40,746 bases of DNA, from the IMG/VR virus record IMGVR_UViG_3300038317_000316, positions 1 through 40,746 of that record; one strand, given 5' to 3'. Of this stretch, positions 1-40,746 are shown one piece after another. This DNA is from a virus. Its lineage: Duplodnaviria > Caudoviricetes. Within the stretch, counting starts at the first letter, position 1. The number at the start of each line of letters is the position of its first letter. A model generated the notes under the pieces. The model was not told where the DNA came from. It made no database searches and saw only the letters and a program-made list of their open reading frames with translations. The position numbers and the translations under genes were made by a program.

Positions 1-828
1 TTAACTGAGATACCAGTCTTGTACGCTTTCGCTTAAGACTGTGATCTGTCCCTTGATCTCAGATGCCTTGTCAAGATTTGCCGTGTCCTGTGCAGCGATT
101 TTACTGTCTTCCCGATCAGTAAGCTCGGAAAGTTCCTGCGTCAGGCGTTCGATTTCTTTCTCGTTTTCCTTGACCTGCTTCTTGGTCTTTGCAATAGTTA
201 CAATCTCACCGATATCCGTTGCTTGCTTCCGGACAGTCTTCCTTTTATTCTTGCCTTTGTAATATTCCTCATATTCCTTAACGAGGCTGTATACGCCAAA
301 GAGCTGTTCAAGTGCCATTATGGCAAGCTCTGCCGTTTCTTCTCCGTATTTGAGAGGCTTTCTTTCATAGGCATTATCCCTGCCGTAAATTCTGGAATAT
401 CTTCCTACAAGGCTTCGCCAGCTGTTTTCTGCTGTCTGGATCTGATATGCCTCCCGCAGATGTTTGCGAAAGTCATCCACTAGCATCGTTTCTCCCACCG
501 GCTGATAATTATCATCACATACGATGACAACACTGGCATTGAGCGTATCTCTCGTATACCACTCAATTTGATTTCCGAATTTGAAAGCAAACTTGATCGT
601 ATGGTTACCTACGAAACTCACAACATTATTGATTTCTGTATTCAGGTAATCATCTCCGCCGAAGCAGAAATCAAGCGCCAGCAAAAATGTTGACTTTCCT
701 ATGGAATTTTCAGCTTTTTTGTCTCCGAGAACAGTATTCAGTCCTTCGTGGAACTCAATACGGCCTCTGGGTACAAGCTTTCCATTTATCATTCTTGCGA
801 ACTTATCGCATTCAATCTCATATAACAT
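1..828 (-). pseudogene. ABC-three-component/Lamassu-type SMC-like ABC ATPase (DUF2326-like), N-terminal half; apparently frameshifted near position 33
   Basis: Walker A-like GLNTVLGDKKAENSIGKST followed by LDFCFGG, then a coiled coil. ATG at 828. Stops at about 275 aa with no Walker B half; adding one A restores the reading ...VLKRKRTRLVSQL, which runs off the window. Confidence 0.7.
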
Positions 829-1045
829 AGTGCAGCACTCCCTCTTCCTCATCGTATTCTATTTTGTGCAGTGCATAGAGGCAGTCCAGCACATCTACAT
901 ACTCATTTACACCGTCAAGGCTGCGGCTTACTTTCTGATAAAGTTCACGCACACCCAACGGCTGCTTTTTCAGTTCTTTTAATACCACCGGCAGTTTCGA
1001 CAGTATGCTTTCACTGTATGAAAACAGTTTGTTAGGAAATAACAT
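818..1045 (-). CDS. ABC-three-component system middle component (small protein, 75 aa)
   Basis: MLFPNKLFSYSESIL...LDCLYALHKIEY; overlaps both neighbouring genes; sits between the effector and the ATPase. Confidence 0.7.
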   Translation of the reverse strand: MLFPNKLFSYSESILSKLPVVLKELKKQPLGVRELYQKVSRSLDGVNEYVDVLDCLYALHKIEYDEEEGVLHYVI

Positions 1046-2171
1046 CAAACACCTCACACTTCTGTACAAAGTACGCAATTACAATTTCACAAGCGTGAGC
1101 GTCCTCGTTCGTTGCATCCTGCAGCCACTTTATCATTGCCTCATAAATCTGACGCTGAGAATAACCTTTTTCGTTCAAGTTTAGATAATTCAATCTCACC
1201 TGATGGCAGAATGGCTCAAAGCGCTGTTTTCCTTCACGGTTTAATTCCTGCAGAGTCTCGTGAACATCCGGATAATACAGATTTACCCAAACCTTTACCT
1301 GTGCAAGCAGATCCGGAGAGTCAGGGCTTATCTTCTGTTTCAACTGTGCCGGTTCATAATTCAGATCAACACCTTTTGGATAAGGTAGAGCTGGAATCTT
1401 TGTCAGCACTCGTCTGACGTCTTCGACAACCTTCTGCTGCGAAACGATTTCTTGCCTGTCAGCTATATCAATGAAAAGCTTCTTTATCTCCTGCATTCTG
1501 CGAATCTTGGCAGGATCCGCTGCAAGTTTATATTTCTTGGCGCAGTCCGGACACATAGCTATCAAGTTGTCCTCGCCGGTAACAGGCTTTGAGTAATCAA
1601 TCACTACTACTTCATAATTCGGAGCTATTTGTCCGCCTACTCGCATAAACAAAGAATTCGTACAACCGTCATTCGGGCAGATACTCTGTTCTTCTGCCAC
1701 AAGCGACACATCATACTTTTCTGTATAGTAATCTATATCATTGGCCTTGTCTGCTTTCTTCGCAGGCAAGGCTTTTTTTCTTTTTGGTGCAGCTGCATTT
1801 TCTATAATCGTCTGAAAACGCTCTGCCAGTACAATCTCATAGGTCGATTCATCTATATCCGGACATGTGGCTCGGAATGCATCGCATAACCCCATAACAG
1901 AATCATCGGCATCAAGCTTCAGATATTCCGCGAATGATCCTATATCAAGAGCTCCGGATATCTTCTTTGCTGTCGTCGTAATGTCATGCTCATGATAAAT
2001 GTAGCCCTTCAGTGTTCTTGGCTCCATGTCGTGAACATAAGCATCTGTTCCCTCTATACTGCCTTTGTAAATATGTGCAAACAAATCTCTTGTGAATTCA
2101 ATCAGGTCTTTATCACGCTGATAGAAGACAGAAAGCGCCTGCGCAAACTCGGAAAATTCTGTTTTATCCAA
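1032..2171 (-). CDS. ABC-three-component effector: N-terminal helical (possible HTH) domain + Zn-binding HNH-like domain + C-terminal ABC-3C domain
   Basis: TTG start at 2171 behind AAGGAGGTG. CPNDGC...NLIAMCPDC HNH-like pattern. C-terminus IVIAYFVQKCEVF is typical of ABC-3C effector CTDs. Confidence 0.72.
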   Translation of the reverse strand: MDKTEFSEFAQALSVFYQRDKDLIEFTRDLFAHIYKGSIEGTDAYVHDMEPRTLKGYIYHEHDITTTAKKISGALDIGSFAEYLKLDADDSVMGLCDAFRATCPDIDESTYEIVLAERFQTIIENAAAPKRKKALPAKKADKANDIDYYTEKYDVSLVAEEQSICPNDGCTNSLFMRVGGQIAPNYEVVVIDYSKPVTGEDNLIAMCPDCAKKYKLAADPAKIRRMQEIKKLFIDIADRQEIVSQQKVVEDVRRVLTKIPALPYPKGVDLNYEPAQLKQKISPDSPDLLAQVKVWVNLYYPDVHETLQELNREGKQRFEPFCHQVRLNYLNLNEKGYSQRQIYEAMIKWLQDATNEDAHACEIVIAYFVQKCEVFDVIS

Positions 2172-2429
2172 GACAAGCACCTCCTTCTTTTTTTGCAAGT
2201 GTGTACAACCATGTCCAGACGCGTCCAGTGTTGCTCGGGATTTTAGGGCTTTCTGAATATACTTAAAGCCATAAGGGAGCAACGGTTCACGAGTATAGAT
2301 AAACCAATATTTTATATTGTATCCGATTTTCGTCCGAATGTCAATTAAATTTATGCGAACGCAAATTTTTAGCAAGCGGATTAAAAGCAAAAGTTTAAAT
2401 GCATTTTTAGAAGCAAAAGTTCCCTTACA

Positions 2430-2640
2430 TACGCCCTGAGTAAGGCATAAAAAGGCTCACCGCGATGGACGCTCACCCGGCATGCAGAGTGGCTCGAACG
2501 GACATAGCGGTCACAAGTAAATAAACCAACCTACGAGCGTGGTTGGCCATCGAAACGGATTAATTTCCCGTTCCGACAGGTCAACTACGCCCTTTTTCGG
2601 CGATACCTCCGGTTCGGGACAAGCGAACGGAGGTATCGCA
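2430..2640 (+). promoter_or_regulatory. Structured 5' leader: terminator-like hairpin (2537-2597) and SD-sequestering hairpin (2600-2639)
   Basis: GCGTGGTTGGCC..CGAAACGG / CCGTTCCG..GGTCAACTACGC followed by CCTTTTT. Perfect 11-bp stem GCGATACCTCC/GGAGGTATCGC covers the GGAGG before ATG 2642. Confidence 0.7.
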
Positions 2641-2641
2641 A

Positions 2642-3139
2642 ATGCAAATCAATGACAATCAACGAAAACGTCTCTATGACAAAGAATCTCGCACTTGGTA
2701 TGAAGTCTCAGCAAAACAATACAAGGAATTCGACCAGTGGCGCACAAACCTTAGAAAACGCATGCAGTATCAGCACAAATGCTGCTGCCCACGTAACAAA
2801 TGGTGGCTGTGCGATGGCATGTGTGATTACTGCGAATTTTACACACCAAAAGCCGTATCTCTTGATGCTCCTCTCCCAAATGGTGAAGGCACACTTGCTG
2901 ATTATATTCCTAGCAATTGTCCTACCCCGGAGGATATTACTTCTGATCGAGGACTACTCGATCGTCTGATCAAAAGGTTGTATGAAATTGATCCGGAAGC
3001 TGATCGGATTATAAAAATCTGGATGGATCATCCAGAAGGTATCTCAGACCGTAAAGTGGCTGAAACTCTTGGTCGTAAGCAACGTACATTTGCGGGTGAA
3101 ATGAAGAAATTCCGTAACGAATTCAAAAATGAACGTTAA
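2642..3139 (+). CDS. Sigma-70 region-4-like / HTH transcriptional regulator with Cys cluster
   Basis: CCCP...WLCDGMCDYC, SLDAPL, and C-terminal HTH GISDRKVAETLGRKQRT; first gene of the rightward operon. Confidence 0.75.
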   Translation: MQINDNQRKRLYDKESRTWYEVSAKQYKEFDQWRTNLRKRMQYQHKCCCPRNKWWLCDGMCDYCEFYTPKAVSLDAPLPNGEGTLADYIPSNCPTPEDITSDRGLLDRLIKRLYEIDPEADRIIKIWMDHPEGISDRKVAETLGRKQRTFAGEMKKFRNEFKNER

Positions 3140-3160
3140 CTATTAAAACAATTTACAAAT

Positions 3161-3199
3161 CTGCCATTGCCTAGTTTTTAGGATAATGGCAGTTTTTTT
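3161..3199 (+). terminator. Intrinsic terminator after the sigma-like gene
   Basis: CTGCCATT...AATGGCAG stem followed by a T7 run. Confidence 0.75.
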
Positions 3200-3209
3200 A
3201 TTTTTTCTC

Positions 3210-3251
3210 CGCTCAAATTGCCCTCTCATCTCCAGTGGAACTTGAAGGGCA
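3210..3251 (+). repeat. Dispersed element A, copy 1 (CGCTCAAAT-N7-TCATCTCCAGTGGAA + complementary arm)
   Basis: Identical boxes and spacing at 7715 and 34830. Confidence 0.85.
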
Positions 3252-3284
3252 CAGAAAAGTTCCTTCAGAAAGCGAGGTGAACGG

Positions 3285-3497
3285 ATGATGTACCGAACAT
3301 ATGCAGACGCTGGTGGGAATGTCAACGAAGAGATCAAACTTCTCAATTCCATCAGCCATGTATCCGCAAGACTAGCAAGAAACCTGACAACTCTTGCCGC
3401 AAGAAGTAAATCCGAAAAAGGAGGAAAAAAGAATGTCAAAGATGGCAGATATGGCACAGACCATAGAAGATCTAAAGAATGCTGCTGCCGCTATTAA
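3285..3497 (+). CDS. Hypothetical phage protein (70 aa)
   Basis: GAGGTG SD upstream; ORF overlaps the next gene. Confidence 0.6.
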   Translation: MMYRTYADAGGNVNEEIKLLNSISHVSARLARNLTTLAARSKSEKGGKKNVKDGRYGTDHRRSKECCCRY

Positions 3498-3750
3498 CGA
3501 CGCAGCAAACTGGCTCTCTCAGCAGTTTTCCGAAACTGGCGAGCCCTCTGCTCCAGTAAAAGCTGAACCGAAACCTGTACTCAAACTTGAGGATGTAAGA
3601 CCCATTCTTGCTAATCTATCACGCTCCGGTCATACCGCAGAAGTACGCGACCTGCTTCAGAAGTACGGTGCCGCAAAGCTCTCGGCAGTTGACCCTGCAA
3701 ATTATGAAGCCTTACTTAAGGATGCGGAGGTAATCGGTAATGGCAACTAA
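3433..3750 (+). CDS. Conserved phage protein preceding DUF2800
   Basis: AGGAGG SD; LEDVR..LA.LSR.G....VR.LL.KYGA.KLS.VDP..Y pattern; usual synteny. Confidence 0.8.
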   Translation: MSKMADMAQTIEDLKNAAAAINDAANWLSQQFSETGEPSAPVKAEPKPVLKLEDVRPILANLSRSGHTAEVRDLLQKYGAAKLSAVDPANYEALLKDAEVIGNGN

Positions 3751-4867
3751 ATCGCACGCGATCCTCTCAGCTTCAAGCTCCGACCGCTGGCTCCATTGTC
3801 CGCCATCAGCAAGACTAAGCGAAACTTATGATGACAAAGGCAGCGATTATGCTGCGGAAGGTACCGACGCTCATTCCCTTGCTGAATTCAAGCTTCGGAA
3901 TGCACTGGGGCTTCCGGCTGAAGATCCGACCGAGAATCTCTCCTGGTATTCCGAAGAAATGGAAGACTGCACTACCGGCTATGCCGAGTATGTATTGGAG
4001 CAGGTTGAAGATGCAAAGAAAACCTGTGCTGATCCAGTTGTCCTTATTGAACAGAGAGTAGATTTCTCCCGCTGGGTAGAACAAGGATTCGGAACCGCTG
4101 ACTGCATCATTATTGCAGATGGCACACTTCGGGTAATTGACTACAAGCATGGACTTGGAGTTTTAGTATCGGCCGATGAAAATCCGCAGATGAAATGCTA
4201 TGCGCTCGGAGCCTTGAAGCTATTCGATGATATCTACGATATCGACAATGTCAGCATGACTATCTATCAGCCAAGACGCCAGAATGTCAGCACTTTCGAG
4301 ATCAGCAAAGATGACCTTTACAAATGGGCAGACGAAATATTGAAACCTACTGCAGAACTTGCCTTTGCCGGAGATGGAAACTTTCTCTGTGGTGAATGGT
4401 GCGGATTCTGCAAAGCAAAGAATGAATGCCGTGCCAGAGCCAAGGCTAATCTCAAACTTGCACAATATGATTTCAAGCTTCCGCCGCTACTCACGGATAC
4501 TGAAATAGAGGTCATTCTTTCGAAGGTAGATGAACTGGTCAGCTGGGCTACCGACATCAAGGAATATGCCCTGCAGCAGGCACTCTCCGGGAAGGAATGG
4601 GATGGCTGGAAGCTGGTCGAAGGTCGTTCCAACCGCAAGTACACAAATGAGACCGCTGTTATCCAAACAGTCGAAAAAGCAGGCTTTGATCCATATGAAA
4701 AGAAACTGCTCGGCATCACTGCCATGCAAAAGCTTCTTGGAAAATCCCGCTTTGATGAACTCCTGACGGCTTATATTAAAAAACCACAGGGCAAACCAAC
4801 ACTCGTGCCGGAATCTGATAAACGCCCGGCCATGAATACAGCCAAAAATGATTTTAATGAAAATTAA
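3740..4867 (+). CDS. DUF2800 family Cas4-like PD-(D/E)XK nuclease
   Basis: HAILSASSSDRWLHCPPS, FGTADC, IDYKHG, Q..CYALG, WCGFC...C. Confidence 0.88.
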   Translation: MATKSHAILSASSSDRWLHCPPSARLSETYDDKGSDYAAEGTDAHSLAEFKLRNALGLPAEDPTENLSWYSEEMEDCTTGYAEYVLEQVEDAKKTCADPVVLIEQRVDFSRWVEQGFGTADCIIIADGTLRVIDYKHGLGVLVSADENPQMKCYALGALKLFDDIYDIDNVSMTIYQPRRQNVSTFEISKDDLYKWADEILKPTAELAFAGDGNFLCGEWCGFCKAKNECRARAKANLKLAQYDFKLPPLLTDTEIEVILSKVDELVSWATDIKEYALQQALSGKEWDGWKLVEGRSNRKYTNETAVIQTVEKAGFDPYEKKLLGITAMQKLLGKSRFDELLTAYIKKPQGKPTLVPESDKRPAMNTAKNDFNEN

Positions 4868-4880
4868 GGAGGACAAAATT

Positions 4881-5453
4881 ATGTCTAAGAACACTATTGT
4901 AAAAAATCCTATGAAGGTTATCACTGGTACAGATACTCGCTGGAGCTATGCGAATATTTGGGAACCAAAGTCAATCAATGGAGGCACACCGAAGTACAGT
5001 GTCAGCCTCATTATCCCGAAGTCTGATGCCAAGACCATCGCAAAAATCAAGGCTGCCATTGAGGCCGCTTACAAAGAAGGCGAAGCTAAGCTCAAAGGTA
5101 ACGGAAAATCTGTCCCTGCGCTTTCTGTATTGAAGATACCTCTTCGTGATGGCGATGTTGAACGCCCCGATGATGAAGCATACAAGAATGCTTACTTTGT
5201 AAATGCCAATGCTACATCCGCTCCCGGTGTTGTTGATGCCGACCTGAATCCAATCATCACACGCTCCGAAGTTTACTCCGGTGTCTATGGAAGAGCCAGC
5301 ATCACATTCTACGCTTTCAACTCTTCCGGTAATAAGGGAATCGCTTGCGGGCTCAATAACCTGCAGAAGATCCGTGACGGTGAGCCTCTCGGCGGCAAGG
5401 CAAGTGCTGAGTCCGATTTTGCTACCGATGACGACGAAGATTTCCTGAACTAA
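4881..5453 (+). CDS. DUF2815 family ssDNA-binding protein (T7 gp2.5-like)
   Basis: RWSYAN.WEPK, KYSVSLIIPK, GLNNLQK.RDGEPLGG, acidic tail DDDEDFLN. Confidence 0.88.
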   Translation: MSKNTIVKNPMKVITGTDTRWSYANIWEPKSINGGTPKYSVSLIIPKSDAKTIAKIKAAIEAAYKEGEAKLKGNGKSVPALSVLKIPLRDGDVERPDDEAYKNAYFVNANATSAPGVVDADLNPIITRSEVYSGVYGRASITFYAFNSSGNKGIACGLNNLQKIRDGEPLGGKASAESDFATDDDEDFLN

Positions 5454-5468
5454 GAGAGGTATCAAACT

Positions 5469-5660
5469 ATGACAATCACTACCTTACAGACAATTCTAAT
5501 TTCAGGGCTACTCCTCACGTGGCTTATCTTCAGCCTCGTATTTCTCGCTGATGCAATTCAGAGCTTTATTAACACTCGAAAAAGTGAGACGCGTGCAGTT
5601 GAAGCTGCTGATCGTGAACAGGAATACCACGAAAAACGCATGAAATCGTTAGAAGAATAA
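5469..5660 (+). CDS. Small membrane protein
   Basis: GAGGT SD; one hydrophobic N-terminal helix and a charged tail. Confidence 0.65.
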   Translation: MTITTLQTILISGLLLTWLIFSLVFLADAIQSFINTRKSETRAVEAADREQEYHEKRMKSLEE

Positions 5661-5666
5661 ATAGAG

Positions 5667-5701
5667 GCAGGCGGCAGGGAGTCATCTCTGTCGCCTGTTT
5701 G
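5667..5701 (+). terminator. Hairpin / weak terminator before the polymerase gene
   Basis: GCAGGCGGCAGGGA-GTCA-TCTCTGTCGCCTGT followed by only a short T tract. Confidence 0.5.
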
Positions 5702-5708
5702 AATTGAG

Positions 5709-7706
5709 GTGAAATCTATGCAAACACTCAGTATTGATCTGGAAACATTCAGCGACGTTGATCTTAATAAATGCGGTGTGTACAAGTACGCGGAGTCTCC
5801 GAACTTTGAGATCCTGCTCTTCGGCTATGCAGTCGATGGCGGCGAGGTACAAGTCATTGACCTTGCACAGAACGAACAAATTCCCGCAGATATTCTCGAT
5901 GCCCTGACGGACAACGCTATTACAAAGTGGGCATTCAATGCAAATTTTGAACGTGTATGTCTATCGAGATACCTACGTGATTTAAGTATAAGTCTTGACC
6001 CCTTCCATGATAGCCATCCGCTATCGCATGAATGTGTTCGTTTCCTGAACCCGGAAGGCTGGAAGTGTTCTATGGTCTGGGCGGCCACGATGGGACTTCC
6101 GCTTTCCTTAAAAGGCGTCGGCGCAGTACTAAAGCTTGAAGATCAGAAGATGGACGAGGGCAAGGCTCTCATCAAATATTTCTCCGTGCCATGTGCTCCT
6201 ACCAAGATAAACGGCGGTCGCACCAGAAACCTTCCTGAAGACGCTCCAGAAAAGTGGTCTGTCTTCAAAGCATATAACAAGAGAGACGTAGAAACCGAGA
6301 TAGGTATCAAGGAGAGGCTTGCCAAGTTCCCTGTACCAGACTCGGTCTGGGATGAATATCACATCGACCAGGAGATCAATGACAGAGGTGTCCGGCTGGA
6401 TATGGATTTGGTTAAAAAAGCAATCGAAATAGATACCCGCTCCCGAACGGAGCTTACTACAGCTATGAAGAATATTACGTCTCTTGATAACCCGAACTCT
6501 GTACAGCAAATGAAACAGTGGCTCTCCGACAATGGCCTCGAAACCGACAGTCTCGGCAAAAAGGTCGTGGCCGAACTCATCAAGACCGCTCCGCCAGAAT
6601 TGCAAACCGTTCTGGAACTAAGGCAGCAGCTTGCTAAGTCCTCTGTCCGAAAATATCAGACGATGGAACGTGCAGTATGTAATGACGGCAGAGCTCGTGG
6701 CATGTTCGCTTTTTATGGAGCCAACCGCACCGGGCGCTGGGCAGGAAGACTGATTCAATTGCAAAACCTCCCGCAGAATCATCTGGAAGATCTCTCCGAT
6801 GCACGTTCTCTTGTGAAATCCGGTGACTTTGACGCAGTCAAGATGCTCTATGAAGATGTACCTGACACACTTTCGCAGTTAATTCGAACTGCATTTATAC
6901 CAAAATCAGGTACAAGATTTTATGTTTCTGACTTCAGTGCTATTGAAGCCAGGGTGATTGCCTGGTATGCAGGAGAAACATGGAGACAGAAAGTATTCGA
7001 AAACGGCGGCGATATCTATTGCGCCAGTGCTTCACAGATGTTTCATGTTCCAGTCGTAAAGCATGGCATCAATGGTCACCTGCGTCAAAAAGGAAAGATT
7101 GCAGAACTCGCTCTCGGCTACGGCGGCTCTGTCGGTGCTCTCAAGGCAATGGGTGCTCTTGAAATGGGACTTTCTGAAGATGAGCTTCCTCCACTAGTTG
7201 ATGCTTGGAGACAGACAAATCCCAATATTGTGAAATTCTGGTGGAACGTCGATCACGCGGTCATGGAAGCAGTCAAACACAAGCATGCTACCTCCAGCTA
7301 CAGACTGACCTTTTCCTGCAGATCCGGAATGCTCTTCATTACACTTCCTTCTGGTAGAAATCTCGCATATGTAAAGCCCAAGATTGGCACAAACAGATTC
7401 GGTGGTGAATGTATCACTTACGAAGGCATCGGCAGCACGAAAAAATGGGAACGACTCGACTCATACGGCCCGAAATTTGTCGAAAATATTGTACAGGCAA
7501 CTTCCCGGGATATTCTTTGCTACGCCATGAAAACACTTCGCTGCTGCTCCATCGTTATGCACATTCATGATGAACTGGTCATCGAAGGCGATCCAAACAT
7601 GTCACTTGATGCTCTGTGTGAACAAATGGGCAGAACTCCGCCTTGGGCTCCCGGTCTTAAACTTCGTGCTGATGGGTATACCTGCGATTTCTATCAAAAA
7701 GATTAA
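5709..7706 (+). CDS. Phage family A DNA polymerase with 3'-5' exonuclease
   Basis: ExoI DLET; motif A DFSAIEAR; motif B RQKGKIAELALGYG; motif C HIHDE. Start is GTG 5709 or ATG 5718. Confidence 0.93.
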   Translation: MKSMQTLSIDLETFSDVDLNKCGVYKYAESPNFEILLFGYAVDGGEVQVIDLAQNEQIPADILDALTDNAITKWAFNANFERVCLSRYLRDLSISLDPFHDSHPLSHECVRFLNPEGWKCSMVWAATMGLPLSLKGVGAVLKLEDQKMDEGKALIKYFSVPCAPTKINGGRTRNLPEDAPEKWSVFKAYNKRDVETEIGIKERLAKFPVPDSVWDEYHIDQEINDRGVRLDMDLVKKAIEIDTRSRTELTTAMKNITSLDNPNSVQQMKQWLSDNGLETDSLGKKVVAELIKTAPPELQTVLELRQQLAKSSVRKYQTMERAVCNDGRARGMFAFYGANRTGRWAGRLIQLQNLPQNHLEDLSDARSLVKSGDFDAVKMLYEDVPDTLSQLIRTAFIPKSGTRFYVSDFSAIEARVIAWYAGETWRQKVFENGGDIYCASASQMFHVPVVKHGINGHLRQKGKIAELALGYGGSVGALKAMGALEMGLSEDELPPLVDAWRQTNPNIVKFWWNVDHAVMEAVKHKHATSSYRLTFSCRSGMLFITLPSGRNLAYVKPKIGTNRFGGECITYEGIGSTKKWERLDSYGPKFVENIVQATSRDILCYAMKTLRCCSIVMHIHDELVIEGDPNMSLDALCEQMGRTPPWAPGLKLRADGYTCDFYQKD

Positions 7707-7714
7707 ATATTCTC

Positions 7715-7764
7715 CGCTCAAATCAGGCGTTCATCTCCAGTGGAAATTAGAGGTGGACGCCTGA
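7715..7764 (+). repeat. Dispersed element A, copy 2
   Basis: CGCTCAAAT-CAGGCGT-TCATCTCCAGTGGAA-ATTAGAGGTGGACGCCTGA. Confidence 0.85.
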
Positions 7765-7791
7765 AGTCTATCCGGAAAGGAGAATTTCAAA

Positions 7792-8214
7792 TTGACTAAT
7801 GATTATCGAAACCATGAAGACTATCCTGATCCGACTGTCGGTGAAGCACTTTTTAGAATCACTGCAAAAGAAAAGAATGCCCTTCGTGCTTTCAGACCTA
7901 TCGTTTATATCTGCTCACCTTACTCAGGGAATATTAAAGCAAATGTATCCGCCGCAAGACGTTATAGCCGCTTTGCAGTAGATCAAGGTTATATCCCAAT
8001 TGCGCCACATCTTCTGTTTCCACAATTTCTGAATGATAGCAACGAAACAGAACGCAATCTCGGCTTGTTCTTTGGAAGTGCCCTGATGAGCAAATGTGCA
8101 GAAGTCTGGGTATTTGGAAGCCGTATCTCGGCGGGTATGGAAGCAGAAGTCAAACGCGCCAAGTGGAAAGATTACCGCTTGCGTTATTTCACAGAAGAAT
8201 GTCAGGAGGTCTAA
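7792..8214 (+). CDS. DUF4406-like / nucleoside 2-deoxyribosyltransferase-fold protein
   Basis: VYICSPYSG, PIAPHL, CAEVWVFG..IS.GM..E; TTG start after AAGGAG. Confidence 0.7.
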   Translation: MTNDYRNHEDYPDPTVGEALFRITAKEKNALRAFRPIVYICSPYSGNIKANVSAARRYSRFAVDQGYIPIAPHLLFPQFLNDSNETERNLGLFFGSALMSKCAEVWVFGSRISAGMEAEVKRAKWKDYRLRYFTEECQEV

Positions 8215-8218
8215 CCCT

Positions 8219-8548
8219 ATGTATGAAATTAAAGAAAATCAAAGGACTCTCGATGATGGCACAGAGATCACCACATATACCCGTGACGTTGTAAGCGCAA
8301 ATATTCTGGAGGTCGAAGCTGGTACTACCGGATTCATGGGCGGAGATTCCGGTCATGGCGGTCGTACTTATTTTCGTATCTCCGATGAAACCTGCACGGA
8401 TATACACGTAACTCCTTTTATGAACAAATTCGGATGCAATGGCTTTGAAGTCACGTTAGGTGGCGACTGCGAGCTGGAAACCATGATACGGGCACTCAAG
8501 TTTATTACAAAGGTGCTTGAAGATGAATCCGGGGAGGTATACGACTGA
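8219..8548 (+). CDS. Hypothetical phage protein (109 aa)
   Basis: AGGAGG SD, ATG 8219; VEAGTTGF.GGDSGHGGRTYF; stop overlaps the primase start. Confidence 0.75.
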   Translation: MYEIKENQRTLDDGTEITTYTRDVVSANILEVEAGTTGFMGGDSGHGGRTYFRISDETCTDIHVTPFMNKFGCNGFEVTLGGDCELETMIRALKFITKVLEDESGEVYD

Positions 8549-10821
8549 TGTTTACCCTTTATCATGCCGATTTTATCGGCAACCCCAGCAATTGCTCCTA
8601 CCCTAATAAAACCATAGTCATAGATGCTGACAGCTTTAAGTCTGCTGTCGGCCATGACTATGTATGTGCGGAGTACAAGAATCACTACCGTAACGGTGAC
8701 AACTTTCTCTCTACGGACTGCCTTCCCGTAGATTGCGATAATGATCACTCTGAAAATCCGAAAGACTGGGTAACTCCGGCAGATGTACTGGAAGCTTTCC
8801 CTGGAGTAAGCATTGCTGTTCACTACAGTCGTTTCAACAAACGTGAAAAGAACGGAAAGCCAGCAAGGCCGAAGTTCCATGTACTCTTCCCGATTGACCG
8901 AATGACAGATGCTGTCCTTTACAGCGATATGAAAAAGCTGGTGAATTCCATTTTTCCATATTTCGATACGAAAGCACTGGATGCAGCCAGATTTTTCTTT
9001 GGCACTCAGGAACCAAATGTTGAACTATACCCCGGGCACATGAATCTCACGGAATTTCTAAATGATGACGAGTTCGATGCAGATCTTTCGGGCGGTCATG
9101 ATAAAGATGCGGTTATTCCGCAAGGCTGCCGTAACGCTGTTATGTCCCGCTTTGCAGGAATTGTCATCAAGAAATATGGCGATACAGAAAAAGCTTACAA
9201 GAGTTTTCTGGAAAAAGCAGCTACATGCTCACCGCCTCTTGATAACGGTGAGCTTTCTACGATCTGGCACAGTGCTCAGCGTTTTTACTTAAAGGTCAGC
9301 AAAGAAGATGGTTATGTTCCTCCTGAAGTATATAACGATGAAAACAACTACAAGCCGGATGACTTCTCTGATGTCGGTCAAGCTGAGGTACTGGCTAAAT
9401 ATTTCGCCGGTGAGCTCCGCTACTCTCCCGCCACGCATTTTATCCGTTACAGTGACCACTACTGGCAGGAAACAGAACCCGGTGCGCAGGCCGTTGCCCA
9501 TGAGCTTACCCGCAGACAGATGAATGAATCGTCAAAAGCAATGATAGCTGCTGCTAATAAGTTAAAAGACTGTGGAGCGCAGGACATTCTGGATAATACA
9601 TCCAAAGCAAAAGCTGAACAGCTCATGAGTGCTGAACAAATGGGAGCCTATCAGGAGTTTTTAGCAGCAAAAGCATATCAGGCATTTGCAGTCAAACGAC
9701 GCGATTCCAAGAACATTACATCAACACTTAAGGAATCACACCCGATGCTGGAAATCTCACCTCGTGATCTGGATGCTGACTGTTTTCTGCTATGCACCCC
9801 GCAAGCAACCTATGATCTTCGAAAAGGCATGGCCGGAGCGCGGGAACATTCTGCAAATGATTTTATTACAAAGATCACATCCGTTTCACCCGGTATCAAA
9901 GGCCAACAGCTCTGGCTTGATAACTTAAACCTTATCTTCCAGAAGGATCAGCAGCTGATAGATTATGTCCAAATGATCTGTGGTCTTGCCGTCATCGGAA
10001 AGGTCTACGTGGAAGCGCTTATCATCGCTTACGGAGATGGACGAAATGGTAAGTCTACTTTCTGGAACACCATCTCCCGTGTACTTGGTCTCTACAGCGG
10101 AAATATCTCTGCGGATACCCTGACCGTCGGCTGCCACAGAAACATTAAACCTGAAATGGCAGAAGTCAAAGGCAAACGTCTTCTGATTGCAGCTGAAATG
10201 CAGGAAGGCGCAAGGCTTAATGATTCCACCGTCAAACAGCTCTGTTCTACAGATGAAGTATTCGCAGAGAAAAAATATAAAGATCCGTTCTCCTTCAAAC
10301 CTTGCCACACGCTAGTGCTCTATACGAACCACCTGCCGCGTGTCTCAGCATCAGATGATGGTATCTGGCGCAGACTTATTGTCATTCCGTTTGATGCCAA
10401 GATTGAAGGCAATACCGACATCAAGAATTATGGCGAGTATTTATATGAAAATGCCGGGGAAAGCATCCTTGCATGGGTAATCGAAGGTGCCAAAAAGGTG
10501 ATTGCACTTGAGTTTCAGCTCCCTGTTCCCGACTGTGTGAAAAAGGCCATTGAAGAATACCGCAGTCAGAATGACTGGTTTGGACACTTTTTAGAGGAAA
10601 AGTGCGAGATCGATGATTCCTATAAGGAAAGCTCATCAGCGCTATATCAGGCCTATCGCAATTATTCGCTGGACTGCAATGAATATGTGCGGAGCACCGC
10701 TGATTTCTATTTTGCTCTGGAGAAAGCGGGATTCGAGCGGACGACCATAAGTAGAAAGCGCTATTTTAAAGGGCTTCGCATCCGTGAAGACACAACTGCA
10801 GAGGATGATTTTCTGCAGTGA
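8548..10821 (+). CDS. P4-family primase/helicase (primase-polymerase N-terminus, PriCT, D5-like SF3 helicase)
   Basis: DCDNDH and RPKFH primase motifs; Walker A GDGRNGKST; LYTNHLP; DDGIWRRL. Confidence 0.92.
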   Translation: MFTLYHADFIGNPSNCSYPNKTIVIDADSFKSAVGHDYVCAEYKNHYRNGDNFLSTDCLPVDCDNDHSENPKDWVTPADVLEAFPGVSIAVHYSRFNKREKNGKPARPKFHVLFPIDRMTDAVLYSDMKKLVNSIFPYFDTKALDAARFFFGTQEPNVELYPGHMNLTEFLNDDEFDADLSGGHDKDAVIPQGCRNAVMSRFAGIVIKKYGDTEKAYKSFLEKAATCSPPLDNGELSTIWHSAQRFYLKVSKEDGYVPPEVYNDENNYKPDDFSDVGQAEVLAKYFAGELRYSPATHFIRYSDHYWQETEPGAQAVAHELTRRQMNESSKAMIAAANKLKDCGAQDILDNTSKAKAEQLMSAEQMGAYQEFLAAKAYQAFAVKRRDSKNITSTLKESHPMLEISPRDLDADCFLLCTPQATYDLRKGMAGAREHSANDFITKITSVSPGIKGQQLWLDNLNLIFQKDQQLIDYVQMICGLAVIGKVYVEALIIAYGDGRNGKSTFWNTISRVLGLYSGNISADTLTVGCHRNIKPEMAEVKGKRLLIAAEMQEGARLNDSTVKQLCSTDEVFAEKKYKDPFSFKPCHTLVLYTNHLPRVSASDDGIWRRLIVIPFDAKIEGNTDIKNYGEYLYENAGESILAWVIEGAKKVIALEFQLPVPDCVKKAIEEYRSQNDWFGHFLEEKCEIDDSYKESSSALYQAYRNYSLDCNEYVRSTADFYFALEKAGFERTTISRKRYFKGLRIREDTTAEDDFLQ

Positions 10822-10834
10822 TTTGCACTAATGA

Positions 10835-10925
10835 CAAGGTGTATCAAGGTCATATATAAAAACTCTCTTAGGGCTATAAAAAAAGCTATAAGAAAAAGTT
10901 CGGTAAACACCATTGATACACCTTG
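10835..10925. repeat. 13-bp perfect inverted repeat around an AT-rich core; candidate replication origin
   Basis: CAAGGTGTATCAA (10835-10847) and TTGATACACCTTG (10913-10925), directly after the primase gene. Confidence 0.65.
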
Positions 10926-10961
10926 CACATCCAGTAAATTCGCACCTGACGGAGGTTCCAG

Positions 10962-11243
10962 ATGAATGAAAAACAGATAGAAAACAAGTTAACTATGGCA
11001 GTAAAAAAATCCGGAGGAATTGCGCCGAAGTTCGTGTCTCCTGGATTTGCAGGAATGCCCGACCGTCTCATATTACTTCCTGACGGCCATATTGGTTTTG
11101 TAGAACTAAAAGCACCCGGTAAAAAGCCACGCCCGCTTCAACTATCAAGACACCGACTGCTTAGAAAATTAGGCTTTCGGGTTTATGTCATTGATGATCC
11201 GGAGCAGATTGGAGGAATGATTGATGAACTTCGAACCACATGA
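10962..11243 (+). CDS. VRR-NUC domain nuclease
   Basis: GMPDRL, FVELKAPG, PRPLQ. Confidence 0.9.
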   Translation: MNEKQIENKLTMAVKKSGGIAPKFVSPGFAGMPDRLILLPDGHIGFVELKAPGKKPRPLQLSRHRLLRKLGFRVYVIDDPEQIGGMIDELRTT

Positions 11244-12570
11244 TTATCAAGCTTATGCCATTCAATATATTGAAAAACATCCTATCGCTGCTGTTCTTCT
11301 CGATATGGGGCTTGGCAAAACCGTCATCAGCCTCACTGCAGTTTCCGATCTCTTATTTGATAGTTTTGAAATTCATCATGTTCTGGTGGTAGCTCCCTTA
11401 CGAGTTGCAAGAGATACGTGGCCTGCTGAAATTCAAAAATGGAAGCACCTTTCCGGTCTAACCTATACCGTAGCGGTCGGGACTTCCAAGGAACGAAAAG
11501 CGGCACTGATGCAATACGCAGATATCACAATCATAAACCGTGAAAATCTTGAGTGGCTGATTGATGGCTCTGGTTTTCCATTCGACTACGATATGGTGAT
11601 TCTGGACGAGCTCTCATCCTTTAAGAATCACAAATCAAAACGCTTTAAATCTCTGATGAAGGTACGCCCTTTCATTCACAGAATTATCGGCCTTACCGGT
11701 ACGCCTTCTTCCAATGGTCTTATGGATCTGTGGGCAGAGTTCAAGGTGCTGGATATGGGCGAGCGTCTCGGTCGTTTTATTACCCAGTACCGAACGAACT
11801 ACTTCATGCCAGACAAACGTAATGGTGAAATCATCTACTCCTATAAACCACTACCCTATGCAGAGGATTCCATATATCGAAAGATTTCCGATATCACCAT
11901 TTCCATGAAATCAACTGACCATCTGAAGATGTCAGAACTTGTTTCTACGCAATATGAAGTTCAGCTGTCAGAATCAGAACAAGAGCGATATGAAGATCTA
12001 AAACAGGAACTTGTCCTGCAGCTTCCAAAAGGTGAAGTGACTGCCGCTAATGCTGCCTCGCTGACAGGAAAGCTCTCCCAACTTGCGAACGGTGCTATCT
12101 ATGCAGATTCAGGTGAAATCATAGAATTCCATGACAGAAAGCTGGACGCTCTGGAGGATATCATTGAAGCCGCAAATGAAAAGCCGCTTCTTGTAGCCTA
12201 TTGGTTTCGGCATGATCTTTCCCGGATCAAGAAACGCTTTAATGTCCGTGAAATCAAAACAAGTCAGGATATCGCTGACTGGAATGCGGGAAAGATTCCT
12301 GTAGCAGTCATCCACCCTGCTTCTGCCGGTCATGGTCTCAACCTTCAAGCAGGAGGTTCTACCCTTGTTTGGTTTGGGCTCACATGGTCTCTGGAATTAT
12401 ATCAACAGACAAACGCAAGACTCTGGCGGCAAGGTCAAGAAGCACACACCGTTGTGATCCAGCACATCATTACAAAAGGCACCGTCGATGAAAGAATCAT
12501 GAAAGCTCTCTCCAAAAAAGAGATGACACAAACGGCACTGATTGATGCCGTCAAAGCAGAGGTGGTGTGA
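11224..12570 (+). CDS. SNF2-family helicase
   Basis: DMGLGKT, DELS, LTGTP, HGLNLQ, Q..ARLWRQGQ. Confidence 0.92.
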   Translation: MNFEPHDYQAYAIQYIEKHPIAAVLLDMGLGKTVISLTAVSDLLFDSFEIHHVLVVAPLRVARDTWPAEIQKWKHLSGLTYTVAVGTSKERKAALMQYADITIINRENLEWLIDGSGFPFDYDMVILDELSSFKNHKSKRFKSLMKVRPFIHRIIGLTGTPSSNGLMDLWAEFKVLDMGERLGRFITQYRTNYFMPDKRNGEIIYSYKPLPYAEDSIYRKISDITISMKSTDHLKMSELVSTQYEVQLSESEQERYEDLKQELVLQLPKGEVTAANAASLTGKLSQLANGAIYADSGEIIEFHDRKLDALEDIIEAANEKPLLVAYWFRHDLSRIKKRFNVREIKTSQDIADWNAGKIPVAVIHPASAGHGLNLQAGGSTLVWFGLTWSLELYQQTNARLWRQGQEAHTVVIQHIITKGTVDERIMKALSKKEMTQTALIDAVKAEVV

Positions 12571-12794
12571 TGACCGACCCTTATGAAAACCTTGCAAATG
12601 CCATCGTACTGCAAGCCGTGAAAGATTACCGTGAAACTCTGAAACGTCTGAAGAAAAGATCAGATAACAAATATGCTATGGCGGAAGCTATGGATTGTGA
12701 GCAGTTCTTCCACTCTGGCTGGTACAGAACTCTCACAAGTGTTGACGGCGAATACTTAATACAGAAATTACAAGAGGAGGCGAAAGCCAAATGA
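12570..12794 (+). CDS. Hypothetical phage protein
   Basis: YENLANAIVLQAVKDYR; translationally coupled to its neighbours. Confidence 0.75.
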   Translation: MTDPYENLANAIVLQAVKDYRETLKRLKKRSDNKYAMAEAMDCEQFFHSGWYRTLTSVDGEYLIQKLQEEAKAK

Positions 12795-13219
12795 CAGTAA
12801 AAGAATATCTCCATCAGGCATACCGCCTTGATCAGAGAATAAGGTCTGACACAATGGAAGCACAGAACCTTCGGGAGATGTCCGGAAGTGTGTCAGCAAT
12901 CCAATATGATAAAGACCGCGTGCAGACATCAAGGAATACCGACGCACCCTTTGTCCGTACACTTGAAAAGCTCTGGGAGCTTGAGAACAAAATTGCCACT
13001 GAACTGGAAACGCTCTCTGAGCTGAAAGAACAGATCCGTGATGTTATTGAGGCTGTTCCGGGCACAGACGAACGCATGGTTTTGAAGTACCGCTACATCC
13101 ATAATTATACGTGGGAACAAATCGGCATTGAGCTTTGTGCCGATGCACGTACCATAAGGCGCTGGCATGGCAAAGCCCTACTTCACGCTTCCATACCGGA
13201 AAAACCTATTGTTATATGA
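12791..13219 (+). CDS. ArpU/RinA-like (DUF1492-like) late transcriptional activator
   Basis: MTVKEYL.Q; C-terminal sigma4-type HTH RY...TWEQI..EL....RT..RWH..AL; last gene before the packaging module. Confidence 0.82.
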   Translation: MTVKEYLHQAYRLDQRIRSDTMEAQNLREMSGSVSAIQYDKDRVQTSRNTDAPFVRTLEKLWELENKIATELETLSELKEQIRDVIEAVPGTDERMVLKYRYIHNYTWEQIGIELCADARTIRRWHGKALLHASIPEKPIVI

Positions 13220-13220
13220 A

Positions 13221-13283
13221 ATGCGCCCGAAATGTCTTACTTTGTCCTAAGATGTCCGGGTGCCCATTATGTTAGTATATAAT
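13221..13283 (+). promoter_or_regulatory. Putative late promoter: phased TGTCY repeats upstream of TATAAT
   Basis: ATGTCT (13232), TTGTCC (13242) and ATGTCC (13252) at 10-bp spacing; TATAAT at 13278-13283; no clear -35. Confidence 0.65.
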
Positions 13284-13313
13284 CAGCAAAACAGAATAAA
13301 AAACAGCTGTGCA

Positions 13314-13347
13314 GCCTTGTGGGATATTCCTGCAAGGCATTTCTTTT
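13314..13347 (+). terminator. Terminator-like hairpin in the late leader
   Basis: GCCTTGTGGGA-TAT-TCCTGCAAGGC followed by ATTTCTTTT. Confidence 0.55.
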
Positions 13348-13370
13348 GCCAAGGAAAGGAGGCGGCGCTC

Positions 13371-13718
13371 ATGCCAATGAAGCCCAAAAGACCTTGCCGC
13401 TATCCGGGATGCCCAAGACTGACTGACGGTATCTACTGTGAGGAACATGCCAAGCTTATGGAGCAGCACTATGAAAAGTTCCAGCGAGGCTACTCAACCG
13501 GAAAAAGATACGGCAGGTCTTGGAAACGAATCCGTGACCGGTATGTCCACAAGCATCCGCTTTGTGAACAGTGCCTGAAGGAAGGACGCTACGTTGCCGT
13601 CGAGGAAGTTCACCACATCATTTCTCTCTCCGATGGAGGAACCAATGACGAGAAGAACCTCATGAGCCTTTGCCGCTCCTGTCATGAAAAGATACATAGA
13701 GACCTGGGAGACCGTTGA
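13371..13718 (+). CDS. Packaging-associated HNH endonuclease
   Basis: PLCEQC, EEVHHI, NLMSLCRSCH; located immediately before cos/terS. Confidence 0.92.
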   Translation: MPMKPKRPCRYPGCPRLTDGIYCEEHAKLMEQHYEKFQRGYSTGKRYGRSWKRIRDRYVHKHPLCEQCLKEGRYVAVEEVHHIISLSDGGTNDEKNLMSLCRSCHEKIHRDLGDR

Positions 13719-13760
13719 TTATATTCGCGGTCTTTTCTATTTCATGATGATCTTTCTGAC

Positions 13761-13830
13761 CGGTAGGGGCGGGTCGAATCTCTACGGACGAATGCTGCGG
13801 AAAACGGCGCCCCCTCTCCTTCACGAAAAA
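13761..13830. other. Candidate cos/packaging initiation region
   Basis: GC-rich AGGGGCGG ... AAAACGGCGCCCCCT between HNH and terS, the usual cos position in HK97-like phages that carry an HNH gene. Confidence 0.55.
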
Positions 13831-13870
13831 AGCGAAATCAAACGGGTAATAAAGGAGGCGCCAAAAAGCA

Positions 13871-14422
13871 ATGCCTACAAAATCAAATAATACCGGAGGC
13901 CGTGGCGGTAGACGTCCCGGCGCTGGCAGGAAAAAGAGCGCCGTCAAAGATAAATATGAAAGCGGTAATCCGGGCGGCAGAGATCTTACGATTCTGGATA
14001 TTCCGGATGTCGAAGGCGTAGACATGCCTACGCCACATGACTTCTTATCTGCCAAACAACACGACGGCTCCACACTGGAAGCCGGTGAAATCTACAGAGA
14101 AACATGGGAGTGGCTGGATAAGCTCGGCGTAGCAAAAGCTGTATCACCTCAGCTTCTTGAGCGATACGCGATGTGCTCTGCCCGCTGGATTCAATGCGAA
14201 GAGATGACAACAAGGCTCGGATATCTGTCAAAACATCCGACAACCGGAAAGCCGATCCCTTCTCCATTTATCAATATCGGCATCAACTATATGAATCAGG
14301 CCAGCCGCCTGTGGAATGAAATATTCCAGATCGTCAAGGAAAACTGCTCCACAGAATATGGAGGTCTCAACCCGCAGGACGATGTAATGGAACGGCTGCT
14401 TCAAGCAAGAAAGGGAATGTAA
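13871..14422 (+). CDS. terS: Terminase small subunit (P27-like)
   Basis: GGRRPGAGRK N-terminus, HPTTGKPIPSPF; position. Confidence 0.8.
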   Translation: MPTKSNNTGGRGGRRPGAGRKKSAVKDKYESGNPGGRDLTILDIPDVEGVDMPTPHDFLSAKQHDGSTLEAGEIYRETWEWLDKLGVAKAVSPQLLERYAMCSARWIQCEEMTTRLGYLSKHPTTGKPIPSPFINIGINYMNQASRLWNEIFQIVKENCSTEYGGLNPQDDVMERLLQARKGM

Positions 14423-15679
14423 ATGAACACAGAAAGATTTGAACAGGTTCCAATAGAAAAATTAGTGCCTTACGCCCGGAATGCCCGGACGCATAGTAAA
14501 GAACAGATTGCACAGCTTCGTGCCTCACTTCGTGAATTCGGATTCGTAAGTCCTGCAGTTATCGACTCGGAATATAACATTCTCGTCGGTCATGGCAGAG
14601 TTCAGGCTGCAAGAGAAGAAGGCTATGATACAGTGCCTTGCGTCTTCGCCGAGAATCTGACGGAAGCCCAGAAACGTGCATATATTCTTGCAGACAATCA
14701 GCTCGCACTAAATGCAGGCTGGGATGAAGAAATGCTGTCGGTTGAATTATCTGATTTGCAGGATCAGTCTTTCGACCTCTCTCTTCTTGGCTTTGGAAAT
14801 GATGAACTGGAAAAGCTTCTTTGTGATTCCGATGAAAAAGATGTCGAGGATGATGACTTTGACCTGACTGCTGCTCTTGAAAAAGCTTCTTTCGTAGAGC
14901 CCGGAGACATTTGGACAGTCGGCAAGCATCGTCTTATGTGTGGAGATGCCACATCTGCTGATGATGTAAACAAACTCATGGATGGTAAAAAAGCAAACCT
15001 TGTACTGACTGATCCGCCTTACGGAGTTTCCTTCAAAGCTTCTGACGGACTGACCATTCAAAATGACAGTCTTAAAGGTGAAGAGTTCTATAATTTTCTG
15101 CTTTCTGCCTTCAAGAACATGGCTGAACACCTTGAAAAAGGCGGAGCCGCATATTGCTTCCATGCAGATACGGAAGGACTCACTTTCAGGAAAACATTCA
15201 TTGAAGCAGGCTTCCACCTTGCCGGTGTATGCATCTGGGTAAAGAATTCTCTTGTGCTCGGTCGCTCCGATTATCAGTGGCAGCATGAACCTATCCTCTA
15301 CGGATTTTTGCAAAACGGCAAGCACCCGTGGTATTCCGATCGTAAGCAGACAACGATCTGGAATTTTGACAAACCCAAACGCAACAAAGATCATCCGACC
15401 AGTAAACCTCTGGATCTATTGGGATATCCTATTCAGAACTCAACCCAGGAAAATTCCATAGTAATAGATACTTTCGGCGGCTCCGGCTCCACACTCATGG
15501 CCTGCGAACAGCTGAATCGCATCTGCTACATGATGGAGCTTGATCCGAAATACACATCTGTGATTCTCAGGCGCTACGTTGAGGATACAAATGATGCTGA
15601 CAATGTGTATGTAGTAAGAAACGGTGAGCGCATCTCATACTCTGCTCTCGTAAAGCAGGTTGATTTTGAGACGGTATAA
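14423..15679 (+). CDS. ParB-like N-terminal domain + N6-A/N4-C DNA methyltransferase
   Basis: PYARNARTH and GHGR ParB motifs; DPPY; HPTSKP; DTFGGSGST. Confidence 0.92.
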   Translation: MNTERFEQVPIEKLVPYARNARTHSKEQIAQLRASLREFGFVSPAVIDSEYNILVGHGRVQAAREEGYDTVPCVFAENLTEAQKRAYILADNQLALNAGWDEEMLSVELSDLQDQSFDLSLLGFGNDELEKLLCDSDEKDVEDDDFDLTAALEKASFVEPGDIWTVGKHRLMCGDATSADDVNKLMDGKKANLVLTDPPYGVSFKASDGLTIQNDSLKGEEFYNFLLSAFKNMAEHLEKGGAAYCFHADTEGLTFRKTFIEAGFHLAGVCIWVKNSLVLGRSDYQWQHEPILYGFLQNGKHPWYSDRKQTTIWNFDKPKRNKDHPTSKPLDLLGYPIQNSTQENSIVIDTFGGSGSTLMACEQLNRICYMMELDPKYTSVILRRYVEDTNDADNVYVVRNGERISYSALVKQVDFETV

Positions 15680-15737
15680 TACACAAATTCAGGCCAGCTA
15701 ATTCAGCGATTTTCTATCACGGAAATACCGTAGTATT

Positions 15738-15776
15738 GCTTGCTATATAAGGCTTTCAGAGTGATATATGTACATA
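15738..15776 (+). promoter_or_regulatory. Dispersed element B (promoter-like), copy 1
   Basis: GCTTGCTA-N10-TCAGAGTGATATATGTACATA; near-identical at 16973, diverged at 35080. Confidence 0.75.
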
Positions 15777-15828
15777 CCGAAAGGCACAAAAGGAAGTCTT
15801 CGGAAAACAAAAAACGGAGGTACACACC

Positions 15829-16530
15829 ATGAAAGCTGATTACAGCATAACCGGAAAGAACAGAAAAGATCTTGTAAACGCCATCGCCGCATATATGGGT
15901 GAAAAGCCCAAATATCTCGGGATGCCCACTGCAGCCTATGAAATTGGAGATATCACAGTTGATAAAGAAGGATGTGTAAGCTGCGAAGATGAAGCAAAGC
16001 TTGAACGCTTGATTCACAGCCTGATCGCTGATGGCTTCACGCCAACGACACAAGCATCCGGCCAGGCTAAAGAAACAGAACCTGCAGCCGAAAGCGTAGA
16101 AACAAATGAATCCACCGGCCTGACCATTTCTCTTCCAACCAGCAGCGCTTCAGTTGAAAACCTAAAGAACCTACTTGCAGCAAAGGGAGCTCTCATCAAA
16201 AAGGCTCTCGGCATCGATGATATCAGCATCAAAATCGAGGACGACACGATTCTATTCCCTTGGTTCGATACGCTTCCCACTCCGAACGAGACAAAAGTCT
16301 ATACGCATTTTATTGCCGCACTTTGCAAGATGAGCAAAGACCTGAAACGAATCAGTGCTGCTGAGCATGAGACCAGCAATGAAAAGTATGCATTCCGCTG
16401 CTTTCTCCTTCGGCTTGGCTTTATCGGAAACGACTACAAGAAAGAACGCAAAATTCTCTTGAAGAATCTTTCCGGAAATTCCAGCTGGAAAAATGGCGCT
16501 CCGGAAAAGGAGGTTGCTGTATGCGAATGA
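15829..16530 (+). CDS. Phage 'virulence-related' / amidoligase-like moron protein
   Basis: RK.LV.AI....G....YLGMPT.AY; NEKYAFRCFLLRLGFIG..YK.ERK.LL.NLSG. Confidence 0.75.
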   Translation: MKADYSITGKNRKDLVNAIAAYMGEKPKYLGMPTAAYEIGDITVDKEGCVSCEDEAKLERLIHSLIADGFTPTTQASGQAKETEPAAESVETNESTGLTISLPTSSASVENLKNLLAAKGALIKKALGIDDISIKIEDDTILFPWFDTLPTPNETKVYTHFIAALCKMSKDLKRISAAEHETSNEKYAFRCFLLRLGFIGNDYKKERKILLKNLSGNSSWKNGAPEKEVAVCE

Positions 16531-16745
16531 TCAGACAAGAAAAGCTTGAAGCACTCCGAGCCAACTATCCGGCAGGTACCCGCGTAGAGCTCATACAAAT
16601 GGATGATCCGCAGGCACCGCCCGCTGGTACCAAAGGAACCGTTATGGGCATTGACGATACTGGCTCCCTCATGGTGAATTGGAATAACGGCTCCGGCCTG
16701 AACGTCATCTATGGCGTCGACCTTGTTAAAAAGGTGGCGGACTGA
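16521..16745 (+). CDS. DUF4314-like protein
   Basis: YPAGTRVEL..MDDPQAPP.GTKGTV..IDD.G...V.W.NGS.L. Confidence 0.82.
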   Translation: MRMIRQEKLEALRANYPAGTRVELIQMDDPQAPPAGTKGTVMGIDDTGSLMVNWNNGSGLNVIYGVDLVKKVAD

Positions 16746-16746
16746 T

Positions 16747-16923
16747 ATGGACAAAAAAGTAAAAGAGCAGATCCTTGCTATCCGTGACACCGGTCTTACA
16801 AACATGTTTGATATAACGATGGTTCAGCGTATTGCCTTTGAACGAAACTTCTATGAATTGGTACTCTACCTCGAAGATTATCGCGAGGAATATGTGAATT
16901 TCATCCTCCACGGCGACGAGTAA
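16747..16923 (+). CDS. DUF5049-like protein
   Basis: EQILAIRDTGLTNMFD...VQRIA. Confidence 0.8.
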   Translation: MDKKVKEQILAIRDTGLTNMFDITMVQRIAFERNFYELVLYLEDYREEYVNFILHGDE

Positions 16924-16972
16924 ACTACACAATTTACCCGGTCAAAAACTATTACATATATGTCTCAATATA

Positions 16973-17011
16973 GCTTGCTATTACAAGGCTTCAGAGTGAT
17001 ATATGTACATA
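16973..17011 (+). promoter_or_regulatory. Dispersed element B, copy 2
   Basis: GCTTGCTA-N10-TCAGAGTGATATATGTACATA. Confidence 0.75.
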
Positions 17012-17043
17012 ACAAAAAAGGAAAACCTAAGGAGGAAAAACAC

Positions 17044-17409
17044 ATGAAGTACAAGGTAGAGGCAATCGAAAACGCAAAGACAGGAATGAGCTGGAAAGAG
17101 ATCGGCGTGAACTGGACGCTTGGGCAGGCTTATCTTTACAGCAAGGAAGCAGGAAACGAACTTCCGAATTTCGCCGAGGTCATTTGGGACGATGACATTG
17201 AAGAAATCCTAACCGACATGAAGAAAACCGGAATCAAAGAATTTACCATCAGCTCCACCTTTTCAAGCCTAATCAATACCATCGCAAGGTTTGAAGAGCT
17301 AGGCTGCACCCTGGACGGGATCGTCAAGGTACACGAACGCTACACTCATTTTGGGAGCGACAAGCACGAACTGATCCCTGCCTTCAAGATGACAGTCAAG
17401 GAGGCGTAA
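17044..17409 (+). CDS. Hypothetical moron protein (121 aa)
   Basis: AAGGAGG SD; GIKEFTISSTFS motif. Confidence 0.8.
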   Translation: MKYKVEAIENAKTGMSWKEIGVNWTLGQAYLYSKEAGNELPNFAEVIWDDDIEEILTDMKKTGIKEFTISSTFSSLINTIARFEELGCTLDGIVKVHERYTHFGSDKHELIPAFKMTVKEA

Positions 17410-17413
17410 AACT

Positions 17414-17662
17414 ATGTGGAGCGAAGGAGTTATCGGCATTCCGGATGCCAAGGATAAAGAAAGATATACTAAATGCCACTACTGGGTAAAGCACTTTGAT
17501 GAACCAAGCGAAAAATACGGTCTGAACCAAGGTAAGATTTCAAAGCTCATGATTAAGATAAACGGCAGCGTTGCCGCAAACTACGACAGAGGCTGGGCCA
17601 TTCACCCGACCTGTAAGGAAGCAGAACTAGCCCTTTGCATCCTGCTTGAAAACTACAACTAA
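17414..17662 (+). CDS. Hypothetical moron protein (82 aa)
   Basis: AAGGAGG SD; YWVKHFDEPS..YG...G.ISKL...NYDRGW. Confidence 0.8.
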   Translation: MWSEGVIGIPDAKDKERYTKCHYWVKHFDEPSEKYGLNQGKISKLMIKINGSVAANYDRGWAIHPTCKEAELALCILLENYN

Positions 17663-17687
17663 TAAAAACTAAAAATGAATATTCCGA

Positions 17688-17764
17688 AAGCAGAGCCCTC
17701 ACGGCTCTTGCTCTCGTACTAATAAGCCTTAGATCGCAGTGAAAGCTGGCGGTCTTTATTTTTG
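17688..17764 (+). terminator. Tandem hairpins closing the moron block
   Basis: AGCAGAGCC..GGCTCTTGCT, then AGATCGCAG..CTGGCGGTCT followed by a T tract. Confidence 0.5.
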
Positions 17765-17785
17765 CCCTGAAAGGAGGCGGCATTT

Positions 17786-19393
17786 ATGCCAATGCGAAAA
17801 CTGAAAAATTATAAGCCGACGCGCTTCATGGCGAAAGCATCCTCCTATAACAAAGGAATGGCAGACTACGCAGTCATGTTCATTGAGAGCTTGACCCATA
17901 CCAAAGGAACATGGGCAGGAAAGCCTTTCGAACTGATTGACTGGCAGGAACGGATCATCCGCGACCTATTCGGTGTCTTGAAGCCAAACGGATATCGCCA
18001 GTTCAATACAGCTTACATTGAAATTCCGAAGAAAATGGGTAAGTCTGAGCTGGCCGCTGCCGTTGCTTTGCTTCTATGCTGCGGTGACGGTGAAGAACGT
18101 GCAGAGGTCTATGGCTGCGCAGCTGATCGCCAGCAGGCGACGATTGTTTTTGATGTCGCAGCTGACATGATCAGAATGTGCCCGGCGCTGAATCGGCGGA
18201 TCAAAATTCTTGCTTCTCAGAAGAGAATCATCTTTGAACCAACAAACAGCTTCTATCAGGTGCTGTCTGCAGAAGCCTACTCAAAACACGGCTTTAACAT
18301 TCACGGAGTGGTCTTTGATGAGCTGCATACACAGCCAAATCGAAAACTTTTTGATGTCATGACCAAGGGCTCCGGCGATGCAAGAATGCAGCCACTATAC
18401 TTTCTGATCACGACTGCTGGGAACGACACGAACACGATCTGCTACGAAGTTCATAAAAAAGCACAAGACATTCTTGACAGTAGAAAAATCGACCCGACTT
18501 TCTATCCGGTCATATATGGCGCTGCTCCTAATGAGGACTGGACGGATCCAAAAGTCTGGAAAAAAGCAAATCCATCGCTCGATATCACAGTTGGAATCGA
18601 CAAGGTACAGGCTGCCTGCGAATCCGCCAAGCAGAATCCCGGCGAAGAAAACGCCTTTAGACAGCTAAGACTTAATCAGTGGGTAAAGCAATCTATCCGC
18701 TGGATGCCAATGGATAAATGGGACGGCTGTGCATTCCCGGTAAGCGAGGATGATCTGGAAGGCCGTGTCTGCTATGGAGGTCTCGACCTTTCATCTACTA
18801 CAGATATAACAGCCTTCGTACTGGTCTTTCCGCCTAAAGACGAAAGCGACAAATATGTAGTTCTTCCGTTTTTCTGGGTACCGGAGGATACCCTCGACCT
18901 GCGCGTTAGACGCGATCATGTGCCCTACGATCTCTGGGAAAAACAAGGCTTCCTCGAAACAACGGAAGGTAATGTCATCCACTATGGATACATTGAAAAG
19001 TTCATCGAGAATCTTGGCGAGCGATTCAATATCCGTGAGATTGCCTTCGACCGCTGGGGAGCCGTCCAGATGGTACAGAACCTCGAGGGCATGGGCTTTA
19101 CAGTAGTTCCTTTTGGACAAGGTTTTAAAGATATGAGTCCTCCCACAAAAGAACTCATGAAACTGACCCTTGAGAAACGTATCGCTCACGGCGGTCACCC
19201 GGTACTTCGATGGATGATGGATAATATCTTCATCAGAACAGACCCAGCTGGAAATATCAAAGCCGACAAGGAAAAATCCACAGAGAAAATTGATGGCGTC
19301 ATAGCGACCATTATGGCGCTTGACCGTGCAATTCGCTGTGGTAATGACAACGATGCATCTGTGTACGACAGCAGAGGCATTCTTTTTATTTAA
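17786..19393 (+). CDS. terL: Terminase large subunit
   Basis: Walker A IPKKMGKSE; Walker B VVFDELH; ITTAG; GGLDLSST; KIDG. Confidence 0.95.
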   Translation: MPMRKLKNYKPTRFMAKASSYNKGMADYAVMFIESLTHTKGTWAGKPFELIDWQERIIRDLFGVLKPNGYRQFNTAYIEIPKKMGKSELAAAVALLLCCGDGEERAEVYGCAADRQQATIVFDVAADMIRMCPALNRRIKILASQKRIIFEPTNSFYQVLSAEAYSKHGFNIHGVVFDELHTQPNRKLFDVMTKGSGDARMQPLYFLITTAGNDTNTICYEVHKKAQDILDSRKIDPTFYPVIYGAAPNEDWTDPKVWKKANPSLDITVGIDKVQAACESAKQNPGEENAFRQLRLNQWVKQSIRWMPMDKWDGCAFPVSEDDLEGRVCYGGLDLSSTTDITAFVLVFPPKDESDKYVVLPFFWVPEDTLDLRVRRDHVPYDLWEKQGFLETTEGNVIHYGYIEKFIENLGERFNIREIAFDRWGAVQMVQNLEGMGFTVVPFGQGFKDMSPPTKELMKLTLEKRIAHGGHPVLRWMMDNIFIRTDPAGNIKADKEKSTEKIDGVIATIMALDRAIRCGNDNDASVYDSRGILFI

Positions 19394-19453
19394 AACAGAC
19401 AATGATTCATCTCTTGTTATCTAAAGAGATACGAACGAAATGGAGGTGCAATT

Positions 19454-20791
19454 ATGAGCATATTTTCCGGACTTTTTAGAAGCCGTGACAAGCCTAAGGA
19501 TACAACGACCGGCAGTGCCTATCGTTTTTTCTTTGGAGGCACTACCTCCGGAAAGACAGTGACTGAGCGTTCAGCCATGCAAATGACAGCCGTTTACTCC
19601 TGCGTCAGAATTCTCTCTGAGGCGGTAGCAGGACTTCCGCTTCATCTGTATAAAAACGATAAAAACGGCAGCAAGGAAAAAGCAACCGATCATCCACTTT
19701 ATTTTATCCTGCACGATGAACCAAATCCGGAAATGACATCATTTGTATTCCGAGAAACTCTCATGACGCACTTACTTCTCTGGGGCAACGCTTACGCCCA
19801 GATCATCCGGAACGGGAAAGGTGAAATTGTAGCACTCTATCCACTCATGCCTAACCGCATGACTGTTGACCGCGACGCGGATGACCATCTTTATTACCAA
19901 TATCAGACCTCGCAGGATGAAGCGCACACAATGGACGGAAGTCTTGTCATACTCAGTCCTTACGATGTGCTGCACATTCCAGGTCTTGGCTTTGACGGAT
20001 TGGTAGGATATTCGCCTATTGCGATGGCCAAGAACTCTATTGGTATGGCAATCGCCTGTGAAGAATATGGTGCGAAGTTTTTTGCAAATGGTGCAACACC
20101 AAGCGGCATTCTTGAACACCCCGGCGTTGTAAAAGACCCGGAGCGAGTAAGAGAAAGCTGGAACACAGCTTTTGGCGGCAGCTCCAACTCAAATAAAGTG
20201 GCCGTTCTTGAGGAAGGCATGAAATACACGCCTATTTCTATTTCACCGGAACAAGCGCAATTCTTAGAGACTAGGAAGTTTCAGATTGATGAAATTGCAC
20301 GAATTTTCCGTATTCCACCACACATGATCGGTGATCTTGAGAAATCAAGTTTTTCCAATATAGAACAGCAGTCATTGGAATTTGTTAAATACACACTTGA
20401 CCCGTGGGTATGCCGCTGGGAGCAATCCATGCAGCGTGCGCTCCTAAAGCCCGAAGAAAAAAGTCAGTACTTCTTTAAGTTCAATGTGGATGGTCTTTTG
20501 CGTGGTGATTACCAAAGCCGCATGAATGGCTATGCAACAGGACGTCAGAATGGATGGATGTCTGCAAATGATATCCGCGAACTTGAGAACCTTGACCGTA
20601 TTCCGGAGGAAGAAGGCGGCGATCTATATCTCATCAATGGAAATATGACAAAACTCAAAGATGCCGGCATTTTTGCTGCCACATCATCAACCGAGGAGAA
20701 TGCTGATGAAACACCAAAAGAAGAATTACAACAAGAGCCGGAAGAATCAACGCAAGATGACCGGTTCAAAAGAAAGAAGGAGAAACTATGA
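19454..20791 (+). CDS. Portal protein (HK97 family)
   Basis: AVYSCVRILSE, LLLWGNAY, G.SPI, IARIFRIPPHMIG. Confidence 0.95.
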   Translation: MSIFSGLFRSRDKPKDTTTGSAYRFFFGGTTSGKTVTERSAMQMTAVYSCVRILSEAVAGLPLHLYKNDKNGSKEKATDHPLYFILHDEPNPEMTSFVFRETLMTHLLLWGNAYAQIIRNGKGEIVALYPLMPNRMTVDRDADDHLYYQYQTSQDEAHTMDGSLVILSPYDVLHIPGLGFDGLVGYSPIAMAKNSIGMAIACEEYGAKFFANGATPSGILEHPGVVKDPERVRESWNTAFGGSSNSNKVAVLEEGMKYTPISISPEQAQFLETRKFQIDEIARIFRIPPHMIGDLEKSSFSNIEQQSLEFVKYTLDPWVCRWEQSMQRALLKPEEKSQYFFKFNVDGLLRGDYQSRMNGYATGRQNGWMSANDIRELENLDRIPEEEGGDLYLINGNMTKLKDAGIFAATSSTEENADETPKEELQQEPEESTQDDRFKRKKEKL

Positions 20792-21516
20792 CCAGAAAGT
20801 TTTGGAACTGGGTGCGAAACGAAGAACCGGATTCGTTCGGCAGCGACCGTACGCTTTACCTCGACGGAGAAATTTCCGATGAGACATGGTATGGCGATGA
20901 AATTACTCCCGCACTCTTTAAAAAGGATCTTGATGCTGGTGACGGAAATATCACGCTCTGGATCAATTCACCCGGCGGAGACGTATTCGCCGCTGCACAG
21001 ATTTACAACCTGCTTATGGATTATCCGCATGATGTAACGGTCAAGATTGATGCTCTTGCGGCTTCAGCTGCATCTGTCATTGCTATGGCCGGGACAAAAG
21101 TATACATGAGCCCGGTGGCCATGCTGATGATCCATAACCCCGCAACTATCGCAATCGGGGACAGCGAGGAAATGCAAAAAGCCATCGATATGCTTTCCGA
21201 AGTTAAGGAATCCATTATGAACGCTTATGAAATCAAATCCGGGCTTTCCCGTGCGAAGATCTCAAAGCTCATGGATGCAGAGACATGGATGAATGCCAAG
21301 GAAGCTAAAAAGCTTGGCTTTGCAGATGAGATTTTGTTTTCCGGCAGTGAGCAGCCTTTGCCGGAAGAAAGCGACACTGTGGAGATGCTTTTCTCACGTA
21401 AGGCTGTTACAGATTCACTGCTTTCCCGGCTGATTCCGAAGGAAAAACCAAAAGCACATAAACATACGGTACCTGTTACCGAACTCAAGAAGCGCCTTTC
21501 GCTTCTTACACATTAA
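20788..21516 (+). CDS. ClpP-type prohead maturation protease
   Basis: INSPGGDV, AASAAS, MIHNP, ETWM.A.EA...GFAD. Confidence 0.93.
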   Translation: MTRKFWNWVRNEEPDSFGSDRTLYLDGEISDETWYGDEITPALFKKDLDAGDGNITLWINSPGGDVFAAAQIYNLLMDYPHDVTVKIDALAASAASVIAMAGTKVYMSPVAMLMIHNPATIAIGDSEEMQKAIDMLSEVKESIMNAYEIKSGLSRAKISKLMDAETWMNAKEAKKLGFADEILFSGSEQPLPEESDTVEMLFSRKAVTDSLLSRLIPKEKPKAHKHTVPVTELKKRLSLLTH

Positions 21517-21532
21517 AGGAGGATTTATTATT

Positions 21533-22738
21533 ATGACTCAGATTATGGAACTTATGGACAAAAGAGCAAAGGCGTGGAATGCAGCTAAGTCATTCCTCGA
21601 TACCCACTCTCAAAACGGAGGTCAGGTATCCGATGAAGATGCCGCAACTTACGACAAAATGGAGAAAGAAGTAACAGACCTCACACACGACATTGAACGC
21701 TTGCAGCGTCAGGAAGAGATCGACAAGATGATGAACGCTCCGACCTCTTCTCCGCTTACCGGAAAGCCTGGTGCTAAAGATGAACCGGATGATAAATCCG
21801 GCATTGCTTCCAAGGCATACAAGACAGCATTCTGGGACAACATCCGTAAGCGTAATTATTTCGACGTAAAAAACGTACTTGAAATAGGCACGGATGCTAA
21901 TGGAGGTTACCTTGTCCCGGATGAGTATGAAAAGACTTTGATTGATGCTTTGCAGGACGAGAACTTCTTCCGTACACTTGCCACTGTTATTCAGACCCAG
22001 TCCGGCACACATTCCATTCCTGTCGTTGCTTCTCATGGTACCGCAGCCTGGATGGATGAAAACGGTCTCTATCCGGAATCGGATGACACCTTTGATCAGA
22101 TTAGCCTATCGGCCTATAAGCTTGGTACAGCAATCAAGGTATCTGAAGAACTCATGAATGACTCCGTGTTCGATCTCGAAGCATATATCTCAGCTGAGTT
22201 TGCTCGCAGAATCGGAGCTGCAGAAGAGGCAGCATTCCTTACAGGTGATGGTAACAAAAAGCCGGAAGGAGTATTTACCAAAGTGACTGCCACAACCGGC
22301 GCAACAACGGAGATTGCCAATACAACGATTTCTTTTGATGCAATTATGGATGTGTTCCATTCACTTCGCAGTGTTTACAGAAACAAAGCCATCTGGATCT
22401 TGAATGACACCACCATCAAGGCTCTTCGCAAGATCAAGGACAACAACGGCAATTATATCTGGCAGCCTTCTGTTGTTGCAGGCCAGCCTGATACAATCCT
22501 CAATCGCCCGTACAAGACCAGCATCTATGCTCCAGAGCTTGCGGCAGGAAATACACCGATTCTTTTCGGAGACTTCAGCTACTACTGGATTGCAGATCGT
22601 CAGGGACGTTCTTTCAAACGTCTTTCTGAGCTCTATGCAGCAAACGGTCAGATTGGTTTCCTTGCATCTGAACGTGTCGACGGAAAGCTCATTCTGCCGG
22701 AAGCAGTCAAAGGTCTTTCTGTAAAAGCATCAGCTTAA
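21533..22738 (+). CDS. Major capsid protein (HK97 fold)
   Basis: N-terminal coiled-coil delta domain, GGYLVP, FLTGDG..KP.G, FGDFSYY, RVDGK. Confidence 0.95.
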   Translation: MTQIMELMDKRAKAWNAAKSFLDTHSQNGGQVSDEDAATYDKMEKEVTDLTHDIERLQRQEEIDKMMNAPTSSPLTGKPGAKDEPDDKSGIASKAYKTAFWDNIRKRNYFDVKNVLEIGTDANGGYLVPDEYEKTLIDALQDENFFRTLATVIQTQSGTHSIPVVASHGTAAWMDENGLYPESDDTFDQISLSAYKLGTAIKVSEELMNDSVFDLEAYISAEFARRIGAAEEAAFLTGDGNKKPEGVFTKVTATTGATTEIANTTISFDAIMDVFHSLRSVYRNKAIWILNDTTIKALRKIKDNNGNYIWQPSVVAGQPDTILNRPYKTSIYAPELAAGNTPILFGDFSYYWIADRQGRSFKRLSELYAANGQIGFLASERVDGKLILPEAVKGLSVKASA

Positions 22739-22752
22739 ACACCTATTTTGAT

Positions 22753-22793
22753 AAGCCGTCCGCACGTTTTTTTCTGCGGGCGGCTCAACTTTT
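22753..22793 (+). terminator. Hairpin/terminator after the capsid gene
   Basis: AGCCGTCCGCA...TGCGGGCGGCT followed by CAACTTTT. Confidence 0.55.
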
Positions 22794-22806
22794 AAGGAGG
22801 CGGACT

Positions 22807-23094
22807 ATGGAAGTAACACTTGAAGAAGCCAAGACATACCTCCGTGTAAATACAAATGATGAAGATGACCTGATTCAAAGCCTTATATCCGCTGCTGAAA
22901 AGCAGGTTCAAGACATCACCAGACAATCTGATGATGAGTTTATGGCAAATGAGGAAAAGGCGCTGATCCGCATCCGGATAGCTGTGTTATATACCGTAGC
23001 TTATCTTTATGAGCACCGCGAGGAAGCTGACCATCATGCACTGAATCTGACACTTCGTGATCTTCTCTTCGGTACCCGGAAGGAGGGCTTCTGA
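22807..23094 (+). CDS. Head-tail connector (gp6-like)
   Basis: TLEEAK.YLRV...DED.LI; YLYEHRE. Confidence 0.88.
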   Translation: MEVTLEEAKTYLRVNTNDEDDLIQSLISAAEKQVQDITRQSDDEFMANEEKALIRIRIAVLYTVAYLYEHREEADHHALNLTLRDLLFGTRKEGF

Positions 23095-23432
23095 TGAACA
23101 TAGCAGCTATGCGCGTGCATATTTATTTTCAGAAAAGCGATATCTTAATCGACGAATATGGAAATCACACGGCCAGCTGGACAGATTATTTCTCTTGCTT
23201 TGCAACGGTCGGAACAAGTACCGGTGCAGAATCAGAAGGCGTCGTCATTAACCCGGAAGAATCTCTGGATTTTACCTGCAGATATTGTTCTGAGCTTGCG
23301 GCGGTCGAATCAACCAAATACCAGATCATCGCTGAGGGCAAGACTTACAACATCACCTATGTGAACCCGATGGGCTATAAACATAGCAGCTTAAAATTTA
23401 ACTGCAAGCTGGATAAGGAGGCATCGTCATGA
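23094..23432 (+). CDS. Head closure / head-tail adaptor
   Basis: D.YGN....W..Y; YNI..V; position. Confidence 0.82.
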   Translation: MNIAAMRVHIYFQKSDILIDEYGNHTASWTDYFSCFATVGTSTGAESEGVVINPEESLDFTCRYCSELAAVESTKYQIIAEGKTYNITYVNPMGYKHSSLKFNCKLDKEASS

Positions 23433-23812
23433 GTCAGACTATATCTGTTGACCAAATGGGAGATGCAATTATGGACGAACTCGAAAAATATGCCGATCTT
23501 GCTGCAGATGACCTAAAAGATGCAGTCAAAGAGACCGCTGCTTCCGTCCGTAAAGATATACAGGCAAATGCTCCGGTTGATACCGGAAAATACAAGAAAT
23601 CATGGTCTGTAAAGAATGTACACGAAGATTCTGAAAGCATTGATCTTGTAGTACATTCCAAAAATCGATATCAGATTGCGCATCTACTTGAACATGGACA
23701 CGCAAAACGTGGAGGCGGCAGAGTTCCTGCAAAACCCCATATTGCTTCTGCCGAGGAACGCGGGAACGAAAAATTAGTGCAAACCATCGAGCAGAAACTG
23801 AAAGGCAGCTGA
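23429..23812 (+). CDS. HK97 gp10-like neck protein
   Basis: APVDTG.Y.KSW; HLLEHGH; PHI. Confidence 0.85.
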   Translation: MSQTISVDQMGDAIMDELEKYADLAADDLKDAVKETAASVRKDIQANAPVDTGKYKKSWSVKNVHEDSESIDLVVHSKNRYQIAHLLEHGHAKRGGGRVPAKPHIASAEERGNEKLVQTIEQKLKGS

Positions 23813-23813
23813 T

Positions 23814-24143
23814 ATGACATATAACGATGTAATCTCAATGCTTGAGGAAGCAGACTTACCGCTTGCCTACGACCATTTTGCCGAAGGTGAAGCATCCGAT
23901 CCGCCCTTCCTCATTTTTCTATTTCCGGGCTCAGATAACGTGTTTGCTGATGACACAGTTTTTCAAAAGATTGATGAACTAAACATTGAGCTATACACGG
24001 ATAAGAAAGATCCGGATACGGAAACAAAAATTGAAAATATTCTGATCTCCCATGACCTTCCTTATGAAAAGTCGGAAGTCTGGATTGAATCAGAAAAGAT
24101 GTACGAAGTTCTTTATCAAACACAGATCATTTATGGAGGTTAA
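23814..24143 (+). CDS. Putative tail completion/terminator protein
   Basis: Position before the major tail gene; IELYTDKKD. Confidence 0.7.
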   Translation: MTYNDVISMLEEADLPLAYDHFAEGEASDPPFLIFLFPGSDNVFADDTVFQKIDELNIELYTDKKDPDTETKIENILISHDLPYEKSEVWIESEKMYEVLYQTQIIYGG

Positions 24144-24148
24144 TGAAA

Positions 24149-24745
24149 ATGGCTAATAAAAAGAACAAGGTCAAATTTGGCCTTAAAAACTGCCACTATG
24201 CACTTGCAACCCTTGCTGAAGACGGCACCGTCACATTTGGCACACCTGTTGCAATGCCCGGTGCGGTATCCCTTTCACTAGATGCAGAGGGTGAAAACGA
24301 TCCTTTCTATGCGGACGATTCCGTATATTACATGGTCAGCAACAACAATGGTTATTCCGGTGACTTCGAACTTGCTCTGATCCCGGAAAGCTTTCTCACA
24401 GACATCATGCATGAAACCGAAGATGCCAACGGCGTCATTGTAGAGAATAAGGACGTTGAGCCTGAGCACTTCGCGCTTCTCTTTGAATTCTCCGGAGACC
24501 AAAACAAAATCCGTCATTGCATGTATTACTGCAGCGCAACCAGGCCTTCTGTTACCGGCAGCACAAAGGAAGATTCTACCGAGGTACAGACAGAAACTTT
24601 GTCTCTGACGGTTTCTCCGCTTCCATCCGGGCTCGTCAAAGTCAAAACCGGAACAAATACCAGTGGCACAATATATGAGGCATGGTACAACGCAGTCTAT
24701 GAGCCAAGCGCATCTAAAGAAACCAGTACCACTGAAACGGAATAA
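24149..24745 (+). CDS. Major tail protein (phi13-like family)
   Basis: NKVKFGLKN.HYA, PGAVSLSL, FYADD, GYSGDFELA, FALLFEF.GD. Confidence 0.9.
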   Translation: MANKKNKVKFGLKNCHYALATLAEDGTVTFGTPVAMPGAVSLSLDAEGENDPFYADDSVYYMVSNNNGYSGDFELALIPESFLTDIMHETEDANGVIVENKDVEPEHFALLFEFSGDQNKIRHCMYYCSATRPSVTGSTKEDSTEVQTETLSLTVSPLPSGLVKVKTGTNTSGTIYEAWYNAVYEPSASKETSTTETE

Positions 24746-24756
24746 GGAGGCATGGC

Positions 24757-25134
24757 ATGGCTGTAACAAAAACAGTATCGATTGATGGTAAAGAAGTGCA
24801 ATTTCGAGCTTCTGCCGCCATCCCGAGACTATATAGAAACAAGTTTCATCGTGATATCTACAAAGACCTGAACGAGCTGCAGAAAGGCATCGATGCCAAT
24901 GATCCCGAAAGCTCGAGTCTGGATACTTTCTCGCTGGAGTTATTCGAGAATATTGCGTGGCTCATGGCAAAACATGCTGATTCCGCTGTCCCGGATACGC
25001 CTGAGGATTGGCTTGACCAGTTCAACACTTTTTCCATTTACGAGATCCTGCCACAGATCATTGAACTTTGGGGACTCAATGTAGAACAGCAGGTTGAATC
25101 TAAAAAAAACATCACAACACGGAGCGGGAAATGA
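24757..25134 (+). CDS. Tail assembly chaperone (gpG-like)
   Basis: Between the major tail and tape measure genes; ends at a slippery A8 run. Confidence 0.85.
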   Translation: MAVTKTVSIDGKEVQFRASAAIPRLYRNKFHRDIYKDLNELQKGIDANDPESSSLDTFSLELFENIAWLMAKHADSAVPDTPEDWLDQFNTFSIYEILPQIIELWGLNVEQQVESKKNITTRSGK

Positions 25135-25295
25135 CAACCCCGCTCTTTTTACTCCGGTGTGTACAAATCGGGCTCTCCATATCCGAGCTCGACCTGCTAA
25201 CCATCGGAACTGTCAATGATATGTATTCAGAAATGTCCAATGATGACTACTCATATGCGGAAGTCGCATCACAGTCCGACATGGATCGATTTTAA
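25131..25295 (+). CDS. Tail assembly chaperone C-terminal extension (gpT-like, -1 frame); missing from the ORF track
   Basis: MTTPLFLLRCVQIGLSISELDLLTIG...QSDMDRF*; its frame is open back to TCTAAAAAAAAC at 25099-25110. Confidence 0.75.
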   Translation: MTTPLFLLRCVQIGLSISELDLLTIGTVNDMYSEMSNDDYSYAEVASQSDMDRF

Positions 25296-25319
25296 ACCTT
25301 GTAGAAAGGAGGTCGCTAT

Positions 25320-28046
25320 ATGGTTGACAGGATAAATGGCATCACTGTTGAGATTGGCGGCGATACGACCGGTCTTTCGAAGGCACTATCTGGTGTCAAT
25401 AAAGAAATCAAAACAACGCAGGCGCAGCTGAAGGATGTAAATAAGCTCCTAAAGCTTGATCCTACGAATACCACTCTGCTTGAGCAGAAACAGAAGCTCC
25501 TGAAGCAGGCAGTCTCGGAAACCAAAGATAAACTCACTCAACTGAAGTCTGTGCAAGACCAAATGGATGCTGGACTAAAAAACGGTACCGTTACCCAGCA
25601 GCAATACGATGCATGGCAGCGTGAGATCATAGAAACCGAGAACGAGCTTAAAAATCTCGAACAGCAATGTAAAACCACTGATACATCTATTTCTGCCACA
25701 CTCAAAGCGACCGGTACCAAAATGCAGGAAGTTGGCGGCAAAATCTCCGGCGTCGGTACAAGCCTTACTACAGGCGTAACGGTTCCTATTGCTGCCATCG
25801 GTGCCGCCTCTCTTGCCGCATTCGGTGAAGTAGACGCGGGGCTTGATATTGTAGAGCAAAAGACCGGTGCCACAGGTAAATCCCTGGAAGAAATGAACCA
25901 GATCGTAAAAGACCTCGCCACGGAGATACCGACCGACTTTGAAACTGCCGGTGCCGCAGTCGGCGAGGTAAATACCCGTTTCGGTCTGACCAGTCAGGCT
26001 CTTGATGACCTCTCTGCAAAATTTATTAAATTTGCCCAGCTGAACGATACCGACGTATCCACTTCTGTTGATAACGTTTCGTCTGTTATGAATGCTTTTG
26101 GTATGGATGCAAGTGAAGCAGACAGCCTCTTAGATGCACTTAATGCGACCGGGCAGGCTACCGGTATCAATATGGATACCCTTGCCGGATCACTTTCTAC
26201 AAATGCAGTCCAGCTCAAAGAAATGGGACTTACAGCCCAAGAAGCAGCCGGCTTTATGGGTATGGTCGAGATGTCTGGTCTTGATACTTCTGCCGCCATG
26301 ATGGGACTAAAAACCGCCATGAAGAACGCAACGAAAGATGGGCAGACACTGGATCAGGCTCTTTCCGGGTTTTCTGAAACTATGAAGGGTAATGGCTCTG
26401 AAACAGAAAAGCTGCAGGCAGCTTATGATCTTTTCGGAAGCAAAGCAGGTGCAGCTATTTACAATGCTGTTCAAACAGGGAAACTGAATCTTGATGATCT
26501 TTCCGGATCTCTGGGTGATTTTGAAGGAAGTGTGGAAAGCACCTTTAATGAAACCCTAGACCCGATTGATCAGTTTCAGATGACTCTAAACTCCTTAAAA
26601 GAAACTGGTGCTGAGATTGGAAACAGTCTCGCAACCGTTCTTGCTCCGGTACTAAAAGACATTTCTGCAGTGCTGAATGGCTTTGCCGAGATGTGGAGTA
26701 ATATTCCGGCACCAATTCAGGAAACCATCGTAAAGATTGCCCTTGTTGCTGCAGTTATCGGCCCAATTCTTGTGGTCGTCGGCAAGATCATATCCGCAGT
26801 AGGAACCATCATGACGATCATTCCGCAGGTTTCCGCTGCAATCGGAGTAGTAAAGGGCGCGATGCTCGCTTTAAATGCGACTATGCTGGCAAATCCGATT
26901 GTCCTTATCATAGCTGCAATTACAGCCCTTGTTGCTGCTTTTATCTATTTATGGAACACCAATGAAGGCTTCAGGCAATTCTGGATTGACCTTTGGGAAA
27001 CCATAAAGCAGGCTGTTGTCACTGCATGGGAAGCAATCAAGGAATTCTTCTCTACCATATGGGATACGATCAAAGGAATCTTTGAGACTGCAGTAACAGC
27101 AATTAGCACGTTCCTTACGACAGCATGGACAGCAATCACAACTACGGTGCAGACGGTTTTCAACGGGATCAAGACCTTCTTTGAAACCATCTGGAATGCC
27201 ATAAAAACTGTATTTGAAACTGTGTTTATTGCAATTCAGACTGTCATTACCACATATTTCAATATCTATAAAACGATCATTGAAACTGTCCTCACCGCCA
27301 TACAGATTGTTGTCACGACGATATGGAATGCAATAAAAACGGTAATAACAACCGTTGTCACAGCCATTCAGACCTTCATCACGACAGCGTGGAATGCGAT
27401 AAAGACGACCGTCAGCACGGTGATGAACGCTATCAAAACCGTGGTGTCTACCGTCTGGAATGGCATAAAAACGACGATTATGACAGTCGTAAATACTGTG
27501 AAAAACGGTATTTCCACAGCCTTTAATGCCATAAAGAGTACGATAACGAACATTTTAAGTGGCATCAAAAATACCGTGTCAAATGTATTTAACGGGATTT
27601 GGAACTTCATATCGGGCATCGTAAATAAGCTCAAAAATGTATTCAACTTCCATTGGGAACTTCCAAAGATCAAGCTACCTCACTTTTCTATTTCAGGCAG
27701 CTTCTCGCTGAACCCTCCGTCCATCCCGCACTTCTCAGTGGAATGGTATAAAAAGGCTATGGGAAAAGGTATGATCCTTGATTCTCCGACCATCTTCGGA
27801 ATGAGTGGCAATACGCTGCTTGGAGGCGGTGAAGCCGGAGCAGAAGCTATTGTCGGCGTAGATTCTCTTCGAACGATGATTCAGGAATCTGTAGCAAGTC
27901 AAACCTCAGCTATCGTTACCGCTCTTGCGGGCAGCGGAACCACCGGAGGTGATATTACAATTCCAGTTTATCTTGGAGGCACACTGCTTGACGAAACAAT
28001 CGTCACCGCCCAACAGCGTATGGCACTCCGGTCAGGAGGCAGATGA
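25320..28046 (+). CDS. Tape measure protein
   Basis: 908 aa, Ala/Thr-rich; GITVEIGGDT N-terminus; hydrophobic segment; W/F..IK repeats with about 11-residue period. Confidence 0.93.
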   Translation: MVDRINGITVEIGGDTTGLSKALSGVNKEIKTTQAQLKDVNKLLKLDPTNTTLLEQKQKLLKQAVSETKDKLTQLKSVQDQMDAGLKNGTVTQQQYDAWQREIIETENELKNLEQQCKTTDTSISATLKATGTKMQEVGGKISGVGTSLTTGVTVPIAAIGAASLAAFGEVDAGLDIVEQKTGATGKSLEEMNQIVKDLATEIPTDFETAGAAVGEVNTRFGLTSQALDDLSAKFIKFAQLNDTDVSTSVDNVSSVMNAFGMDASEADSLLDALNATGQATGINMDTLAGSLSTNAVQLKEMGLTAQEAAGFMGMVEMSGLDTSAAMMGLKTAMKNATKDGQTLDQALSGFSETMKGNGSETEKLQAAYDLFGSKAGAAIYNAVQTGKLNLDDLSGSLGDFEGSVESTFNETLDPIDQFQMTLNSLKETGAEIGNSLATVLAPVLKDISAVLNGFAEMWSNIPAPIQETIVKIALVAAVIGPILVVVGKIISAVGTIMTIIPQVSAAIGVVKGAMLALNATMLANPIVLIIAAITALVAAFIYLWNTNEGFRQFWIDLWETIKQAVVTAWEAIKEFFSTIWDTIKGIFETAVTAISTFLTTAWTAITTTVQTVFNGIKTFFETIWNAIKTVFETVFIAIQTVITTYFNIYKTIIETVLTAIQIVVTTIWNAIKTVITTVVTAIQTFITTAWNAIKTTVSTVMNAIKTVVSTVWNGIKTTIMTVVNTVKNGISTAFNAIKSTITNILSGIKNTVSNVFNGIWNFISGIVNKLKNVFNFHWELPKIKLPHFSISGSFSLNPPSIPHFSVEWYKKAMGKGMILDSPTIFGMSGNTLLGGGEAGAEAIVGVDSLRTMIQESVASQTSAIVTALAGSGTTGGDITIPVYLGGTLLDETIVTAQQRMALRSGGR

Positions 28047-28408
28047 TGGCATTTACAAATTACCTGCGAATAGACGGAACCGAAATGCCGCTCCCGACAT
28101 CATACGACCTATCTCTTTCCGACATAGAAGCTGATTCTTCCGGAGAGACTGAGGCCGGAACCACCCAGCGCGACGTTGTCCGCGTAGGCGTGGCTGAAAT
28201 ATCTGTATCATTTCAGGTTTCTCCTACATGGCTCAAAACCCTGTCTGCCATGAGAAACAAGTCAAAACTCTCCGTTGATTTCTTTAATACAGAAACAATG
28301 GTCAGAGAGAACCGAGAAATGTATATGAAAGGATTTAAAGTCTCGCTTGCTCATGATACGAGCAAGAAAGGACTTTGGAAAGTCAGTTTTACGTTGAAAG
28401 AATACTAG
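28043..28408 (+). CDS. Putative distal tail protein
   Basis: Follows the TMP; ETEAGT..RDVVR. Confidence 0.65.
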   Translation: MMAFTNYLRIDGTEMPLPTSYDLSLSDIEADSSGETEAGTTQRDVVRVGVAEISVSFQVSPTWLKTLSAMRNKSKLSVDFFNTETMVRENREMYMKGFKVSLAHDTSKKGLWKVSFTLKEY

Positions 28409-28425
28409 AGGAAAGGAGCGGTTAT

Positions 28426-30696
28426 ATGTATAGCGTATCAGATGCTTATAAAAGTGCCATACAGGAAAACACCCGCTCCTTCACATGGTCAGGTACGATC
28501 ACTACGATTTCCGGTAAGGAATATCCATTCACAAATGAAGATATCGTAAAGGGTTCAGGTTATGTATCGAGGCAATGCTCAGGAAGCTCTGAAATCGAGC
28601 TTGGCTCTGTCTATGCGGCAGAACTGGGCATCTCTCTTTTTTCGGAAATTGACCGCTTCTCCCTTGAAAATGCAGAGATTAAGTTGTTCTTCCACTTAAA
28701 TCTTGCTGACGGCACTGTTGAGGATGTTCCAATGGGCATCTTCTTTGTTGCCGAAGCCAACCGGCAGTTAAAGACACTTGAACTCAAGGCCTACGATGCC
28801 ATGCTGAACTTCGATGAAGAATACAATGAAGCTCAATCCAGTGGATATCCATATGATCTTCTTTCCGTTATGTGCAAAGCCTGTGGTGTTGAGCTTGCCC
28901 ATACCCAGGCAGAAATTGAAGCACTACCGAATGGCACAGAACTCCTCGGCGTCTATCCTGAAAACGACATAGAAACCTGGCGCGATTTTTTGCATTACCT
29001 CTCGCAGGCACTCGGCTGTTTTGCCCAGATTAGCCGGGAGGGAAAACTCATGCTTGTGCAGTATAAAGCAGAGCCTGTTGTAACAATAAAAAACACACAT
29101 CGGTATTCATCCAGTTTTTCAGATTTCGTGACTCGGTACACCGCAATTAGCTCCACAAACGTGCGAACAGGAACAGCAGAATATTATGCACTGGAACCGG
29201 ATGATGGTCTGACCATGAATCTCGAGACTAACTACCTTCTGCAGTTTGGACTTGACGAAACCAGAAAGCGAATCCTTACATTGATACTTAACACTATCGC
29301 GATCATAGGATACGTTCCATTCGATTCTGAAACAATCGGCGATCCTTCCCTCGATCCCGGTGACATTCTGACCTTTACCGGCGGTCAGGCAGATGAAACG
29401 CAGATGGCGGCAATCACATCCATCACAGTTAAAATCAATGGGAAATGCACGCTCAAATGCGTAGGTAAAAATCCCCGCCTTTCGGAAGCCAAGAGTAAAA
29501 ATGATAAAGATATTAGTGGACTAATCAGCTCTGTAGAAGCCACAAAGATGGCGACCTATTCCTACGTGAATGCAATGGAATACAGCCTTGACGAAGAGAA
29601 GGTTCAAATCGTCAATATAGAGTTTGCCACACAGGAAGAAACCGACTGTGAGTTTAAGGCTGCCATTCTGCTAAACGTTGCCGCTAAAGATGAAACAAAA
29701 GAAATTACATCAACGGGAAGCGGCACAGCGCACTTGCCAGAGATTGATGATGAAGAAACCGGCAAAGTAATCGTTCCTGAGCAGGATCTGGATACCACAG
29801 TGTCTGTTCCCGCTTCGTGGAGTGAAAATGGTCAGGCTGTAATCACAATTACCTACGTCAAAGATGGTGCCGAAATTGAAGAATTTCATCCTCAGGAAAC
29901 ATGGCACTCCGGAATGCATATCCTGAACCTGTTTTACCCGCTTCTTGATATGGCAGAGAAAACGCTTCATACCTTTGAAGTTTGGATTTCTATCAGATTA
30001 GGCTCTGCAACCATCGCCGCACAAAATATTCTTGCCGCCATCACCGGGCAGGGCTTGGGTGCGCAGGACAGATGGGATGGCCGAATCACAGCAAGCGACG
30101 AATTTGCTTTATTACTTCTCTCCGGTATGCAGCATCTGGCACTTTCTGAAGAAGTCGAAGCCTCGCTGCTTACACCGGAACCGACTGGTGCTTCCGACCA
30201 GATTTTCAAGGTGTTGATGACAGGTATGCCGCTATATTCGCTTACAGATAATCTTCGTGTTTATGCTCCGATTGTTCATGACATCATCGATGTAAGCGAC
30301 AAAAAGAAAATGACTTACAGCAAAATCTATGTATCAGATGACGAACAGTTTGAGCTTCGAGAGGATTATGAAATTTCCGGTGGCGTTGAGAAAAACCTAA
30401 AACGTGGCCGTTTGGATTCTTTGAAAATTGCCACATCCGGTTTTGAATCACTAACAAGTCTTGTGATAAACCCATTCGTAACTGAGCCTTTCATTAACGG
30501 TTTGATTACCCACGCAAAAGCACTTACCGGAACACATTATACGAAACTTACAGACGAATCGATTGTTCTTCAAACTTCTTTCAATGAATCAATAGAGGGA
30601 ACCATGCAGGAAATTGATAAAGGAAGTCTTGCGGTTTACAACCTTGGACTAACTAATTTTGAATCGGTAACAGAACTGGAGGTAGAAAGTGGCTGA
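28426..30696 (+). CDS. Tail tip / baseplate hub-like protein
   Basis: AAGGAG SD, ATG 28426; ELGSVYAAEL, VPMGIF, AYDAML, GDPSLDPGD; position. Confidence 0.7.
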   Translation: MYSVSDAYKSAIQENTRSFTWSGTITTISGKEYPFTNEDIVKGSGYVSRQCSGSSEIELGSVYAAELGISLFSEIDRFSLENAEIKLFFHLNLADGTVEDVPMGIFFVAEANRQLKTLELKAYDAMLNFDEEYNEAQSSGYPYDLLSVMCKACGVELAHTQAEIEALPNGTELLGVYPENDIETWRDFLHYLSQALGCFAQISREGKLMLVQYKAEPVVTIKNTHRYSSSFSDFVTRYTAISSTNVRTGTAEYYALEPDDGLTMNLETNYLLQFGLDETRKRILTLILNTIAIIGYVPFDSETIGDPSLDPGDILTFTGGQADETQMAAITSITVKINGKCTLKCVGKNPRLSEAKSKNDKDISGLISSVEATKMATYSYVNAMEYSLDEEKVQIVNIEFATQEETDCEFKAAILLNVAAKDETKEITSTGSGTAHLPEIDDEETGKVIVPEQDLDTTVSVPASWSENGQAVITITYVKDGAEIEEFHPQETWHSGMHILNLFYPLLDMAEKTLHTFEVWISIRLGSATIAAQNILAAITGQGLGAQDRWDGRITASDEFALLLLSGMQHLALSEEVEASLLTPEPTGASDQIFKVLMTGMPLYSLTDNLRVYAPIVHDIIDVSDKKKMTYSKIYVSDDEQFELREDYEISGGVEKNLKRGRLDSLKIATSGFESLTSLVINPFVTEPFINGLITHAKALTGTHYTKLTDESIVLQTSFNESIEGTMQEIDKGSLAVYNLGLTNFESVTELEVESG

Positions 30697-31798
30697 TTAT
30701 TTTTTCATAAAAGAAGTGCTCTCAAGCACTGACAATATGACTATTACCCGCGACAATGTTGGAAATGACGATTCAACAGATACGTTACCGGGTGTCTCCT
30801 GGTTTACTTATAACTCTGTAGTGGCTGAGAATATCTATATCAACGGCAATTCATGGATTGGCATCGGCTCTAGTGCTGAGCAGGTAAAAGTCTGCCGCAG
30901 AGACGCAAAGGTCTATACGGTTCGTCGTGAAGAAGGCACCATATACAACTATTACAAGTTTCTACGCATTCGCTGGGAGGGATATGCAAACTATAGCTCT
31001 ACCAGCGATGACGTTAAGCTCGTATGGGATCTGCTGCTTCTTGATACCGGAGATATCGTTCTTAACCTTGAAACGATACCAACAAATACCTCCTACCTTG
31101 GAGAATCCGTGCTGGTTACAGGTGCCGGTAACATCTCCTTTACTCCTGCTTCTGGAACGGTCATATCTTTCCTGCATCAGGACGTAACAGGAACAACATT
31201 TATAAAATCAGAATCACTGCCTCTTTTGCTTGATCCGTATAACCGGCGTTACCTAATTACGGATGCAAGCAAGTCTCTTTATACCATTGTGGATGGTGTC
31301 CTGACAAAGCTTGAAGAAGCAGAGCTGACAGCAGAAGTTTTTGAAACCTACGGCATACAGGACATTCCGGATGGATCATTACTTCTTAACTTAACCGATC
31401 CGACCATTCTTTACTGGCATGATTCAGAGAACCGGTTTCCGCCATTCACGGCAAACTATACCGGAATCCCGAAACCGCAAACTATCTATTCTGAAAATAT
31501 TGATATGTCGGATGCGTCAATCATCGGCATTGAAAAAGTCACTATCGAATCAGATGACACCACACTCTTCGCCCTGTCTTTCGATGCAGGAAAAACTTGG
31601 TGGACATATTCAGATAACACATGGGCTGAACTTTCTGAAGAACAATCCGGTATGACCAAAGCTGCTCTTGAATCAATCAGTACTGATGCATGGGCTGAAA
31701 AAGCTATTACCGGACAACTAATGTATCGCATTATCATCAGCGGTACCGACGGTTACGTGAAGTCCATCACCACGGACTATCTAAATAGGGAGGAATGA
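30689..31798 (+). CDS. Tail-associated protein (beta-rich)
   Basis: GTG start after GGAGG; position; NGNSWIG and SFDAGKTW segments. Confidence 0.65.
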   Translation: MADYFFIKEVLSSTDNMTITRDNVGNDDSTDTLPGVSWFTYNSVVAENIYINGNSWIGIGSSAEQVKVCRRDAKVYTVRREEGTIYNYYKFLRIRWEGYANYSSTSDDVKLVWDLLLLDTGDIVLNLETIPTNTSYLGESVLVTGAGNISFTPASGTVISFLHQDVTGTTFIKSESLPLLLDPYNRRYLITDASKSLYTIVDGVLTKLEEAELTAEVFETYGIQDIPDGSLLLNLTDPTILYWHDSENRFPPFTANYTGIPKPQTIYSENIDMSDASIIGIEKVTIESDDTTLFALSFDAGKTWWTYSDNTWAELSEEQSGMTKAALESISTDAWAEKAITGQLMYRIIISGTDGYVKSITTDYLNREE

Positions 31799-33222
31799 TT
31801 ATGCTCAAAGGAAAAACAATTATCGAGCTTACCGATGTACGCACTGGAAAGAAAGAAATTCATAAAGATGAAAATCTCGTGACAGAAGCCGTTGCTGATA
31901 TCTTAAACACTAATATACAGGGAGCAATGTTCAATAATCCATCTTTCAACAATTCCAGTGGAGAAGCGTGGATATTACCAATCTACAAAAACATTACCGG
32001 CGGAGTCCTGCTCTACCAGAATGAACTGGAAGAAGATCCCTCAAACATCTATGCCCCACTTGATAATCCGCTGATTGGATATGCTTCTGACAATGCTAAT
32101 GATACGACTGATACACTGCGTGGCAGCAGAAACCTGACCGAGAGTAAGGCAGTGGATGGAGGATTCAAGTATGTTTGGGACTTTGCAACATCTCAAGGAA
32201 ATGGAACTATATCTGCCATATGCCTAACAAATGTTCTCGCAGGGAGAGGTGTCAAAACTGACAATGATTATTTCGTCAGGATCAAAAGCGATACGGTGAA
32301 AAGCAGTATTCCTGATGAAGACGCCGACAAGAATAGCTATCAGGATAATCAGCGCCCATACATCGGTGACGGTTACAGGCTTGAATGCATTGCAATCTAC
32401 AACTCCACTTCCGTAACACTGCGAAAAGTTCCCGAAGATTATATTCACGCAAGGCTCATGCAGAGGACTTACGGCCTTTTGGCAACGGAAGCCGAAGAAG
32501 AAACAACCGTTGAACTCAATCATTATCCTTACTGGAGTCATTTTATTGGAGGCAGTAAAGATAACACAGATGAACCCTACAATAACAGCGCGAGTGTTTT
32601 CTGCTATCTCTTTCACGCAGCCGACGGAAACTGGTATGGCCTGTCACGAAAAGAAAACAGAACCTACAGCCACACATCCGGCTCAACTGACTATTATAAT
32701 CACACAAGCTATGAATGGTTCATGGATAAGATTTCCAGCGGCACTTGCACTTCACAGAAAATAGCAATGCCTAACGAAACCAGCAGCATCTATAACATTG
32801 GTATGAGTGGCAAGTGGCTGATGTTTGCTATCGGGACAACTCTTTACAGGCTTGACACAACAAGTGTTGCAAATCTCGAAGTCGTAACAAATATCGCTTA
32901 TAACAGCTCATATAAATACACTTTTACCATTGATGACGATGTAGTAATAAACGGCTGGTATTTCCTAAATGGGGAGCCAAAACTTTATGTCGGGTATCAA
33001 GCCGAAGAGTCACGAAACCGCTGGGGAAAGAGACATATGTCCCGATACAAAACCTTCGGTTATCAGGAATACTATCAATCCTACGGTTCCTACTATTTTT
33101 CAAAAGAACTGTATCTCTTTACTCCGTATCTTGCCACGATCAATAACCTGTCCACCCCCGTCATAAAGACAGCGGATAAGACAATGAAGATAACCTATAC
33201 GCTCACAGAAACAGAGTCATAA
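31795..33222 (+). CDS. Putative receptor-binding/tail protein
   Basis: Last gene before the holin; Tyr/Ser/Asn-rich centre flanked by WDFATSQGNGTI and TINNL..PV.KT..KTMKITYTL. Confidence 0.6.
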   Translation: MIMLKGKTIIELTDVRTGKKEIHKDENLVTEAVADILNTNIQGAMFNNPSFNNSSGEAWILPIYKNITGGVLLYQNELEEDPSNIYAPLDNPLIGYASDNANDTTDTLRGSRNLTESKAVDGGFKYVWDFATSQGNGTISAICLTNVLAGRGVKTDNDYFVRIKSDTVKSSIPDEDADKNSYQDNQRPYIGDGYRLECIAIYNSTSVTLRKVPEDYIHARLMQRTYGLLATEAEEETTVELNHYPYWSHFIGGSKDNTDEPYNNSASVFCYLFHAADGNWYGLSRKENRTYSHTSGSTDYYNHTSYEWFMDKISSGTCTSQKIAMPNETSSIYNIGMSGKWLMFAIGTTLYRLDTTSVANLEVVTNIAYNSSYKYTFTIDDDVVINGWYFLNGEPKLYVGYQAEESRNRWGKRHMSRYKTFGYQEYYQSYGSYYFSKELYLFTPYLATINNLSTPVIKTADKTMKITYTLTETES

Positions 33223-33244
33223 ATCAATAGGCTCGATATAACCT

Positions 33245-33277
33245 GGCGGCTTTCCCGTATCGGAAGGCTGCCTTTTT
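33245..33277 (+). terminator. Intrinsic terminator before the lysis genes
   Basis: GGCGGCTTTCC...GGAAGGCTGCC followed by TTTTT. Confidence 0.7.
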
Positions 33278-33303
33278 CATGCACAAATTGAAGGAGGTAT
33301 CAC

Positions 33304-33723
33304 ATGAAAGAATTCTGGAATTCGATTCAATTTATATTTGCTGCTATCGGAGGCTGGCTTGGCTGGTTTCTCGGAGGATGCGACGGTCTGATGATTGCAC
33401 TTATTATCTTTGTCGTTGCGGACTACATCACGGGAGTAATGTGCGCAGTTGCCGACAAAAAATTATCATCGGCAGTCGGTTTTAAGGGTATCCGCCGAAA
33501 AGTGCTGATTTTCATTCTGGTCGGCATCGCAAACGCACTCGATATCTATGTACTTGATCATGCAGGCGTACTTAGGACGGCGATCATTTTCTTTTACATC
33601 TCAAATGAAGGTTTATCACTCATAGAAAATAGTTCCCACTTAGGTCTTCCCATACCGGAAAAACTAAAGAATGTCCTGGCGCAGCTGCATGACCGTGAAG
33701 AAAAAGAAAGTGAGGATAAGTAA
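33304..33723 (+). CDS. Holin (toxin secretion/phage lysis family)
   Basis: DYITG, LSS.VGFKGI, FYISNEG.S..EN, G.P.PEKL; transmembrane segments. Confidence 0.92.
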   Translation: MKEFWNSIQFIFAAIGGWLGWFLGGCDGLMIALIIFVVADYITGVMCAVADKKLSSAVGFKGIRRKVLIFILVGIANALDIYVLDHAGVLRTAIIFFYISNEGLSLIENSSHLGLPIPEKLKNVLAQLHDREEKESEDK

Positions 33724-33724
33724 C

Positions 33725-34761
33725 ATGACAAGAATCAAAGGAATCGACGTTTCCCGCTGGCAGGGAAATATTGACTGGGCAAGAGTAAAATCGGCAGGCA
33801 TCGGGTTTGCCATCATAAAAACCGGCGGATCTGACGACGGCTTCTATACTGACAGCAAGTGGGCAAAAAACTATGCAGGTGCCAAAGCTGCTTGTATCCC
33901 TATCGGCGCTTATTACTTTGTCGGGAAGAATTGCGTAACAGCCGCTGCAGGAAAAGCAGATGCAGAGCGCTTCCTGAAAATCCTCAAAGGCAAGCAGCTG
34001 GAGTACCCGGTCTACATGGACAATGAGGCTCAGCCTGCTTCTGCTAAAGCCGGTATCACCGAGGCTACCATTGCTTTCTGCGAGACGATGGAAAATGCTG
34101 GATACTTTGTCGGCATCTATGGTTCCACTTACTCCGGTTTTCATGACCGAATGGATGATTCCAAGCTGAAAGCATATACCCACTGGGTAGCACAGTATGC
34201 CAGCAAATGCACCTACTCCGGCGAGTACGGAATTTGGCAGTATTCTTCCAAAGGCTCTGTTGATGGTATTTCCGGAAATGTAGATATGGATTACGCCTAT
34301 ATCGATTATCCGGCCATCATCAAAGCTGGTGGATTCAATGGTTACAAGAAAACAGATGAACCTAGCGAAGATTTTTATACATTCAAGAGTAGGAATAGAA
34401 CTTTTGTTACAAGAAAACAGATGAACCTAGCGAAGGTACTGCTACGCCTGTTGCCCCGAAAAAATCTGTGACAGAGCTTGCAAAGGATGTCATAGAAGGA
34501 AAATGGGGAAATGGCACGGCTCGTAGGAATGCTCTCACCACTGCCGGATATGACTACTCCGCGGTTCAGTCAAAGGTCAACGAACTACTTTCAACACCCA
34601 CTACCGAGGCCGCTGTCTGGTACACGGTAAAACGAGGTGATACGCTCTCTGCTATTGCCTGCAAATATGGCACCAGCGTTTCGGCAATTCAAAAGCTGAA
34701 CCCAACGCTCATCAAGAATGTTAATCTCATTATCACCGGATGGAAGATCCGCGTGAAATAA
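33725..34761 (+). pseudogene. Endolysin (GH25 muramidase - Cpl-7-like - LysM) split by a 65-bp insertion
   Basis: GIDVSRWQG, D.E and WQYSS GH25 motifs in 33725-34471; [10 protein letters not shown] and Lys[14 protein letters not shown] in 34468-34761. Removing 34371-34435 fuses them in frame. Confidence 0.88.
34341..34435 (+). repeat. Exact 30-bp direct repeat flanking a 35-bp insert (repeat-spacer-repeat geometry)
   Basis: GTTACAAGAAAACAGATGAACCTAGCGAAG at 34341-34370 and 34406-34435. Confidence 0.95.
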
Positions 34762-34781
34762 CTGAATACCACATAACTTTC

Positions 34782-34820
34782 GCCTGCAAGTGTTCTTCGG
34801 AATGCCTGCAGGCTTTTTTT
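34782..34820 (+). terminator. Intrinsic terminator after the lysin
   Basis: GCCTGCAAGTGTTC-TTCG-GAATGCCTGCAGGC followed by a T7 run. Confidence 0.85.
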
Positions 34821-34829
34821 ATTTTCTTT

Positions 34830-34873
34830 CGCTCAAATCTACTCCTCATCTCCAGTGGAACTTGGAGGTGGAT
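34830..34873 (+). repeat. Dispersed element A, copy 3
   Basis: CGCTCAAAT-CTACTCC-TCATCTCCAGTGGAA-CTTGGAGGTGGAT; the arm contains the SD of the next gene. Confidence 0.85.
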
Positions 34874-34878
34874 ATGTT

Positions 34879-35085
34879 ATGACAAACGAAACCACAAATG
34901 TTCAATCTGGATATTTCACACAGGAGCGTATACAGGGCGACCTCGATTATAAAATAGCTCAGCGAATCGCAAAAAACATGCTTGATTCCGACCTTATTTC
35001 CGTTGATGAATTCAACAAATTATCGGACATTAATCTTGAAACTTTCTCTCCCTTGTTCGCGGAAATATATCCGAAAAATGCTTGA
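34879..35085 (+). CDS. Small SHOCT-like protein preceding the recombinases
   Basis: ML..DLIS.DEFNKL...N..TFSP; GGAGG SD. Confidence 0.75.
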   Translation: MTNETTNVQSGYFTQERIQGDLDYKIAQRIAKNMLDSDLISVDEFNKLSDINLETFSPLFAEIYPKNA

Positions 35086-35118
35086 TGTGTAGGCGTTTTA
35101 GAGTGATGTATAGACATG
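35080..35118 (+). promoter_or_regulatory. Dispersed element B, copy 3 (diverged), upstream of the recombinases
   Basis: GCTTGATG-N10-TTAGAGTGATGTATAGACATG. Confidence 0.6.
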
Positions 35119-35137
35119 CGAAAGGAGGAATGAGGCT

Positions 35138-36697
35138 TTGAAGAAAGTCACGAAAATTGAAGAAAATAAAAGCCTACAGGCCGACGGAAAGAAACTCCGC
35201 GTAGCTGCCTACTGCCGTGTCAGTACAGGCTCTGACGCGCAGGCCGAGAGCCTTGAAGCTCAGATTACCCACTATAAGAATTACATCAATTCCCGCAGCG
35301 ATTGGGAATACGCTGGCGTCTATTACGATGAAGGCATTACCGGCACGAAAAAGGAAAAGCGTCCGGAGCTTAAGCGCATGCTTGCAGACTGCAAAGCCGG
35401 AAAGATAGATTTTATCGTCTCGAAGTCGATCAGCCGTTTTTCTCGCAACACGACGGACTGCCTTGAACTGGTGCGAAAGCTCCTTGCTCTGAACATTCCT
35501 GTTTACTTCGAGAAGGAGAACATTAACACAGGCTCAATGGAGAGCGAGCTCTTCCTGTCGATCCTGTCCAGCATGGCCGCTGACGAATCACTTTCCATTT
35601 CAGAGAACAGCAAATGGTCGATCCAAAACAGGTTTGAAATAGGAACCTTCAAAATCAGCTACCCGCCCTACGGTTACGACTGGAACGGCGAGCAGATGGT
35701 GATAAACCCGGAGCAAAAAAAAATTGTAAGGCAGATCTTCGCTTACGCCCTCTCTGGTCAGGGCACCAGCGCCATCGCCCGGAGACTGAATGATGATCAG
35801 GTTCCCACGAAGAAAGGCGGTCGCTGGAACGCAACTACGATCAAAGGCATTCTCAGAAACGAGAAATACACGGGCGACTGCCTTTTCCAGAAGACCTACA
35901 CCGATTCACGCTTCAACCGCCATCTCAATCACGGGGAAAAGAATATGTACCTTGCCAAGGATCATCACGAAGCCATCATCAGCCATGAAGACTTCGAGGC
36001 CGCTGGGAGAATGCTTGAACAGCACGCGAAAGAAAAGAACGTCTCAGCAGACAGTAAGAAGTACCAGCAGCGCTATGCTTTTTCAGGAAAGATCATCTGC
36101 GGAGAATGCGGCAGCACCTTCAAGCGCCGGATTCATTACACAGCAGGAACGAGCTACGTCGCGTGGTGCTGTAACACCCACCTTGCTGACAAGGACGCCT
36201 GCTCGATGATGTTCATCCGAGACGAAGACCTAAAGCTGGCGTTTGTTACCATGATGAATAAGCTGGTCTTTTCCAGCCGAGTCATCCTAAAGCCATATGT
36301 AGAAGGCATCAGAAACGGCTCATCGGACGATTCTCTTCACCGGGTGCAGGAGCTGACCACTAAGCTCGCCAAGAACACAGAACAGCGGGAAGAACTACAG
36401 AAACTGGCAGCTCAAGGTTTCATCGATAAAATTCTTTTTAACACGGAAACTAACAAGCTTCTCTCCAAGGTGGATGACTGCCGCAGGGAGATCGAGGCAC
36501 TGAACAACACCGTCTCCTCGGATGTCTCCAAGGTCACGGCAGCTACCGACCTTCTGCATTTTACGGAAAAAGGTGAAATGCTGGACAGCTACGACGAGGA
36601 GCTTTTTGAAAAATATGTCAGGCAAATTACGGTAAAAAACCGCACCGAGTTCTGCTTCGAACTCAAATGCGGACTTTGCCTGACGGAAAGGATCTGA
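35138..36697 (+). CDS. Large serine recombinase 1
   Basis: [28 protein letters not shown], Zn ribbon CGECG, coiled coil. Confidence 0.95.
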   Translation: MKKVTKIEENKSLQADGKKLRVAAYCRVSTGSDAQAESLEAQITHYKNYINSRSDWEYAGVYYDEGITGTKKEKRPELKRMLADCKAGKIDFIVSKSISRFSRNTTDCLELVRKLLALNIPVYFEKENINTGSMESELFLSILSSMAADESLSISENSKWSIQNRFEIGTFKISYPPYGYDWNGEQMVINPEQKKIVRQIFAYALSGQGTSAIARRLNDDQVPTKKGGRWNATTIKGILRNEKYTGDCLFQKTYTDSRFNRHLNHGEKNMYLAKDHHEAIISHEDFEAAGRMLEQHAKEKNVSADSKKYQQRYAFSGKIICGECGSTFKRRIHYTAGTSYVAWCCNTHLADKDACSMMFIRDEDLKLAFVTMMNKLVFSSRVILKPYVEGIRNGSSDDSLHRVQELTTKLAKNTEQREELQKLAAQGFIDKILFNTETNKLLSKVDDCRREIEALNNTVSSDVSKVTAATDLLHFTEKGEMLDSYDEELFEKYVRQITVKNRTEFCFELKCGLCLTERI

Positions 36698-36699
36698 CA

Positions 36700-37116
36700 A
36701 TGGGACATACACCTTACGGATATAGAATTGAAAAAGGAAAAGCGATCATTGATGAACTCGCCGCCGCGAAGATAAGAAAACTCTATGAGGCTTATCTGGC
36801 TGGCGCGTCCTTCCAGACCGCTGCTAAAGAGGCTGGCATCGAAGTCCAGCATTGCGGAGCAAAACGAATGATAGCCAACCGCCACTACCTCGGCGATGAC
36901 TTCTATCCGGCAATCATAGACACGGATACCTTCGATAAAGCGAAAAAAGAAAAACAGCGCCGGGCAGAAGCTCTCGGACGGCTTAATCGCAAGAAGGATA
37001 AGCCTGTTCAGGCAGTGCCGACAAATTTTCGCTTTGGAAAGCCCGAAAAGAACTACAAAGATCCTGCCATGCAGGCACAGTACCTTTACGGTCTGATTGA
37101 AACGGAGGCGATGTAA
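36700..37116 (+). CDS. Small recombinase-domain protein (no catalytic domain)
   Basis: HTPYGY, N.HYLGD..YPAIID..TF. Confidence 0.8.
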
Positions 37117-38678
37117 TGGCAAATGTAACCTTCATTCCAGCAAAACCCAAAATTGGAAATAACGTCAGTAAGGACGAGGTTCCAATGCTCCGAGTCGCAG
37201 CCTACTGCCGAGTCAGCACAGATTCTGATGAACAGGAAACCAGCTACGATGCGCAGGTCAGCCACTATACGGAATACATTCAGCAAAATCCACAGTGGAC
37301 ACTGGCGGGAATTTTCGCGGATGACGGCATCTCCGGCACCAACACCAAAAAGCGTGACGAATTCAACCGCATGATCGACGAGTGCATGGCTGGTAACATC
37401 GACATGATTATCACAAAATCAATCTCACGTTTTGCCCGCAATACCCTCGACTGCCTGCAGTACATCCGACAACTCAAGGACAAGAACATACCGGTCTACT
37501 TCGAAAAAGAATCCATAAACACGATGGACGCCAAGGGCGAGGTGCTGATCACGATCATGGCGAGCCTTGCCCAGCAGGAAAGCCAGTCGCTCAGCCAGAA
37601 CGTGAAACTCGGTCTTCAGTACCGTTACCAGCAGGGAAAGGTCACCGTCAACCATAACCGCTTCCTCGGATACACAAAGGACAAGGACGGCAAGCTCATC
37701 GTTGACCCGGAACAGGCCGTAGTCGTAAAGCGAATTTACCGTGAGTACCTTGAGGGCTCCAGCATGAATAAGATTGCCTCCGGACTTGAGGCTGACGGCA
37801 TCCTCACCGGTGCCGGTAAAGAAAAATGGCACACCAGTACCATCAACAAGATTTTACGAAACGAGAAGTACATGGGTGACGCCCTACTGCAGAAAACCTA
37901 CACGACGGACTTCCTTACCAAGAAGCGAATCAAGAACAATGGCACAGTTCCTCAGTACTACGTCGAGGACGACCACCCTGCCATCATTCCGAAAGAAATC
38001 TTCATGCAGGTGCAGGAAGAACTTGTCCGCCGCAGGGTAGTTCACAAGAGTCCGTCAGGCAGGAAACGCACCTACTCCTGCAATCACTGCTTTGCCCAGA
38101 TCGTGGTCTGCGGCGAATGCGGAGAGCTTTACCGCCGCGTTCACTGGAACAACCGAGGCAAAAAGTCGATTGTCTGGCGGTGCATTAGCCGGCTGGAGAA
38201 CACCGGCCTGTACTGCGATGCCCGCACCGTACCGGAGAGTCAGCTGGAGCAGGTGCTGGTCAAGGCCATCAACCGGACGCTCTGTGACAAGGACGATTTT
38301 CTCGAAATCCTGCAGAAAAACATTGAAACCGTCCTCAGCCAAGGGAACGACCGGGCGCTCGCCGACATCGAAAATCGCTTGAAGGACCTTCAGGCGGAGC
38401 TTTTGAAGCTGGCCGTGTCCAATGCGGATTACGAGAAAGTGGGTAATGAAATCTACCGCCTGCGGGATGAAAAGCAAAAGGCCCTGATGGAAAGTGCCAA
38501 CCGCGACGAGGTCAAGAAGCGCATTGCCGACATGAGTACTTTTCTGCGGGAACAATCCACAGAAATTACGGAATACGATGAATCGCTGGTGCGCCGGCTG
38601 ATTGAAAAAGTCACTGTCTATGAGGGAAAATTCGCTGTGGAGTTCAAGTCCGGCGTGACGGTAGATGTGGAGGAATAA
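37116..38678 (+). CDS. Large serine recombinase 2
   Basis: [33 protein letters not shown]...WRC. Confidence 0.95.
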
Positions 38679-38690
38679 GAGTAAAAATGG

Positions 38691-38730
38691 ACAAGGCGCT
38701 CTACGCGAATTTGAACGTAGGGTGCCTTGT
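38691..38730. terminator. Hairpin between convergent recombinase and MerR genes
   Basis: ACAAGGCGCTCTACG...CGTAGGGTGCCTTGT. Confidence 0.7.
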
Positions 38731-38735
38731 TATAC

Positions 38736-39461
38736 TTAAGATTTTTTCGCTGTACCAATCTCAACACAATAACCAGTATGACCGCAATGTGGGCAGGTTA
38801 GTTTTCTTGTTTTTGGTGTATGGCGGGAAAATATAAATTTAGTTATCGTGGGTCTAAATTTAGTATTACATTCCGCACAGATATATTCGGTGTTTTTGTA
38901 ATATATCCCTGTCAATAAAATTCCCAATAACAGGACAACAGGAAATCCTATCGCAAAGAAAATCCACAACCCCTTTGTAATCCAAATAATCACCGTTGTA
39001 ATTAAAATGATATCCATAAGCAGCCCAACGGCAACCATAGTAGCATGAATTCTTTTGAGTACTTTTTTACGTTCCATAATATGTTCTATGTCGCGAATTG
39101 AATTTACCGAGATTTTGCCTGTGCTTTGAATGTTTTCCTTAATAGCCGAAATAACATTCAATCGCTTTTGTCTGTTCTCAATTTCTGTATCAATTTGTTT
39201 TGCCTGCTCGTTGAGCAATAAAAGCAATATTTTTGCTTGATTGTCACTATCCAGTATTCCCTTAATTGTTCCAAGCGTTAATCCGAGCGCTTTAAGCATA
39301 CAAATAAAACGCAGTTTATTAAGATCATCGTCAGAATACAGCCGACGCCCTCCTTCCGTCAGTTGCGATGGTTTCAGCAAATCTTTTGCGTCATAAAATT
39401 GTACTGTCCGAACAGTGGTATCGCACAGCTTTGCCAATTCACCGGTCGTATATTGCGGCAT
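38736..39461 (-). CDS. MerR-family regulator with two TM helices and a C-terminal Zn ribbon
   Basis: YTTGELAKLC.TTVRTVQFYD...LL.P...EGGRRLY; hydrophobic pair; CAEC...CPHC; ATG 39461 after AAGGAGGTG. Confidence 0.88.
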   Translation of the reverse strand: MPQYTTGELAKLCDTTVRTVQFYDAKDLLKPSQLTEGGRRLYSDDDLNKLRFICMLKALGLTLGTIKGILDSDNQAKILLLLLNEQAKQIDTEIENRQKRLNVISAIKENIQSTGKISVNSIRDIEHIMERKKVLKRIHATMVAVGLLMDIILITTVIIWITKGLWIFFAIGFPVVLLLGILLTGIYYKNTEYICAECNTKFRPTITKFIFSRHTPKTRKLTCPHCGHTGYCVEIGTAKKS

Positions 39462-39482
39462 AGAAATCACCTCCTTGCCTTT

Positions 39483-39513
39483 ATCCTACACGATTACGCA
39501 ACGTCATGAGCAA
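39483..39513 (-). promoter_or_regulatory. MerR-type promoter with 19-bp spacer
   Basis: Minus strand TTGCTC-N19-TAGGAT with imperfect dyad ATGACG-TTG-CGTAAT in the spacer. Confidence 0.7.
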
Positions 39514-39591
39514 GGGGTCACGTAAGAGGATTTTTTGTATAAAACTTATTTTTTGTTCCATGAATAAGAATCAATACGAGTAAGGCACTTT

Positions 39592-40746
39592 TTACTCATC
39601 TATGCTTAATAATCGTTGCCTCCAATCCCCATAAAGCTTAGCAACTTTAGCTACTTTTAAAGCTGAATATATTAGTCCTCCTCCATTGGCTGTTGTATCT
39701 TCAGCAATCTGATATTTGTATTCATCTATAATCTGGCTATCTGCATAGTCGTCAAAATGCTCACAAAGATATACATCAAAATCCGTCTTTTCTTTTTTTC
39801 CCTTGAAAATCAAGAATTGGTTGTAATTTGGTTCCCGACTGGATATGTCCATACTTCCATGCGTAAAGATAGCCAGCATTTTTCCTTCAATTGTGTCCAT
39901 TTGATAATACGAGTAACAAGAATCGGGTTTTCCATTTATACAGCTGTTCGTTGCTTTCGGCAGGTATTTTCTGAATTCATCAAACGCCCATATCTCTGTC
40001 TCATATATTATTGTGTTATGGTACATGATATTTAGTTTAGCTAAATGCATAACAGGGTGTGTATAAAAAGCCGCTGCCGGCCACCAGCCTGGCTCAAAAT
40101 CTCCGATTCTCTGCATTCGGAATTCAGGGTGTTCTTTATGATATGCATAATCCTTGTTTCCCCAATCAAAAACCCATTTATTTGATTCATCAAGAAGTAC
40201 ATTAAGCCTCTTAAGAATCGGCTGATTAAGCCCAAAATGCTTCCCCCATAAATATTCAAGACACCAGTAAGGAGTGATGTCACCTTGTCCAGCCTTTCGA
40301 TCATTTAACCTGACATATATTTTCCCCGCTTCAACAACTTTAGCTTTAAGAGGATCATCGACTTTATTATCTTTATACTTCTCTGTCAAATAATATGGAG
40401 TATGCATCGTATTGCGAACAATTATGACATCTATTTCATGTTCCTCAAGATAGATCGTTTGCAAATCCACCTCAGGAGAATATGCTGCATACTTCTTGTT
40501 AGAAATAATCTGTGATAGATTTCTAAGTGGTAGACGATTTGGATCAGTTTCAACACCCTTAATGCTCCATGTCGAATCCTCAACCCCGAGGATGATATAT
40601 GCATCCATATCCTCAAGATTGTTTGCCATACAAAGGACATCAAGGAGCAACTCACCTTTATCGTTATACCACTCTTTCTTAAAATCCCAATAGCCGCCTT
40701 CACGTTTTAACAAAAGCAAATCTTTAACGGTATCTTGTAAATTCAT
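39592..40746 (-). CDS. AlbA_2/Schlafen-like domain protein with uncharacterised C-terminal domain
   Basis: REGGYWDFKKEW, D..CMANN, YIILGVED, PYYL, IYVR. Confidence 0.8.
   Translation of the reverse strand: MNLQDTVKDLLLLKREGGYWDFKKEWYNDKGELLLDVLCMANNLEDMDAYIILGVEDSTWSIKGVETDPNRLPLRNLSQIISNKKYAAYSPEVDLQTIYLEEHEIDVIIVRNTMHTPYYLTEKYKDNKVDDPLKAKVVEAGKIYVRLNDRKAGQGDITPYWCLEYLWGKHFGLNQPILKRLNVLLDESNKWVFDWGNKDYAYHKEHPEFRMQRIGDFEPGWWPAAAFYTHPVMHLAKLNIMYHNTIIYETEIWAFDEFRKYLPKATNSCINGKPDSCYSYYQMDTIEGKMLAIFTHGSMDISSREPNYNQFLIFKGKKEKTDFDVYLCEHFDDYADSQIIDEYKYQIAEDTTANGGGLIYSALKVAKVAKLYGDWRQRLLSIDE

Follow-up and report, generated by a model that had tools for sequence, protein, structure and literature searches.

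Off-target CRISPR integration is a known side effect, seldom documented in nature. Repeat-spacer-repeat units are known from viruses as well, and such virus-borne mini-arrays have host-type repeats, usually together with a leader. In E. coli, off-target spacer integration by the type I-E system leads to so-called neo-CRISPR loci (Nivala, Shipman and Church 2018, as covered by the accessible parts of PMC7054753 and bioRxiv 10.1101/148544). The natural frequency of such events is called unclear in the available text, and Nivala found circumstantial evidence for them in two other species (bioRxiv 10.1101/148544). Purified Cas1-Cas2 of Pyrococcus furiosus integrated off-target at sites that have G or C residues with a spacing of 30 bp and that agree with the repeat at certain positions (PMC6698737, accessible sections). 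In the literature searched, which comprised few subscription journals and the main texts of the papers, we found no natural off-target integration in a phage gene; the supplements of Nivala 2018 may list candidates.

The lysin gene of the prophage analysed here contains a 35-bp insert between two copies of a 30-bp sequence. Like the E. coli neo-CRISPR loci, it combines a spacer-sized insert with a repeat-sized duplication outside arrays. The latter were, however, obtained in the laboratory with overproduced Cas1-Cas2 and supplied oligonucleotides, as far as described in the parts of the two reports at hand (PMC7054753, bioRxiv 10.1101/148544), whereas the lysin scar is a natural prophage allele of 30/35 geometry with a putative enzyme. 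With the P. furiosus sites it shares the 30-bp spacing, the G/C borders and 9 of 15 positions, but that case, according to the available sections, concerns an archaeal enzyme acting in vitro on a plasmid target, and its leader-side bases are mostly unmatched at the lysin (PMC6698737). The repeat-spacer-repeat order within a viral genome is also that of the virus-borne mini-CRISPR arrays (PMC6858448, PMC7099407, both in the parts accessible). Unlike in these arrays, the "repeat" in the lysin gene is a coding linker, no leader or promoter signal is seen and the gene is broken. New in the present case are the nature of the target, a lysis gene of a prophage, and the apparent occurrence of both alleles in nature.

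The interrupted lysin gene

The window, i.e. the whole stretch of DNA that was analysed, is a virus record of 40,746 bases that consists of the prophage alone. The features of its lysis region are as follows:

33304..33723, + strand: holin (profile match to Phage_holin_4_1), 139 aa, upstream of the lysin
33725..34471, + strand: upstream half of the lysin, 248 aa, with complete GH25 domain; 215 native residues and a frameshifted tail of 33 residues
34341..34370, + strand: 30-bp duplicated target, copy 1; native DNA of the linker that joins GH25 to CW_7
34370..34471, + strand: frameshifted tail of the upstream product, 33 residues with 9 Lys/Arg and 1 acidic residue; its stop overlaps the next GTG
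34371..34405, no strand assigned: 35-bp insert, spacer-sized, 8 G+C; searches found no source
34406..34435, + strand: 30-bp duplicated target, copy 2, identical in the repeat comparison
34468..34761, + strand: severed cell-wall-binding half with CW_7 and LysM, 97 aa; its GTG start overlaps the upstream stop

The two copies are 100% identical over exactly 30 bp and the bases flanking them differ, confirming the exact duplication claimed in an earlier note on this DNA. In its composition the insert (22.9% G+C, window 45.4%) is foreign to the prophage. Only 0.44% of the window 35-mers are equally AT-rich, whereas 9.6% of 260 real I-B spacers are. The earlier note had given 8 G+C for the 35-mer and had not found it elsewhere in the window by eye, which agrees with a best ungapped match of 23/35 and a longest common word of 10 bases in the rest of the window. 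No RNA structure was detected in the target, the insert or the whole unit (fold z of the insert 0.05 and -0.27).

After removal of the 65 extra bases the gene forms, as had been claimed, a single frame, comprising 323 codons and matching the 322-323 aa of the full-length relatives in the nearest cluster. Lysins with 90% identity to that of the window are encoded in the loci L001 (IMG/VR) and L081 ("uncultured eubacterium 1-6"). In both, the target is present as a single copy with 26 of 30 identical positions, followed by the same bases as found 3' of copy 2 in the window. The 30-mer is therefore native linker sequence and the insert the newcomer, as the earlier note had proposed, and L001 and L081, with their uninterrupted target, provide an outgroup. 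Outside the lysin, the 30-mer was not found as a spacer or repeat in viral contigs (0 matches), nor was its 22-base core in metagenomes (0 matches).

Short-range repeats (exact, at least 20 bp, within 300 bp) were searched in 1,215,689 bases comprising the window and the loci L001-L160 and L166-L169. Three of the 47 exact repeats had a CRISPR-like geometry, the lysin scar being one of them; the other two, in L119 and L128, belong to periodic arrays of three and seven copies. A second scar of the 30/35 type was found neither in the window nor in the related loci covered by this 1.2-Mb scan. The array in L128 (6771-7250) is a 69-base periodic repeat in seven copies, located near a GH25 gene.

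The 65-base insertion shifts the reading frame and thereby parts the GH25 catalytic domain from CW_7-LysM. The term "knocked out", used in the earlier note for this lysin, goes beyond the sequence: the GH25 domain is whole (PF01183, profile 1-180 of 180) and only CW_7-LysM is cut off. Acidic motifs, to which we presume a catalytic role, are present at residues 6-10, 98-101 and 186-189. No obvious ribosome-binding site was seen for the 97-aa frame encoding CW_7-LysM. Among the best relatives listed, 102 of 119 comprise at least 290 aa, mostly with GH25, CW_7 and LysM in one chain. An independent observation concerns a sister lysin (P0122 and P0127, on one Logan contig of 4,206 bases), which is apparently broken by another frameshift near codon 62; this is a second possible lesion in the lysin family, or it may be an assembly error.

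Occurrence of both alleles and setting of the prophage

Eight of 24 listed public runs were compared (X1-X8; runs with a small share were excluded), the material being Logan contigs, not reads. In X1, X2, X3, X5 and X7 the complete unit lies within one contig with 0 substitutions, X7 showing one gap downstream. The contigs of X4 break exactly at 34370 and 34406, and a separate 95-base contig contains the unit at a depth of 16 compared to 21-22 in the flanks; to the left and right of the insert this contig extends by 30 bases, one below the bridging rule, and some records were filtered out. The break indicates that both alleles are probably present in X4. In X6 the contig skips exactly 65 bp and is otherwise identical, corresponding to the empty form, with a joint that is less safe as its short side has just 26 bases and the match was made at 85% likeness. 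In X8, with a depth of 4-5, the insert falls into a gap of the contigs, and the run is uninformative. Apparently, the insert-bearing and the empty allele both occur in nature. The ratio of six runs with the insert to one or two without it cannot be taken as a sign of selection, since an insert-bearing query had retrieved the runs and they may belong to one host clone.

Four studies from the years 2014 to 2025 (P1, P2, P3 and P5) contain the insert. The window itself may derive from X1-X4, which are flagged accordingly; when these are set aside, X5 (P1) and X7 (P5) remain. The truncated lysin protein is recorded from Logan, ENA and JGI/IMG assemblies. Logan unitigs are constructed from k+1-mer records, once-seen words are dropped and all 31-mers are distinct, according to the accessible part of bioRxiv 10.1101/2024.07.30.605881. 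Since only k-mers seen at least twice are kept, the junction words should exist in the reads. The distinct 31-mers and the five unbroken runs further suggest that the insert is there neither repeated in multiple copies nor copied from host DNA that was assembled as well.

The window encodes DNA polymerase A, D5 primase, terminase, portal, Clp protease, capsid and tape measure, and, according to profile matches, holin, lysin and three serine recombinases. It is a siphovirus-type prophage of Clostridia, the morphotype label being one that we infer. The best named relative of the flanking MerR gene is found in Caproicibacterium argilliputei (92% identity). Partners of prophage proteins in 90% clusters come from Acidaminococcus, Faecalicatena, Eubacterium, Caproicibacter, Butyricicoccus and Streptococcus suis, indicating that the prophage family crosses hosts and that the scar may stem from an earlier host. 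DNA of the lysin region matched in 4 of 151 genomes from the family of G001, the genome with the closest lysin (best 88%). The flanking MerR gene matched in 35 of 401 genomes of the G155 family (best 65%) and in none of the viral contigs. A genome carrying the window prophage together with its own CRISPR system was found in neither of these two families (151 and 401 genomes), and the literature search gave no paper on CRISPR systems of Caproicibacterium.

Besides two CRISPR systems, the 3.7-Mb genome G001 contains many related prophages (on contigs C5, C8, C22, C29, C38, C40, C45 and C59); the first 20 kb of the window gave 68 matches in it. Proteins of the window are also found on contigs that differ in source and are 67,071 and 67,138 bases long, and the longest record of X1 has 67,156 bases. 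These similar lengths point either to repeated assembly of a single sample or to a unit of about 67 kb.

Of 41 prophage frames compared, 31 have relatives in the loci, and their lengths are near those of the relatives except for the two lysin halves. The few other differences in frame length presumably result from start choice. For Clp, capsid, tape measure and major tail protein the cluster members have the same or nearly the same length. The lysin split is therefore the only lesion seen in the phage genes, and general decay of the prophage was rejected on this comparison. Such a lone lesion may mark the beginning of domestication, or it may be a nearly neutral change carried along by a clonal lineage.

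Both ends of the window carry further genes of defence-like character. At 1-2390 (- strand) a CTD11 (ABC-three-component) protein with weak matches to LmuA and PDC-M68A is encoded, followed by an AAA ATPase with weak LmuB matches, which may be truncated (283 aa, profiles about 570-610 positions). At 39592-40746 (- strand) a Schlafen/AlbA_2 protein matching the candidate defence family PDC-S50 (E 1e-90) is located beside the MerR regulator. Two intergenic motifs were observed in addition. A 55-base motif, possibly a regulatory or recombination site, occurs three times before gene starts (3194-3248, 7699-7753, 34814-34868; 71-80% alike); its third copy lies just after the lysin, and related stretches exist in sister prophages. 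The other one (15714-15782 and 16949-17017, 69 bases with 74% likeness) has the appearance of a promoter or operator and is resembled by a stretch near 35095-35115, before the first recombinase gene.

CRISPR geometry and origin of the unit

A search for type I-B Cas1 (TIGR03641) was positive in 46 of 300 Clostridia genomes and in 3 of 301 genomes of a family-level draw around an Acutalibacteraceae genome. We take Acutalibacteraceae to be the likely family of Caproicibacterium, the best-named host hint. Arrays were present in 27 of 33 I-B loci; their repeats measure 30 bp in 22 cases and 29 bp in 5. Those with 30-bp repeats contain 265 spacers of 34-39 bases (56 spacers with 35, 111 with 36). 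A combination of 30 and 35 bp is therefore a normal I-B unit, and at class level the agreement with type I-B sizes in Clostridia put forward in the earlier note holds. In G001 and G005 the arrays beside cas1 have the geometries 33/33-36 and 36/29-30, which are presumably I-C-like and type II-like and do not fit 30/35; the arrays beside the two cas1 genes of G001 are of 33/33-35 and 36/29-30, and neither has a 30-bp repeat.

The target has G at both borders, where the Pyrococcus off-target sites have G or C in the accessible description (PMC6698737). It scores 9 of the 15 positions enriched there, a value reached by 799 of 81,304 window 30-mers, for a motif that is archaeal; on these positions the true target boundary is the best of 13 registers. 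On a matrix of 21 Clostridia I-B repeats the target ranks within the top 3.5% and is the best of 11 registers on the + strand. Its best identity to one of these repeats is 14/30, and 8.3% of composition shuffles score as well; in gapped alignment this applies for 77.5% of the shuffles. The six bases upstream of the target show no likeness to a leader, 45% of the window 6-mers scoring equally. As judged from these comparisons, the target may be considered weakly repeat-like. For the loose resemblance to CRISPR repeat ends noted earlier, the rank (top 1.0% and 3.5%) and the best register at the true boundary stand beside an identity of 14/30 at best and a shuffle P of about 0.08. The unit lies within a coding region and no leader or promoter signal was found upstream of it. 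A functional CRISPR mini-array was rejected, as the repeat reaches at most 14/30 with the 21 I-B repeats, belongs to no Rfam repeat family and shows no fold, and leader and promoter are lacking. The unit is a mutational scar and not a working CRISPR array.

A source of the insert was not found in the collections searched. The whole 35-mer had 0 matches in viral contigs and, at up to 3 mismatches, in 0 of 301 Clostridia genomes. Its 24-base core had 0 exact matches in 185,579 species genomes and 0 in the metagenome collection, sets that may lack the nearest genomes. Blastn of the 35-mer gave 11 phage and 9 plasmid records, all with E of 1 or worse. Two 17-mers of the insert had 0 and 2 matches in viral contigs, extending to just 21 and 25 of 35 bases. 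As no protospacer was found, no PAM could be read. To our knowledge, most spacers have no known match.

The exact duplication, the native target and the class-level I-B sizes make it probable that the insert and the duplication result from off-target spacer integration by a type I-B-like Cas1-Cas2 of the host. The spacer acquisition suggested in the earlier note is consistent with a real scar, a native target and these sizes; its weak sides are the poor likeness of the target to a repeat, the rarity of type I-B Cas1 in the likely host family (3 of 301 genomes) and the arrays of G001, which lack 30-bp repeats. A Cas1-Cas2 complex loaded with a processed 35-bp prespacer would have missed its CRISPR array, and the two 3' ends of the prespacer would have attacked opposite strands 30 bp apart at the weakly repeat-like site. 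Gap filling and repair would then have duplicated the 30-bp target. For the attack and the duplication we rely on the known chemistry of Cas1-Cas2. The event may have happened once, in the lysogen or, the prophage family having a broad range of hosts, in a previous one of these, with clonal inheritance afterwards. Recombination or slippage between the two 30-bp copies would remove the insert again. The enzyme, a foreign origin of the insert, the effect on lysis and reversion are what we infer from the scar. Taken alone, this one scar, for which the searches gave neither host nor source, proves little.

Alternatively, the unit might be the result of a replication or repair accident, in which the polymerase left its template after the 30-mer, took up 35 unrelated bases and re-primed 30 bases back, both sizes being due to chance. 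No special enzyme is needed for this, the target's likeness to a repeat is weak and that of the upstream bases to a leader absent, and the site had been picked for its sizes. Such an accident appears rather unlikely in view of the lack of a template in the window (best 23/35) and of microhomology at the junctions, where the bases flanking the two copies differ. Furthermore, both lengths fall on I-B values, and no other duplication with an insert was seen outside periodic repeats in the 1.2 Mb (46 repeats inspected by eye, two checked). A larger mobile element leaving 35 bp behind, either after a long target duplication of the IS1549/IS1634 type or after recombination at a 30-bp core, is very unlikely. 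Target duplications of 8-514 bp are reported for IS1549 and IS1634 in the accessible part of PMC2266710, an exception to the earlier statement that those of IS elements are far shorter, and the prophage itself encodes serine recombinases. Nothing in the unit resembles such an element, however: the 35 bp between the copies contain neither a transposase gene nor recurring element ends, terminal inverted repeats (by eye) and a stable fold are lacking, the 24-base core, expected to recur if it were an IS end, has no exact match in the genome and metagenome collections, and a longer allele was not seen in the eight runs compared.

The roles of the two sequences could also be reversed, the 35-mer being a host CRISPR repeat and the 30-mer an anti-phage spacer, with a repeat-spacer circle recombined into the protospacer. 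The sum of 65 bp is indeed a unit length in 36/29-30 arrays (3 of 21 units in L171), and the insert loosely resembles I-B repeats (17/30). This likeness is matched by 8% (matrix) and 17% (gapped) of the shuffles, no Rfam CRISPR repeat family was hit at E up to 10, and neither the exact core in species genomes and metagenomes nor the 35-mer in the 301 Clostridia genomes recurred. A multi-copy repeat would, moreover, break Logan contigs, and five runs pass unbroken. This reading, which the earlier note had named as a refuting case, is highly improbable and did not hold. Neither did the other such case, an assembly artefact. The repeat length coincides with k-1 for assemblers using k=31, contigs were the only material and X1-X4 are flagged, but the same 35 bases are found in runs of four studies, including the unflagged X5 and X7, the truncated protein comes from three kinds of assemblies and the junction words should have been seen at least twice in reads. 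We regard an artefact as scarcely credible.

Lysis and fate of the prophage

The activity of the split lysin may be judged from related enzymes. Cpl-7 (PMC3466307) and CTP1L (PMC5812242) resemble the window lysin in having GH25 followed by a cell-wall-binding module, CW_7 being common to Cpl-7 and the window lysin. In both enzymes the binding module is required for activity according to the parts of the reports available: Cpl-7 depends on its CW_7 repeats (PMC3466307), and the isolated GH25 domain of CTP1L did not lyse cells when applied externally, some other catalytic domains being active without a partner (PMC5812242). In the window lysin, by contrast, the binding module is encoded in a separate frame and the catalytic half ends in a new tail of basic character. 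CTP1L produces a free binding domain besides the full-length protein, as described in the accessible text (PMC5812242), whereas the window allele has no full-length frame.

The need for the binding module in Cpl-7 and CTP1L makes a reduced activity of the split lysin likely. By analogy, lysis is likely to be weakened rather than abolished. A basic tail can aid binding to the wall. The lysin acts from within during lysis, which tempers the analogy to external lysis.

It is conceivable that the host's CRISPR integrase disarmed the prophage by placing a spacer in its lysis gene, that the allele spread because it spared the lysogen and kept the defence cargo, and that the 30-bp repeat, by permitting reversion, serves as a reversible lysis switch of which both states exist in natural populations; we consider this full scenario quite unlikely. 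If the disarming is true, CRISPR adaptation without the interference step would be a route to prophage domestication. The lysin scar is a clean natural candidate for which an outgroup and what appears to be an empty allele are available and whose phenotype can be measured; with it, CRISPR adaptation becomes testable as an insertional mutagen, and selection on such scars could be tested as well.
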